DNA of 64,000 nucleotides from a virus. A model generated the notes under the pieces. That model was given only the letters and a program-made list of their open reading frames with translations. It searched no databases and had not been told where the DNA came from. The DNA lies in IMG/VR virus record IMGVR_UViG_3300035664_000006, positions 1-64,000 of that record, one strand, 5' to 3'. The translations under genes were made by a program, and so were the position numbers. The stretch's first letter is position 1; every line of letters begins with the position of its first letter. Of the stretch, positions 1 through 64,000 are shown in pieces.

Positions 1-490
1 TACCAGTGATGATATAGATTGGGTATGACAAGTAGAACTCGATGATGTGACTTGGAGTAAAGTCAGTATCACGAACGATAGTTTGGTGCCATGTACCGTC
101 TTGCTCTGTGAAGTAAGAAGCACCCCAATAGATAGCCCATCCATAACAGACTAGCCAGGTCCAGTGAGTGAAGTGGCGGTGTAATTCTTCTCTTGGAGCC
201 AATGATTGGCCGGACATCATAGCACGATCTCTTGTTTTCCAAATGTATCCATTGATACCAGCAAATAATAATACCTCAGCTACGATTTCAATGTACAACA
301 TGTTCATCCAGTATTTCTCAAATTCAGGTGCAAACGAGTCAAGACCAGCTGACCAGCCATAAACACCTTCGTACCAACGAATGAATGAATAGAATACCAA
401 ATAGAGCATCATACCAGCCCATAGGTTTACTTTATTTAACAACGGTGCAGCAGATGCATCGCTTTTTACGTTTTCAGATATAGCAGCCAT
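1..490 (-). CDS. pmoC: Particulate methane monooxygenase subunit C (3' end runs off window)
   Basis: Manual translation from ATG at 490: MAAISENVKSDASAAPLLNK...WYEGVYGWSAGLDSFAPEF...WGASYFTEQDGTWHQTIVRDTDFTPSHIIEFYLSYPIYIITG. Includes the PmoC/AmoC metal ligands (D,H,H); GGAGG RBS. Missing from the ORF track. Confidence 0.97.
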   Translation of the reverse strand, partial: MAAISENVKSDASAAPLLNKVNLWAGMMLYLVFYSFIRWYEGVYGWSAGLDSFAPEFEKYWMNMLYIEIVAEVLLFAGINGYIWKTRDRAMMSGQSLAPREELHRHFTHWTWLVCYGWAIYWGASYFTEQDGTWHQTIVRDTDFTPSHIIEFYLSYPIYIITG

Positions 491-597
491 TTTATACCTC
501 CTAATAGGTTTTATTGACTTTTAAATTCGGTTTAACGCCCGTTAAACCAGCTCGCGGGAGATAGAGCTACAACAACTGTTTAGTAGTTGATGTAAAT

Positions 598-626
598 ATT
601 ATATATCAGTGTGTCATGTTTGTCAA
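598..626 (-). promoter_or_regulatory. sigma70-type promoter for pmoC
   Basis: TTGACA-17nt-TATAAT, followed by a ~100-nt hairpin-rich leader. Confidence 0.8.
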
Positions 627-654
627 TTATTATTTATAATTACCTAGTAAAAAA

Positions 655-1968
655 CTAAAGTTTTTCACCTGGTGTGAAACCTCTAAAACATTTGAATCTT
701 GGAAACCGTAAGCTATAGGTACCGTCTCTGTTTTTAGTTATTGCATCAGCACGGATTTCAGCCAATTCACCAACAATTGTGCTACGGGACTGCCATATAT
801 CAAATCGAAGCTGGTCACTGAAACCACTACCAATGTTAACCAAGATTTCTCTGCCATCGTCGATGCCTTTACATACCAGCGCACCTGTGACTCCTTCATA
901 CTTACCTGTTCCTTCTTCAACGCTTACTATTCGTAAAGTTACTTCGATAAATGGTTTAAGTTTTAACCAAGCAACTGATCTATCACAGACATATGGTGCG
1001 TTGGGATCTTTTATTAGCATCCCTTCATATCCACCATCAATTGCCGTTTGATTGATTTCAAGATATCTGTTATAGCCATCAGTTGTGTCCAAATCAACTA
1101 ATTCTTGTTTTACCACTCTCACATTAAGCAGTTGTAGGAAAATCTTATCTTCAAACCAAGATTTCAGATTATTTGAACGTTGATGTTGTGAAACTTTGTA
1201 TGAACCTTTTTCAAAATCTGCTAATGGAATCATATCAAATAGATAAAGGATTGCATCATTAGTTGATACATTTTCCTTACGATTTACCTGAGTCATCAGA
1301 TCTTGGAATGATGAACTCATAATTTCCCCATCAAACACAGTGGGTTCTGTAAGAGTTTTAGCTACAAATGAAAATTGTTGTTTAACTTGTTCAAAATTTA
1401 ATAACTCTTTACCATTACGGCTATACTGGTCAACCCGACCACTCGGATAGACCACAGTAAGAATCCTAACTCCATCGAGTTTAACTTCCAGTAGTTTTTT
1501 CCCGGATACCTTAGATTCGTGGTTAGCACTATCATGGGCAAGCTGGCAACTGAAAACAGGAATAGCATAATCAGCATGTTTCTTTACTACTTTATTAATA
1601 GTTTTTACACTAGTACCACATCGTAGGTCTTTAATCAAGATTCTACGATACCAATTATTCCACTGTTCTTTAGTGGATTTGGCCATTAACTCTTTTATGG
1701 TGTCTCTAGCAAGATTGCCAGTACATGAACGATCAATAAAAGTAGAAACATGGTTAAAAAAATCATCCCAAGCAAGTCCAGGTCCGTCTTCATCGGTTTT
1801 CTCCTCGATTTGTTTAAGGCCAAATGTAGTGGTAGCACTAAGAGCCAACTTGCATCCTTCAAAGAAAGTATCATTGTTGGAAGTTAGCTCTTCTTTAATG
1901 ATACGTTCTTTTACCAATCGGCTATTGTCTGATTCTAATCGGTTAATTACCGTCCATGGGTGTCTCAT
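655..1968 (-). CDS. lig: ATP-dependent DNA ligase
   Basis: KLDGVR adenylation motif, EGMLIK, WLKLKP, SLRFPRF. Confidence 0.95.
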   Translation of the reverse strand: MRHPWTVINRLESDNSRLVKERIIKEELTSNNDTFFEGCKLALSATTTFGLKQIEEKTDEDGPGLAWDDFFNHVSTFIDRSCTGNLARDTIKELMAKSTKEQWNNWYRRILIKDLRCGTSVKTINKVVKKHADYAIPVFSCQLAHDSANHESKVSGKKLLEVKLDGVRILTVVYPSGRVDQYSRNGKELLNFEQVKQQFSFVAKTLTEPTVFDGEIMSSSFQDLMTQVNRKENVSTNDAILYLFDMIPLADFEKGSYKVSQHQRSNNLKSWFEDKIFLQLLNVRVVKQELVDLDTTDGYNRYLEINQTAIDGGYEGMLIKDPNAPYVCDRSVAWLKLKPFIEVTLRIVSVEEGTGKYEGVTGALVCKGIDDGREILVNIGSGFSDQLRFDIWQSRSTIVGELAEIRADAITKNRDGTYSLRFPRFKCFRGFTPGEKL

Positions 1969-1969
1969 A

Positions 1970-2128
1970 TTAATCCCTCGATTCGCCTAACACTAATAAA
2001 AAGATAGCAGCAAGTGGAGGTGATACAATTGCACTGATCAAGAACCACCAGAAAAAACTTCTGTTTCTATTTGAAGCACCATATGCTACTACAAAACAAA
2101 ATATAAGCCAAATTAATCCAAAAAACAT
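1970..2128 (-). CDS. Small membrane protein (52 aa)
   Basis: MFFGLIWLIFCFVVAYGASNRNRSFFWWFLISAIVSPPLAAIFLLVLGESRD; below the ORF-track cutoff. Confidence 0.6.
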   Translation of the reverse strand: MFFGLIWLIFCFVVAYGASNRNRSFFWWFLISAIVSPPLAAIFLLVLGESRD

Positions 2129-2130
2129 TG

Positions 2131-2751
2131 TTATACCCTCTTTGTAATAATTTCATCACACAAACCGTATTCAACTGCTTCTTGTGCAGATAAGAATGTG
2201 TCAAATTTCATTGTTTCAAACAATTCTTCATATGTCTTACCTGCGGTATTGTGATGTACATACAATTCTGTTAGTCTTTGATTTAAATACTTCGATTCGT
2301 TAAAATGTCTAGTGGCATCTTCGAATTGTAAATCTTGAACATGTACTGAACCTCTAGTACCAGGTGTGCCTGAGCTAACACGATGGATCATTGTACGTGA
2401 CTGAGGTAATGCAAATCGTTTACCTGGAGCACCGGCTTGTGCTAAGAATGAACCCATCGAACATGCTTGACCAATAATAATAGTCGATACATCCGGTTTA
2501 ATGAATTGCATTGTATCGTAAATAGCTAGTCCAGCGGAAACACTACCACCTGGACTATTGATATAGAATTGAATATCGTCATTTCCTTGACTTTCTAGGA
2601 ATAAGAATTGAGCAACAAGGATACTTGCTGAATGTTCATTCACATCTGTATCTAGCATTACGATACGATCTTTTAGTAAACGACTGTAAATGTCATATGA
2701 ACGTTCGCCACGTGCTTCTTGTTCTACGACCATAGGGATTAATGACGGCAT
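2131..2751 (-). CDS. clpP: Clp protease proteolytic subunit
   Basis: [24 protein letters not shown] (catalytic Ser), MIH. Confidence 0.95.
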
Positions 2752-2996
2752 TTTATTTCCTCGTGTGTTAAAATTATGTGTATTATATTATATTAGTTGC
2801 ACATTGTCAACTTTATTTGTGATCGTCGTCTTCTTTTTTTTCTAATTCTTGGTATTTCTCTAATTTAGCTTCAAGACATATAATCGTGTCTTCAAGCTGT
2901 TCAATGTGATTTGCAACCTGTTTAAAAAACTCTGATGAATTCTCAGCAGTCATTCTTAGCATATCACTTACTTTTTGTGGGGCTTCTTGTGTCATG

Positions 2997-3836
2997 TTAA
3001 ATCTCGATAATTAAATTTGGGTTCCAGCCAGTATTTTCACTGTATCTATCACTTTCATATCCTCGTGGATTACATACTAACCGGGTAGTTCCTATTTTAT
3101 AATCTAATACCTCATGGGTATGTCCAAAAGTCCAAAGAACAATTTTTGGATTATCGATTATAAACTTAGATAAATCACTATGATACCCACCGTTCATTTC
3201 ATATTGATCTGCATATTTGTCTACTATACTTAGATAGCTAGGTGAATGATGAGTTACTACTACTATTTTTTTATCAGAAGGTGCATTTTCAACCATCATT
3301 TCGATATAATCCATGCTTTTATGATGTCTATCGATGGTGTCAGCCATCTGCAACTTTCTATAGCCTTTATGATCATTCTTTATAAGAGCATAATCATTCA
3401 TCATGAAAGGAAGTTGATACATTGTTAGTGGATCACCCTTATGTGCATCTGTCCATAATGTTGCTCCAATGAACATTACATCATCAATAATAATAGATGA
3501 ATTTTCTAAAAAATGTACATTTGGATATAGTGAGCATTCTTCTTTCAAGTAATCTAATCCTGCATGAAATTTACCTTGGTAGAATTCATGATTACCAGCA
3601 ACATATATCACATCTTTAAAAGTATCTGAACATGATTGTAAGAATTTTCTAAATTCAAGAGCGGTTTCATATCTAGTTGAATTATTTGCATGTCCATTAA
3701 AATCTGCAGGGTAATCATGTAAATATTCTGACATCAATATGTCGCCAGATAGAATTAAAACATCTGCTTGTTGGCTATTAGTCAATGTAATCGGACTAAA
3801 TTCCATATGTAAATCACTAACTACTGTTATTTTCAT
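2997..3836 (-). CDS. Calcineurin-like metallophosphoesterase
   Basis: SDLH, GD, GNHE, HH, GHTH motifs. Confidence 0.9.
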   Translation of the reverse strand: MKITVVSDLHMEFSPITLTNSQQADVLILSGDILMSEYLHDYPADFNGHANNSTRYETALEFRKFLQSCSDTFKDVIYVAGNHEFYQGKFHAGLDYLKEECSLYPNVHFLENSSIIIDDVMFIGATLWTDAHKGDPLTMYQLPFMMNDYALIKNDHKGYRKLQMADTIDRHHKSMDYIEMMVENAPSDKKIVVVTHHSPSYLSIVDKYADQYEMNGGYHSDLSKFIIDNPKIVLWTFGHTHEVLDYKIGTTRLVCNPRGYESDRYSENTGWNPNLIIEI

Positions 3837-3838
3837 TT

Positions 3839-4057
3839 TTATAACCTGTAAATTACTCTTCCCTTGTTAAGATCGTATGGGCTAACCTCGATCTTTACTT
3901 TATCCCCTTGGATAACCCTGATTTTATGTTGTTTAAGTTTTCCACCCAAATAACATACCAAAACATGTTCGGTATTTTCTACCTGTACTTTAAACATATT
4001 ACCAGGTAATACATCATTGACCATACCGGTCATTTCTATCATATCTTCTTTACTCAT
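3839..4057 (-). CDS. infA: Translation initiation factor IF-1
   Basis: MSKEDMIEMTG...LPGNMFKV...GDKVKIEVSPYDLNKGRVIYR. Confidence 0.95.
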   Translation of the reverse strand: MSKEDMIEMTGMVNDVLPGNMFKVQVENTEHVLVCYLGGKLKQHKIRVIQGDKVKIEVSPYDLNKGRVIYRL

Positions 4058-4220
4058 TCTTTCGGATTATTAATCCTTCATTCTCCACTTTAATTGTTAA
4101 GGTATCACCTGGTTGCCAACCCATTTCTGCACGAATTTCTTCTGGTATGTTCATTAAAACATTATCAGAATCACCTGGTATTTCTTCAAATATATCTTCT
4201 ACGCTATAAGTAGTTGTCAT
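4050..4220 (-). CDS. AbrB/MazE-like small DNA-binding protein
   Basis: ...LMNIPEEIRAEMGWQPGDTLTIKVENEGLIIRK (manual translation). Confidence 0.7.
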   Translation of the reverse strand: MTTTYSVEDIFEEIPGDSDNVLMNIPEEIRAEMGWQPGDTLTIKVENEGLIIRKNE

Positions 4221-4788
4221 CTTTATTAGGTATTACTACCCATCCTATTTTCTTTAAGTCTGCTTTAATTTCATCAGTAACAAAACCTTCGCCAACAAAT
4301 CCTTCTCTGTCTCCATCTTTATCACCGATACCAGTACAATACCAATCGATATAGTCACCTTCTTCTTTGATATCTGCTATTATACCACCAGCATATCGCC
4401 AACTACAAGACCAATATTCTTCCTTTAGTATATCCCAGGTATTTTCTGGTTGTATAAATTGATTATTACATAGTGCAGCGTATAAGTTTTGAGCATAATT
4501 TTCTGATTCTTTAACCTTTGCTATAACCCAAGCAGTTGAACGCAGATCATATTCCATGTTATTTTTTTGCCAGACTGGATCTTGTTCTCTATCTTTTTTT
4601 TGTTGATCAAAATTAAGTAAGCTACTAAAATAATCATCATTTTCTGGATTGATACCTTCTTGTTCCAATGATTTTAGTCTGCATTCTTTACGAAATGAAC
4701 CACGTTCTAGGCTACTGTTTAGTTTTTTATTCATGATGGTGTACTTATCATTTATGGTATTCTCCTTGAAAACAATGTCGAACTTCAT
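4204..4788 (-). CDS. Hypothetical phage protein
   Basis: Long ORF in a co-oriented gene run; true start probably near 4736. Confidence 0.6.
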   Translation of the reverse strand: MKFDIVFKENTINDKYTIMNKKLNSSLERGSFRKECRLKSLEQEGINPENDDYFSSLLNFDQQKKDREQDPVWQKNNMEYDLRSTAWVIAKVKESENYAQNLYAALCNNQFIQPENTWDILKEEYWSCSWRYAGGIIADIKEEGDYIDWYCTGIGDKDGDREGFVGEGFVTDEIKADLKKIGWVVIPNKDDNYL

Positions 4789-5077
4789 GGCCTACTGTTA
4801 GCATGTTGGTATTTTTGGATGTATATATGACACAGCTGTCTTGAAATATATAATTGTGTTGCCACTGAGAACATGCAAGGACTTTATATGGAAATGGCTT
4901 TCCAACTGCTTGGATTCTTAACTTATCACAAGTTGCTTGGATATTATCCGAGGTTTTCCATTCTATTTTGCTTGAAGTAGTAAAATTGTTATTAGTTGAA
5001 AACTTTGCATATGGATCATCATAGTCAGCCGCGTGTACTGACGATGACAGTAATAGTAAAATTAGTAATTGTTTCAT
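4748..5077 (-). CDS. Exported protein with HExxH motif
   Basis: Signal-peptide-like N-terminus; GHEVRH. Confidence 0.55.
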   Translation of the reverse strand: MKQLLILLLLSSSVHAADYDDPYAKFSTNNNFTTSSKIEWKTSDNIQATCDKLRIQAVGKPFPYKVLACSQWQHNYIFQDSCVIYTSKNTNMLTVGHEVRHCFQGEYHK

Positions 5078-5259
5078 TTATTCTCAAGTGTGTGTGTAAA
5101 ATGGGCTAAACGGGAGGATTTGAATCACCAAGGGTTATCCAGTGCCTATAATTGAGTAGAGGTATAACACCAATTAAGTCTATGTGGTACATTATATATG
5201 ATTTTATGATGATGTCAAGATTTTTAGGTGACCCCATCTTATCGATGGGGTTTATATGT

Positions 5260-6477
5260 TTAAGGGCCGGTAAATGCAACCCAGTCAGTTCCATTGTATC
5301 CATAGAAATGATTACTTGTACTATTAAATATTATCCATCCCTTTTCTGGGTTAGCTGGAAATGAACCAGTTGAGTATGATGTTGCTTTGATTACCGGTGC
5401 ATTAAACACCCCTTTACTATCAAACGTAAATTCGTTATAATTTTCAGTATTATTTCCCGTCATTACCGTTATAGTAGTTGATGGGTGTATAGTACTCATC
5501 ACCGCGTCACTATCTAATTGAGAAATTATACCTGAAGTAGTAACATAAATGGAGTCTTCAGTTTCTTTATATGCATTAAATAACAAAGACCCTATGATAT
5601 CATTGGGTGATAACGCACTAGGTGAATTAATATCACCATTTGCTGATAATAACGATATATTAGGTGAGTTAACTATATCAGTACCTCTTGTTATTCCAAG
5701 TACTGTTAACATGTCAATTGCACCTGAATTTATAGTCAACCCATCTGAAAATATGTTAGATTCATTTAACGTAATCGAGCTAGTACCAATACTAGTAGAA
5801 ACTATTGTACCAGTTATGTCTATATTTCCAGTACCTGAAATAGATTTTGTATTTAAATCTAAATTAGAACCCAATTTACCATTCAAGGTAGTTGCAGTAA
5901 TATTACCATTGATAATAATATTACCAGTACCTGAAATAGATTTTGTATTTAAATCTAAATTAGAACCCAATTTACCATTCAAGGTATTTGCAGTAATATT
6001 ACCATTGATATTAATATTACCAGTTCCAGTTAAATTGTGTGAATTTAACGATAAATCACCACCTAATGATGGGCTTGGGTCATCTACTAATTCTTCTATA
6101 CCACCGGCTCCCAATGATACAGTTGCAAGTATTTTATTAAGGGTGTCATCATATGTAAATGATATATTACTATGACCAACATTATGGGTTAATAATGATG
6201 CTGAGGCATCCTGTGCTCTATCAGTGGTAAAATATAGGTTGGTTCCTTCTGTAATATTAGATGTTGATAAATTTGTACCACTAATATCGAGTTGTTGGGT
6301 TGAATCATTCCATGAAAGGCCAGCTCCCACAGTTGTCTTTAATACGTTTACACCACCAACTGTTACACCATCTCCCACAAATAGTTTTTTACTATCCGTA
6401 GTATATGCAATTTCACCAAGATCAAAGGTAGTTGTTTGACGTTGTGATTCTGTTCCTCTTCTAATTCGTAGCGACAT
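5260..6477 (-). CDS. Tail fibre / virion structural protein
   Basis: LRIRRGT...GEIAYTTDSKKLFVGDG N-terminal fibre motif; Gly/Asn/Thr-rich repeats; late-type TATAAATA upstream. Confidence 0.75.
   Translation of the reverse strand: MSLRIRRGTESQRQTTTFDLGEIAYTTDSKKLFVGDGVTVGGVNVLKTTVGAGLSWNDSTQQLDISGTNLSTSNITEGTNLYFTTDRAQDASASLLTHNVGHSNISFTYDDTLNKILATVSLGAGGIEELVDDPSPSLGGDLSLNSHNLTGTGNININGNITANTLNGKLGSNLDLNTKSISGTGNIIINGNITATTLNGKLGSNLDLNTKSISGTGNIDITGTIVSTSIGTSSITLNESNIFSDGLTINSGAIDMLTVLGITRGTDIVNSPNISLLSANGDINSPSALSPNDIIGSLLFNAYKETEDSIYVTTSGIISQLDSDAVMSTIHPSTTITVMTGNNTENYNEFTFDSKGVFNAPVIKATSYSTGSFPANPEKGWIIFNSTSNHFYGYNGTDWVAFTGP
5828..5986. repeat. Tandem coding repeat, 96-nt period (32 aa)
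   Basis: TLNGKLGSNLDLNTKSISGTGNI duplicated at the DNA level. Confidence 0.85.
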
Positions 6478-6553
6478 GTGCTATCTCCATATTTCTGTGA
6501 TCTTAATAGATCTGTATAGTGTATTTATAAAAAATAGGAGATATATATAAACA

Positions 6554-6582
6554 AAAAAAATAGGACCCGAAGGTCCTATTTT
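6554..6582. terminator. Intrinsic terminator, probably bidirectional
   Basis: taggacc-cgaa-ggtccta flanked by A and T runs. Confidence 0.75.
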
Positions 6583-7484
6583 TATTTTTCTAGAAAATTT
6601 CTAACCCATTGTAACCTATCTTGTTCATCTAATGCAGTAAATTCATCGATATTGGCCTGAATATGGGCAATAAGTGGATAATACTCCTCATCAACTTTTT
6701 CTTTTACATTAGATGCCAACAATTTAGTGGTATTTGGGTTACGTGCTACAAATTTTTTCACCAAGTAATATGGTGATTTTATTTTAGCACTAATTCCATC
6801 ACTTGTATAAAACACAAACCCTTCATGTTTTACACATTTTACGATTTTTAACAGTGTTCCAACAGTTAGTTGATGGAATTTTACTTCGTGGCATTGAAAC
6901 TGTTTTGATAACAAATACAATTCACCAGGTTCAACCATTATTTTACTGTTCCAGTAATTTTCACGATAACCCAAAAGGTGCATACCAACTTCTTCTGGTA
7001 TGATATGTGGATCATTTGGATGCACACATTCAAACATAAAGGTAAATCCCTTCCAGTTTTTACAAACTTCACGGTACACTTCACGATCTATCAATTCCAA
7101 TGCCATTTTTACATAGTCAGAATCAGTTGACCCAGTAGTTGATACCAAGATATCATCATTGTACCAAGTTATAGCAACCATAAAGCCATTAACTTTACGA
7201 AATGCTGATACTATGACAGAATCATCTAAAATTGGAGCACGTTTTTCGATACCATAGTTATAAATCTTAGTAAATGGACGTGAAACAATGTTGTAATCGT
7301 CATCAACCAATGTTCCACGACATTCTTCTAAATATTCATTCCATAAGTTGTCATAAAAGACTTTTTTCTTGTATTTCAATACATAAACTCCTGGATATGA
7401 TGTTTCTTTACGTGAAACCAAATTTGGATTGTTTTCTACAAAGTGTTTTATATCTTGGTTAACTAAAAAAGTCATTATTTCCAC
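6582..7484 (-). CDS. RNA ligase (T4 Rnl1-like)
   Basis: ECRG...SRPFTKIYN, KVNG motif I, FE, EGFV, KIKSPYY. Confidence 0.85.
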   Translation of the reverse strand: MEIMTFLVNQDIKHFVENNPNLVSRKETSYPGVYVLKYKKKVFYDNLWNEYLEECRGTLVDDDYNIVSRPFTKIYNYGIEKRAPILDDSVIVSAFRKVNGFMVAITWYNDDILVSTTGSTDSDYVKMALELIDREVYREVCKNWKGFTFMFECVHPNDPHIIPEEVGMHLLGYRENYWNSKIMVEPGELYLLSKQFQCHEVKFHQLTVGTLLKIVKCVKHEGFVFYTSDGISAKIKSPYYLVKKFVARNPNTTKLLASNVKEKVDEEYYPLIAHIQANIDEFTALDEQDRLQWVRNFLEK

Positions 7485-8026
7485 CCATGTAATCTAATTT
7501 CACCGGTTAATGCATCTTTTACGATATCATCTAATAATGATACCACGTTTCCAGTTGCATCGAACCCAACATCACGAACTCTACAATGAGTCAATCCGCT
7601 AGGATTACCATGTAGATGACCGTGCAACATCACTGACCCCCTATGACATTGATTCCATTCTGAAATTGGATAATGCATCATACAAATTTTATGACCATTA
7701 TGATTAATTTCAAGATATTTGTGAATAGCCTCAAAGCAATTACGAAATTCAGCATTTTCAACTAATTTATTATCATGGTTTCCTTCAATAAGGATTTTAC
7801 GACCATTCAATCGTTGAATATATGCTGTTGCTTTTGATGGTTTACAGAATGCAACATCACCAAGGATATAAATTAAGTCATCTGGTGATACATTTTCATT
7901 CCATATCCTAACCATTTCTTCATTCATATGATTTGCATCATTGAATTTTCTGGTGTCAGGGTTAAATTTCAAAATATTAGCGTGATCAAAATGTAGTCAA
8001 AGGTCTGACGTTATAAAAACTTTCAT
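7475..8026 (-). pseudogene. Metallophosphoesterase with in-frame TGA at codon 10
   Basis: MKVFITSDL*LHFDHANIL...LGD...GNHD...HYP...HGHLH; TGA at 7997-7999. Confidence 0.7.
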
Positions 8027-8319
8027 CAGACTACCTCCTTACTCATTACGAGTGATAAACAATGTTGATGTTCTACCCAAATACCATTAAATTGGGTAAT
8101 CTTTTTATATAATGTGTGTATTATACTTTGTTTTTCTTCATCTGTCAACTTTCTATCATTAAATCCCTTCGATATATTTTTGGAATGTGAGATAAATTGT
8201 AAATTTACTGGATGGCGTAAAAGTTGGTATGGTATATTGAATTCAAATCCAAGTTTTCTTGGTACGATATGATCTCGAACCCATCCCTTTGTGTTTTTAT
8301 TACTAAATATACCAAACAT
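8026..8319 (-). mobile_element. HNH homing endonuclease fragment
   Basis: RDHIVP...HPVNLQF...N; resembles the C-terminus of the 13471 ORF. Confidence 0.6.
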
Positions 8320-8903
8320 TTTTAAATTTGATTAAGTGTAGATCGGATGTTATCCATGTATTCATTGTTTTAAGTCTCGTATTCGGTCCATAGCGAAGAT
8401 ATAAACATGTTTAAATTCATCACCAGTAGGGCAGGTTGTTGTTAAATCTGCTAAATTATTACATATATCTGAACATTCGTCAATAGTTTTATTTCGGAGT
8501 TCATTTATTAACGTAGCTAACTCTTGTTTGTTGAAAACATAGCCATGTTCTCGTTCATAAAACGAATCCAAGTTATTCAATATGCTCATAATTACTCCAT
8601 TTATTGATAAATTTATCGTGTTTTTCTTTAGTCATAAAATGTAATGTATCGACACCTGATTTATAACAATAATATGGATTTAGCATACCATCGTGCTTCT
8701 GTAATTCAGAGTACATATGACTTACATATGTAGAATAATCATTGGTTGATGCCATTAGATAAGCTTCAAAGTTTCTCCAATAAGCTGGTTTACTTGTATC
8801 TGTAAATTCTGTTTTATAACCTTGCATAATATCACTACCATCGATGTATTAAAATTGAATTATACATCATTAAGATGGTAATGTCAATAAATAGTTTGGA
8901 TAA

Positions 8904-9188
8904 CTACTCACTGTTTTTAATTTTATCAAACAGTTCTTGTTGTTCTTTTTTATATCTACGATACTGGCATTCTAACGTTTTGTATACAATGAAATATAAA
9001 AACATACCAATTCCATATATAACAACAAATATTGCCAATGGGAAAGCATACTCATTAGGTAAGAAAGCTAATGACCATCCTATAACCAGTACGATTATTG
9101 ATAAAACTGTAATCCAGTTGGTATCTTTAAACAACCATTGTATAAAATACCATAGTTCTTTAATTTTGTGTTTCATTCTATTGCCCAA
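8904..9188 (-). CDS. Two-TM membrane protein
   Basis: Two hydrophobic helices and a charged tail. Confidence 0.55.
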   Translation of the reverse strand: MGNRMKHKIKELWYFIQWLFKDTNWITVLSIIVLVIGWSLAFLPNEYAFPLAIFVVIYGIGMFLYFIVYKTLECQYRRYKKEQQELFDKIKNSE

Positions 9189-9613
9189 GATAAAATAAGG
9201 TTATCAACAACAGTAGCGGCTAATTTACCATCGTATTGCCCTGCATATTGTGCTTTTAATGCCTTTATTGCAGCTGGCTTACCACCTTCTTGAACATGTG
9301 GAATAATAAATGCTTCAATTTCTGCAGCAGTTAATTGTTTTGGCATGTAAACTTCAAGAATGCCTTTTTCAGTTTGATATAATGAAATATCAATACCTTT
9401 AGCAGTACCAACCGTAATACATTTGTCTAAATTCTTATCGAATTTCTTAATAACTGCAGAAACTTCGGCATCAGTTGATTCGCGTTTCCCATCATTCAAC
9501 CCAACATTGGCAGCTTCGCTATATAAAGTAGTTAATAGAGAAATTGCAGTTTTTGCAGTACCTTCTTTTCGTAAGGCAAATAAATCAGTTTTAATTTTAG
9601 CTAGTAATGTCAT
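9173..9613 (-). CDS. GatB/YqeY-domain protein
   Basis: LLAKIKTDLFALRK...EKGILEVYMPKQLT...YDGK. Confidence 0.8.
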   Translation of the reverse strand: MTLLAKIKTDLFALRKEGTAKTAISLLTTLYSEAANVGLNDGKRESTDAEVSAVIKKFDKNLDKCITVGTAKGIDISLYQTEKGILEVYMPKQLTAAEIEAFIIPHVQEGGKPAAIKALKAQYAGQYDGKLAATVVDNLILSWAIE

Positions 9614-9816
9614 TGTTTTTACCTTCTCTGTGTGTGTTGATCCAATTTACAGCTTCTTCAGCCAATGATGAATCTAGATTCGCGCCGACTATTACATCGG
9701 AAATAATATTACCAATTTCTATTAAATCAGGTTGGTATAATCCACAACCATTTTCTAATAAAACCTCGTTAATTTTGTCAAGTGTTTGTTCTATATATGT
9801 CATGATATTTATAATG

Positions 9817-9838
9817 AAAAAGGGGGCCGAAGCCCCCA
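9817..9838 (-). terminator. Intrinsic terminator after the TROVE-like gene
   Basis: GGGGGC-TTCG-GCCCCC-TTTTT. Confidence 0.85.
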
Positions 9839-9843
9839 GATTG

Positions 9844-11256
9844 TTAAACAGCGTATCTAGGAACCATAATTGTTTTAAGACAGATACCTTCTGGTGTGAA
9901 GTCACTCATGTCTGCTGCAAGCAATGCTTTAACAATAGCTGGGCTGAAGCCAGAAACCATAGCTGCACCTGATTTGTCAGATTTAACTGGTACATTGTCA
10001 GATGAATTAATGTTCCAGAACACAATTTGTGGAACAGTGTAACCTGCTGCCGCATATTTGCGTTCAATCATTTGAATTGCACTATCATCGTAATGGCTGC
10101 AGCAATTAAATTGCATGTCGCTCATTATCAACAACATTTCTGGCATTTCAGCTTGTGGAACATCAAACTTAGTTGCTACATCTAAAATTAAATCAAATGC
10201 AGCGTGTAAGTTGGTACTCATACCCCATGCAGATTTAACCATTTGAGTTGCTTTTTCTACAACGTTGCCTCGTAAAGTCAACAATTCTGGTTTTTCATTA
10301 AACGTGATAAAAGTATCTTTAAATTTACCAGTGTTTTTATCAGCTAAGTATAAACCTAGTGATACTGCAACATCCATGCAAGTTACCTCTGATTTAGAAG
10401 TATGCCCACCTGCACGACAGGACATTGAGCCACTAACATCAACCAATGGTAAGATATTAGCATCACCAACAAAGTTTGGTAAAGCATCCCATTGTGCAAC
10501 GATATGATCTTTTTCAGTTCTATCGAATCCATAGCTACCGACACCTTTAAGAACATCGTATGGGAATACTGCACCAGCATTTACTTTCACACCAGCTTCA
10601 CCTTTTACCAAAGCTTGAACATATTCGGCAAACTTTGGAGTATGGCGGTTAAATGCTTTTTTATAGCGCGAACTTGCCAATGATGGTACATGATTGAAGT
10701 TGATATTATCCCAATCATTCGCACACATTTGAGTTTCAACAACGGAAGTTAAAGAAACTAAAGTTTTACGGTATTGTTTTGGACTCCAACCTAAAAATTT
10801 ACGGAATTCAACTGCAACTGGACCTTTACGAGGTGTCCATTTAGCAGCTAAACCGTTGCCATCAGTCAACGCATTTTTCAACATTGTGAAAGCTTCAGTT
10901 TTCATTTCTTGAGTTTTGAACACAAAAATGTCATCCCAACGGCCCAATTCAGGTACTTTAGATAATAATACTTTTGCAGCATCGATATCAACAGTTTCTA
11001 AATGAGCTAAAATGTCTCTGAAAACTTTACGTTCGCCAGAACCGCCACGAGCATCACGTGCCCATAATGCAATACGCATTGCCAAGTCTTTATCTTCAAC
11101 ATATGCTGCTGTAAAAGCAGGAATAATGTCTTTACCACGGCTTGCGCCTACATTGTAGAAAAAAGAAACAACATTGTTTCCTGTGTTCTTTAATGCCTTC
11201 ATCCCGTTAGATGTTCTAGATTCCTGGTTATTTACTGCTTCTATAAATGTTGTCAT
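9844..11256 (-). CDS. Ro60/TROVE-like helical + vWA protein (DUF2828-like)
   Basis: WARDARGGSGER, GRWDD, AAKWTPR; vWA MIDAS DVSGSM, STNL, SDMQF, VFWN, VSGFS. Confidence 0.85.
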   Translation of the reverse strand: MTTFIEAVNNQESRTSNGMKALKNTGNNVVSFFYNVGASRGKDIIPAFTAAYVEDKDLAMRIALWARDARGGSGERKVFRDILAHLETVDIDAAKVLLSKVPELGRWDDIFVFKTQEMKTEAFTMLKNALTDGNGLAAKWTPRKGPVAVEFRKFLGWSPKQYRKTLVSLTSVVETQMCANDWDNINFNHVPSLASSRYKKAFNRHTPKFAEYVQALVKGEAGVKVNAGAVFPYDVLKGVGSYGFDRTEKDHIVAQWDALPNFVGDANILPLVDVSGSMSCRAGGHTSKSEVTCMDVAVSLGLYLADKNTGKFKDTFITFNEKPELLTLRGNVVEKATQMVKSAWGMSTNLHAAFDLILDVATKFDVPQAEMPEMLLIMSDMQFNCCSHYDDSAIQMIERKYAAAGYTVPQIVFWNINSSDNVPVKSDKSGAAMVSGFSPAIVKALLAADMSDFTPEGICLKTIMVPRYAV

Positions 11257-11271
11257 TGTATTTTTCCTATA

Positions 11272-11310
11272 TCAGGTTAGTTTGTGTTTATTGTTTGCTG
11301 TAACTAATTT
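11272..11310 (-). promoter_or_regulatory. Minimal copy of the CAGCA-stem motif in the 5' UTR of the TROVE-like gene
   Basis: ATTAGTTACAGCAAAC...AACTAACCTG directly before AGGA RBS; promoter TTGACA-17-TATAAT at 11319-11347. Confidence 0.65.
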
Positions 11311-11356
11311 ACGTATGCATTATATTACATTTCAACAGTTGTGTCAAGACATTTTA

Positions 11357-11423
11357 ATAAATATTTGTGTAGTTCGCGATACGGGAATATCCAACTACTC
11401 TATAACTAACTGGAGTTACAGCA
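11357..11423 (+). promoter_or_regulatory. Homing-endonuclease leader module (copy 1)
   Basis: ATAAATA, GTAGTT...AACTAC hairpin, then a hairpin over the GGAG RBS. Confidence 0.7.
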
Positions 11424-12203
11424 ATGTATTTACACAACAAATATACCATATGGTATAATTCTATTATTTCACGAGCATTGACTCGATCATTAGATAAATC
11501 TTGTTATTTTGAAAAACATCATATTGTTCCGCGTTGTTTAGGAGGAACAAATGATAAAAATAATATCGTAAAATTAACTGCCAGAGAGCATTTTATCTGT
11601 CATTTACTGTTAGTAAGAATGGTAGACGATCGTGTGGCTAAATCAAAACTTTCATATGCTGTGTGGCAAGTTACAAAACGGTATACGGTTTCATCGAAAA
11701 TGTATGAAATGCTTCGAATTCAACTTTCGGCTAATACAAAAGGCATTCCAAAAAGCGAAGCACATAAAGAAGCGTTAAGAAAACCAAAATCTAATACAGC
11801 AAATATGAAAGGTGGCCCCGGTGCTGTAAAAGGAAGAAAAATATCAGAGAAAGGGTTAGAAAATATTCGAGCTGCTGCTAAACGTAGAGATCTGTCTGGA
11901 AATAAAAATCCGTTTTATGGAAAAGCGCATACTGAAGAAATGAAACAGCATTATCGTAATTTATTTACAGGACAAAAATTATCTGACGAACATCGTCAAA
12001 AAATTAGTCAAGGGCTTAAAGGAAAATCTACTTGGAATAAAGGAATACCTGCATCAATAGAACACAGAAATAATGTAAGTAAAAGTTTGATTGGAGATAT
12101 TTACATTACAGATGGTATTAATAATAAACGTATTAAACCAGTTGAATTTATAAACTACGACCAAACTGTATGGAGACGAGGAAAAGTTCGAAAAAATATT
12201 TAA
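11424..12203 (+). mobile_element. HNH homing endonuclease with NUMOD3 repeats
   Basis: EKHHIVPRCLGG...LTAREHFICH; HRQKISQGLKGK repeats. Confidence 0.9.
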
Positions 12204-12216
12204 TAAGGTTTTGGAA

Positions 12217-12315
12217 TTAACAATACCGTTGCTGCCAATCTATCATATCGATGATATGATCCTGCAACGGGTTTTCTCCGTACCATTTTTCCAACGCTTC
12301 TACGAATGTAGTCAT
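12217..12315 (-). CDS. 32-aa ORF duplicating the TROVE-like gene start
   Basis: MTTFVEALEKWYGENPLQDHIIDMIDWQQRYC with AGGAG RBS and a copy of the same UTR motif (12332-12370). Confidence 0.55.
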   Translation of the reverse strand: MTTFVEALEKWYGENPLQDHIIDMIDWQQRYC

Positions 12316-12884
12316 TGTGTTATCTCCTATGTCAGGTTAGTGTGTTAATTTTGTTTGCTGTTTACTAAACTATAAGTGTATATTATAGCAGATTTAACTT
12401 GTTTGTCAAGTTTTTTATTGAAATTGCAACCATGTCTTTAATATATTCATTGTAATCATCTGGGTGAACATATTCATCACGACCATTAACAGTCATTCCG
12501 TATCGATAATCATCCAACGGAAATACGCATGTTTCTTGAGGTTCATGTGCATACGTTGCTGTAGAATTTCTGAGGACTGCCCCTAATTCATATTCATCAT
12601 CCATATTCAATCTCAATATAAATATCATTTCATATGGTCTCTTAGGTCTTACTACTGCGAATTCAGTATATTGTGGGATCATAAATTTAATAAAAACCAA
12701 GTTGCATGTGAGTCATCGTTAAAAGTTATTTGATACACATCATTAATTTTAGATTTATTACCTTTATATACTTCTTTAACATAAGAATATGAAGAAACAT
12801 AACCAGCCTCAAATGATTTATCAATCAACAAAGAATTTTGGTCAAGTGTAATCGTAATAGTTTTCATAGTAATTATCAAGTTAA

Positions 12885-13101
12885 ACAGGATGGCCGGAAG
12901 GATGTATTTTATTTTCTGGTTGTCATCTACCACTTGGGGACTTGATCCACAACCCTATCTGATTTAGTCTAATCAGCAAACATTCATTTTCTAATGGCAA
13001 TATCTATCTTTCGCGTTAGAAGCTATCTAGATTTCTTCTAGAAATATCCGATTGATGTAAACATCACCGGAGAATAGGTTGTAATATGCAGAAACCATCC
13101 T
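12885..13101 (-). ncRNA. CAGCA-stem (Y-like) RNA 1, long multi-hairpin cargo
   Basis: AGGATGG/CCATCCT stem; CTGCA variant. Confidence 0.65.
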
Positions 13102-13109
13102 AAAAAGTA

Positions 13110-13217
13110 ACAGGCTAGTGTTTGTTGAAGGTTTATACTGGCTCTTCCTTCCAGTTCGACTAGCAGTATGTTCGCCAGTCCATCCATTATGAAAAATTGG
13201 AGTGCTGTATCTAGCCT
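13110..13217 (-). ncRNA. CAGCA-stem (Y-like) RNA 2
   Basis: AGGCTAG-ATA-CAGCA...CTAGCCTG. Confidence 0.75.
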
Positions 13218-13225
13218 AAATATTA

Positions 13226-13319
13226 GCGGAATAGATTATGCCATATGTTTTACTTCTAATAGCAAAGAAGTGTTTCTGAAGCGGGTATTAGCCGCGAAAT
13301 TGTTGCTGTATCTATTCCT
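13226..13319 (-). ncRNA. CAGCA-stem (Y-like) RNA 3
   Basis: GGAATAGAT-A-CAGCA...ATCTATTCC; internal GCGG-CTAATAC-CCGC hairpin. Confidence 0.7.
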
Positions 13320-13470
13320 AATCTTTATATATTATATAGTAATTTTATTTCTTTGTCAATAACTTTTTGATAAATAGTTATGGTAATCAAAAATATTGGA
13401 AGTATTTTGAAACCTAGTCTAGAGTATCTAGGCTGTCCCATAATACATTATTTATACTAGAGGAAACACT

Positions 13471-14277
13471 ATGGCAACATTTTGTTCTTGCATCATATGC
13501 AAAAAAGAACTATCTATCAAGGGATTTCATTCCCATTTTATTCGTTTACATACTATTGATGGTAATATAGCTACCAAACAGTATGCAGCATTATCGGTTA
13601 ACAAAGTTAAACAAAACACGATTATAAAAAATAATACAGCCAGGATTAACTATGCAAATGATCCAACACATTGTAAAGAATGTGATTGTTGTTTGCCATA
13701 TAACAAACGATTTAATAATTTCTGCAACAGTTCGTGCTCTGCAAAATATAATAATCTAAAAAAAGATTATAATAAATTTAAACCAGGTCCTAAAAAAGTT
13801 ATCACCGTTAAATCGAAACAACGTAAGGTAAAAGAAAAAAAAGTTATCGAAAATCAATTTACTAAAATATATCTTTGTAAATGTAAAATTTCCAATAAAG
13901 TTTGGTTCTCTCCAACTATTAAAACTATTCATCCATCTATAACTGATACCAGAAAACAATATGCATATCAATGCAGATTTACATTTAGTATTTCTAAATA
14001 TCCTCAGTGGTTTAACTATTCATCAAAGTTAATATTAACGTATGGGTGGTATAGTGCAGCAAATAAAGGGAATAATTTGTCTGGGTGTTCTAGAGATCAT
14101 TTATTATCAGTATATGACGGTTTTATCAATAATATTGATCCAATACTTATAAGTCATCCCGCTAATTGTGAAATAGTACCACATAAATTAAACCAATCTA
14201 AACATAAAAAATCTAAAATCTCACTCGATGAATTATTACTGAGGATAGAATTATTTGATAAGATGCATGAGAGCTGA
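13471..14277 (+). mobile_element. Zn-finger/HNH-like homing endonuclease
   Basis: CxxC clusters, FCNSSC, RDH...HPANC; antisense insertion; stop overlaps the tRNA-Cys 3' end. Confidence 0.7.
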
Positions 14278-14343
14278 ACAGGAGAATCGAACTCCTCTAA
14301 CATGATTTTGCAGACCATTCCATTACCACTCTGGCAGTTCAGC
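14272..14343 (-). tRNA. tRNA-Cys(GCA), no encoded CCA, acceptor extended by a 12-bp flanking stem
   Basis: GCTGAAC...CTGCAAA...TTCGATT...GTTCAGC; flanks AGATGCATGAGA/TCTCATGCATCT. Confidence 0.85.
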
Positions 14344-14365
14344 TCTCATGCATCTCTTGTTTTAT

Positions 14366-14452
14366 ACAGGTTAGCCATCTTCTTAGGGCTTTTCATGTCC
14401 CTGAACCGATGTCCGTTCTTAAGTGAAAAGTTTTGGATGCTGTAGCTAACCT
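14366..14452 (-). ncRNA. CAGCA-stem (Y-like) RNA 4
   Basis: AGGTTAGC-TA-CAGCA...GCTAACCTG. Confidence 0.75.
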
Positions 14453-14459
14453 TAAATCT

Positions 14460-14747
14460 TTATTCTAAAATACCGAAGATTTCAGGTTCTCTTAGAACAA
14501 TACATTCGATATCTTCAATTTTTACTTCAACACCTGCACCTTTTGGAAAGATAACAGTGTCGCCAACTTTTACAGTCATTTCACGTACAATTCCATTATC
14601 TAGTTGCTTACCTTCACCAACTGCAATAACTTCACCTTCTGAAGTTTTTATACTTTTATCTTCTGGAATTACAATACCAAAAGAATTAGTATTAATTACT
14701 TCTTTTTTCTTAACTACTACGCGATCATCTAATACGTGTGCTTTCAT
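14460..14747 (-). CDS. groES: Co-chaperonin GroES
   Basis: LDDRVVV, GIVIP, GEVIAVGEG, VKVGD. Confidence 0.92.
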   Translation of the reverse strand: MKAHVLDDRVVVKKKEVINTNSFGIVIPEDKSIKTSEGEVIAVGEGKQLDNGIVREMTVKVGDTVIFPKGAGVEVKIEDIECIVLREPEIFGILE

Positions 14748-14748
14748 A

Positions 14749-15021
14749 TTAGGCAGTTCTATTAATTAGATGATAACCAAATTGTGTTTGCACTGGGTCA
14801 CTTAGGCCGCCAACTGGCAATCCAAATGATACATCTTCAAATGGTTGAACCATCTGTCCACGACCAAATGAACCTAAACTTCCACCATTCTGTCCACTTG
14901 GACATTTCGAGTGTTGTTGTGCTAACACACCAAAATCTGCACCTTCACTAATCTGTGTTGCCAATGACTGTGCTTCTTCTAAAGTTCCTACTAAAATATG
15001 TCTTGCTGATACTTGTGTCAT
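14749..15021 (-). CDS. ppiC: Parvulin-type peptidyl-prolyl isomerase
   Basis: ARHILV, HSKCPSG, GGSLG, MVQPF, TQFGYHLI. Confidence 0.93.
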   Translation of the reverse strand: MTQVSARHILVGTLEEAQSLATQISEGADFGVLAQQHSKCPSGQNGGSLGSFGRGQMVQPFEDVSFGLPVGGLSDPVQTQFGYHLINRTA

Positions 15022-15045
15022 AAATTCCTTTATTATTGAATTAAA

Positions 15046-15157
15046 ACAGGATACGTGTTTTTAGCCTGGCGCTCTCCCAACTGAGCTACATTTCTATTGA
15101 AATGGTAGGACTTGAACCTACGACATCTAGGGTATATAAACTTGCTGAATGTATCCT
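15046..15157 (-). ncRNA. CAGCA-stem RNA 5 with permuted tRNA module (YrlA-like)
   Basis: T arm GTAGG-TTCAAGT-CCTAC, closed acceptor CATTTC-AATA-GAAATG, D arm TAGCTCAGTTGGGAGAGC. Confidence 0.85.
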
Positions 15158-15166
15158 AAAAAATTA

Positions 15167-15266
15167 GCAGGGTCACTGTATTATACTGGCATACAACCAT
15201 TATACTTCTAGACGGAATCGAACCGTTCCACCAGTTTGGCTTAATATAAAATGCTGAACTGACCCT
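15167..15266 (-). ncRNA. CAGCA-stem RNA 6 with T arm then D-like arm
   Basis: AGGGTCA/TGACCCT stem; ACGG-TTCGATT-CCGT. Confidence 0.8.
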
Positions 15267-15271
15267 AAATT

Positions 15272-15346
15272 TGGAAGCGGGAGTTGGATTTGAACCAACG
15301 ACCTCTGGGTTATGAGCCCAGCCATCTACCACTGATATACCCCGCG
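15272..15346 (-). tRNA. tRNA-fMet(CAT)
   Basis: C1 mismatch, GGG/CCC anticodon stem, CCA. Confidence 0.9.
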
Positions 15347-15473
15347 ATAATTCTTGTTATAACTGATACTATCGTAGATTTATATGTGATCTATGATCGC
15401 TATTATTATATGTAATAGCATCAGTTATTTTTAGTAGTATACTTGATAATATTATAGTTGTCAAGTATTTAAA

Positions 15474-15527
15474 ACAGGCTCATTTTTTCTTGTTTGCAAT
15501 AAGATTATGATATGCTGAATTGAGCCT
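15474..15527 (-). ncRNA. CAGCA-stem RNA 7, Cys(GCA) anticodon-loop cargo
   Basis: AGGCTCA/TGAGCCT; TCTTA-TTGCAAA-CAAGA. Confidence 0.75.
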
Positions 15528-15533
15528 AAAATT

Positions 15534-15610
15534 TGGAGCGGTATACCGGGCTCGAACCGGTCTTATTCTAACTTGGAAGGATAGTGCCATACCTACTAGG
15601 CGAATACCGC
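15534..15610 (-). tRNA. tRNA-Gly(TCC)
   Basis: Cloverleaf, loop CTTCCAA, TCCA end. Confidence 0.9.
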
Positions 15611-15618
15611 AATGTTTA

Positions 15619-15673
15619 ACAGGATACGTTTTATTTCACCAATTGAAAGTTTTGTATTTGCTGAATGTATCCT
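15619..15673 (-). ncRNA. CAGCA-stem RNA 8 (short)
   Basis: AGGATAC/GTATCCT; contains CTTTCAA (Glu-like loop, weak stem). Confidence 0.75.
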
Positions 15674-15679
15674 AAAACT

Positions 15680-15755
<76 letters not shown>

Positions 15756-15763
15756 ATTATTCT

Positions 15764-15904
15764 TTAAACTTTGTGTTTAGTGCCACACACTGTACAAGTG
15801 GCGTTAACTTTTTTGAAATCAAGGTTCATTACTCGCATACCTTTTCCGTATGTTTTGTCTTGAAATTCATGATTACAATTGCATTTCTTTACTTCTACAG
15901 CCAT
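15764..15904 (-). CDS. Small Cys-rich (Zn-ribbon-like) protein, 46 aa
   Basis: MAVEVKKCNCNHEFQDKTYGKGMRVMN...CTVCG. Confidence 0.6.
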   Translation of the reverse strand: MAVEVKKCNCNHEFQDKTYGKGMRVMNLDFKKVNATCTVCGTKHKV

Positions 15905-17001
15905 TAGGCACCTCTTTTAATAAGAATGTTAATACGATTTTGATATTTACGTTTATCACGTGGTCTAACAGTTTTTTCAACTAGTTCTTGTAATTTAGCT
16001 AAACTAAAATTACCAATTCTAACTCTACCATTTTTAGTTTGATTAGGGTTAGCTTTTCTGTTTCCTTTACTAATAGTTGCCATTTGATGTCCTTATTATA
16101 CTATTATTTATTATTGTTGTCAATATCTTTTTTAAAGAAGATTTTATAATCCGAGTATCTTTCGTTTTTGTTCTGAAGCAATGAATAATGGAATACTATC
16201 AATAGTTTTAACATATTCTACATCATATAATGCATGTTTACAAACCTCTAGCAAGTCTTCCGGTTTACAGTAAAGTTGTACAGTATGATATCTATTATAA
16301 TCTTCTTCAAGAAGATCATCTGCCTTAGTTTGTTTCATATCAATAATACAATCAATGTCAGATAATCTGTCAATTGTGTCAGTATCTAAATTAGTATACA
16401 GAAAAGTAATTTCATCGTTTTTTTCAATTTGTTCATTGAATATATGTTCTAATTCCGTTATATGCATCTTACCCTCATTCTTTATTGTTGTCAAGTGTTT
16501 TTATATTTTCTTCGATAAATTTAATTGCTTCATCGACTGGTAATTCACCTACTTCCACATGAAATACATTTCTGTCTTGTGCATGAGCACCATGTGAATT
16601 AAATGCTACTGTTGGCAATTCTTTATCAAATTTAGATACCAATCTTTCATCATTATATGTATCTAACACTTCTTCAACAACTTCCTTTTTCTTACTGAAA
16701 ATTGCATCCCAATTATCACGATATGCATTGGATGTGCATTTAGTCTGGATTATATCACCAGTTACATCATTTCTTGTTGCCATTGTATATCCTTTACATT
16801 TTTGTTGCCAATATAGTTTTGGCTAATTCTTTTGTTGCGATTAAATCATTCTGACTAAATGAACTTTTAATCTTTTCTGAAAATTCAATTCTTTCTTCTA
16901 TTGTCATTAATCTATAAATTATTTTTATCAATTCATAATCAAATTCAGTTGGTTCTTCTAAATTTTCAAACATAATAATTATCTAGTCAGTGTGTTAAAA
17001 T

Positions 17002-17076
17002 TGGTGGAGCTATCCGGGTTCAAACCGGAGACTATGCCTTGCAAGGGCATTGTGTTATCAACTATACCATAGCCCC
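17002..17076 (-). tRNA. tRNA-Ala(TGC)
   Basis: G3-U70 pair, loop CTTGCAA, ACCA. Confidence 0.9.
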
Positions 17077-17148
17077 AATTTAAATATTATATCAGTTATT
17101 CTACATTGTGTCAAGAAAACTGATAAAAATTGATTTAAAAAGTATCTG

Positions 17149-17220
17149 CTCCATCTCCTGGAATCGAACCAGGCTCGAACGGTTTAACAGACCGACCGCA
17201 CACCTTGTGCGTTAAATGGA
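17149..17220 (-). tRNA. tRNA-Asn(GTT), no CCA, 10-bp flanking stem
   Basis: Loop CTGTTAA; flanks AAGTATCTGC/GCAGATACTT. Confidence 0.85.
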
Positions 17221-17363
17221 GCAGATACTTCTTGGATTTATTCGTTTTGTAGTTTAGTATCAAGAGTGAGTTGTACCAAGATACCGATCATTCAAAATAT
17301 TGTTATACAATATCTAAATCTCGCACCGCATGTTATTGTAAACTATCTTTTATTTATATTTTA

Positions 17364-17426
17364 TCAGGATGCCTTTAACATTTTCAATTTTTCAGATTGA
17401 CGTTTAAAGTTTGCTGAATGCATCCT
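17364..17426 (-). ncRNA. CAGCA-stem RNA 9, Phe(GAA) anticodon-loop cargo
   Basis: AGGATGC/GCATCCT; TCAAT-CTGAAAA-ATTGA. Confidence 0.82.
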
Positions 17427-17434
17427 AAAACTTT

Positions 17435-17521
17435 ACAGGATCTTTTTGGTGGATTTGAACCACCTAACTTACGATTACGAGTCGTTTGTATTTTCCAAAG
17501 GAAAGTTGCTGTAAAGATCCT
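17435..17521 (-). ncRNA. CAGCA-stem RNA 10, Thr(CGT) anticodon arm + T arm
   Basis: ACGA-CTCGTAA-TCGT; GGTGG-TTCAAAT-CCACC. Confidence 0.82.
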
Positions 17522-17527
17522 AAATTT

Positions 17528-17616
17528 TGGCGGAAGATGTGAGATTCGAACTCACGCAACCCTTTCGAGGTTGACGGTTTAGCAAACCGCTCCATTAACC
17601 ACTCTGGCAACCTTCC
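17528..17616 (-). tRNA. tRNA-Ser(GCT)
   Basis: Long variable arm, GCCA. Confidence 0.93.
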
Positions 17617-17624
17617 TATATTCA

Positions 17625-17710
17625 TGGTAGCCGAGGGCGGAGTCGAACCGCCACGCCCGAAAGCAAGGGATTTTAAATCCCTCATGTACTACCAATTTCA
17701 TCACTCGGCC
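17625..17710 (-). tRNA. tRNA-Leu(TAA)
   Basis: Loop TTTAAAA, long variable arm, ACCA. Confidence 0.92.
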
Positions 17711-17724
17711 ATTAATCATTTTTA

Positions 17725-17804
17725 GCAGGTTAGTTGCTTACCTAAAGCTAATCACGTATAGCGACCGGAATCGAACCGACTGTTTATTTTGCTGTAGCTA
17801 ACCT
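17725..17804 (-). ncRNA. CAGCA-stem RNA 11, permuted T/D module
   Basis: AGGTTAG/CTAACCT; TCGG-TTCGATT-CCGG then TAGCTTTAGGTAAGC. Confidence 0.8.
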
Positions 17805-17811
17805 AAAAACT

Positions 17812-17886
17812 TGGAGGCAGCGGGATGATTCGAACATCCGTCCTTTGGGTTATGAGCCCAACAATCTACCACTGATATACGCTGCG
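17812..17886 (-). tRNA. tRNA-fMet(CAT), second copy
   Basis: C1 mismatch, GGG/CCC stem, CCA. Confidence 0.88.
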
Positions 17887-17941
17887 TTAATTCTTTGTGT
17901 ATATTATACACGATTTTTTAATCTTGTCAAGATTAATTTTA

Positions 17942-18064
17942 ACAGGATCCTTTTTTACGTTGCTTTACCAGACTAAGCTAATCCCAGGTAGTTTTTCGGG
18001 GATGTTGGATTCGAACCAACGATCTGCGGCTCCCAATGCAATTATTGAATGCTGAACGGATCCT
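17942..18064 (-). ncRNA. CAGCA-stem RNA 12, permuted tRNA-Pro-like module
   Basis: AGGATCC/GGATCCT; T arm GTTGG-TTCGAAT-CCAAC, ATCCC/GGGAT, D arm TAGCTTAGTCTGGTAAAGC. Confidence 0.85.
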
Positions 18065-18133
18065 AAAACTTTTAAAATTGTTAAAGAGCTTATTAACTAA
18101 TATGTGTACATTATACATTAATTAAATTATATG

Positions 18134-18577
18134 TCAAGTATAATTTGCTTCCCATCCATCTTTTTCAGTAAAAAATCTTACTGCCTTGATATTTGGATAT
18201 TCACCAGCATCGAACCAATGTTTTACATTAGCAGGAACACTGATTAAATCATTTGGTCCCACATCAAGTTCATAAACAGTATCAGATACATTAAAAAAGA
18301 ACCTTGCAGTACCATGAGTAAATAAACGCATTTCATAATCAGTATGATAATGCTCTTTTTTAAACTGCTCTCTTAATGATTGATAGTTGTTAGTTGATCT
18401 ATCCAATACAATAGTATCATTGTAAGGAACATCATAATCATATTTTATTTGTTCTATAATGTTCTCATCGGTTGGAACATGGACATATAATACATTAATA
18501 TTATCTAATTGTCTAGCAATTTCTTCATATTCCATGTAAGTAGTAAAATCTTCTGTGTTATCATAAATTTTTAACAT
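18134..18577 (-). CDS. Acireductone dioxygenase-like cupin
   Basis: F..EHYHTDYEMR...G...DLISVPANVKHWFD. Confidence 0.8.
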   Translation of the reverse strand: MLKIYDNTEDFTTYMEYEEIARQLDNINVLYVHVPTDENIIEQIKYDYDVPYNDTIVLDRSTNNYQSLREQFKKEHYHTDYEMRLFTHGTARFFFNVSDTVYELDVGPNDLISVPANVKHWFDAGEYPNIKAVRFFTEKDGWEANYT

Positions 18578-18616
18578 AATACTACTTATCTTTTGCACTA
18601 TAATAGTGCTAAAATT

Positions 18617-18690
18617 TGGCAGCGCGGGAGGGATTTGAACCCCCAAGAATGGTTTTGGAGACCATCATGATACCATTTCATCACCGGGCT
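18617..18690 (-). tRNA. tRNA-Trp(CCA)
   Basis: Loop CTCCAAA, GCCA. Confidence 0.9.
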
Positions 18691-18826
18691 AAAAAATAAA
18701 TTCCAGGATAGTTTAATCTCTATGAAACCTCTATCTTCCTATTGAAAGTTATCTGGAACGGGCTAACTCACTCTTGTTTATTTTAATAGGTTAAGAGCTT
18801 AACCGCCACAAAGGGCTCCTATTGTT

Positions 18827-18918
18827 TGGCGGAAGCGGTGAGATTCGAACTCACGGAAGGTATTAACCTTCGTCTGATTTCAAGTCAGGTGCATTAAACC
18901 ATGCTCTGCCACACTTCC
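18827..18918 (-). tRNA. tRNA-Ser(TGA)
   Basis: Long variable arm, GCCA; 5' end overlapped by the HNH ORF. Confidence 0.92.
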
Positions 18919-19260
18919 TTTTTTCTTTTTAATATTTCTAGATTTGTAAGTATCTAACTGTGAATCACAATTACTACATACAAAACGTAAATTTTCAATT
19001 CTATTATCGTTAGACACGCCATTTATATGGTCAAGAATTAATGGCATAGGTTTACCTTGCCATTCAGGACCAATGTCACAGCATTGACATCTATATGCTA
19101 TCATATTATTCTTGATAATTCTATTTTTTAAATTATGACGAGCGTATGTTGAATTTTCTATAAAAACATCTTCGTCTTTTAAGCGAATAGAATCTAGATA
19201 TTGAGTTGATCCAGTTTCTTTACCTTTGTTCCAAGGTGTGCATCCTTTTTTTGCTGGCAT
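18880..19260 (-). mobile_element. HNH endonuclease
   Basis: CQCC...LDHINGVSNDNRIENLRFVCSNC. Confidence 0.88.
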
Positions 19261-19298
19261 AGTGGTCTCCAAAATAAACTTTATATGTTTATTTATAT

Positions 19299-19347
19299 GC
19301 ATTAGTTTGAAATACTAATGCAATAGGCCATGCTCTGCCACACTTCC
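19299..19347 (-). pseudogene. Truncated 5' half of tRNA-Ser
   Basis: GGAAGTGTGGCAGAGCATGG, identical to 18899-18918, followed by a hairpin; no T arm. Confidence 0.7.
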
Positions 19348-19384
19348 ATAATTTGGAGGCAGGTCTATGACCTGCCTCAATAAT

Positions 19385-19462
19385 TGGTACCCTCCCTCAG
19401 ATTCGAACTGAGACTATACGGTATCTAAAACCGTCTCCTCTACCAAATTGGGATAAGAGGGC
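19385..19462 (-). tRNA. tRNA-Leu(TAG), short variable arm
   Basis: ACGGT-TTTAGAT-ACCGT, ACCA. Confidence 0.85.
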
Positions 19463-19735
19463 AATATTCTATTTATCTGTTAAATCTACTGCTAATAATA
19501 AAAAAGTTAGCATCTTTTCATCTTTCAATCCAATCCAGTATGGTCCAGTAGATTGGCTTGCTCTATAATGATGCCAAATACTGACATTTATACCATATTT
19601 TTCTTGTAATGTATATCTACATTCTTGTGCGCCTTTGGACCATGTGCTATTGAATCGTAATGCTACAACATATCCATAGTGGTATAGATGATGTGTTTTA
19701 TTCAGTTTAACAACTTTCATATTATTAATATATTC

Positions 19736-19811
19736 TGGAGCTAATAATCGGGATCGAACCGATGACCTCCACTTTACCAAAGTGGTGCTCTACCTACTGA
19801 GCTATATCAGC
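19736..19811 (-). tRNA. tRNA-Thr(GGT)
   Basis: Cloverleaf with CCA. Confidence 0.92.
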
Positions 19812-19820
19812 TATTTAAAT

Positions 19821-19895
19821 TGGCACCCTCGGAGGGAATCGAACCCCCATCATCTAGTTCGTAGCCAGGTATTCTATCCATTAAACTACAAGGGC
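19821..19895 (-). tRNA. tRNA-Arg(ACG)
   Basis: Loop CTACGAA, GCCA. Confidence 0.92.
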
Positions 19896-19896
19896 A

Positions 19897-20343
19897 TTAC
19901 AATAACTTTAAATGACCAGTTATTGGGTCAATATGTTCTGGATAATCTGGACCAATCGCTAAACAAGTATAAGTTGGTACTCCACCGAATTCAGTTAATC
20001 CTGCATCTTTAATTAATTTTACATTTACACCATTATCAATGGCTTGTTGGTAAATGTCAAGCAATTCTTCTTCACTATCAACTGAAACACAAACTTTGGT
20101 AAATCTACCTTCTAACCATTCTTTAAGAGGTTGTTTATTTAATTGGATTACAGCACAATTTCCTACCTGAGATTCATATTTGTGATAACCATCGTTATAA
20201 ACGATAGATGCATCTAAATATATCTCGCTGTAGTTAAGAACAGCGCCTAATGATGCGTGGCTTGCTTGAGCTGCAATTTTGCCTTTTCTCATATTAAGGT
20301 CTTTTCTAACTACAATTACTTGTTTTGGTTCATTATTAGCCAT
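19897..20343 (-). CDS. Peptidyl-tRNA hydrolase Pth2
   Basis: KQVIVVRKDLNMRKGKIAAQASHA, DAGLTE, TCLAIGP, ITGHLKLL. Confidence 0.93.
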   Translation of the reverse strand: MANNEPKQVIVVRKDLNMRKGKIAAQASHASLGAVLNYSEIYLDASIVYNDGYHKYESQVGNCAVIQLNKQPLKEWLEGRFTKVCVSVDSEEELLDIYQQAIDNGVNVKLIKDAGLTEFGGVPTYTCLAIGPDYPEHIDPITGHLKLL

Positions 20344-20359
20344 ATTTTTTCTCTTTTTA

Positions 20360-20474
20360 TCAGGATTTGCTTTTTACGGTTTCCTATCCACTAGAAGAAC
20401 TCTTATAATTAAGAGTGTAGGATTCGAACCTACGTTCCCGGCCTGGAATGCTAATTGTATGCTGTATAGATCCT
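20360..20474 (-). ncRNA. CAGCA-stem RNA 13, permuted tRNA module
   Basis: T arm GTAGG-TTCGAAT-CCTAC, closed acceptor ACTCTT/AAGAGT, D arm TCTTCTAGTGGATAGGAA. Confidence 0.85.
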
Positions 20475-20483
20475 AAAATTGTT

Positions 20484-20759
20484 TTACTTCAGCTGTGATT
20501 TTTTGAACATACGGTCCAATTTAGAGTCTAATTTAGACTCAATTGTCTTACAATGTTCAACACATTTCAAGTGTTGTTCTTTTGCAGCCGATTGCATCTG
20601 ATTACAGTTATGTTTCAATGTTTGAATTTCTTCATTTGTTAACTTTGAATTAGCTTCTACAACATCGATTTCATGCTGTAATTTAGCGATATCAGAGTTT
20701 GTAGCACAACCAGTTAACCCAATTAATGCAACTGTAAATAAAATACCTAATTTTCTCAT
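20484..20759 (-). CDS. Coiled-coil lipoprotein (Lpp/OprI-like)
   Basis: Lipobox LTGC, heptad repeats, KLDRMFKKSQLK end. Confidence 0.7.
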   Translation of the reverse strand: MRKLGILFTVALIGLTGCATNSDIAKLQHEIDVVEANSKLTNEEIQTLKHNCNQMQSAAKEQHLKCVEHCKTIESKLDSKLDRMFKKSQLK

Positions 20760-20784
20760 GTTATACCTTTGTTAATTAAAAATT

Positions 20785-20877
20785 GCAGGATGATATGTTC
20801 TTGGCGGAGCCGAGGGATTCGAACCCCCTATAGATACCCACTTATCGGCTTCGGGATTACAGTGCTGTAATCATCCT
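20785..20877 (-). ncRNA. CAGCA-stem RNA 14 with T arm and embedded acceptor-GCCA
   Basis: AGGATGAT/ATCATCCT; GGGGG-TTCGAAT-CCCTC-GGCTCC-GCCA. Confidence 0.8.
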
Positions 20878-21330
20878 TTGTTATACAATTAAGATAATCG
20901 TTCTTTTTCTGATTCCATAAAGCGTGTTCGTTTTACAAGTGATAAAACGAATTCTGACTCAGCGATTGATTTGGAATCAAGGTCAATTCGCAAGTTCAAG
21001 AAGTAAGAAATATCATTATGAACCAGTTTAATGGAACTATAGTCTGTTACTTCCGCAGTGAATGATTTTGGAATTTGAATTACAATATCCAATACACGTT
21101 CAAAGTGTTTATCCGCATCAACAAAGTATTGTTCAACAAATGTTTTTAAGTGATGTGGTGTATTTCTTAATGTTTCGGATTTATAGTTTCTATAATTTCC
21201 GACTGAAACTGTTACCGCTTCAATAAGGTCAGTACCAGTGTATCTAGGATACTCAGGGATTAAGTTGTAAGGTTTTTTTACTTCTTGTTCAATTACTAGC
21301 ATTATATCATTCCGATAATAGTTAAAAAAT

Positions 21331-21404
21331 TGGCAGGGATACACGGATTCGAACCATGGATGACTGGATCAAAACCAGTTGTGTTACCATTACACCATAT
21401 CCCA
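21331..21404 (-). tRNA. tRNA-Gln(TTG)
   Basis: Cloverleaf, GCCA. Confidence 0.92.
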
Positions 21405-21413
21405 ATTGTTATT

Positions 21414-21533
21414 ACAGGTTAGCATTTTAAGTTTTCCCAATTAAACTACATTAAGTGACCAACCTTAACGCTGGGATTCGAACCCAGAACTTTCTTTTAC
21501 AATAAGATTTAATAAAATTGCTGAAACTAACCT
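21414..21533 (-). ncRNA. CAGCA-stem RNA 15, fully permuted tRNA (anticodon, T, closed acceptor, D)
   Basis: TCTT-ATTGTAA-AAGA; CTGGG-TTCGAAT-CCCAG; CGTTAAG/CTTAATG; TAGTTTAATTGGGAAAAC. Confidence 0.85.
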
Positions 21534-21852
21534 ATTGGTCGTATTCGCTGGTGACTACCCTCGAATATTCTTTAAATTATTTCTATAAAGTCTTCTATCA
21601 TACTTTTTGCTTTCTTGTATGATTTTTCATTCCACAATATGTCAGAATTATTTGGAGCATGTCCAGGATTTCCACCTAAATGACTGGTACTTATCAAGTA
21701 CTCTCCTGCATCAGGATAAAAATAATTTATAAATGCTTGCCCATACCTATAGGTTGGAACTTTTACTAACATCCATGTAAAATGAGCGTTAAATTCTTCA
21801 TACTGTTGTGTTGTTATTGAAAATTCAGTCATGTTATATTTAAGTTAAGATT

Positions 21853-21917
21853 ACAGGATACACATTTTTACGGGTTTGATTAGCTGTCAAATGTATTATT
21901 GTTGCTGTAGGTATCCT
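21853..21917 (-). ncRNA. CAGCA-stem RNA 16, Ser(GCT)-like anticodon-loop cargo
   Basis: AGGATAC/GTATCCT; TTTGA-CAGCTAA-TCAAA. Confidence 0.8.
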
Positions 21918-21968
21918 AAAACTGTTTATGCTATGTATTATACAGCATTTTAAATCATTGTCAATGTT

Positions 21969-22514
21969 TTAGTTAAAAACAATTGCCAATGTAAAACGGT
22001 GTTGTGGACCAATAATTGATTGTGGTCTAATTGCATGTGGAATATTTGCATCGAAAACAATTAATCTTCCAGGCGTATACGGTGAAGTGAATTGTACTTC
22101 TTTATTATCTTCTGTATAAAATTGAGTTTCACCGTGCCAGCCATCTTGCCAATCTAAATTTACATAATACAATAATACTTTTTTTTGATTATGTATGTGT
22201 GTAAAATTCACATCACTAGGGGTTGAGCAATTGACAACTGATTGATACATAGTCAGACCATCTATCATTTCACTTACAACCGTATTTTCAATATATTTCA
22301 TAATACCAATATTATCAATATCTTGTTGAGAAAATACAGAATGAAAAAAATAATCATTAGCTTTTTTATCAGGTTGATTTGTATCAGACCATCCAATTCT
22401 GAATAAGGAGTTTCTACAAAAATCATATGCCTTACTCCTAAAATCCATTGGAAATAATCCATCAAATACTTCTATTTTTTTATCATTTTCTAATGATAAT
22501 GAACGATGCTTCAT
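21969..22514 (-). CDS. 2OG-Fe(II) oxygenase
   Basis: HxH, LYYVN..W...GET, PGRLIVFD..IPH, RFTLA. Confidence 0.85.
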   Translation of the reverse strand: MKHRSLSLENDKKIEVFDGLFPMDFRSKAYDFCRNSLFRIGWSDTNQPDKKANDYFFHSVFSQQDIDNIGIMKYIENTVVSEMIDGLTMYQSVVNCSTPSDVNFTHIHNQKKVLLYYVNLDWQDGWHGETQFYTEDNKEVQFTSPYTPGRLIVFDANIPHAIRPQSIIGPQHRFTLAIVFN

Positions 22515-22651
22515 TTTAATTCCTTATCTAGTATATCTACGTTGTCAATATTTAATTTGGGGGATGATGTTGGACTTTAACCAAATCTTTAAACTCTTCG
22601 TCTAATATGTTCATTACTATGTAATTGTTACAATACACATCTCATAAACAT

Positions 22652-22726
22652 TGGAGCGGGTAATGAGATTCGAACTCACGACATTCAGGTTGGCAACTTG
22701 AAGCTCTACCACTGAGCTATACCCGC
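22652..22726 (-). tRNA. tRNA-Gly(GCC)
   Basis: Cloverleaf, TCCA. Confidence 0.93.
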
Positions 22727-22758
22727 TTAAAATATTAAGGTTGCCCAGCTCTAGAGTT

Positions 22759-22835
<77 letters not shown>

Positions 22836-23008
22836 ATAATTCTATTTAAACGGAGTTTTTTCACAGGCTAATGCATGATGATATGCTATTTTCATAGCCT
22901 CATATTTTTCCGTTGCTTCGCTTAATTGTTGCTGTAATTTTAGCATATCTTGTTCTACATAGTCAAGATTTCTTTTAACGATATCCGATGTTCTTTTACC
23001 TGCCATAC

Positions 23009-23383
23009 TTACCTCGCAAATCTTTTAGATTTTAACAATGACGATAATTCTTGTTCAAATGAAAAAGGTTTATTATCTTCTGGTCTATCGTAAATATAAT
23101 CTGGAACAATGATACCGATACAAGTTAGTGCATTGTCTAAACTAGGTTCATTAAAAGTTGCCCAAGGCAAGTTATTCGAAGAATGTTTAAATAACCACAA
23201 TAAACCATGCATTTGTTCACTAGTACCGCCATTCAACACATACATTGTTTTATGGTTCTCTGCCCAAACTGTAAGTATTTCATTACCAGGGAAATTATTG
23301 TTGATTTCCTGTAAGCAATGTGCAGCTTGAATTCCATGTTGTATGGAACTTAGGTACATATTTGTTATAAAGTATCCTCTCAT
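23009..23383 (-). CDS. Phage Pth2-like protein
   Basis: IQHGIQAAH, KTMYVLNGG, FNEPSL..ALTCIG. Confidence 0.65.
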   Translation of the reverse strand: MRGYFITNMYLSSIQHGIQAAHCLQEINNNFPGNEILTVWAENHKTMYVLNGGTSEQMHGLLWLFKHSSNNLPWATFNEPSLDNALTCIGIIVPDYIYDRPEDNKPFSFEQELSSLLKSKRFAR

Positions 23384-23400
23384 ATATTCCTCTGTGTGTT

Positions 23401-23475
23401 TGGAGGTAACGGGTAGATTTGAACTACCGACCAACTCCGTATGAAGGAGCTGCACTACCACTGTGCTACGTTACC
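23401..23475 (-). tRNA. tRNA-Met/Ile2(CAT), elongator type
   Basis: Paired 1-72, loop TTCATAC, CCA. Confidence 0.85.
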
Positions 23476-23494
23476 ATTATATAAACTAATTAGG

Positions 23495-23568
23495 GGTGAC
23501 CGATGGGACTTGAACCCATAAAAACCTGAATCACAATCAGGGTCGTCTACCAATTCCGACACGGCCAC
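23495..23568 (-). tRNA. tRNA-His(GTG), no CCA, 10-bp flanking stem
   Basis: Loop TTGTGAT, C73; flanks ACTAATTAGG/CCTAATTAGT. Confidence 0.87.
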
Positions 23569-23591
23569 ACCTAATTAGTCTAATCTTATAT

Positions 23592-23698
23592 TAAACTACA
23601 CTACGGAAGGATTCGAACCTTCGGTTGCCGTCGCATTCAACACACCAGTGTACCGTTACGAATCGAACGTATCTTACCACCATTTATAGTGTAGTTTA
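23592..23698 (-). ncRNA. Stem-enclosed RNA with two T-arms
   Basis: TAAACTACACTA/TAGTGTAGTTTA; TACG-TTCGATT-CGTA and GAAGG-TTCGAAT-CCTTC. Confidence 0.65.
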
Positions 23699-23714
23699 TT
23701 ATAAAATCATATAG

Positions 23715-23825
23715 TAAAGTGCATTAAACAAGGGAAAACGAATGTTATACATCCTCCTGTCTCCTGCCCTCAAGCTCAACACCCTCCTGGCCAGTGATGT
23801 CAAGGTGACTGATTAATGCACTTTA
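23715..23825 (-). ncRNA. Stem-enclosed RNA with repeated CAGGAG
   Basis: 13-bp terminal inverted repeat; three CAGGAG motifs. Confidence 0.55.
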
Positions 23826-23831
23826 ATATAA

Positions 23832-23944
23832 AATCATATAATAAAGCATACTACACGGAATTGAACCGTCTTCATTCAAGCCCGGAGCTCAAACTGTGAT
23901 CCACACAACGCTGATCAGACGCTAATATGCTTTATTATATGATT
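23832..23944 (-). ncRNA. Stem-enclosed RNA with one T-arm
   Basis: 19-bp terminal inverted repeat; ACGG-TTCAATT-CCGT. Confidence 0.6.
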
Positions 23945-23945
23945 G

Positions 23946-24578
23946 TTAATTCCATTTCATGAAATTTATTAATTCCTGTATTTTTTCTTTTTTAGATTCA
24001 TCTGATAATTTTTTAAATTCGGCCCATCTTATTCTAATGCCAGTCCATCCCAGGTCAGATAAAATTTGAGTTCTAATATTATCGTGTGCAACGATACGTG
24101 TGTCAACGTAATGCTGTTCCCCGTCTATTTCCAAGTATAGTTTTTCTTGTATATTTGCAAAATCAACTATATATCTGTTAATATTATGCTGAAATTTTTT
24201 ATTTACAATATGGACAAAACATTCTAAAAAGTATTGTTCAGGATATGAAATTTTGGACGAATGATTTAAAACATATGGTATTTTATCTGGGTTTAATTCT
24301 AAATATTTTTTTCGATGTTCAGAAATCTTCTGTTTTGTTTCTTCGCTATGTTTTCTACCTGTACTAATTATTGACATCTTTTTTCGATGTTCATCGGAGA
24401 TAATATATTCAATTCCAGTTTCTTTTGCTTTTATATATTGATTTTTACCTTTCTTTCCCAACATACCATATGATGGTTTAACTATAATACCATTTGGATT
24501 ACTTTTACATCTTATTTCATGTTGTGTTAATGAATTTTTATTTTTACATTCTCTACCGCAATATTTGCACTTTAACAT
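23946..24578 (-). mobile_element. NUMOD3 + DUF559/Vsr-like homing endonuclease
   Basis: Zn finger, HSEETKQKIS, YIVDF...EIDGEQH...GW..IRI. Confidence 0.8.
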
Positions 24579-24638
24579 GTATATCTCCAATACTATTTTA
24601 TTTATCAATTAAAGTCAAGTGCTTTAACATATTAGTAT

Positions 24639-24715
24639 TGGTGTGGGTGAATGGATTCGAACCATCGACCTAGAATTTAAAAGATTCTTGCTACTACCTA
24701 CTGAGCTACACCCAC
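24639..24715 (-). tRNA. tRNA-Lys(TTT)
   Basis: AGAAT-CTTTTAA-ATTCT, ACCA. Confidence 0.92.
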
Positions 24716-24781
24716 CAAATTTTCTTGCCTTCTTTTTCTGTTTTTGTCTTTCGTTTCATAATTATTTCCTATGTTGTTATA

Positions 24782-24844
24782 ACAGGATACGTTTTTACTA
24801 GTTGAATTAAAAGTTCAGTGTAAATTGTTTGCTGAATGTATCCT
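24782..24844 (-). ncRNA. CAGCA-stem RNA 17, Lys(TTT) anticodon-loop cargo
   Basis: AGGATAC/GTATCCT; TGAA-CTTTTAA-TTCA. Confidence 0.82.
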
Positions 24845-25222
24845 AAAACTGTTTATGCTGTTAATTATACAGCATTTTTATACGTTGTCAATTATTTTAT
24901 CTGGATATTGTGCATCACGGCGTTCAATTTCAGCATATGGACTGTATCCAGGCTGTAATTCCGTGATATTAGTAAATCCATTGGTTTCTGTAATCAAACT
25001 ATCATTAGAATCGATAGAACCACGATATTTACTACCATAACTACCTTCTAATTTACCAGTACTCGGATTAAGATCACCCCATTTAGTGTGATTACCACCG
25101 ATAACTTCAATATAGTAGGTTTTACCAGTTCGGTATGAATAAACAACATGTCTACCGGTATCTTCAGTTTTTGTAAAAAATTTCTTTCGGGTTTCTTCGT
25201 CCATAATAGTTTCCTTTGTGTT

Positions 25223-25296
25223 TGGTGCCTCCTGATGGAATCGAACCACCGCAACCAGTGTGTAAGACTAGTGTTCTCCCATTAAACTAAGGAGGC
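25223..25296 (-). tRNA. tRNA-Val(TAC)
   Basis: Loop CTTACAC, ACCA. Confidence 0.92.
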
Positions 25297-25612
25297 TAAA
25301 ATTGTTGATTAGACAGTTCGTTCTTCAAGTACTTGTTGTTCCCATTTACTTTTTAAATAGATCTTTTGACCATGCAACCAATATTCTTCTTCTGTGAAAT
25401 TAGTAATAACAGCAGGGCCATGTTCATTATGATATTTCCCATCTTGGCAATAACAAGTTCTGCTGCCATCATATCTAATAATTGCTGGACCATCGGTGTT
25501 ATGCGATCTTCCATTCTTCATAAAAACTATTGTTGTATCAGATACGCTAATAGTGAGTTCTGGATTGTCTGGGTTAATATATTCCATAATTACCAAATTG
25601 TAAAGTTAAAAT

Positions 25613-25688
25613 TGGTGCTACCGACTGGGATCGAACCAGTATAGCTGAATTTTCAGTCCAGTGCATGAACCATCACTGCCACAGTAGC
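25613..25688 (-). tRNA. tRNA-Phe(GAA)
   Basis: Loop CTGAAAA, ACCA. Confidence 0.92.
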
Positions 25689-25695
25689 AAAATTA

Positions 25696-25750
25696 TCAGG
25701 ATACGCTTTTTCATTTTTCAAGAATGTTTTTTAATTGCTGCATGTATCCT
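25696..25750 (-). ncRNA. CAGCA-stem RNA 18, Ser(TGA) anticodon-loop cargo
   Basis: AGGATAC/GTATCCT; CATT-CTTGAAA-AATG. Confidence 0.8.
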
Positions 25751-25773
25751 AAAACTGTGTAAATTATAACGTA

Positions 25774-26304
25774 TTATTTGAACATTTGCAAGATATTTTT
25801 CATAGCATCTGTATTACTATCCCATGTTTGTCCGCCAAATCGTCCGTATTCTATACGGTTATCAGCAGACCATTTATTATAATAATCGGACAATTCACCA
25901 TTGCATTCCAATAGTTCATCACCGTAATTAATTATCATTACATTAGGATTCATGCAATCACGAATTGAATAAACCTTCTCAAACGCTTCTTTAATACCCA
26001 TGCCATGTTGTATTAGTACTAGAATAGCAATTGCTGTACTTCTACTAACACCAGCATGACAATGAATTAAAACTTTATCAGTATCAGTAAATGTTTTACT
26101 GAATTCTAAAATATTTTCAATATTTTGTAAAGTAGGATGTTGATATCCTTCTAATGGTACTTCAATATCATGAAATCTTTCTACATGATGTGGAACATCA
26201 CATTCAAATACTTTGGTAGTTGGATCAACAATGCTAATGACTTTAGTATGGGTTGGTGCCCATAAACTTGCTTCGTATAATCCTGATATTGTTATATCTA
26301 ACAT
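25774..26304 (-). CDS. Tyrosine/dual-specificity phosphatase
   Basis: HCHAGVSRS (CX5R). Confidence 0.9.
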   Translation of the reverse strand: MLDITISGLYEASLWAPTHTKVISIVDPTTKVFECDVPHHVERFHDIEVPLEGYQHPTLQNIENILEFSKTFTDTDKVLIHCHAGVSRSTAIAILVLIQHGMGIKEAFEKVYSIRDCMNPNVMIINYGDELLECNGELSDYYNKWSADNRIEYGRFGGQTWDSNTDAMKNILQMFK

Positions 26305-26382
26305 TTTTTACCTCAAAAATTGGCGGGGCTATGGTTGCTGTTAAAATCCACAACTGGATTTCATCTTTTTTGCCCCATTAAT

Positions 26383-26456
26383 TGGCATTCCCAACGGGTG
26401 TTGATCCCGTGCTATAACCTTGAAAGGGTTATGTTCTACCGTTAAACTATGGGAAT
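26383..26456 (-). tRNA. tRNA-Glu(TTC), atypical T loop
   Basis: Loop CTTTCAA, T loop ATCAACA, GCCA. Confidence 0.82.
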
Positions 26457-26576
26457 ATAAACTTTTATATAGAAACACACTCGTTTCTGAGCTTTCGGTA
26501 TGTATGCCTACACTTTAGGATAGCCCCTGCGTCCAGTTGCTCATTATCCCTACCGTGAATGTGTTTTTATATAAAT

Positions 26577-26655
26577 TGGTCTCCGTGGTAGGATTTGAAC
26601 CTACGAATCCTCTCGATCCCAAATCGAGCGCTCTACCAAACTGAGCTACACGGAG
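26577..26655 (-). tRNA. tRNA-Pro(TGG)
   Basis: Cloverleaf, ACCA. Confidence 0.92.
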
Positions 26656-26668
26656 ATAATTAAAAAAA

Positions 26669-26751
26669 TGGTGGAGAAGGTAGGAATCGAACCTACTTGT
26701 CAGAGACGGGCGGGTTACAGCCGCTTGCCCTACCATTAGAGCATCTTCTCC
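26669..26751 (-). tRNA. tRNA-Tyr(GTA)
   Basis: Loop CTGTAAC, long variable arm, ACCA. Confidence 0.9.
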
Positions 26752-27090
26752 ATAATTTATAACACTCTCCCACTATGTGTTTAGACGGTTCGTATCCGAA
26801 TTGAGAGTGTATATTAAAACACACTCACTTTAACTTGTCAAGAACCGTAATTCTTAATGCTGATCTAGTATGTTTTAATATTAAATCTAACAGCACCATA
26901 CACAGGCGGTCCATATATCTTTACGATACCGCTCTTTGGGATAAGCAAAGGCTCGCTGCCCCAATTAAGTATGCTCTTATCTAATAGCCAAGCTATTAGA
27001 TTTAAATAACTTTTCCCTTTGTCGCACTAGGCAGTCTGAAGAGTACTCGACTGATTCACAGCGGTCCAGTTTTTATTATACAGTGATCTC

Positions 27091-27654
27091 TTACACTGTT
27101 GTTTGCATTAGAACTTTTGCTTTTTCTACTGAAATTTTAAACCATTCACCTTTTCTTTCTTTAGAATGAATACTTAAAACATTTAGCAAATGATTCTCTG
27201 CATATTTTCTGTCAGATGTCCATTTTATGTCAACATAAGAATATGAGTTTGTTGGATCATAGATATTATATGTACTGATTCTTGATTCATAATCAGTAGT
27301 CATTCCAGCTTTAATCCATCCATTCCAAATCGGATTTGATATTAAATATATAAACCCTTCTTTAATTGAAGATTGTTCCCTTACAATAGTTTTCTCATCT
27401 TCTATTTGTTGTCTTATTCTACATAAATGTTCATATAACGTATTCTGTATTCCTTTATTATTGATAATATTCTGTTTTGTTTTATCATCTCTAATTAAAG
27501 GTTTTATAGAATTTAAAATCACCCGTTTCTTACCCAGTTTTTTTATCTTCTTGTTATAAATATTTTCACGAATACGTTGAAAATTGCTTTTATAATCTTT
27601 ATTTCTTATTAATTTAGCCATACTAATTATACGTTGTGTATCTCTGTGTGTCAA
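27091..27654 (-). mobile_element. T5orf172/GIY-YIG-like endonuclease
   Basis: GFIYLI..P...WIKAGMT...R...EWF. Confidence 0.8.
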
Positions 27655-27681
27655 CTACTTTTTTTTAAGGAGTCTAAAACT

Positions 27682-27762
27682 AAAAAACCCTGAGAGTTTT
27701 CACTTTCAGGGTTCTTTGAAAAATTAACTTATAATATTAAATTATGTCTTCAAAGAACCCTC
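27682..27762 (-). terminator. Terminator/antiterminator pair (attenuator)
   Basis: Terminator AACCCTGAAAG..CTCTCAGGGTT-TTTT (27682-27713) overlaps a 13-bp antiterminator AGGGTTCTTTGAA/TTCAAAGAACCCT. Confidence 0.8.
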
Positions 27763-27882
27763 ACGATACTCCGGTGTGCGATCATTATTAATTAAACTAA
27801 ATACACACCATACAGACGCAATCGAGCCGCCTTTTAAGGTTGATTGTAGTTTAAATTGTTGATGTAATGATTGCATTTCCAT
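27742..27882 (-). CDS. Putative attenuator leader peptide (46 aa)
   Basis: MEMQSLHQQFKLQSTLKGGSIASVWCVFSLINNDRTPEYREGSLKT; AAAGGA upstream; promoter TTGACA-17-TATAAT at 27934-27962. Confidence 0.7.
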   Translation of the reverse strand: MEMQSLHQQFKLQSTLKGGSIASVWCVFSLINNDRTPEYREGSLKT

Positions 27883-28081
27883 TTGTATCAATTTTCCTTT
27901 TATTCATTCAGCTGACCCCAACTGATATGATGTATTATACTATTATTTATCTTTCATGTCAAGAACTATTTTATTTCTTGTAATAGTATTTTTATTTAGC
28001 TACTTGTTATAAAAAGTATCTAATATGTGTATATTTTAGCACTTTTTTTAAAAATTGTCAATAATTATTTTTATTTATCTA

Positions 28082-28369
28082 TCATGTTCTAGCTGGTAGT
28101 GTTTTTTGTACTCTAAAATAGGGACTTAACACTTTCATAAATGTTTTAAAGCTATAGATACCATCACCTGGTCCATCACCTTGAAAAACATTAGCATACC
28201 ATGAATCTGGGTATTCAGCAATGAATAAATTTCCATTTTTCGATTTCTTAATATGTTTTTTAACGAACTGTTGTAATTCTTGTGGTATCTTAGTACCAGT
28301 AAATCCACCGAAATGTAGATTTACTGCAGTTGGTTTATAATTATTTTCTAAAATTTGATGTATTTTCAT
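28082..28369 (-). CDS. Hypothetical protein, possibly virion-internal
   Basis: N-terminus MKIHQILE. Confidence 0.55.
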   Translation of the reverse strand: MKIHQILENNYKPTAVNLHFGGFTGTKIPQELQQFVKKHIKKSKNGNLFIAEYPDSWYANVFQGDGPGDGIYSFKTFMKVLSPYFRVQKTLPART

Positions 28370-28971
28370 TAATCTACTACCGGGTCAATTAAAACTGGAA
28401 CATTTCCACGCATCATGATATTCCCACTGTGTATATCTGGTTGTGAATTCTGAAATATATCAGCATTCCACATAGCACTGATTATTTCATAGATTCCTGG
28501 AAACTGTTTTTTTAAAGCAATTTCTTCTGGAGTCCACTCCCCATCATATGATACTTTATATACCATTTCTTGAATATTATCCATGATTTCTTCAATTTTA
28601 ATCCATTCATCGCGAGTAACTTCTCGTAATTTCTCTAGTCTAACTGCATAAGCATCATTTCCTATACGGATATATGAACCTTTTATTTTAGGTAGATTAG
28701 GATTATTTTGATTACGTCTAGCATAATTGAAGAAAGTAAAGTATGATTTATCATTTTTGAATATCTTGAACACCCAAGGATATGAAGGATGTTCATATGC
28801 AGATCCATATGATCCAGATCCGAGATGTCTAAATCCATAATCCTGCATAATTAACTGCCATTCATCCAATGATGCATATAAAGGTTTATCCCTTATATCC
28901 CCACCCATAATTTCCTTTGCTTTTTTATAAAGCCCAATGTTTTTATAACCAGTCAATTCATTTATTCTCAT
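28369..28971 (-). CDS. Protein-kinase-like protein
   Basis: LGSGSYGSAY, VFK, DIHSGNIM, IDP; start MRINEL after TAAATA. Confidence 0.8.
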   Translation of the reverse strand: MRINELTGYKNIGLYKKAKEIMGGDIRDKPLYASLDEWQLIMQDYGFRHLGSGSYGSAYEHPSYPWVFKIFKNDKSYFTFFNYARRNQNNPNLPKIKGSYIRIGNDAYAVRLEKLREVTRDEWIKIEEIMDNIQEMVYKVSYDGEWTPEEIALKKQFPGIYEIISAMWNADIFQNSQPDIHSGNIMMRGNVPVLIDPVVD

Positions 28972-29074
28972 AATGTATTTATTCATAGGAGGGGAACATG
29001 TTCCCCTGTTCATCGCTATCGCTCTTCACTATTCTCTTATTATCAATAGTAATAATTGTTTTTAAATACTATTC

Positions 29075-29500
29075 AACTAGATTACGAGCATACTTTGCCC
29101 CACAAAGGGGGCAAAAAATAAAAATTTCAACTGAGTTGACTTCACACTGATATTACACTATTACAGAGGCGGTCAGCCGGTACCTCGAAGTGCTGTCTTT
29201 ATCTGACGGCGGGTTCATTCATACATATCAGCGCACAAATGTCCGTAGGGTTCTTATCCCTTCTTTAGCCTATTTTTCCATTGCTCAAACATTCGAAATC
29301 GGTTTTACAAAGGCGTATCCGATCATCATCTACAACACGAGGTGTAGGTAGTCAAATGAGTCATTGCTTCAGCACAATTGTTTCCATCTACGCGAAGGAC
29401 ATTCCGTATCTCTGGGCACTATTTTTCCTTACCAGTGCAGGTTTTATCTGAAGTGTATTGCCTAAGTTGTGCCTGAGTTTGAGCCTTAATATTTGACTAT
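29075..29500 (-). ncRNA. Large structured non-coding region
   Basis: No ORF >=60 aa, GC-elevated, many hairpins (e.g. GAGGTACCGGCTGACCGCCTC; CTACACCTCGTGTTGTAG). Confidence 0.45.
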
Positions 29501-29534
29501 TATACTCCTTACTCAGGCATTTGTCTAGAACTTT

Positions 29535-31484
29535 TTAAAATTGAGGTTCTTGTGGTGGTAATGATGTAGGTGTTTCTGGTTCCCACTGATTTAGATGACT
29601 AAATTCAGCTTGTGAAACATGAAACATATTATTGGGGTATTGAGCACTGTTTAATTTATATTTTGATCTATATTTATTGATAGCAGCAATTGGAGTATCT
29701 GCATCAATTGTTTCTTCTCCAGACCCATTTGGACCTACAACAGTCCATTTTGTAATACCAGCAGGTGGTTTAGACACATTTGATGGAACTTGTCTAGTTT
29801 CTTTATTTTTAAGTAAGAATGATTTCAATGCACTAAGTGGAACAATCCCTGCTTGGAACCTAGTAAACAAATTGATAACATCATTGGCATCTTTTGTTGA
29901 AATCATCGGTGTCAAACCTTTTTTAGAAGTGCCTGGGTCAGCGAATTTAGTAGGTTGTTTAGCATTTTCTGGTTCTGATTTATTATAATATTGAACACTA
30001 CTTGGTTGGATTAATTTATATAATCGTTTAGCATATTCTTCTTTATACTTGTTTCTATCACACGCGATATCCAATGCTACCACAAACCGATAAAGTGTAT
30101 TTTCTAGTTTAGATAAATCATCATTCAACCAATCATCACCTGGGCCTCTAAACTCAACTCGGTTTGAATGCAAGTTCAAGCTTACAAATTTGTCTGTGTA
30201 CGACCCATGAATGATTTTCCCTGCTAAACTTGCAAGGTTTTTTTGTAATTCGATTAAAACACCATATGCATTAGCTGGATTATTTTTAATATTAAGACCA
30301 ATTTGTGAAATAGCACTTTTACAAAATGTATTAGAAGAACGTTGGAATTGGTTTAGTATATATTCATCACCTACAAATAATGCAAGTTTTACATAATCTA
30401 AGTTTTCTAATGAAAAATCTTCAATACTAACATTCATATGTAATCCACAATTATGATCGGTATAACAACCATTAGACCTTGCCCAATCAACGACGGTGTG
30501 AAGATCATCAATCATTTCTGATAATGTTAATTTTTTACTAACAATTTCTACACCTGAATCACCTGGTTCAGCACCTGTTAAGCTTGAGTCCTTTTCAATT
30601 ACGTAAAGATTACCTTTGTGCTGTTGACACCCATGATAACTGCTACAGCCAACTGCACGGAGGCCAGTTTCATTTTCAAAACTAGAAGCTAATGCTTCCA
30701 TATTTCTGCCACTAAGATCTGGTTCTATGCGATGCGGCCAATAAAGATCATATTCATTTTCTACATCAGTCATATCATGCAAGCCCATATATTGTAAGAA
30801 ATCCGATTCAAATTCTGATGAATCTGCAGATTCATACCATTCAGCTCTAGCACTGTCATAATTTTTATCTTCTTTTCTAATACTATAAGATATCTTATCT
30901 TCAAGTGCGTCGTTAACGATTTCGGTTGCTTGATCAAGTAGTAAATGTGGATGTTCTGTATCTCTAAATAAATCTGATTGATCAGGATTTGGTTTTTCTA
31001 CAGAACGAAGAGCTGAACTTTTTCTATATGCTTCAACTTCGGCACGTTGTTCATTATCAAGTTCTAATTCATCATATGCTTTTTCATATTCATCATCTTC
31101 GTCCCAATCATAATCAATAATATATTCTCGGACTTGTTCATCTGCTACTTCTTTCCAGTTTTTAAATAATTTTCCATCATAAAACTCTTGGAATTTGTCA
31201 TTTAGACTATCGATTACATTATCAATCTCATAATCGTTATGGCCATCATATGAGAAAAAACGTCTAATTTGATCAATTGAATCACAACTTTCATCATAAT
31301 CATAATCTGGTTCAGTATCGGAATCATAATCATCGCTATTCTCAACATCGGGTACATATAGTTCAAATTCAATACCACAATATGCATTGATTTGTTTACT
31401 TAATTTTTTTAAATTAGTTGGAGACATCGACACTTCGATTAATTTTTCTTCTGATAATTCTACTTTAAATTCATTAAAACGCAT
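29535..31484 (-). CDS. Putative amidoligase (COOH-NH2 ligase family)
   Basis: GIEFE, DSSL, EIVS, CGLHMNVS, VEFR. Confidence 0.8.
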   Translation of the reverse strand: MRFNEFKVELSEEKLIEVSMSPTNLKKLSKQINAYCGIEFELYVPDVENSDDYDSDTEPDYDYDESCDSIDQIRRFFSYDGHNDYEIDNVIDSLNDKFQEFYDGKLFKNWKEVADEQVREYIIDYDWDEDDEYEKAYDELELDNEQRAEVEAYRKSSALRSVEKPNPDQSDLFRDTEHPHLLLDQATEIVNDALEDKISYSIRKEDKNYDSARAEWYESADSSEFESDFLQYMGLHDMTDVENEYDLYWPHRIEPDLSGRNMEALASSFENETGLRAVGCSSYHGCQQHKGNLYVIEKDSSLTGAEPGDSGVEIVSKKLTLSEMIDDLHTVVDWARSNGCYTDHNCGLHMNVSIEDFSLENLDYVKLALFVGDEYILNQFQRSSNTFCKSAISQIGLNIKNNPANAYGVLIELQKNLASLAGKIIHGSYTDKFVSLNLHSNRVEFRGPGDDWLNDDLSKLENTLYRFVVALDIACDRNKYKEEYAKRLYKLIQPSSVQYYNKSEPENAKQPTKFADPGTSKKGLTPMISTKDANDVINLFTRFQAGIVPLSALKSFLLKNKETRQVPSNVSKPPAGITKWTVVGPNGSGEETIDADTPIAAINKYRSKYKLNSAQYPNNMFHVSQAEFSHLNQWEPETPTSLPPQEPQF

Positions 31485-31516
31485 TGTAAATCCTTAAATT
31501 TAATGTATTTATTAAT

Positions 31517-32125
31517 TTAGTAGTCATCCTCAAATTCTTCATTGTCGTCATATGCAGATGGATTATCATAGTACTTATAATATCCTTCATTTTCTTTTAA
31601 TACTCTGATTTTATCCCCCATTTGAACCTGCAACATAGTTAAATGTGATTCTTTTAAAATATCAGTGATGAACCATAACGTACCACACCCACCACCATAA
31701 GTCTTGATTGGACCGTGCTTAATACTGGTTTGCTGTAAACTTTCTCTAAGCAATGAACCATATTCGGTTATGATTCTAGTAATACCTTTTTCACGATTTT
31801 TCAATCTAATTTTATCGTGTTCTGTAAGTTGTGTAATAATAGCAGTATTGCTATCATCGATCAGTAGCAAACAATCTTTGATCTTTATAGATCCTTTTGT
31901 ATGACTAGAATCGGGTCTTTCACGAGTTGACCATTTTACATTACACTCTACGTGATCTACGTAATAAGAAGTACCCTTTGTTGTTATTATCCACATCGGT
32001 ATACTACTATCTTCTAAATGTTTTTTATTAAAATGAAATAATAAATCATCACACGCTAATTCTATCATAATTTTTCCTTGATTAATTTTTGGCATAAAAA
32101 AACCCAAGCTATCTTGATTTCTCAA
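31517..32125 (-). CDS. Hypothetical phage protein
   Basis: Long ORF; true start probably near 32070. Confidence 0.6.
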   Translation of the reverse strand: MRNQDSLGFFMPKINQGKIMIELACDDLLFHFNKKHLEDSSIPMWIITTKGTSYYVDHVECNVKWSTRERPDSSHTKGSIKIKDCLLLIDDSNTAIITQLTEHDKIRLKNREKGITRIITEYGSLLRESLQQTSIKHGPIKTYGGGCGTLWFITDILKESHLTMLQVQMGDKIRVLKENEGYYKYYDNPSAYDDNEEFEDDY

Positions 32126-32192
32126 GACAGTACTTGGGTAAAAAAAGGAGTTTTTTAAATTTTTAAAAAATCTTGTAATCTACAACATGGTA

Positions 32193-32579
32193 TTAGATCA
32201 AAGATTTATATAATGAACCAGACAATTGGAAGTTTGATTTCCAATTCCATTCATCCAACACTAATTGATTAAAAGTAGTGTCATCTAACTCGATAACATC
32301 TTCGATACTCAATTCGAGCATTCTGATAGCACGGGTATAGCTTTGTTCATACGAATTGGGAACTGCTGGCAAGTTTTTAACTTTTGCAATGCTATCTAAT
32401 TCACCGGTATTAACCAGTTTCAAGTTATTTTTAGTGATAACTACCACTGCTTTTTTAAAATCTTCGACAGATTCGATATATTCAGCAATGTGTTTTTCTT
32501 TGTTTTCACGAACTACTGCTAGTAATTCTTCTCTTTTGATTTTTACTGTTTTCATAACGTTATTTTCGATGTTTCTCAT
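32193..32579 (-). CDS. Hypothetical helical protein
   Basis: ORF in gene run. Confidence 0.6.
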   Translation of the reverse strand: MRNIENNVMKTVKIKREELLAVVRENKEKHIAEYIESVEDFKKAVVVITKNNLKLVNTGELDSIAKVKNLPAVPNSYEQSYTRAIRMLELSIEDVIELDDTTFNQLVLDEWNWKSNFQLSGSLYKSLI

Positions 32580-32594
32580 AATAAACTGTATTAT

Positions 32595-32669
32595 TGGTGC
32601 GCTTGATGGGATTCGAACCCATTATCGTAAGTTTTAGAGGCTTTTGCTATACCGAGCAGCTTCAAGCGC
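32595..32669 (-). tRNA. tRNA with CTA anticodon (amber suppressor-like)
   Basis: GCGCTTG/CAAGCGC-ACCA, T arm ATGGG-TTCGAAT-CCCAT, AAGC-CTCTAAA-ACTT. Confidence 0.75.
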
Positions 32670-32863
32670 GTAATTATAAAGATAGTAGGGATTTCTCCCT
32701 ACTAGGTATAGTATATCATTCAGATCGTTGTCTGTCAAGTATTACTTTATTATTCACCTTACATCACGCCATCCAGTGCGAGATTTTGCGGTTCAATCGG
32801 ATAAATTAATACTTGAAAACATTCTAAAGGTTACAAAGTATATAAAAACTAATAAATAAAAGT

Positions 32864-33526
32864 ATGATAAACATAATTTATAAACTTGTAAATAGACGTA
32901 AAGCGAACAACAATGAATACCCATGTTATTATATAGGAAGTAAAATGGGGTATATTCCTGGTAAATATTGGGGTTCATCAAGGAACCCAATATTATTGCA
33001 AGAGTTAAAAGACAACATTTCTGATTTTGAAATAGAAATATTAGAATATGTTGACGACCCCCAAAAGTTAACTACAAGAGAATTACATTATCATCAAACA
33101 TATAATGTGGTATATGATGATGCATATTATAATTTACAATTAGCTGGTATAAAATTTTCAAGTGTTGGGTTTGTATGGTGTCATGACCCAATATCATTGG
33201 TTAAAGCATATATGCCAAAACATAAAATCCCAAATGGATGGGAAATAGGTAAAACACCACAAGCAAAAATAAAAGCTGAATCACGCACAGGGTATAAACG
33301 TGGTGATGCACAATTAAAAACACACCTTTCAAATGCAGTGACGAGATTAGAATGGATATTAAAAGATCCTGATGGGAATATACACATTGTTGATAAATTG
33401 CATAAATTTTGTGAAGAAAATAATGTATCATCAAGACTTCGACTTGTTAATCATATTGGAAAACCAATTAAGAAAGGAAAAAGTAAAGGATGGTGTGTTA
33501 TTGAAGTAAGAGATACCAAGGGGTGA
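32864..33526 (+). mobile_element. Seg-like GIY-YIG homing endonuclease
   Basis: IIYK...YYIGSK...YWGSS...E...YYN. Confidence 0.8.
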
Positions 33527-33880
33527 CCCCCTTGGTAGGCGATTTTGTAACAAGGAGCCACCCCCGGAACTCGCTGGATATTAAGCAGCGATAGCATCAA
33601 AGATGCCATCTACAGTGTAGAATTCAAATTTTGTATTTGCTTTTGCATTTACTTTAAATGCTTGATTTACGGTCATCGCCTACCGATTCTCCAATGTTCT
33701 TTTATCCAGCAATCGAATCTAAGTCAGGCCCATTATAAAACATATTAGCACTTCCCTTTTAAGGGGCAGGAAGTTTATGGCTATGGCCCCACTCTGATAC
33801 CTCTAATATGTTTTATGGTGGACCTGGCGATGTTCTGCCCATCGCGTCTTACCAAACTATTACAACATCTTCAACGAATT
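33515..33880 (-). ncRNA. ssrA: Two-piece (circularly permuted) tmRNA
   Basis: 3' acceptor part ends CAGGTCCACCA (33816) upstream of 5' GGGCCTGAC..TTCGA (33731); G3-U70; tag ORF AKANTKFEFYTVDGIFDAIAA* (33581-33646). Confidence 0.88.
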
Positions 33881-33932
33881 CTTTAATTAATGTGTATTAT
33901 AGCACATAAAAACTGTTTGTCAATAATAAAAG

Positions 33933-33999
33933 ATAAATAAAGATGTAGTTCGCGGAACGGGAATTCCCAACTACTTTAATACTTTCAAGGAGTATCAAC
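33933..33999 (+). promoter_or_regulatory. Homing-endonuclease leader module (copy 2)
   Basis: ATAAATA..GTAGTTCGCGGAA..TTCCCAACTAC..ATACTTTCAAGGAGTAT. Confidence 0.75.
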
Positions 34000-34674
34000 A
34001 TGAATATTTATACAATCTATAAATCTACAAATACATTTAATAATAAAACATATATAGGATTCACAACGGATTTCAATAAACGTAAATCCGAACATAGGTA
34101 TAGATTCAAAACTGGTTCTACTAAATTTTATAACGCCATAAAAAAGTACGGCTGGCAGTCATTTGCATGGGAAATTATATATCAATCATCAGAGTATGAA
34201 TACACAAAAAATGTAATGGAAACATATTTTATTAATGAATACGATTCATATGTAAATGGGTATAACTCAACTAAAGGCGGTGACGGTATAGACTCGGAAT
34301 CTGCACGGTTATTTCAACAAGATATGATTAAAAATAACACTCATATTTTTCAAGGTGACAAAAACCCAACGTACTCAAGAATACTAAATGGAACTCATAA
34401 TTTTTTAAATAATAATTTTCAACGGAATATTTCTAATAATAGAGTTAAAAATAATACACATAATTTTCAAGGAGCCCGTAATCCATCCCATCAGAGATTA
34501 ATTGATGGAACACATAATTTATTAGGAGGTGAAATACAACGTAAATCATCTATAAAAAGATTACAAGATGGAACACATAATTTTATAATTCAATATACTT
34601 GCCCGTACTGTGGTAAAATTGGAAAAGGTCCTAACATGAAACGATATCACTTTGATAAGTGTAAACTGAAATAG
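34000..34674 (+). mobile_element. GIY-YIG homing endonuclease
   Basis: TIYK...YIGFT...R...GYN; GTHNF repeats; C-terminal CPYC. Confidence 0.88.
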
Positions 34675-35065
34675 TTATCATATGTGACCTGTATTTAATT
34701 TTGTCTATACCGCACACCCTTGCGACTTCAGCCTGTTAAGGTAGAGCTACTAAATAGAACTCTATGACTTCTATACTTTCACATAGATAAATTAAATATC
34801 TAACTATGGTTCAATAATGGCGTACCACTCCTAATCGTTTGTACTATGTACCGGATTTAAGTTAGAATATTTACTTATTATAGCATATTTATATGAGATG
34901 TCAAGAACTATTTTCTTTTTACACGTGGTTTAATTCTTGGTTTACCGGTTAATGAGTTGTTTCTGCTTCTAGCCATTGTAAATACCTCGTTTGTTAGTGA
35001 TGGGGCTATTATACCTCAATTTCAGATGTTGTCAAGAACTTCTAAAAGAATAAATACTACTATTA

Positions 35066-36051
35066 ATGGAGAAGTTTGTGGATATAGGAATACCAAATTT
35101 TGATTTTTTTAGTCTTGTGCAACAATGTGGGTTTCCTATTGCATTAGCTGTGGTATGTGGATGGTTTGTTATGCAAGCAATCCAGTTAGTACTTGGGTCT
35201 GTTGTAAAATCCATTAAGAAGATGACATTTTTAATTAAATCAATGGATGGACGTGTGAAACAGATGAATGTTGATATTATTGAGATTGATAAATTGATTT
35301 CACAAGCATTGAATGTTCAATCATTGCCAGAAAAAATACATCATGAAGTAGCTGCAGTTATGAATAGTCATGATGTGAAACAACCGATACCAACTAAACC
35401 AGTGCCTGATAATCCTAAAAAATCAATCCGTGAGAAATTTAAAAATGCGGTTGATAATGTGATTGATAAAAATGTTGATTCAATCGTAGAAAAAGTAGAA
35501 GGAATTACAAAATGAGCCCAGAATATATAAAATTTTTTTCTGATACAATAACCCCGATTCTTGGTAGTTGTGTGTTAGGTGCGTTTATATTCACTGCATT
35601 AAAATTTGTACTTGGTGATGTAATTACATCTGTTAGGACATTTGCTAGTATAGTTACTGCATTGGAGAACAGAGTAAGAATAACATCTAATGAATTGATT
35701 AAAATTGATGTTACAGTTTCTGCAAAACTGGGATTACGCCCTGATTTGGACAGAATTGCGAGATCAGTTAGAGATGATTGTAGGAGAGATTAAATGGATA
35801 TAACACAAATAGCAGATATTATAAATCGTTATGGATTTCCAATAATTGCCGCAGGATATATGTTGAAAATGGTGAAATATGTTTGGGATTTTACAATAAA
35901 TGAGATTAATCCGGTACTGGTAGATGCAAATAAAGAATTAATTTCACTAATTGATAAAATTCGTCTAGTTGATGCGGATTGCCTTCGAATTACTGCAAAA
36001 TTGAATACAGTTCTTCAAATGCGAGAAAGTGAACAAAAAAATGATAAATAA
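35066..36051 (+). CDS. Three tandem paralogous small TM + coiled-coil proteins (35066-35515, 35512-35793, 35794-36051)
   Basis: GFPI motif/TM helix followed by similar ..R(V/I)....D/E.I.I segments. Confidence 0.65.
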
Positions 36052-36110
36052 GAATGTAGTTCGCGGAATGGGGATTCCCAACTACTTTAATACTTTCAAG
36101 GAGTATCAAC
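36044..36110 (+). promoter_or_regulatory. Homing-endonuclease leader module (copy 3)
   Basis: Near-identical to 33933-33999. Confidence 0.75.
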
Positions 36111-37094
36111 ATGAATATTTATCAACATCAATGTGTGTTTGCTGATAATTTAGCAACACAACACTATTATTCTATAATAGAAAATGCAATTCAACAACCT
36201 CGTAAAAAATATAGAAAAACAAACCCTCTATATCAATATTACGAAGAGCATCACGTACTGCCAAAATCAATATTTCCAGAATATAAAAAATCATTATGGA
36301 ACAAAGTTTTATTGACAGCAGAAGAACATTATAATTGTCATAAATTATTACTAGAAATGACAGATGGTAAAAATAGATCAAAAATGGTTTGTGCATTATG
36401 GTATATGACATCTGCAAGAACACTAGACATGCATAGAAAAATACAGTCTGGTGAAGAATTTGAACAAGCAAAAATAAATTGGTCTGAATATATGTCAGAA
36501 TTAAAATTAGGTAAAAAATGTTCTCAGGAAACAAAAGATAAAATATCCGCTTCTAATAAAGGTCGAAAACCATCTGCAGCTGCAATAGAAGCAGTAATAA
36601 AATATAATACTGGAAGAAAGAGATGCCCGATTTCTGTTGAGAAATCAAGATTGGCACAACTTGGTAATACTAATGTAAAAGGAAGAAAATGTTGGACGAA
36701 CGGTATAGAAGATACATTTTCAAACGACTGCCCTGGTGAAGGATGGCATATAGGAAAAACGTATAAGCACTCTGAACTCACCAAACGAAAAATTGGAGAA
36801 GCCGGTAAAGGTAGAGTGATATCTGATGAAACAAGAAAGAAGATGAGTGAAAAAAGTAAAGGTATTAAAAAGGCTGATGATTTTGGTGCTAAAATAAGTA
36901 TAGCCAAAAAAGGAAAGAAAACAAACCAACAAGAAATAATGGGGAGAAAATATGCTTCAATGAATGATGAAGAATTTAATTCTTATATTTCTAAAATGAA
37001 ATCATTATTAGCAAAAAACAGAGCAACTAATCTTCGTACAAAATGGATAAATATTGTAGAAGACCTTAATAGGGACAGTAATGAGAGTAAGTGA
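36111..37094 (+). mobile_element. HNH + NUMOD3 homing endonuclease
   Basis: EEHHVLPKS...LTAEEHYNCH; ETKDKIS repeats. Confidence 0.88.
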
Positions 37095-37377
37095 ATTTAT
37101 AAATGAAGATTGGCAAAAAGTAAATAAAAAAGATAAAACTGACGGCATGAGTAAAAAGGCAGTTAGCACATATCGTAATGAACATCCAGGTTCAAAATTA
37201 CAAACAGCGGTTACTACAAAACCTAGTAAGTTGAAGAAAGATAGTAAAGATGCTAACAGGCGTAAAAGTTTTTGTGCAAGAATGGGTGGAATGAAAAAAG
37301 CAAATGCCAGTGCTGAAACAAAGAGAGACCCTGATAGTCCAATCAATAAAGCATTGCGTAGATGGAATTGTGAATAA
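37081..37377 (+). CDS. Basic phage protein
   Basis: RRKSFCARMGG...SPINKALRRWNC; N-terminus MRVSEFINE. Confidence 0.7.
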   Translation: MRVSEFINEDWQKVNKKDKTDGMSKKAVSTYRNEHPGSKLQTAVTTKPSKLKKDSKDANRRKSFCARMGGMKKANASAETKRDPDSPINKALRRWNCE

Positions 37378-37766
37378 TGAAAGTGAGTGAAGTAATTTCT
37401 GATAAAACCTCAGATATGGCTATAAATGAATTAGTAAGATATGTTAATGAAAAGTGGAATAAAGTTGGCTTACAGGTTGATTTTGGCACACATTTTGGTC
37501 AACGGATAAATGACGAACGTAATAATCCACCGATTGACGTTAATGAAGTTGCTAAATTATTTGACAAATTATTTGTCAATGCGGGTAAAGCAATTTCAAA
37601 ATTGCCGATTGGATTTAAATCAGTGATGAATGACCCAGATACACATATCAATGTTATGTTTAAGATAGTAGAAGCAGGTGGACATAAAGTAGTTATGTTA
37701 ACTTCTATTATTAGAAAATCTAAATTTAGATCAGATACAAAAGTATTTAGAGAAGAATTGCCGTAG
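37377..37766 (+). CDS. Hypothetical protein
   Basis: HFGQRINDERN; N-terminus MKVSEVIS. Confidence 0.6.
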   Translation: MKVSEVISDKTSDMAINELVRYVNEKWNKVGLQVDFGTHFGQRINDERNNPPIDVNEVAKLFDKLFVNAGKAISKLPIGFKSVMNDPDTHINVMFKIVEAGGHKVVMLTSIIRKSKFRSDTKVFREELP

Positions 37767-38016
37767 GACCGTGACTTTGTTACGAAGGCGATAGGTAGCT
37801 ACTACCTTTGGAACGCTGAATCGCTACCAGCGTTCCATAAAGTGTAGTGTTATATTTTCAAATGTGTTTTACATTTAGCTGCTAGTGCATCCCAAACGTA
37901 TATTATACATATTTCTACAAAGCTTATGATGGATACACCTAAAATTATTAATAAAAGGAATATTGAACATAGTATTGATAATGGGGTAAAGCTTCTTCTG
38001 GTTCTCATAATGTATC

Positions 38017-40074
38017 CTACTTGGTTGTAGCTCTGTAAATTCCATCCCATGAAAGTGGTAATTTAGTTTTTTTCATTTGTTCACATCTTTCAATCCATAA
38101 CTCGTAGCTATGTTCCATTTGGCCATCAAATTCACTCATTAATTCTTTAGACATTTTAATAGCTTGGTCAAACTGTTGAGAACGATATGCTAATAACATG
38201 AAGTTATGTTTTGTTCTTGCTTCTTCGTATGAATCCAAATTTACATTATCGGTTAACAGTGGTGTATAAATTTGTAATCCAACTGTTTTACCTTTCACTG
38301 CAATATTATCAAGTTCTAATGTAAAAATTTCATCTTTAACTAACGCATTTGTATTAGGTCCAATAATAAGTAATACACCATAAGATTTAGTTTGACCTTC
38401 TAATCTAGCAGCAGTGCTAACTGAATCACCTAACACATCGTATCCAAATTTATCTTTAGAACCAATATTACCAATTAGTGTTTCACCGGTATTAACCCCA
38501 GCCCCCATACCAACTGGTGGACGGCCACTAGCAGTAAGTTCAATATTGAAATCTTCGATTGCTTTAATCATTTGTTGAGCAGTTTTAACTGCAGTTACGG
38601 CATGATTAGGATCATCTAATGGCGCACCGTGAACATGTAAACTTGCATCGCCGATGAATTTAATCAATGTACCGTCATTCTTTAATACTGGTACACTCAA
38701 CGCAGTCATATAATCATTCATGATTTGTGTAAGACCTTCTACATCATCACCGAACGATTCTCCTAGGGTTGTAAATCCACGTAAATCTGTCATGACAATT
38801 GAAAGTTCTTTACGTTCTCCACCTAGTTTAATAAGTTCTGGGTTCTTTTGTAATTTTTCTACGATAGTAGGGTTAACATATGAGCCAAATTGTTTTTTAA
38901 TCTGCATTTTTTGTAAGAACTCACTTACAAATTTCACACCATATGCATGTAATGCAACTAGTATAATACCACTTACAAATGCAGTAATATCAAACAAGTA
39001 CAAGTATTCGCTAAACACATATTGGCTACCAAACACTGATCCAACGGTTAATACAACAACGGCACCTAACCCAACATAAATCCATCTAGTTAAGAATAAT
39101 AGCAGAATGCCGATGACTAGTAAAGATAAGATTTCAACGCCATCTGCATAATCTGGACGTTGTATTACTACGTTATTCATTATAGTACCAATAACTGCTG
39201 CTTGTGCTTCATGTGGGAATACCGAACCTTTTGCAGTTGGAATAGGATTACCGATACCTGCAGCAGTCGGGCCAACGATAACTATTGAACCGTTGAGATC
39301 ATCAGGTATATTAGATAAACTTATACTGGTTGACGATTGGCTCCAATCTATCCAAACACGACCTAGTGGATCAGTCGTAATTGGACCGAACTTTGGAATT
39401 CTCATTTTCTCAACACCAAATTCATTTAGTTTTACTTGAAAAGTTGAATCACCACTCGATGCTAACGCAACTGTTTCTAAACTTAATGATGGATATAGTT
39501 TATCACCAACTGAAACTACTAATGGCATCCTGCGATTAACACCATCAATTTCGGGTAGTGTATTAACTGTACCAACCCCGGCTACAGATTCTTCTATGAC
39601 TGGAATATTAGCAATAATACCTGGATATTGAATGACACGATCAATAAATTCTGGTCCTAATACTACTGACCCTGTGATTTTAGGTGTATTTTTAGAAAGA
39701 TCAGCCGGGATATTAGGGAGAATAACAGGATAACTTGATAAGGCATTCGCGAATGCCTTATCACCACCTTGGCGATCAGTTTCTGGCATTAGGACATTGA
39801 ATACCACTAATCCGGCATTATGCTCATACAGGTTTTGGATTATATCTGCATAGATGGTTCTCTTGAATGGCCATTGACCATACTTGTCTAACGATGACTC
39901 GTCTATATTAATTGTATAGATTGAATTTTCAGTGGTTGGCTTTGATGTAATTAACGTATCAAAATATCGTAATCTTATACTTTCTATAAATGATGGATCG
40001 GATACCCGTACACCAACAATTAAAAATAACGTTAATAATGCAGTCCATGGACTTAAAAGAATTTTTTTAATCAT
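38017..40074 (-). CDS. CHASE2-domain class III adenylate/guanylate cyclase
   Basis: IDESSL..GQWP (CHASE2), TM helices, DLRGFT, KFIGDA, GDSVSTAARLE. Confidence 0.92.
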   Translation of the reverse strand: MIKKILLSPWTALLTLFLIVGVRVSDPSFIESIRLRYFDTLITSKPTTENSIYTINIDESSLDKYGQWPFKRTIYADIIQNLYEHNAGLVVFNVLMPETDRQGGDKAFANALSSYPVILPNIPADLSKNTPKITGSVVLGPEFIDRVIQYPGIIANIPVIEESVAGVGTVNTLPEIDGVNRRMPLVVSVGDKLYPSLSLETVALASSGDSTFQVKLNEFGVEKMRIPKFGPITTDPLGRVWIDWSQSSTSISLSNIPDDLNGSIVIVGPTAAGIGNPIPTAKGSVFPHEAQAAVIGTIMNNVVIQRPDYADGVEILSLLVIGILLLFLTRWIYVGLGAVVVLTVGSVFGSQYVFSEYLYLFDITAFVSGIILVALHAYGVKFVSEFLQKMQIKKQFGSYVNPTIVEKLQKNPELIKLGGERKELSIVMTDLRGFTTLGESFGDDVEGLTQIMNDYMTALSVPVLKNDGTLIKFIGDASLHVHGAPLDDPNHAVTAVKTAQQMIKAIEDFNIELTASGRPPVGMGAGVNTGETLIGNIGSKDKFGYDVLGDSVSTAARLEGQTKSYGVLLIIGPNTNALVKDEIFTLELDNIAVKGKTVGLQIYTPLLTDNVNLDSYEEARTKHNFMLLAYRSQQFDQAIKMSKELMSEFDGQMEHSYELWIERCEQMKKTKLPLSWDGIYRATTK

Positions 40075-40946
40075 GATATTTTATCTATAATAAATGATGA
40101 TATTGCATCAGCAACATTGGTATTGCAATACTTGTCAAACCCACTAAATCCTGGATTTGAATTAGCTTCACATACTCTAAACCCTCGATCATCAAAAAGC
40201 AGATCAATCCCTGCAATCGTAAGATTTAATACTTCAGCCGTTTTAAGTGCTATTTCTTCAATTTCAGATGATACGGGAAATGATTCACCAGTACCACCAT
40301 TGGTTATATTAGCTCTGAAGTCATCTTCCGGTGCAGTTCGTTTCATTGCACCTAATACTTTACCACCTACTACAAATACTCTTAAATCTTCACCGGGTCT
40401 ATGTGCTAGATATTCTTGGGCAATAAGAGTTTTTTCATTATGTACAGCATCTACAAATTCAATAAATTTTATATATTCTTGTTTAGTTTTACAAAGATAA
40501 ACACCTTCGCCGAAGCTACCAACTACTACCTTTACTACACATGGAAATCCGATAGTTTTTTCAACTAAATCTGATCTTGAGGTAGATTTAACTATCATGG
40601 TATGTGGAACTGCGATGCCAGCATTCGCTAATATTTCACTTGATTGGAATTTATCTTGTACTAAGTTAATACTTTCACTACCATTATAACACGGAATTCC
40701 TTCTAATTCAAAGTATCTAATTACAGATAATTCAGCACGTGATATTCCTGCACCAAGTCGTACTAATACTGCTCTTGGTCTAGCTAATCGTTCCCCATCA
40801 TAAAATATTCCATGATTTAGAATAACATCGAATTTATTGAAGTAGCACACTCTGATATGAACATCCTTATCTGCAAAACTTTGTATAAGTTTTGAGGTTT
40901 CATAGTCAAATTCTTTTCTTTGTTTGGTTAAAATTAAAACGGTCAT
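40071..40946 (-). CDS. RimK-family ATP-grasp ligase
   Basis: DKF, GSFGEGV, QEY, DLRVFV, FRAN, EANSNPG. Confidence 0.88.
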   Translation of the reverse strand: MTVLILTKQRKEFDYETSKLIQSFADKDVHIRVCYFNKFDVILNHGIFYDGERLARPRAVLVRLGAGISRAELSVIRYFELEGIPCYNGSESINLVQDKFQSSEILANAGIAVPHTMIVKSTSRSDLVEKTIGFPCVVKVVVGSFGEGVYLCKTKQEYIKFIEFVDAVHNEKTLIAQEYLAHRPGEDLRVFVVGGKVLGAMKRTAPEDDFRANITNGGTGESFPVSSEIEEIALKTAEVLNLTIAGIDLLFDDRGFRVCEANSNPGFSGFDKYCNTNVADAISSFIIDKIS

Positions 40947-40978
40947 AATACCTTAAATATGTTTCAATTATTTATCGG

Positions 40979-42094
40979 TTATTGACCTTGCTGTATAGTA
41001 ATCTTGGGACATCCACCCGTAGTAGCACAATTAAAATTAATTGAATATGATTGTTGAGAACTACCACTTTGAGATAAGCTTAAATCAGTTGGTTGACCAG
41101 ATAATGAAATCTTGCCCATATGATTACCAGATCCTTGTTGTAAAGTGTCAATGTGCTTATTATCACCACTTATATCGAGTTCTAAATATTGATTGCCGGA
41201 ATCTTTTTGTTGTAGTGATAATGTATTGTTGTTTCCGTTTACATGTGTGAAAATACCTTTAGAACCACCGGTATTCTGTTGTAATAGTGAAGCAGTATTA
41301 TTATTTCCTAAAATACTTAATTCCGTATAATTTACTGAAGCATTCGACGTTGATGTTTCACTTATTGAAATTGTATTATTAGAACCGTTGCCATAATATT
41401 CTATATAATTGTTTTTAGACCCTGATTGAGTTATTGTTATAGTATTAGAATTACCAAGTTGTTCTATATAAACTTGACTATCGGACGTTGCTCTATTGAT
41501 AAATGATTGAACATTCGCAACATTAAATGAATTTGCATTAAAATTAGCAGATGAACCGCCACAGCACAATGTTGGTACAAAAAAACTTGAAGAAGTAGCT
41601 AGGTTGTTAGATGGTACTACGACTATTCCATTACCAATATTCCAATCTAACTGTAGTACCGCACCACCACCGTTTTCATACCACCATACATCTATGGCAT
41701 AAACTTGTCCAGCAGTCAATGTAATGGTACCAGAACCATTAAAGTTATTAGGTCCCTGTTCTACCCAGTTATTAATTACAACTGTGTTATCAATGGACAT
41801 ATAAAATCCATCGTCACTTCGATCATAAAAAGTTATGGTTTTACTACCAGATGAACCAGGCCACAAAATACTTCCAGTGAAATGAATTATTACACCATCA
41901 GCTCTTCCCGAACCCATAACAACTCCTCCTCCCCAGTCATAATTTAATGAGGTAGATACACCAGACGATAAAATTGCGCCATTTGTATTCCTGGATGGAG
42001 TTGCGCCACCGGCAGCATATACAATATAATCTAAACCAGCCACTCCATCGGCATATACGTTTATACAAAATAATAACAACAGAATAAATTTCAT
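40979..42094 (-). CDS. PA14 domain + curlin-repeat protein
   Basis: SDDG...WYENGGGA (PA14); Q.G..N curlin repeats. Confidence 0.8.
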   Translation of the reverse strand: MKFILLLLFCINVYADGVAGLDYIVYAAGGATPSRNTNGAILSSGVSTSLNYDWGGGVVMGSGRADGVIIHFTGSILWPGSSGSKTITFYDRSDDGFYMSIDNTVVINNWVEQGPNNFNGSGTITLTAGQVYAIDVWWYENGGGAVLQLDWNIGNGIVVVPSNNLATSSSFFVPTLCCGGSSANFNANSFNVANVQSFINRATSDSQVYIEQLGNSNTITITQSGSKNNYIEYYGNGSNNTISISETSTSNASVNYTELSILGNNNTASLLQQNTGGSKGIFTHVNGNNNTLSLQQKDSGNQYLELDISGDNKHIDTLQQGSGNHMGKISLSGQPTDLSLSQSGSSQQSYSINFNCATTGGCPKITIQQGQ

Positions 42095-43185
42095 TTTAAT
42101 TGTAATACTCCTGATGATTGAATTATATTCACAATATTACCACCAGGGCTACCATCGCCGATGAGTGTAGATGCGGCAACGCTATTTTGTGTAATATTAA
42201 TTGATGTATTTGAGCTGTATCCTTGTGTTTTTATTTCTGAATAATGCTCAAATGGTGCTACTCGAAATGCAACACCTTTTCCTTTATCTCGGTCATCATT
42301 GCCGTTTTTATCCCATAATACACAAACGTTATTAACTGCATTACACCCCAATTTTCCTGCAGCTGATAACATCGCTAACATACGTGCTTGTTCTATTTCT
42401 TCACCACTTTTTGCCACTTGACTGGCCAATCTTCTAGTAGCCTCTGCTTCTATTTCTTCTAATTCTTTATCTCGTGGTGATTTCATAGCTTCTTTCATGA
42501 CTCGTTGTACTTCTACTGGTTTCACTATTATAAGGTTGTTGGATATTTTTGATTCAATAATATTAATTGATGTAGGTGGCGTTGGACTCATTGTTGCACT
42601 TTGAACATAAGTTGCTTGGAATGCTTCTTCTAATGAAACTTTACCTGCTAGGGTTTCTACATCAATTTTACCAACTTTGCATTTGTTTTCTTCTAATTCA
42701 TACTTTTTAATGTCTTTTTCATCTTTACAACTTGGTACTAGAACAATTAAACTCTGTCCAGATTCATCAACCGTCATTGTAAAATCAGTGCCTCTAACTG
42801 CAATAGCAGCAGTTGGTGTTTTTATATTCACTTGTTGTGGATTATTTTTAGCTATTTGACCAGATGCATACCTAACAGTACCCATACCTACCTTGAGTGC
42901 TAATTTACCTGCATCACTTGATTTTGGGTCGAATACAAAGTCGTCTATTAATAGACGACTATTTTCTGTTATCTTTACTTTTGTATCATCTTTAAAAATT
43001 ATGTTGCTAATACAACCACCAGTTATATAAATATCCATACTTTCAATTGCAGCACCTTTATCACCTGGTAAATTTTGTTTATTTCGTTCTATTTTACAAT
43101 TGGTACTAGATACATCGGCAACTGTACCTATTCCGGCTGAAACATTAACAGATAATAAACAAAGTATTACTGCAATAATTGGCAT
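42091..43185 (-). CDS. FecR-domain protein
   Basis: F.DDT...ENSRL, IKTPTAAIAVRGTDF. Confidence 0.85.
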   Translation of the reverse strand: MPIIAVILCLLSVNVSAGIGTVADVSSTNCKIERNKQNLPGDKGAAIESMDIYITGGCISNIIFKDDTKVKITENSRLLIDDFVFDPKSSDAGKLALKVGMGTVRYASGQIAKNNPQQVNIKTPTAAIAVRGTDFTMTVDESGQSLIVLVPSCKDEKDIKKYELEENKCKVGKIDVETLAGKVSLEEAFQATYVQSATMSPTPPTSINIIESKISNNLIIVKPVEVQRVMKEAMKSPRDKELEEIEAEATRRLASQVAKSGEEIEQARMLAMLSAAGKLGCNAVNNVCVLWDKNGNDDRDKGKGVAFRVAPFEHYSEIKTQGYSSNTSINITQNSVAASTLIGDGSPGGNIVNIIQSSGVLQLK

Positions 43186-43187
43186 AA

Positions 43188-43982
43188 TTATCTTGCAATT
43201 GCGGATTGTGCATTCACTATTGTGCTTGAACTTGATCTAACTGTAATGGTATTGTTATCACCAGTTGTTTTCAAATCAATTGTAGTATCATTTGACCCTT
43301 GTTGTTGGGTAGTAATCGCATTATAATTACCAGCGATGACTTCTTTTAAATAATGTCCAGTTGCACCGGCTACATCACTTTGTTCAACATTTAATAAGTT
43401 ATTATTACCTGTAATGCTTAAGAGAGAAGTACCATTTGTACTAGATAAATTTTCAGTAACTTGGTTGGTTCCTCCGGTAATGGTGAGTGTACTAGTAATA
43501 TAGTTTCCAATTATATTTTGCATCACGATGTTAGTATTGCCGGTGATAGTTTCAGTTACTTCAACATGTTGATTATCTGTGGAATTTGTATCACCAATAA
43601 CTAATCTATTTTTATTATCATTACCAGATATGGTGTTAGTATATTTATTGTTCCCACCTTTAATACTATATTGCGCCCAGTTATTATTACCATGATGTGT
43701 CATTGATAAAATATTATTACTACCATTAATAGTTGCATAATTTGATGCACTGGCTGGATCTGGTGTATTAGTAGTTATGTTAGTGGTTTGATCCGTTGTG
43801 ATAGTACCAGAAATACCACCGACTGTATTGGTTCCACCTACTTGTTCTATTGTAATAGTATTTGAATTTCCTATTTGTTCTATGAAGACACTGTTAGGAC
43901 CGGTAGCAGTTCCAACAGCCATGGTTAAATTAGAAAACAATATCACTGATGATATTAATAAATAATTCAATAATTGTTTCAT
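43188..43982 (-). CDS. Curlin-like (CsgA/CsgB) repeat protein
   Basis: Signal peptide; IEQIGNSN, I.G..N repeats. Confidence 0.78.
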   Translation of the reverse strand: MKQLLNYLLISSVILFSNLTMAVGTATGPNSVFIEQIGNSNTITIEQVGGTNTVGGISGTITTDQTTNITTNTPDPASASNYATINGSNNILSMTHHGNNNWAQYSIKGGNNKYTNTISGNDNKNRLVIGDTNSTDNQHVEVTETITGNTNIVMQNIIGNYITSTLTITGGTNQVTENLSSTNGTSLLSITGNNNLLNVEQSDVAGATGHYLKEVIAGNYNAITTQQQGSNDTTIDLKTTGDNNTITVRSSSSTIVNAQSAIAR

Positions 43983-43996
43983 TTCAATATGCTCCT

Positions 43997-44797
43997 TTAT
44001 TGTTTAAACGCCCAATGCCCTTTACGAGCCCCTTCACGAATTGTATCGACAACTGCTGCTTGGACTGCTTTATTAGTTGCTCTATTGATACTCTCGTTTA
44101 TACTACCGCCTATTTCAGCCTCTAATGCTTTAGTATCAGCAGCTATAAATCTTAAAACACCGAATTTATCCATATAACTTAGGACAGTCTTGGTCACTGT
44201 TACCGAAGTTAAAATCTCACCGGATGTTACTGAAACTGTTCGTAGACTGACAGTTACGGTATCACTTTGGTATTGTGTTTCACCACCAATTCCAAAAATT
44301 CTTACACCTGCACCACCAGTCAATGTATTTGAATCATACCCGACAATCGCTCCTTCTGCCAATATTCCAGCAAATAACATCGCTGGTAATGGTTGTGCAT
44401 CTTTGCCCTGAAATTGCTCACGAGCTTGTCGAATCATCTGCCGTTCTTTAATCAAGTTTTCTAGGCCGACACGTTCAACAACAGTAAACCATCTCGCATC
44501 ACCTACATCTTGTAATGCTTTAATTAAGTAATTTTCAGCCCCTTGTGTAACTGCAGAACTTAAACTAGCTATATTTGGCATAGATTTACGTTGCCCAGTT
44601 TTATCAGTAAATCCATATACTGCAATTGGAATAGGTCCTGATGATGGCGGATCCAATTTATTTTCATCTTTATATAAAAATAAACTTTTTTCAATAACTG
44701 GATCATCAAATTGTTCACCAGTAATTAATTTATTGATAGCACTACTTGTAGCACACCCTTGCAACAATATCATTGACAGTATAATAATTTTTTTCAT
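43997..44797 (-). CDS. csgG: Curli secretion lipoprotein CsgG
   Basis: LQGC lipobox, AVYGFTDKTGQ, SAVTQG, VERVGL..L..ER. Confidence 0.92.
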   Translation of the reverse strand: MKKIIILSMILLQGCATSSAINKLITGEQFDDPVIEKSLFLYKDENKLDPPSSGPIPIAVYGFTDKTGQRKSMPNIASLSSAVTQGAENYLIKALQDVGDARWFTVVERVGLENLIKERQMIRQAREQFQGKDAQPLPAMLFAGILAEGAIVGYDSNTLTGGAGVRIFGIGGETQYQSDTVTVSLRTVSVTSGEILTSVTVTKTVLSYMDKFGVLRFIAADTKALEAEIGGSINESINRATNKAVQAAVVDTIREGARKGHWAFKQ

Positions 44798-44799
44798 AA

Positions 44800-45279
44800 T
44801 TAGAAATAAAATGTCCCAGCTGGTACTTTCATTGTTGTGGTCTGTAAAGGATTTGAATTATTAGTAATATTGATAATTATCAATCCTTGATCAGAACCTG
44901 CTCCTAAACTCCAAGTGACATTATTCCCACCAAGATCTGGCATATTTCCACATACCGTACCTGGTGATGTACATGTTGTCCCTTCGCTAAACATTGAGTC
45001 AGTTAATTGTTTAGCCAACTGTGAGTATATTCTAGATTCTAAATTAGCTAAGAATTTAGCTTGCGGGGTATTTTGTGCATCAGATAACGCTTTTGCTTGT
45101 AATGCATCAGCAGCTGCTTTATTTTTATCTGCTGCTTGTGTTTCTAGCTGATTAATCGTTAATACATGTGAACTATATCCAACACCACTAAATGCTGGAC
45201 TATTGAATGTATGCTGCAACTCGGCAGATTGTACAACATATGGCCCGATTAAAAATAAAAAACCTAGTATTTTTCTCAT
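44800..45279 (-). CDS. csgF: Curli assembly protein CsgF-like
   Basis: Signal peptide then AELQHTFNSPAFSG. Confidence 0.75.
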   Translation of the reverse strand: MRKILGFLFLIGPYVVQSAELQHTFNSPAFSGVGYSSHVLTINQLETQAADKNKAAADALQAKALSDAQNTPQAKFLANLESRIYSQLAKQLTDSMFSEGTTCTSPGTVCGNMPDLGGNNVTWSLGAGSDQGLIIINITNNSNPLQTTTMKVPAGTFYF

Positions 45280-45335
45280 GAATATCCCCCCCCTTAAGTT
45301 ATTTAAAAAGAGGGGTATTATTATAATACTAGTAG

Positions 45336-46010
45336 TTAATTGACTGGGAATAAGCAATGGTTAACGTATAAATGAGATTGCTCTTCTGATAAGCCTAATG
45401 ACATTAGGACTCGTGGGTTATGGGGGTTAAGACGTTGATTTTCAATGTAATATTGATGTTTACTTGAAATATCGTCTATGGTATGGTTTGTATCTATTAA
45501 GGATACCATATATGCAGTTAACGTTGATGAAACCGTATTTAAAATCTGATCTAATTCTTCATCTGATTGAACATTGCCTGCTGCAATGATGGAATCTGAA
45601 AATATTCGTTTACCCCAATCTGGTAGTTCACGTTTCTTATTCCATTCTAGTTTTTCTGATTCTTCTTTAAACCAATCGGACAATGAATGGTTAGCTATTA
45701 CTGGACTAAAATCATGAAAACATCCAGTTATTTTATTTTTACCTGCAAATACATCAAACCCAAATATAGGAGCAGGATTGTGATAATGCGGGTAAATACA
45801 ACAATGCATCATCCACAATCCACGGGCATCTAGCACATCAATGATATTGACATGTGCTTTTCGATATAATGAAGAACTCCAGGTTTGATTAGACCAACCT
45901 GGGTTGTTAAACTGTCCAGCAATCGGATCAGAAACTTCTTCACCTGATTGCTGGAAAGTATTTAAAAATAACTGTTGTATATCTGTAAGAGTACACAACA
46001 ATTTATTCAT
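45336..46010 (-). CDS. Ferredoxin-dependent bilin reductase (PcyA/PcyX-like)
   Basis: YRKAH, MMHCCIYP, PIFGFD, HDFSP, RELPDWG.IFS, Q..NPH. Confidence 0.85.
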   Translation of the reverse strand: MNKLLCTLTDIQQLFLNTFQQSGEEVSDPIAGQFNNPGWSNQTWSSSLYRKAHVNIIDVLDARGLWMMHCCIYPHYHNPAPIFGFDVFAGKNKITGCFHDFSPVIANHSLSDWFKEESEKLEWNKKRELPDWGKRIFSDSIIAAGNVQSDEELDQILNTVSSTLTAYMVSLIDTNHTIDDISSKHQYYIENQRLNPHNPRVLMSLGLSEEQSHLYVNHCLFPVN

Positions 46011-46539
46011 GTAATTCCTTCATAATTTTAATAGCCCATTTAAATGCAACTCTTGCTTCATCACCTAAATCATCAGTAAGTTCTTCACGAATTGCATTTC
46101 TAAGCCCTTCAACATCATCGAATTGGTAAAACTTACCAGAACCTGGTACTGTTTTAGCGATATATTGTCCACCATATAAATCGCCCATATGACGAACATA
46201 AAGATGAGCTTTAATTAAATGTTTAGTTGATGGTTCATTTAATAATCCTAACACATAATTGTTATATGCCAGTGTTGCTGGTAAAAATGTATAATGTGTG
46301 TTAGGATCTCTTAATTCGATAAAATCTTGATAAATTCCAGGTAGTCTTTCAACGCCTGGTAAGTTATCAAAATATCCTAACACTTTGCAACCAAATTCAA
46401 CTGGTCCATATGCTGCAATCATCTGATACAGGTAATTAGTATATAGTTCAGTTGAAATCTTACCAGTTAATAATAATTTTGCAAAGTTAGTTTTCTCTGC
46501 TTCCGTATGTAAATCTTTTGTAATTTCACGTAATGACAT
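46003..46539 (-). CDS. Heme oxygenase
   Basis: LREITKDLHTEAE, AHLYVRHMGDLYGGQ. Confidence 0.92.
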   Translation of the reverse strand: MSLREITKDLHTEAEKTNFAKLLLTGKISTELYTNYLYQMIAAYGPVEFGCKVLGYFDNLPGVERLPGIYQDFIELRDPNTHYTFLPATLAYNNYVLGLLNEPSTKHLIKAHLYVRHMGDLYGGQYIAKTVPGSGKFYQFDDVEGLRNAIREELTDDLGDEARVAFKWAIKIMKELHE

Positions 46540-46599
46540 ATTTTTCCTTATAATAATCATATATTATATCACTGTGCTGGAATAGTGTCAAGAAAAAAT

Positions 46600-46667
46600 A
46601 TAAATAAAGATGTAGTTCACGGAATTGGCGTTCCTAACTACTTTAATACTGTAAAGGAGTATCAACA
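46600..46667 (+). promoter_or_regulatory. Homing-endonuclease leader module (copy 4)
   Basis: ATAAATA..GTAGTT..AACTAC..ATACT-GTAAAGG-AGTAT. Confidence 0.75.
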
Positions 46668-47459
46668 ATGATATTTATAGAAAATAAGTATACCATATGG
46701 TATAATAAAATTATTAATTCCTCAAAAACTCGTAAATTATCAAATAATGTATATACAGAAAGACATCACATTATACCAAGAAGTGTTGGAGGGTCTAATG
46801 ATGACAGTAATATAGCAATTCTTACTGCCCGTGAGCATTTTTTATGCCATTTATTATTAGTTAAAATGACTTCTAATAAAGAACGGGTTAAGATGATATA
46901 TGCTTCTTGGAGAATGGTTTGCACATCTAACAGATATCAAGTAAGACATAAAACAACATCACGGATTTATCAAAAAATTAGAGAAGATTATATCAATGTT
47001 GTTAAAAATAGAAAAATGACTGATGAAACAAAACAAAAATTAAGAGAAGCTAACCTAGGTAAAAAGCATAGTGATGAAAGTAAAGCAAAAATGTCCAAAT
47101 CTAGAGCTGGTATACTATTAAATGAAATACACGGGATAGAAAAAGCAAATAAGATTAGGGAAAAACGTTCTGCTTCATTAAAAGGTAAAAATGCTGGAAA
47201 AACTCCTAGATTAGGTGCAAAATTAACAGAAGAATCCAAGCAGAAAATATCCGATAAAGCAAAACTCCGTAAAAAAGAATGCGAATATTGTAAAAATCAG
47301 TATTCTCTTTTAACTTACAATCGTTATCATGGTAAAAATTGTAAATTATCTGGGAATACTGATATTAGATTAATGAAAACTTGTGTATATTGTGATAAAA
47401 CTATGGACCCAGCAAATTATGCAAGATATCATGGTGATAAGTGTAAATTAAAACATTAA
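46668..47459 (+). mobile_element. HNH + NUMOD3 homing endonuclease
   Basis: ERHHIIPRSVGG...LTAREHFLCH. Confidence 0.9.
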
Positions 47460-47758
47460 TCTTCACATTCAATTTTTATCTGGAGTGGAAACCCATTTTC
47501 TCTGGCTAGTTTAGTAGCATCAACGGCTTTAATTTCAGCGATTTCAAAATCATATACACCTGCGATACCTGAACCAGTTTCATGCACTTGCATAGTAACA
47601 TCATAAGCAGTTGATTCTGAATGTCTGAATACATCTACGAGCATCATGATTACGAAATCAATTGGTGTATGGTCATCATTTAGCACGATGACTTTCCAAC
47701 GTTTTGGTTCTTCTACGCGGATTTTTACTTTTTCTTCAATTTTAACGTCTGTTGACAT
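47456..47758 (-). CDS. clpS: Clp protease adaptor ClpS
   Basis: KVIVLNDDHTPIDFV...VHETG...EIAEIK...GFPL. Confidence 0.92.
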   Translation of the reverse strand: MSTDVKIEEKVKIRVEEPKRWKVIVLNDDHTPIDFVIMMLVDVFRHSESTAYDVTMQVHETGSGIAGVYDFEIAEIKAVDATKLARENGFPLQIKIECED

Positions 47759-47780
47759 AATGGATTTCCTGTGTAAGTGA

Positions 47781-48209
47781 TTATTTAATTTCAATTTGGC
47801 GAGGTTTTAATGCCTCTGGTACAACATATTCTAATTCGATTCGTAACAACCCATCTTTAACCTCTGCACCAATAACCTCGATATATTCAGCTAATGGAAA
47901 TTGCACTAAAAAGTTTCGTGAAGCCAATCCACGATGTAAATATTCCCAGTCTGATGAATCATTGGTATCGATATGTTCACCTGTGATAGTAAGAATATTT
48001 TGGTCAACTTCGACATGAATTTCTTCTTTACTAAATCCTGCTACGGCTAATTCGATACTGTAATTAGTTTCATTGTATTTTAAAATATTATGTGGTGGAT
48101 AATTGGATTGTGTTGTACTAACTTTGTTGTTAAGCATCCGATCAAATCCCACCAATGCTCTATTTAAATTTGCTAATGTTGCTGTACCAATTGTTCTAAT
48201 TGTTGCCAT
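47781..48209 (-). CDS. Small heat-shock protein (IbpA-like)
   Basis: YPPHNI, IELAVAGF, YLHRGLASRNF, DGLL.I. Confidence 0.92.
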   Translation of the reverse strand: MATIRTIGTATLANLNRALVGFDRMLNNKVSTTQSNYPPHNILKYNETNYSIELAVAGFSKEEIHVEVDQNILTITGEHIDTNDSSDWEYLHRGLASRNFLVQFPLAEYIEVIGAEVKDGLLRIELEYVVPEALKPRQIEIK

Positions 48210-48296
48210 TTTATATCTCCTTATATAAGCAAGAACAATCGTGAACCCATTGTAGGCATTTCACGATTGTTATTATAACATACTACTTTAAATAAA

Positions 48297-50186
48297 TCAA
48301 ACTTCTTTAAACTCAGCTTGTACAACGTCTTCATCATTAGATGGTGATGATTCAGATGGTTGATCGGCTGCCTGTTTTTTCATGAAAACTGGACTTGCTG
48401 CTTCAAATAATTTCTGGACTGATTCATTGATTTTTTCAATATCATCGCCCTTTGAAACATCGTCAATATATTGAACTGCAGTTTCAAAAGCAGATTTTTC
48501 TTCATCTGATAATTGATCTTTTACTTCATCAAAGTCTTTCTGTAAGGTATGACGTTGTGATTCAGCTTGATTACGAGCTTCGATCAACTCTTTTTGTTTT
48601 TTATCTGCTTCAGCATTTTCTTCAGCATCTTTTACCATACGTTGAATTTCTTCTTCAGTTAAACCTGAATCAGATTTAATGGTAATATTATTTTTCTTAC
48701 CTGTTGATTTATCTTGTGCTGAAATATGCATGATACCATTGGCATCGATATCGAATGTTACTTCGATTTGTGGAGTACCACGTCGAGCTGGTTCAATACC
48801 GTCTAAGTTGAATTCACCCAATTGTTTATTATAAGCATACAGTTCACGTTCACCTTGTCCCACCTTGATTGTTACTGCGGGTTGATTATCCTCAGCGGTT
48901 GAGAATGTTTGACTCGCTTTCGTAGGGATTGTGGTATTTTTCTGAATCAATTTAGTCATCACACCACCCATGGTTTCGATACCCAATGACAATGGTGTTA
49001 CGTCTAATAACAAGATATCAGTTTTGTCGCCTGATAAAACTGCACCTTGAACCGCTGCACCAGCAGCCACTGCTTCGTCTGGATTAACATCTTTACGTGG
49101 TGCCTTGCCAAACAATTTTTCAACTGCTTCTTGGACTTTTGGCATACGGGTTTGCCCACCGACTAAGATAACTTCATCAATTTCAGATAAATCGACTTTA
49201 GCATCTTTAATTGCAACTTTACATGGTGCAATACTACGTTCGATCAAGTCATCTACTAATGCTTCGAATTTAGCCCGAGTTAATTTTACGTTTAGGTGTT
49301 TTGGACCAGTTGCATCAGCGGTGATATATGGTAAATTGACATCTGTTTGTTCAGATGATGATAACTCGATTTTAGCTTTTTCTGCTGCTTCTTTCAAGCG
49401 TTGTAAAGCCATGGTATCATTTTTTAGATTCACGCCGGTGTCTTTTTCGAATTCACTTACTAGGTGATCCATTAAACGTTGGTCGAAATCTTCACCACCT
49501 AAAAATGTATCACCATTTGTTGATAATACTTCGATTTGTTTTTCGCCATCAATGTTAGCGATTTCGATGATTGAAATATCAAATGTACCACCACCTAGAT
49601 CATATACAGCAACTTTACGATCCTTGCTGTCAGCTTTATCAACACCGTATGCAAGTGCAGCAGCAGTTGGTTCATTGATAATACGAAGAACTTCAAGTCC
49701 AGCGATACGACCAGCATCTTTAGTTGCTTGACGTTGTGAGTCATTGAAATAAGCAGGAACAGTGATAACAGCTTGTGATACTTCATATCCTAAGTAGTCT
49801 TCAGCAGTTTTTTTCATTTTACGTAAAACTTCTGCTGAAATTTGTGGGGGTGCTAATTTGTCACCATTTGCTTCAACCCATGCATCACCATTTTCAGCTT
49901 TAATAATTGAATATGGCATCAGGTCGATATCTTTTTGAACTGCATCTTCGTCAAATTTACGACCGATAAGACGTTTCGCAGCGTAGATTGTATTTTTTGG
50001 ATTTGTAACAGATTGCCGTTTAGCGGCTGCACCTACTAATACTTCTGCATCAGTATATGCAATGATTGATGGGGTAGTGCGTGTACCCTCTGAATTTTCG
50101 ATTACTTTTGTTGAGCCATTCTCTAAAATAGCTACGCAAGAATTTGTGGTACCTAAATCGATACCGATTACTGTATTTTTACTCAT
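48297..50186 (-). CDS. dnaK: Chaperone DnaK
   Basis: [25 protein letters not shown]. Confidence 0.97.
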
Positions 50187-50259
50187 AATGTTCTCCTTTA
50201 TTAAGCGAGTTATAATTTGGCACTATGCCTATGTTAAACCCATATGGCGTTTAACGTAA

Positions 50260-50550
50260 TTATTTATCATCTTCTAAAGAAATGTGAGACCATTCCTTTA
50301 ATTTTTTTAATTTATTTTCAGCAGATATTTCAATACCTTCTTTACTTATGATATTATTACAAGCTAGAAGATAAATCATTGCTTGTAAATCTCCAATTTC
50401 TTCTTCAAGATGTTGACGATTTGTTTCACCTTTCCATTCGGTATCTAACCCAAACCTGAAAATTTTGGATATTGCCTGAATAACTTCGGCACATTCTTCT
50501 TGAGTAATACTAAGTATTTCTCTATGTTGTTCTTCCATAAAAAATCCCAT
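50260..50550 (-). CDS. MazG-like NTP pyrophosphohydrolase
   Basis: EECAE...EEEIGD. Confidence 0.8.
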   Translation of the reverse strand: MGFFMEEQHREILSITQEECAEVIQAISKIFRFGLDTEWKGETNRQHLEEEIGDLQAMIYLLACNNIISKEGIEISAENKLKKLKEWSHISLEDDK

Positions 50551-50589
50551 GATTTAAAGATTGAATTATACCATGGGGATTCTATAATG

Positions 50590-51654
50590 TCAACTAGAAT
50601 GTCTAGTTTTCTTTAAAGCTTTATCTTTTTTATCTTGCTCTTTCTTTAAAGCTTTATCTTTTTTATCTTGCTCTGCTTTCAAGACTTCTTCTAATAATCC
50701 TGGATTTTGCTTACACAGTGCATGTTCAATTATATATCTAGCAGTTTCAAAATCTAATCGCCGTCTCCTAACCCCGGATTTTGTATTTCCTTTAAATGGT
50801 GCTAAAAAAACATCATGTGTATTGGTTCTATAATATTCTAATAAGATATTACAATCATCGATTAACATGTTTATATCTACTGGTGTATTAATTAATATTT
50901 TCGATGATGATCTACTACTAACTTTAACTGGACTGGTAATTTTGTCCGGTGTAGTGAAACATATTCTATCAGCGTTGGTACTATCAAAACAGATAACACC
51001 GAAATTCCCATCATGATTATTAAACTTGATTAAATTTTTACCTAGGTTTAAAGAAGTCAAAGCAAATTTATTTAATGATTTAAATGAGCCGATCAACTGA
51101 TCATTTTTGTAGATATCATAATCATCAGATAATTCAGGACCCCATGTAATAACTATAACTGGGTGTTCAGTGTCTTCAAATGGATTTTCTTCTAGTATGT
51201 TGATACTACGGATTCTCTTAGATTTATTTGAACTTATCTGATATGTTTCTGGGATTATAGCAACCCCATAATCAAAACTATTCAAACATTGATTTAACCC
51301 TATAACATATAAATCTTCGCATGATGGAAATAGTTCAAAGTATTCCTTGACATTATTTAACTTGTTTCTAGCTGCTGACACTTTGGCCAAATATGGTGGA
51401 TTAGTAATGCATAAATCAGTATGGTGTGGCGGGATACTCTTTAAACTATCGTTAATAGGCCAGTTAAATGAATGATCTATGTCGTAGCCTTTTACTGCAT
51501 AGTTATCAGCAAATGGGGAAAGTAAATCTCCGCCACCGGCAAATGGGTCAACTATCTGTACAAAATTTAAAGAATCAATAAATAATTGAATATTTGACTT
51601 AATCCATAAATCCTTTTTTGTAAAAAACTGTCCTAGTTCAACCTTTTTTGTCAT
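50590..51654 (-). CDS. N6-adenine DNA methyltransferase
   Basis: GQFFT, DPFAGGG, TNPPY. Confidence 0.88.
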   Translation of the reverse strand: MTKKVELGQFFTKKDLWIKSNIQLFIDSLNFVQIVDPFAGGGDLLSPFADNYAVKGYDIDHSFNWPINDSLKSIPPHHTDLCITNPPYLAKVSAARNKLNNVKEYFELFPSCEDLYVIGLNQCLNSFDYGVAIIPETYQISSNKSKRIRSINILEENPFEDTEHPVIVITWGPELSDDYDIYKNDQLIGSFKSLNKFALTSLNLGKNLIKFNNHDGNFGVICFDSTNADRICFTTPDKITSPVKVSSRSSSKILINTPVDINMLIDDCNILLEYYRTNTHDVFLAPFKGNTKSGVRRRRLDFETARYIIEHALCKQNPGLLEEVLKAEQDKKDKALKKEQDKKDKALKKTRHSS

Positions 51655-51662
51655 ATATGTCC

Positions 51663-52478
51663 TTATAATGAGTTAACAAAATCAATCAGTGATTCACAAT
51701 TTCCACAATTTATATTTACATATTGTTGGCATAATGTATTAAGCTCTGGGATATGGCTTTCACCCCATTTACCATCTATTAATACATAAAAATGCATGTT
51801 ATCGGTGTTATGTTTATTAACATACGCAATTGCTTCATTGATAAAATTTTTAGATTCTTTTACTTGATGCGATTGAGAAGACCCAGCTGCTTCTGTATAT
51901 TTCGCAAAAACGTGAATAGTGATATCACCTCCATTACAAATAAAATCTATACTGCGAGCATTTGCTTCTTTTACATCTTTCTTTTTCTTTATTGTATTGG
52001 CTATGATAATATCGCCGTTGCATAGAGTATATAACCCATTTACAGGTTTATTCCATGTAAAGGTATTATTAACATATTTTTGTAAAGTTGCAAACTGTGT
52101 TAACTCATCAACTGTTTGTCTACATGCATTTCTGCTAAATGGAATGGTTATTCTTGGATCAGATATTAATAACAATTGTGCAATCTCAGAAATCATTTCT
52201 TTTGAAACATTAGTGATGTCATCAACATTGTATATATGACTCAAATCCCTAACAATATAATTAGATATTTTATCACCAATTTCGTTATAATCAGTATCTT
52301 TACTATTTCTGCCAGTTTTAGTTTTTTTAAACTTGGGAAAAATTGAACTACACGGATTTGCGGCAATATATTCCCATACTAGCCTATCTTCTATGTAATT
52401 AGATTGATTGGTTTCAGATCTGCTTTCCTTAATATTTTTAGCACCATTTTTATATTCTGTTTTAATTACGACTGACAT
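51663..52478 (-). CDS. Putative PD-(D/E)XK restriction endonuclease
   Basis: SIDF...FAKYT...Q; adjacent to the MTase, own promoter. Confidence 0.5.
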   Translation of the reverse strand: MSVVIKTEYKNGAKNIKESRSETNQSNYIEDRLVWEYIAANPCSSIFPKFKKTKTGRNSKDTDYNEIGDKISNYIVRDLSHIYNVDDITNVSKEMISEIAQLLLISDPRITIPFSRNACRQTVDELTQFATLQKYVNNTFTWNKPVNGLYTLCNGDIIIANTIKKKKDVKEANARSIDFICNGGDITIHVFAKYTEAAGSSQSHQVKESKNFINEAIAYVNKHNTDNMHFYVLIDGKWGESHIPELNTLCQQYVNINCGNCESLIDFVNSL

Positions 52479-52590
52479 ATATCTTCCATGATAAAATCAA
52501 GGAAGCATGAAATTATAGTAAACTATCAATGAACATCATGTTCATTTACTTCCTTGTGTAAATTAATTATAGCATCGTTGATTGTGAATG

Positions 52591-52821
52591 TCAACGTTTT
52601 TTTGGTAGTGCTTCTTTTTGTAATTTTTTCTTTAGACGAGATTTTGCTGCACCTTTTGCTTTCTTTCTTGTAGTAGTTGGTTTTTCATAAGATTCTTTAG
52701 CACGTAAATCATCTAACTTACCACTTTCTTCTACTTTCTTTTTAAATTTTCTTAACGCTTGATTAATATTATCGCTTTCTTTTACTGTAATGCCAGTTCT
52801 AGTCTTCTGGTTGATTATCAT
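52591..52821 (-). CDS. rpsU: Ribosomal protein bS21
   Basis: ITVKESDNINQALRKFKKKVE..G...YEKPT..RK. Confidence 0.9.
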   Translation of the reverse strand: MIINQKTRTGITVKESDNINQALRKFKKKVEESGKLDDLRAKESYEKPTTTRKKAKGAAKSRLKKKLQKEALPKKR

Positions 52822-53285
52822 CTTCATCCTCATCGATTTCATTTTGCAGTTGATCTGCTATCCAATCTAAATTAAAAATCCTATTTTTAGAAATTAGATT
52901 GTATGGTGTTATTTCATTATTAGTAATGTAGTGAACATTTGGTTGTGCTAATAAAAAAGTAACGAATTCTCGTGTAATAGTATTACAATTATCAATATCA
53001 ATAATTACAACATCTACCATATGTGATACACTCAACAACCAATCAATATCGGTCTCATCGTTTTCATAAATGAAAACATTAAGATCATCAATGCTTTTAC
53101 TTAAAATTGATTGGAATTGTTGTTTAACGTGTAACGATGGACTTACCAAAAGGTAGCTTACACTTAGATTAAAAATTTTATCAGGTGGGGTTATTACAGT
53201 AATACGACCTAGTTGCATATATCCTTCTTATATAAGTTATCACCTAATAAACGTTTATTAGGTGATTTAGTTGTATATGTATTTA

Positions 53286-53750
53286 TTACCCAACGACATC
53301 TAATGATACTCTTTGTATACCATCGATTCCAATTGCTTTTGCTGCACCTTTTGACAAATCCATAATCCTATTTTTAACCCACGGGCCTCTGTCATTGATT
53401 TTAACAATCACAGATTTGTTGTTCTTCAAATTAGTAACTTTCACTTTACTATGAAGTGGGATAGTTCTATGTGCTGCTGTCATTGCGTTCTTGTTGAATA
53501 CTTCACCAGATGCAGTTTTACGACCATGGAATTGAGAACCATAAAATGATGCGATTCCTACCATATTATTTCTTTTTACTGGTTTGGTTTTTTTATATAT
53601 TACTTTTTTATCATTCTTGTTAGAATGTGTTTCATGTTTTTGAACAGCCTTTTTTACTACTGCATGATGAACATGTTTATGCTCTTTTGCTGAAGTAAGT
53701 GAAGGCATTAGACTAACTAATAAAGTTAGAATTATAAGTGAATTTTTCAT
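53286..53750 (-). CDS. RlpA-like (DPBB) lytic transglycosylase
   Basis: GIASFYG..TASGE..AAHRT..INDRGP..DLS. Confidence 0.9.
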   Translation of the reverse strand: MKNSLIILTLLVSLMPSLTSAKEHKHVHHAVVKKAVQKHETHSNKNDKKVIYKKTKPVKRNNMVGIASFYGSQFHGRKTASGEVFNKNAMTAAHRTIPLHSKVKVTNLKNNKSVIVKINDRGPWVKNRIMDLSKGAAKAIGIDGIQRVSLDVVG

Positions 53751-53799
53751 TTTTTCTCCTTTCACTTGGTGTATCCTTTAATAGCGATACATTACATTA

Positions 53800-53972
53800 A
53801 GGGAGATAACTGCCAAGGATTGTTAACCCTTATGTCACTGGCGTTTTCTCCATCCGCTATTCAACTGTCACTTGTAATAGCTTAGGCGAGTATGGCTTCC
53901 CGACCTTCGGGTTTCTTCATTGGCCAAGACTCGCGGGATCATTAAATAACTCATGATCCAACTATCTCAGTT
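53800..53972 (-). ncRNA. Structured 5' leader of the RlpA-like gene
   Basis: GAGATAGTTG/CAGTTATCTC closing stem with several internal hairpins. Confidence 0.5.
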
Positions 53973-55079
53973 TCTTTACGAAACGTATTGTATATATCAT
54001 TTTCCCTAATGCTTCGGTATAAAAATGATATATCACTAAGTATTTACTACTTAATGTACAACAATTATACTACTATATAATTAAATTGTCAACCCCACGA
54101 TAGGGTTATTTCATCAATTTTAGTAATATTGGAACGATTAAAGTCGAATGAACTAAAGTTCAGATATGATAATAATTTAGTCATCTCTTGTTCATCTACT
54201 TCTATTGATTGATCAGTTACCCAATTATTTGCTATTTTCAAATAATCAGGCATCTGATCAACAAGTTCTACATCTATTTCAAACGGTGTTTTTATTAGAA
54301 GTTTCATATTTTTCCAAATCTATGTAAAGTATTTACCTTACCTATAGAAATGTAAAAACTACTACATTTTATGTACAATGAATGCAGTCTTAATACCGTT
54401 GAACTGCAACGTTCTTGGATCAAATGCCAATTTGAGAACATGATAATTTGCTCTTAATCGCTGTTTAATTGTATCGAAGATTTCTTTAGATGTTTTTGAT
54501 TTACCTGATAATTGATCAGCTAATCGTTTTACATCTTCTTTATACAAAAGAACAGACGAGTTGTCATTTATATGGTTTTCAAGTTGTGCAAACAATTCAT
54601 TGATTTTTTCAGAACGCTTATCAGCTTCTAAAATGAATTCGTTATCTGAATATTGAATACCTGAACTTTTGCCTTTATTAAGGTTTAGTGGTGTTACGAA
54701 TACAACTGGTAATGATGCTAATTGCTTGGACATATTGGTTCCTAAAAATTGAAAGAGACTTTATTATAAAATAATGGTTGATGTTTGTCAACAACTCATA
54801 CAATAATACTAGTAGTAGCTTTAGTATAAGAACTTGCAAATTCTTTTTCAGTTGGTTCTGCTACAACAACAGTGGACCGAAAGATTTTCAAATCCCTACT
54901 AGGATCAACTGTGAATACAAATGGAACCATTCCGATCCCACCATCTGCACTTGTTAATGCTCTTGGTTTTGAAACTTTTAAATAATCAGATCTTTCTTCT
55001 ACCAATGTTCCTAAGATTTCTTCACCTGATGTTAATTTAATGGTGATTACTTCACCAATTGATAATCCTTTATCGATAA

Positions 55080-55382
55080 TCATACTGCCTCTTGTAAGTA
55101 TTGTCTTAATTCTGTAAATCCGCCAATGTAATTACCATCAACAAAAATTTGTGGAACTGCTCTTGCAGTTGGAACTGCTTCTAATAAATCTTCACGAGAC
55201 CACTTGTCGCCTGAAATATTTCTTTCTTCGTATTCATATCCTTTCATTCGTAACAAAGCTTTGGCTTGATCACAGAAAGTACACAGATCCTTGGACCATA
55301 CAATAGCTACATTGGTAGTTGATGGTTTGGTGAGAAATCCTTCTGCATTTACAATATAATCTTCTGGAACTTTCCCTGTCAT
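55080..55382 (-). CDS. Glutaredoxin
   Basis: CTFC, VPQIF, IGGF. Confidence 0.9.
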   Translation of the reverse strand: MTGKVPEDYIVNAEGFLTKPSTTNVAIVWSKDLCTFCDQAKALLRMKGYEYEERNISGDKWSREDLLEAVPTARAVPQIFVDGNYIGGFTELRQYLQEAV

Positions 55383-55546
55383 ATTATGCTTTCTCGACTT
55401 CTACAATTACAGTACTGCCAACTAATTCTTGAACAATTGATTCTACTGTTGCTTCGAACTCGTCGCCTACTAATGGTGCAACTGCATCACCTTTGATTAA
55501 TTTGCTTAATTTAATTACTACTACTTCTTCTTGAATTTGTGCCATT

Positions 55547-55989
55547 TTATTTTCCTATACTATATGTTTGTTGGAATATGTCTTTTTTGACAACTCCGTA
55601 ATCATTCTCACCATGTCTAACGATTACATCTTCTTTTGCTTTATAATGCAACGGTTCACCCCATGATGTGTCTACAACTCCATCATGATCGGCTAACTTT
55701 GCAATTTTAATGATTTTCTTTGGAACACATGTGCCATCACCATTATCATCTTTCAATTCATTGAATTTTTCAGGAGGCATACTATATTGTTCACCTTTCG
55801 GTCCAGTGAGAATATACCATCCTTTTTTATAATGTTGTGGTTTTCCATTACTTTCTAAGGTATCAATGGTTCCAGGTTTATCGGCAATTTCATAGTGTTC
55901 TGGATTGCCTTTTTTATAAGTTTCAAATGCACCGGTTTTAAACCAATTATCGGTGATACCTTCTGAAACTATATTAATTAAATCTCTCA
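55547..55989 (-). CDS. Hypothetical protein
   Basis: Start MRDLINIVSE; internal duplication-like domains. Confidence 0.6.
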
Positions 55990-56111
55990 TAATTATCCTT
56001 ATCAACTGATTGGAATATGATTATACACCATATTCCAACTGTTGTCAATTACTTATGCATTTTTAACTGCATTAATCTTTGCTTTTTCTAACAAATAACT
56101 CATAATTTACC

Positions 56112-57224
56112 TCATATGGTTGGTAGTGCATCGTAGTCAAGTTCATCACTCATCGCTCCGATGATATAATTTGTGCTTTCTGACTCTTGCAAAGCGGTTT
56201 GTTTTTTACTGCTGTCGCTATGCTTATTAAACCATGGGATCGGTGTAGTTTTAGGTGCAGTGCCTTGATACTTAATACCAATTTCTTTTAGTGCACCAAC
56301 TGCGGTATAATCAACAAAATCTTTTAAAATATTGGCATTTAACCCGATGACTGGTCCTTTCATAAACAAGTAATCAGCCCACGCCTTTTCTTCTCTAATA
56401 ACTGACTCATAAATCCCATATACTTCACGTTCTAATCTTACCTTGGCTGCCGCAAATCTTGGATCATCTTTAACTACTTGGTTGATCAAGTAAGCAGTCC
56501 AATCTTTATGCAACAACTCGTCTTGTAAAATTAATGCAATGATATTGCCATTACCGATGAATAGTTTATTTTCAACCATTGCTAAACTGGTGGCAAATGA
56601 AACCATAAACCTAAATGCTTCTAGTGCATAACTGGCATGTAAAGCCAACCAAATATGATCTATATGAGTATCTTCATTATAGATGAAACTGATAGTATCT
56701 TTAACTTCTGTTAGACAGTTATATACATGTAATCTATTATAATATTTACCAACACTCGATGCCATATCGATAATTTCTTTTGTATCATGAATGGTATTAA
56801 ATACTTCTTTTGGTACATTATAGATATTACGAATGATATGACTATAACTACGGCTATGAATATTTGTTTCAAACATAGACCATATAGACATAAGTGCTTC
56901 TACTTCTGGTAAGCTAGAAACTGGACCAAAAATTTGAATCGGTGCTCTTCCTTGCAAACTATCTAAAGCAGTTTGTCTTAACAAATTACTAGTGAATATA
57001 TGTTTAACCGCATCACTAGCATCTTTAAAATCATTTGCATCTTTACTCAATGAAATTTCTTCTGGAATCCAGTAAAACCCCCGTTGAGTTTGTTCAAATT
57101 TTGCTATTTTATTATATTTTGTTTCTTCAAACCGTTGAATAGTTACTGGCCCTGCTGGGTCAAGGAACATTTTACGATTTAAATAATCCGTTTGTGTTTT
57201 TAAGTTATATTGCTGTTCTGACAT
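56112..57224 (-). CDS. nrdB: Ribonucleotide reductase Ia beta subunit
   Basis: WIPEE, ETNIHSRSY, DELLH. Confidence 0.95.
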   Translation of the reverse strand: MSEQQYNLKTQTDYLNRKMFLDPAGPVTIQRFEETKYNKIAKFEQTQRGFYWIPEEISLSKDANDFKDASDAVKHIFTSNLLRQTALDSLQGRAPIQIFGPVSSLPEVEALMSIWSMFETNIHSRSYSHIIRNIYNVPKEVFNTIHDTKEIIDMASSVGKYYNRLHVYNCLTEVKDTISFIYNEDTHIDHIWLALHASYALEAFRFMVSFATSLAMVENKLFIGNGNIIALILQDELLHKDWTAYLINQVVKDDPRFAAAKVRLEREVYGIYESVIREEKAWADYLFMKGPVIGLNANILKDFVDYTAVGALKEIGIKYQGTAPKTTPIPWFNKHSDSSKKQTALQESESTNYIIGAMSDELDYDALPTI

Positions 57225-57634
57225 TCCTTGTCCTTATTCGTCTGGTAATCTTCTTTCGTGATAAATTACTAATGCATCTTCTAGTAATTCGATTTGTTTT
57301 TCGATCCTCCATTTTACTAGAGGATCGGTTTCTGTTTCTAATTTTTGTTTTAAGTGTTCGATATTGGCATCCATGCATTTACCTTTATCAATTTTTTAAT
57401 ACCTGGAACACGTCTAATTAAGAATACTTTTCTACATGGTCCTTCTTTCTTAATGAAATCGTGTGCATCAACATAATTCACAGTTTTCGTAAAAGGTGAC
57501 TCTAATCTGATATACCAACCCCATGGTTCCATATTAAATTTGATATTTTTTCCAATACTTAATAATGTATTAGAGCTATATGGATCGCCATCGATATGTG
57601 TTTCTATTTTAAATATTTTCATTATTTCCTTCTT

Positions 57635-58597
57635 TTATAATTTGCAAGATTCGCAATAACTTTCATCATCTTCATTGATACCACTTGGTAATTCAACTTC
57701 ATCTTCTGATTTTGAACCAGCTTTATCTATAAGTGAGTAATAAAAACCTTTTAATCCCCACTTATGTCCTAACATCAAATTCTTCGCAATTAATGTTCCT
57801 GGTACTTTTCTATCTGGAAAGTGTTTAGGCGAATAAAATGAATTTACACTGATTGATTGGTCAACATATGCTGCTAATACCGCTGCAGTTTTTAAATACC
57901 CGATGCAATCAGTTTGTTCCCACATTAACTGATATTTGTTTTTCAGTTTATGGTATTCTGGAACAACTTGTGTTAATGATGCGGCTTTTGATTCTTTAGT
58001 TTGAATTAACTGCATTGGCATTTCAATACCATTGGTGCTATTAATAACAACCGAACTAGATTCAACAGGAGCAATTGCCATTTGTGTAGCATTACGAACA
58101 CCGCTAACTTTCATTCTTTCACGTAATTGTTCCCAAGGCAGTTCTGGCGTAAAATCGGTTAATTCATTTACACCTTCTGCACGTAGTTCCCACGGGAATA
58201 TACCTTGACCATATCGGGTTTTTGCACTATCTAAACATGGTCCACGTTCTTCTGCTAATTCAACACTAGATTCAGTTAAGTAGAATGCCTGGTGTTCCAT
58301 AAAAGATTTAACTTCGGCTAACATTTCAGGCTCACCGTATTTCAACCCGCGTTTAGCAGCCCAGTATGCTAAATTAGTAACGCCAATCCCAATAGGACGA
58401 ATTTCATCGTTTGATAGTTTAGAGTGGATTGACAAGAAGTCTTGATAATCTAAGATATTGTTCAGGCTACGATGAAGGATACGGCAAGCTCTACGCATAT
58501 CTTCTGGATTTCTGCAATTACCCCAATTGATTGAACCTAAGGTACACAGTGCTATTTTTGGAACTTTTCTAGTGCATTCTTTTTTAATTATTCTCAT
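57635..58597 (-). CDS. nrdA: NrdA C-terminal piece
   Basis: IALCTLGSIN, GVRNAT..AIAP, DQSIS, FYYS, C-terminal CESC. Confidence 0.92.
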   Translation of the reverse strand: MRIIKKECTRKVPKIALCTLGSINWGNCRNPEDMRRACRILHRSLNNILDYQDFLSIHSKLSNDEIRPIGIGVTNLAYWAAKRGLKYGEPEMLAEVKSFMEHQAFYLTESSVELAEERGPCLDSAKTRYGQGIFPWELRAEGVNELTDFTPELPWEQLRERMKVSGVRNATQMAIAPVESSSVVINSTNGIEMPMQLIQTKESKAASLTQVVPEYHKLKNKYQLMWEQTDCIGYLKTAAVLAAYVDQSISVNSFYSPKHFPDRKVPGTLIAKNLMLGHKWGLKGFYYSLIDKAGSKSEDEVELPSGINEDDESYCESCKL

Positions 58598-59291
58598 TTC
58601 TATTTCCATATAATTTACAATTATCAAAATGATATTGAGTCATTTTACTGATCCCACCTGTTTTATTACAATGTGGGCATGTTACTTTTTTCATCGGCTT
58701 GCCTGTTTTAGAATTAGACATATTGATATTATTTTTTAATCTTAATTCAGGCGATTGTTCGTGTTTAAGCCATTTTTTAAAATTTGATATACTTATTTCT
58801 TTTCTATCTATAATTCTGCATACTGTTGGTTGTTTTCTTCCTTTAAGAGAAATACTAGTTTTAATGTTTGGAATACCTTTACGTGGACTAGGTTTTCCTT
58901 TATTATATGGTGATTTTCCTTTTCTAGCGATAGACACACCTAGGTTTGGAATACCTTTACGTGGACTAGGTTTTCCTTTATTGTGAGAAATAAAACTTAT
59001 CCCTAATGTTGTAAACTTACCGTCACCATTATGCATGTTATAACTTCGTATATCATTTTTGGCATCTAAAAGCGTTAAAAGCTCTGTTTCTAAATTAACC
59101 ATATCGATAGGTTCACCAATTGCTAAAATCGTTCTCCCCCATTCATCATAATTTTTCTTAATCAATGGTTTTACAATTTTACTAGAACATATATAACCAT
59201 AATGTGGGTGACAATTTTTTCTAGTGCGTGACCCTAAGTACCATCTTAGGGATACTTTATTCTTCCAAATATATACAAATGCTTGGCTCAT
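58584..59291 (-). mobile_element. Seg-like homing endonuclease in nrdA
   Basis: FVYIW...WYLGSR...YICSS; NKGKPSPRKG repeats. Confidence 0.85.
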
Positions 59292-60322
59292 AATAATAAA
59301 TCTGTAATATCATCATCTTCTGTCAATTCCCTAACTTTCTTCATATCACCGTTAGACAATAAAACCTTGTGTTGCCCTGGAATTAATACTTCAGTACCAT
59401 CGTCTAAACTAAGTTTAAACTCTCCTTCATCATCTAATGATTTTAATGGAACTGTTGGCAAATTTATCTCTAAACATAAATTTGATTGGTATATTGTGTG
59501 ATGTTCTGGATCAAATGGTCCTTGCTTCATTACATTATCAATGAACACTAAGTAGATTCTACCGGTATCAGTTCTTTCTTTTAGAATACCACCTTTGAAT
59601 ACTTCTTCAGCACTCATTGTTTTTTTACGTAAGTCTTTACGTTTTTCGTATTTTACGTAGAGTTCTTCAAATTTTGTGGTATTTTGATAGAATGCTTCGT
59701 ATAAATCTGGTACTTCATTCGGATCAAAGAAAGTAATGTTTCCTTTATCCTTAAAACGTCTCCAAAAGAATGCTGATAATACAACACCATAATCCATATG
59801 GCGAACACGAGTTTCTTCAGTTCCTTGATTGTTTTTAAGTACAATCAGGTCATCGAATTGATAATGCCAAATTGGGTAAAATACTGTTGCCGATGCATTT
59901 CTAACACCACCTTGCGAGTTATGTGTTAATACCATTTGACTTTCTTTACTGGCAGATGCAAAGAAAGTATGAGTATCCTCTACTGTGATATCGATATAAT
60001 TCTCGTCATTGTTTTGGTCAAAATCAGCTACTAATAATCTAGTGAACCCAACTTCAGTGAGAATACGGTCATCATTAGTAAGGTCTTTCGGTTTCTTCTG
60101 TAGGAATTCTCCAGAGTCACTCCACACCATAATTGGATGATTTACCGAACAGTTTAATACCACGCCGTTTTCGAACTCTAACCGAACTTGGTCTTCGGAT
60201 TGCACAACTGTATTCCATTTATCGGTTACTGTCTTAAAGACGATATCGCCTTGCTCGTTTTTAGTTTTAATTTTCATACCTACTGTCAGGTCTTTAATTT
60301 GAATTTTTTTAGTTTTTACCAT
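59288..60322 (-). CDS. nrdA: Split-intein C part + NrdA middle piece + Hint-like tail
   Basis: ...NHP...YIDITV...THN|SQGGVRNA...QSNLCLEI. Confidence 0.9.
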   Translation of the reverse strand: MVKTKKIQIKDLTVGMKIKTKNEQGDIVFKTVTDKWNTVVQSEDQVRLEFENGVVLNCSVNHPIMVWSDSGEFLQKKPKDLTNDDRILTEVGFTRLLVADFDQNNDENYIDITVEDTHTFFASASKESQMVLTHNSQGGVRNASATVFYPIWHYQFDDLIVLKNNQGTEETRVRHMDYGVVLSAFFWRRFKDKGNITFFDPNEVPDLYEAFYQNTTKFEELYVKYEKRKDLRKKTMSAEEVFKGGILKERTDTGRIYLVFIDNVMKQGPFDPEHHTIYQSNLCLEINLPTVPLKSLDDEGEFKLSLDDGTEVLIPGQHKVLLSNGDMKKVRELTEDDDITDLLL

Positions 60323-61403
60323 TTTTGTGTTCTTCTTTTGTAATTATTTCAATGTCGTTAAATTTTGAGGACATATTATATTGACTAACTTTTAATACTG
60401 TTCTTCCTCTAGTTTCTCTGTAGTATTTGTCCAATAAATCTTTTGACTTAAAAAAAATACCATCTACTTTATAAAAAACTTTGGTTGATGGGTTGGCATA
60501 GTTAGCAAAATTGGTTTGATATTCTTCTTTGCTTATAGTTATGACCTTTCGGTCAATAAGAGAATAGACTACAACATTTCCAGTATTATGATGCTTATGC
60601 AAATCCTTATTATACGTTTCTTTTTTGATAAGTTTTTTCTCACCAGTAACTCTGTCTATTACTGAAATTTCGCCAAACGTATGTCCAACGTATCTACCAT
60701 TTGAATTATGAAACTCATGATGGGGTACTGTAACTCGCCTACCAGTAATAGTATCGTAGGCTACTATTTTACCTTTAGTAATACCAACATATTTTGGATT
60801 AGAATAAAAAATAGTTTTTGATATTCTGCAAGTATTTCCGGTAGACGTATCTAGTGCCAGTACATAGTCTTTAAATTCAGTAGTATGTGTATTAGGATTA
60901 CAATCTTTAACATAAATCTTTTTAATTCCAGTGTCGGTCCTGATATTCATCATGCCTTTTGACACATGTAGATGTCTTCCAGTAGCAAATTCTTCTACGG
61001 TTACTCGATAAGTATTTCCATTAGAATCTTTACACAAGACAGTACCTGCACCGCAATTGGTTCCACCTGCGCTGATAGAATTTATAAAAAGCGGATTCTT
61101 CCCAACTTGATGCTTTTTGTGAAAAAGTTTTTCTGCTTCAAATGCCAATACTCTTGTATTAAAATATTCTATCTTATATTTAAACAACTCAGGATGTTCT
61201 TTTAATTTTTGGACAAAATCAATTGTAGTTGAGCTAGTAAAATATTTTATTAGTAAGTCATGTTCGTTACTTCCCTCAACTCCACGAGAACCAGAATAAA
61301 ACTTTCCAGTTTCGATGTCATTAAGTGTATAACAGTAATAAGTTGAATTTGTTAGCATATTTGTTAAAGATCCGTTATATGATTCTTGTAGATAATTTAG
61401 CAT
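60309..61403 (-). mobile_element. Seg-like homing endonuclease in nrdA
   Basis: YCY...FYSGSR...YFTSS. Confidence 0.8.
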
Positions 61404-61447
61404 TTCTCATACCTCCATTATTATTTATGCTGGTATGAGAAAAACTG

Positions 61448-62407
61448 TTATTTATTGTTGGAATCGTACTCGTCTAAAACTTCAACCCAAGTTTCTGGAG
61501 TAACACAACAGGATCTAAGATCACCAAACCATTTTTTAAGGAATGGAATGAATCCGGTATGCATAATTTCACCATTTCTAATAGGTGAACCTAGTGGGCG
61601 CAATCTACCAACTTCTAAGCCTATGCCAGCACGTTTACTGGCATATTTTGCCATCATTTCGCCAGAAGCAAATATAGAGTCAAGATCGTCATCGCTCCGT
61701 ATAAGGACGCAGCTAGAAAATTGTTTTGTTGGAGTTCCAAGCCCAGCAAGAACAGGAGTAGCAAGAGTGAATAGACCATCGGACGCAGCATTATAATATT
61801 CCTTTATGTATTTCATTCTAGCAGAATTTGGTTCTTCTTTATGAAAGACCGTAGCTGCCGCAACCATATATCTAACTTGTGGAGTTTCGTATACTTCTTT
61901 GGTAGCACGATTTCTTAATAGATATTTTTCTATTAATTGTTCAATTGCTGCATAGGAATATTGTTCGTCTTTATCATGGTCAATGAACGAGTCCATTTTA
62001 TTCCATTCATCTTCTGCATACCAATCTAGAAGTTCTGGAGTATAAAGTCCTATTTCTATGTTTTTCTTTACGATGTCATAAAGTTTTGGTGGTTGATATT
62101 GTCCATATACATCTTTACGAAGCATTGACAACCGTTGTTTACCAGCCACATATTGATAATTTGTATGTCCGATATCAGGATTGGCTTCTATGTCAATAAG
62201 ATTAACTATTGCACGTAATGTAATTTCATCGATTTCTTTGGTCGTAATGCCATCATAATAATGCGGTTGACTTTCGATTTCAATCATTGACTGGCTAACA
62301 TCAGCGATACCGCTACATACTTTAGCGATTTGATGCTGCCATTTTTCTAGGTTTAATGGTTCTTTAGTACCATTTCTTTTGATTACTGTTATTTTATTCA
62401 TATCCAT
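61448..62407 (-). CDS. nrdA: NrdA N-terminal piece + 19-aa N-intein
   Basis: ATP cone VIKRNG, QFSSC, ...DLRSC|CVTPETWVEVLDEYDSNNK. Confidence 0.92.
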   Translation of the reverse strand: MDMNKITVIKRNGTKEPLNLEKWQHQIAKVCSGIADVSQSMIEIESQPHYYDGITTKEIDEITLRAIVNLIDIEANPDIGHTNYQYVAGKQRLSMLRKDVYGQYQPPKLYDIVKKNIEIGLYTPELLDWYAEDEWNKMDSFIDHDKDEQYSYAAIEQLIEKYLLRNRATKEVYETPQVRYMVAAATVFHKEEPNSARMKYIKEYYNAASDGLFTLATPVLAGLGTPTKQFSSCVLIRSDDDLDSIFASGEMMAKYASKRAGIGLEVGRLRPLGSPIRNGEIMHTGFIPFLKKWFGDLRSCCVTPETWVEVLDEYDSNNK

Positions 62408-62593
62408 ATGATGTGTACTCTCAATCCGTATTACTATATTAATTCTGTTTAGGTAGTATTTAGTGGGTTGGATTGATGTGTGAAAAATTTTGTAAGTCAT
62501 TGAAATAGAACAGAATCTTATAAAAAGACGCTGTACTATTCAATGAATTATAGATATTATACACTGCATAACAAGAAATGTCTAGTGAAATTT

Positions 62594-64000
62594 TTAACTA
62601 ATTGCTGTGTAGGTATAATGTAGATACCCAGCATCATTTGTAAGAAGGTTGGTATACGCAATGCTTAACGAATAGGGATCCTCACCATTATCAAGTATCC
62701 CACCATTGATATCTAAGAAAGACACTTGGAAATCTAGTAATAGTGAGTTATCCATTGTGCCTGTACAGTTATATTCATCAGTTAATTGAATATGTTTAGC
62801 ATCAATATCTACTACTATTGATAAAACCCCAGATCTAGTTTCGTTGTTTAAATTTTTATAATAATATTTGATATTATAGGTAATAGAACCATCTGGCACC
62901 CCATCCACTGAACCTGCTAATGGTAATCTAAATAAAGCAGTACTATAAGTATTATATCCTAAAGAAACTCTGGTGGTTCCAAATGAACTATATTCACAAT
63001 GACCACTAACTTCTGGAATATATGCATAGGTAAGTGATGGATGTGATGATATTGCGGTGCGGTCTGATTTAATATTGTTAATAACATTTCCGTAATATCT
63101 AGAATAAATTTGTGGGAATTCTTGATTATTTACATTCCCAAAATTGTTTCCTACATTGTATAATTCTATATTAGAAACATTATTACCTGTACCTAAATCT
63201 ATGAATATGGCATTTTGTTGCACACTATAGAACTTGTAATTATTGATTATAGTATCTCTTGAACCAAATTGTTGACCAATATTTACACCATCTGAATTAA
63301 AACCTAACACAAACCCTTGCTTTACATTAGTGACATATCCTTCATCAAACAAATTATTTATAATATCATTATCTGAATATACTCCGTAGTTGAAACCTGA
63401 AATATATATATTTTTAAAAATGTTACGTTCACATGTTACAAGTGAGGTAAAACCATATAATGCAATGCCTTTACTTAATTTGGTAATATCACCGACCCAT
63501 CCTCCTTGTAGATTTAAATCTTCGAACGTACTATCCCTAACTGACTCTAATTGCAATGCAACTTGATCAATTGATGAAGTTATAATTGATAATCCTTTAA
63601 ATAATATGTATCGTGGTTGATTTGTATATTGGACATCGTTGGAATCGTTTGTAAAGTTACCATCTAGATTTGTATCTATTAATCTACTACCCATTCCTGC
63701 TGGATTGCCAGGTGTAGATAAATCATTGACAAATCTAACTACTGGAGTGGCTGATGTATGACTGATTATAGTTTTACTAGAACCTTCCCCTATGATCGTA
63801 GCGTAGCTTGGAATGAATAATGTCCCAGTAATTTTATATGTACCTGCTGGTATTTTTAATGTAATTCTTTTATATGAATTATTATATGCTGTCCCTGCTG
63901 TATTCAAAAATAATTGATCAATTGCTCGTTGTAATGAGATAGTATCATCTACGATGCCGTCACCAATTACCCCAAAATCTTTTGTTGAAACATAATCATC
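62594..64000 (-). CDS. Pectate-lyase-like beta-helix tail protein (5' end outside window)
   Basis: VSTKDFGVIGDGIVDDTISLQRAI...IPAGTYKI; frame open to the window end. Confidence 0.8.
   Translation of the reverse strand, partial: DDYVSTKDFGVIGDGIVDDTISLQRAIDQLFLNTAGTAYNNSYKRITLKIPAGTYKITGTLFIPSYATIIGEGSSKTIISHTSATPVVRFVNDLSTPGNPAGMGSRLIDTNLDGNFTNDSNDVQYTNQPRYILFKGLSIITSSIDQVALQLESVRDSTFEDLNLQGGWVGDITKLSKGIALYGFTSLVTCERNIFKNIYISGFNYGVYSDNDIINNLFDEGYVTNVKQGFVLGFNSDGVNIGQQFGSRDTIINNYKFYSVQQNAIFIDLGTGNNVSNIELYNVGNNFGNVNNQEFPQIYSRYYGNVINNIKSDRTAISSHPSLTYAYIPEVSGHCEYSSFGTTRVSLGYNTYSTALFRLPLAGSVDGVPDGSITYNIKYYYKNLNNETRSGVLSIVVDIDAKHIQLTDEYNCTGTMDNSLLLDFQVSFLDINGGILDNGEDPYSLSIAYTNLLTNDAGYLHYTYTAIS

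What the first reader, a model, noticed from the sequence alone, without database searches (positions are those of the whole stretch)
27682..27962. Leader-peptide attenuator with all 20 amino acids at the head of the tRNA/Y-like RNA array
Seen, in order: perfect sigma70 promoter, RBS, a 46-codon ORF containing every amino acid (single W, C, H, Y, P, D, A), a 13-bp antiterminator whose 5' strand is the last leader codons (EGSLK), and a mutually exclusive intrinsic terminator. Known: in trp/his-type attenuation a stalled ribosome permits antitermination and a completing ribosome causes termination. Inference: a general sensor in which loss or cleavage of almost any host tRNA turns on read-through into the phage tRNA, decoy and repair region. 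Caveat: further sigma70-like promoters lie downstream (e.g. 27627-27654), so control may be partial.
Basis: partly seen in the sequence, partly recalled or inferred. Interest (0 to 1): 0.88.

Follow-up and report, generated by a model that had tools for sequence, protein, structure and literature searches.

The report
Translated structured leader before phage tRNAs
A large freshwater phage keeps a short, translated, tightly folded leader with a hairpin-plus-terminator switch just ahead of its tRNA gene array; it probably links transcription stopping to how well ribosomes translate, but it does not look like a sensor for all 20 amino acids.

Summary
All the described parts exist on the minus strand: a perfect sigma-70 promoter, a 5' hairpin, AAGGA, a 46-codon ORF with all 20 amino acids, a 15+7 bp hairpin holding the stop codon, and an overlapping intrinsic terminator. 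The unit is conserved at the head of the tRNA array in every related contig found.

The ORF behaves like a regulatory uORF. Every indel is in frame, and dN/dS is about 0.85 against 0.10-0.41 for neighbouring genes. The RNA is under nucleotide-level constraint. Folding with a ribosome footprint predicts that a ribosome in the last 9 codons or at the stop forces the terminator. Otherwise the hairpin competes for the terminator's G+C core.

- Hairpin and terminator overlap by only 6-10 nt. A shortened hairpin plus the full terminator is within about 1 kcal/mol.
- A conserved perfect promoter lies 27 nt after the terminator, so the array does not depend on read-through.
- One such ORF per window is expected by chance. 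One lineage lacks three amino acids. Tyr sits where stalling favours termination.

Verdict: a plausible translation-coupled attenuator or insulator, and a new variant of a known kind. It is unproven, and the 20-amino-acid sensor is unlikely.

The parts
27934..27962 (-). Promoter P1: TTGACA, 17-nt spacer, TATAAT
   Evidence: Both hexamers are invariant in all related loci.
27907..27926 (-). 5'-terminal stem-loop of the P1 transcript: 7-8 bp stem with a GGGU loop. Probably an mRNA 5' stabiliser.
   Evidence: Fold at -10.7 kcal/mol. One compensatory U-A to A-U change and G-U variants among lineages. The stabiliser role is inferred from established knowledge of 5' hairpins.
27895..27899 (-). Shine-Dalgarno-like AAGGA, 12 nt before the ATG
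   Evidence: Invariant in the alignment.
27742..27882 (-). Leader ORF of 46 codons plus TAA (42-46 codons in relatives)
   Evidence: All four indels against the 74%-identity group are multiples of 3. dN/dS is 0.85 over 32 codons.
27873..27890 (-). S1: translation-initiation region (-8 to +10 around the ATG), predicted to pair with S2
   Evidence: RNAalifold consensus. Pair counts show 6+3+3 pairs, two of them compensatory.
27764..27779 (-). S2: codons 35-40 (the ..PEYR region). Partner of S1. In the window sequence it can pair instead with the 3' arm of the terminator.
   Evidence: Nucleotides are invariant apart from one synonymous CGT/CGA change. The alternative pairing had no effect in the second lineage.
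27708..27761 (-). Hairpin A (candidate antiterminator): 15-bp lower stem, 2x2 internal loop, 7-bp upper stem. The 5' arm is codons 41-45. The stop codon 27744-27742 lies in the upper stem.
   Evidence: All differences between lineages fall in the apical loop, the internal loop or the top wobble pair.
27682..27717 (-). Intrinsic terminator T. Core stem is 27713-27706 with 27693-27686, the inner stem is 3 bp, and the U-tract is 27687-27682. It shares 27713-27708 (27717-27708 with the A:U extension) with the 3' arm of hairpin A.
   Evidence: It is one of only four strong minus-strand terminators in the window.
27626..27654 (-). Promoter P2: perfect consensus, preceded by an A-tract at 27666-27659 that resembles an UP element. 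It lies 27 nt after the terminator U-tract and drives the T5orf172 gene and the tRNA array.
   Evidence: Conserved in all lineages (TATAAA -10 in the second group). The UP-element reading rests on established knowledge.

Best explanation
This is a translation-coupled terminator, that is, a ribosome-dependent attenuator or insulator. It marks the boundary between an upstream early operon and the phage's tRNA array.

Proposed mechanism:
1. P1, a promoter at 28061 and the upstream operon transcribe a highly structured leader of about 245 nt.
2. The leader's ORF is translated for the act of translation, not for its product.
3. If the first ribosome keeps pace and occupies the last ~9 codons or the stop codon when RNA polymerase reaches the U-tract, it holds the 5' arm of hairpin A open. 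The terminator then forms and transcription stops before P2.
4. If the ribosome is absent, late or stalled within codons 1-37, hairpin A forms first and competes for the terminator's G+C core. More polymerases then read through into the array.

Shown: the parts, their conservation, their position and the coding behaviour of the ORF. Inferred: the coupling itself, and that read-through matters although the array has its own promoter P2. The switch would respond to overall translation speed. It is not a purpose-built 20-amino-acid sensor.
For: Anatomy:
- Promoter, 5' hairpin, SD, ORF, hairpin A containing the stop codon, and terminator.

Conservation:
- In three DNA lineages at 74-88% identity, the segment from codon 36 to P2 is almost invariant, while the body of the ORF diverges.
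- Differences inside hairpin A fall only in loops.
- The unit lies at the head of the tRNA array in all loci: 270, 440 and 600 nt before the first tRNA.

The ORF behaves like a regulatory uORF:
- The frame is kept in five peptide lineages of 42-46 aa, and all indels are multiples of 3.
- Differences at codon positions 1, 2 and 3 are 16, 8 and 11.
- dN/dS is 0.85, against 0.10-0.41 (0.52 for one nearly identical pair) for neighbouring genes.

Footprint-constrained folding:
- The terminator core is paired at 0.96-1.0 with the A site at codons 39 to stop.
- It is paired at 0.27-0.38 with no ribosome.
- The second lineage behaves the same way, 1.0 against 0.4-0.5.

Other points:
- The translation-initiation region pairs with the segment just before hairpin A. 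Five compensatory pairs are seen against 1.0 in shuffles. This would limit initiation to nascent transcripts.
- Of the four strong minus-strand terminators in the window, only this one was seen to have an overlapping upstream hairpin.
Against: - P2 is a conserved consensus promoter only 27 nt after the terminator, and more perfect promoters lie inside the array. Read-through can only add to array transcription.
- At equilibrium the switch is leaky. The full hairpin (-63.9) and the shortened hairpin plus full terminator (-62.8 kcal/mol) nearly tie, so the predicted range is only about 2-3 fold.
- There are no repeated regulatory codons.
- No pause site was identified.
- The extra anti-termination from an early-stalled ribosome appears in the window sequence but not in the second lineage.
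- The key stems show no covariation because they are invariant.
- All compensatory changes come from one divergent lineage.
- There is no direct evidence that the ORF is translated or that the terminator works.
Confidence: 0.4

Rival explanations
1. An ordinary stand-alone early transcription unit: promoter, small gene, terminator. The terminator only insulates P2 from upstream transcription. Hairpin A is a 3' stabiliser or an RNase III-type processing site. Nothing is sensed.
For: - The phage has many consensus promoters, and P2 follows at once.
- Hairpin A has a long stem, an internal loop and an upper stem, like phage RNase III sites (established knowledge of T7 R1.1-type sites). A T7 gp0.7-like kinase gene lies next door.
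- A shortened hairpin A and the terminator can coexist.
- Some peptide positions (LH, VW, PEYR..GSLKT) are conserved in all or most lineages.
Against: - dN/dS of 0.85 and codon-position differences of 16/8/11 are not what a functional protein shows.
- The conserved residues coincide with conserved nucleotides that lie in predicted helices.
- The near-invariance of about 130 nt, including the terminator loop, goes beyond what a plain terminator needs.
- Of the four strong terminators, only this one was seen to have the overlap.
Confidence: 0.3
2. The terminated leader is itself the product. It would be a stable, structured small RNA, possibly with dual function alongside its peptide. It would act in trans on host or phage targets, as the Sinorhizobium trp attenuator RNA rnTrpL does.
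For: - Strong promoter, a 5'-terminal hairpin and a structured 3' end.
- The whole-transcript fold has z = -5.5.
- Nucleotide-level conservation with compensatory pairs across the ORF.
- A 184-nt contig covering 27926-27748 is present in a freshwater metatranscriptome library, at a depth similar to the tRNA-flanking contigs.
- Precedent: PMC7298713 and PMC7968998, from their abstracts as listed.
Against: - No target or seed region was identified.
- The ORF frame is maintained, which a pure non-coding RNA does not need.
- The RNA library may contain DNA. The contig ends are explained by assembly-graph branching (last variable site 27777 minus 30 nt), not by RNA ends.
Confidence: 0.13
3. One reading: a general sensor in which shortage or cleavage of almost any tRNA stalls the ribosome on a leader that was selected to contain all 20 amino acids. 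This would turn on the tRNA, decoy and repair region.
For: - 14 of 15 distinct peptide variants contain all 20 amino acids, falling in 4 of 5 lineages. These include a 42-aa form at 48% identity in which Cys and Ala sit at different positions.
- Holding positions identical to the window fixed, the chance that at least 3 of 4 other lineages keep all 20 is about 0.002 under a star tree.
- The downstream genes are tRNAs.
Against: - One all-20 ORF per window is the chance expectation.
- P0006 lacks Ala, Asp and Trp.
- The lineages are not independent, so 0.002 is too small.
- In no lineage does the part of the ORF where stalling could favour read-through hold all 20. Tyr is missing in the window type. 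Glu+Tyr, Glu+Arg and Asp+Arg+Tyr are missing in others.
- A stall at Tyr39 is predicted to give termination.
- Codons are single and P2 lies downstream.
Confidence: 0.1
4. A type I toxin-like small peptide gene. Its mRNA would be kept untranslatable by long-range pairing of its initiation region.
For: The initiation region pairs with a distal segment. The middle of the peptide is moderately hydrophobic.
Against: - The hydrophobic stretch is only about 14 residues and contains Pro or Gly in some lineages.
- dN/dS is near 1.
- No antisense promoter better than 9 of 12 matches was found.
- No family match in Pfam-independent searches.
Confidence: 0.03

Closest known systems
Ribosome-mediated transcription attenuators of amino-acid operons (trp, his, leu, thr, pheA leaders)
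   Same: A promoter-proximal translated leader ORF and an intrinsic terminator. An alternative upstream hairpin competes for the terminator's 5' half. A ribosome reaching the end of the leader favours termination. The leader's initiation region is sequestered in the completed transcript.
   Different: There are no runs of regulatory codons. The downstream genes are tRNAs, not a biosynthetic operon. The stop codon lies inside the competing hairpin, and the overlap is only 6-10 nt. A strong promoter sits between the terminator and the 'regulated' genes. The Rfam His_leader model scores 23.8 bits against a threshold of 49, driven by the terminator.
Stall-sensing attenuators of antibiotic-resistance genes (e.g. 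Bacillus bmrCD, PMC4191407; mef/mel, PMC4335068; titles and abstracts seen)
   Same: They sense ribosome slowing in general, not one amino acid, through a short leader ORF with terminator and antiterminator alternatives.
   Different: Those respond to drug-stalled ribosomes and control a directly adjacent resistance gene with no intervening promoter. Here no inducer is known, and the host is an uncultured freshwater bacterium.
rnTrpL/peTrpL of Sinorhizobium meliloti (PMC7298713, PMC7968998; abstracts seen)
   Same: An attenuator whose terminated RNA and leader peptide could have roles of their own.
   Different: There is no evidence here for any trans target, and no sequence similarity.
T-box leaders
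   Same: Functionally, this is the known way for bacteria to couple tRNA status to read-through of a terminator (established knowledge).
   Different: T-boxes bind uncharged tRNA directly and have no leader ORF. No T-box match was found in the Rfam scans.

Membership tests
Ribosome-mediated transcription attenuator (trp/his class) | Short leader ORF with a ribosome-binding site, translated | tested here: inconclusive
   AAGGA lies 12 nt before a conserved ATG. The frame is kept through all indels in 5 lineages. No ribosome data are available.
Ribosome-mediated transcription attenuator (trp/his class) | Intrinsic terminator after the leader | tested here: met
   An 8-bp core stem plus a 3-bp inner stem and 6 U, at -18.6 kcal/mol with the A:U extension. 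Function was not tested.
Ribosome-mediated transcription attenuator (trp/his class) | Antiterminator that excludes the terminator and is disrupted by a ribosome completing the leader | tested here: inconclusive
   Hairpin A shares 6-10 nt with the terminator. Its 5' arm is codons 41-45. The footprint model gives terminator pairing of 0.96-1.0 with a ribosome at codons 39 to stop. However, the shortened hairpin plus terminator is within 1.1 kcal/mol of the full hairpin.
Ribosome-mediated transcription attenuator (trp/his class) | Anti-antiterminator (a 1:2-type pairing) that gives termination when the leader is not translated | tested here: not met
   No upstream partner for the 5' arm of hairpin A appears in the single or consensus folds. 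The S1:S2 helix sequesters the start region instead.
Ribosome-mediated transcription attenuator (trp/his class) | Clustered regulatory codons for the sensed amino acid | tested here: not met
   Seven amino acids occur once. The only repeated-codon runs are QQ, GG and NN, and these are not conserved across lineages.
Ribosome-mediated transcription attenuator (trp/his class) | Regulated genes depend on read-through, with no promoter in between | tested here: not met
   The perfect promoter P2 at 27654-27626 is conserved in all lineages.
Rfam His_leader (RF00514) | Score at or above the gathering threshold | tested here: not met
   23.8 bits against 49, with E of 0.06-0.12. The alignment rests on the terminator.
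Type I toxin | Peptide with a transmembrane-length hydrophobic helix and a cis antisense RNA | tested here: not met
   The hydrophobic core is about 14 residues. There is no good plus-strand promoter.

The most novel reading that the evidence does not exclude
The leader is a race-type sensor of the cell's overall decoding capacity. A compositionally near-complete ORF is translated once, co-transcriptionally. Any slowing of initiation or elongation lets the hairpin win and sends extra transcription into the phage's tRNA, tmRNA-associated and small-RNA region. Slowing could come from tRNA depletion or cleavage by host anticodon nucleases, or from starvation. The array would then feed back by restoring decoding.
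Probability: 0.12. Interest if true: 0.85.

Novelty: new variant of a known kind. Interest (0 to 1): 0.5.

Why it matters
Large phages carry tRNA arrays, but how those arrays are regulated is essentially unknown. A conserved translated leader with a terminator switch at the head of an array would be the first candidate for demand-controlled expression of phage tRNAs. It could be tested directly with reporter fusions. Even on the ordinary reading it is useful. It documents a conserved, unannotated uORF-like gene and RNA structure in an abundant group of about 300-kb freshwater phages. It also shows where the array's own promoter lies.

Tried and rejected
- **Phage database:** DNA searches of the annotated collection, in near and distant modes, found no relative of the 2-kb region.
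- **IMG/VR scans:** four pattern scans all returned the same six loci.
- **Metagenome scan:** it gave only the same two sequence types, so no covariation in the key stems could be obtained.
- **Bacterial genomes:** a scan with 20 nt of the terminator gave one chance hit inside a Ferruginibacter MAG gene, so no host counterpart was found.
- **RNA-type runs:** contigs from four runs were laid on the region.
  - Two contigs from different studies end at 27747/27748. I first considered an RNA 3' end or RNase III cut there. I rejected this because the position equals the last strain-variable site (27777) minus 30 nt, which is where 31-mer assembly graphs branch when strains share the invariant segment.
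  - Parts without cover are not evidence.
  - A 188-nt contig crossing the terminator (27831-27645) comes from a run that is probably DNA.
- **Other family searches:** the sub-threshold Rfam His_leader hit is terminator-driven. PHROGs and the ESM Atlas gave nothing for the peptide; Pfam was not run on it.
- **Early-stall effect:** the extra anti-termination by an early-stalled ribosome (S2 pairing with the terminator's 3' arm) appears in the window sequence but not in the second lineage. I do not rely on it.
- **TAG recoding:** this was checked because of the CUA-anticodon tRNA and rejected for this window.
- **Literature:** two searches found no report of a leader-peptide attenuator before phage tRNA genes.

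Full report
**Where and what.** The window is the first 64 kb of a 95.9-kb IMG/VR viral contig. CheckV rates the contig about 26% complete. Related contigs reach 292-306 kb. A CHASE2-cyclase gene links it distantly to Pelagibacter phage HTVC008M and the Methylophilales phage Melnitz. DNA runs that hold the region are lake-water metagenomes. The feature is on the minus strand.

**Order of parts, 5' to 3'.**
- Promoter P1 at 27962-27934, TTGACA-17-TATAAT.
- A stem-loop at 27926-27907, starting where the transcript should start.
- AAGGA at 27899-27895.
- ATG at 27882, then 46 codons, then TAA at 27744-27742.
- Hairpin A at 27761-27708: a 15-bp lower stem, a 2x2 internal loop and a 7-bp upper stem. 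Its 5' arm is codons 41-45. Its upper stem contains the stop codon.
- An intrinsic terminator at 27717-27682.
- A second perfect promoter, P2, at 27654-27626, 27 nt further on.
- A T5orf172-domain gene at 27621-27091.
- 25 tRNA genes from 26751 to 14271.

**Is it more than chance?**
- The window holds 16 perfect sigma-70 promoters, all on the minus strand, against 0.06 expected. The phage clearly uses such promoters, and P1 is one of them.
- Hairpin A folds at -24.8 kcal/mol with z = -7.1.
- My own scan found only four strong minus-strand terminators in 64 kb, at 6560, 9821, 27687 and 32102. Only this one was seen to have an overlapping upstream hairpin.
- The amino-acid completeness of the single ORF is not beyond chance. 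Random 46-mers with this phage's composition reach 20 of 20 at 1.9%. Sliding windows of its real proteins reach it at 0.87%. The window has 123 ATG-started ORFs of 38-50 aa, and this one (with a nested start) is the only complete one.

**Relatives.**
- An exact-arm pattern found six IMG/VR loci. A peptide-profile scan added three metagenome loci.
- They form three DNA types, at 88%, 85% and 74% identity to the window.
- In all of them the unit lies directly upstream of the tRNA array. In L006/L007 tRNA-Tyr starts about 270 nt after the terminator with no T5orf172 gene. In L010 the gap is about 440 nt. In L005/L008/L009 it is about 600 nt to tRNA-Asp.
- P1, the 5' hairpin, AAGGA, the ATG, the stop, hairpin A, the terminator and P2 are all kept.
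- From codon 36 to the -35 of P2 the sequence is almost invariant even at 74% overall identity. The body of the ORF and the region upstream of P1 diverge freely.
- Within hairpin A the differences fall in the apical loop, the internal loop and the top G-U pair. The stems are untouched.

**Is the ORF translated, and does the peptide matter?**
- All four indels between the window and the 74% group inside the ORF are multiples of three. The two in the 5' UTR are not. L010 has a further 3-nt deletion.
- Protein searches found five lineages of 42-46 residues with the same start and end.
- The amino-acid sequence nevertheless drifts. Differences at codon positions 1, 2 and 3 are 16, 8 and 11. There are 18 non-synonymous against 3 synonymous codon changes in the variable part.
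- dN/dS is 0.85 over 32 codons. Neighbouring genes between the same phages give 0.10-0.41, and 0.52 for one nearly identical pair.
- Where the residue is conserved the codon is usually identical too. Those nucleotides lie in predicted helices.
- This pattern fits an ORF kept for the act of translation on top of a constrained RNA. It does not fit a protein under purifying selection. The sample is small.

**RNA structure.**
- The whole transcript folds with z = -5.5.
- The consensus fold of five sequences pairs the initiation region (27890-27873, including the U and G of the ATG) with 27779-27764, just before hairpin A.
- Over the whole structure, five pairs change on both sides, against 1.0 +/- 0.9 in shuffles. 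Only 1 of 500 shuffles reaches that number. Slid controls give 0-1.
- All five compensatory changes come from the one divergent lineage, so this is modest support.
- Such sequestration would restrict initiation to nascent transcripts. I recall this being proposed for the trp leader, but I did not check it in a paper.

**Does the switch work on paper?** I folded the RNA up to the terminator's 3' arm while masking a ribosome footprint, from 15 nt before to 12 nt after the first base of the A-site codon.
- With the A site at codon 37 or earlier, hairpin A is intact.
- From codon 39 to the stop, the terminator core pairs are at 0.96-1.0 (about 0.8-1.0 at codon 38).
- With no ribosome the core pairs are at 0.27-0.38.
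- The second lineage behaves alike, at 1.0 against 0.4-0.5.
- The two structures are not strictly exclusive. The full hairpin state (-63.9 kcal/mol) and the shortened hairpin plus full terminator state (-62.8) nearly tie.
- At equilibrium the predicted range is therefore only 2-3 fold. A larger effect would have to be kinetic: the hairpin forms first, and the terminator must displace 6-8 bp while polymerase sits on the U-tract.

**The 20-amino-acid idea.**
- Fourteen of fifteen distinct peptide variants contain all 20 amino acids. These represent 4 of 5 lineages.
- P0006 is known from one contig. It lacks Ala, Asp and Trp.
- I held fixed the positions identical to the window and redrew the rest. 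The chances of completeness are 0.22, 0.048, 0.089 and 0.033 for the four other lineages. The chance that at least three succeed is 0.002 under a star tree.
- That is suggestive but overstated, because the lineages share ancestry. For example, two share the Ala before PEYR.
- More important, the invariant C-terminal PEYR..GSLKT supplies part of the set, and it lies where a stalled ribosome is predicted to favour termination. Up to the Pro of PEYR the peptides lack Tyr (window type), Glu+Tyr, Glu+Arg, Asp+Arg+Tyr, and five residues in P0006.
- So completeness is not a property of the part that could signal.

**The promoter problem.** P2 is a perfect, conserved promoter between the terminator and the array. 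Further perfect promoters lie inside the array at 17114, 16123 and 13359. Read-through can only add to array transcription. An equally simple role for the terminator is to shield P2 from the strong upstream promoters. This is the main reason my confidence in a regulatory role stays near 0.4.

**Expression data.**
- A freshwater metatranscriptome library holds a 184-nt contig of an L010-like strain. It spans from the last base of the -10 hexamer to 27748.
- A second run's contig ends at 27747.
- These ends match the place where a 31-mer assembly graph branches when co-occurring strains share the invariant segment: the last variable site, 27777, minus 30 (inference).
- They therefore say nothing about RNA ends. 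The library may also contain DNA.

**Comparison with known systems.**
- In its logic the unit works like a ribosome-mediated transcription attenuator. It is closer to the stall-sensing kind (bmrCD, mef/mel) than to trp or his.
- It fails three defining features of the classical family. It has no anti-antiterminator for the hairpin, no clustered regulatory codons, and a promoter between the attenuator and its target genes.
- The Rfam His_leader model scores 23.8 bits against a threshold of 49, because of the terminator alone.
- No report of such a leader before phage tRNA genes turned up in two full-text searches.

**Verdict.** The element is best read as a translation-coupled terminator at the array boundary, with confidence 0.4. 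The main rivals are a plain insulated small transcription unit (0.3) and a trans-acting structured RNA (0.13). The specific 20-amino-acid sensor is unlikely (0.1).

Noticed in passing
window 27091-27654 (-): The ATG of the T5orf172-domain gene (27621) lies only 4 nt after the -10 hexamer of P2. From P2 the gene would be a leaderless mRNA. Otherwise it would be translated only from transcripts that read through the terminator. The gene is present in the window and L011 but absent from L006, L007 and L010 at the same place, as expected for a mobile homing-type insertion.
   Followed up: partly
window 32595-32669 (-): A tRNA with a CUA anticodon (amber-suppressor type, labelled Pyl by ARAGORN). 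It is conserved in L006, L007 and L010. Reading TAG as sense lengthens ORFs less than reading TGA or TAA as sense, and TAG ends 8 of 66 long ORFs. So there is no sign of TAG recoding in this window.
   Followed up: partly
window 33534-33927 (-): A permuted, alphaproteobacterial-type tmRNA gene (Rfam scores of 92.5 and 65.1 bits) lies just upstream of the operon that ends at this terminator.
   Followed up: no
window 29287-29443 (-): A full-length match to the Rfam Polynucleobacter-1 RNA motif (64.2 bits, threshold 37) lies inside the phage, between the amidoligase-like gene and the kinase gene.
   Followed up: no
window 598-56048 (-): There are sixteen perfect TTGACA-17-TATAAT promoters, all on the minus strand, against 0.06 expected. 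Several share extended similarity around the hexamers, for example 16094-16134 and 34876-34918 with P1.
   Followed up: partly
window 28369-29013 (-) and 25774-26304 (-): A T7 gp0.7-like protein kinase (PHROG 15752, E = 3.7e-13) lies upstream of the leader. A dual-specificity phosphatase (Pfam DSPc, E = 1.6e-12) lies inside the tRNA array.
   Followed up: no
window 38017-40074 (-): A CHASE2-adenylate/guanylate cyclase gene of 685 aa. It has 44% identity to Melnitz phages and 36% to Pelagibacter phage HTVC008M.
   Followed up: no
window 27655-27681 (-): The spacer between the terminator U-tract and the -35 of P2 is invariant across lineages apart from the A-run length. It contains ACUCCUUA, which resembles the 3' end of 16S rRNA, followed by an A-tract placed like a proximal UP-element subsite (the interpretation rests on established knowledge).
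   Followed up: no
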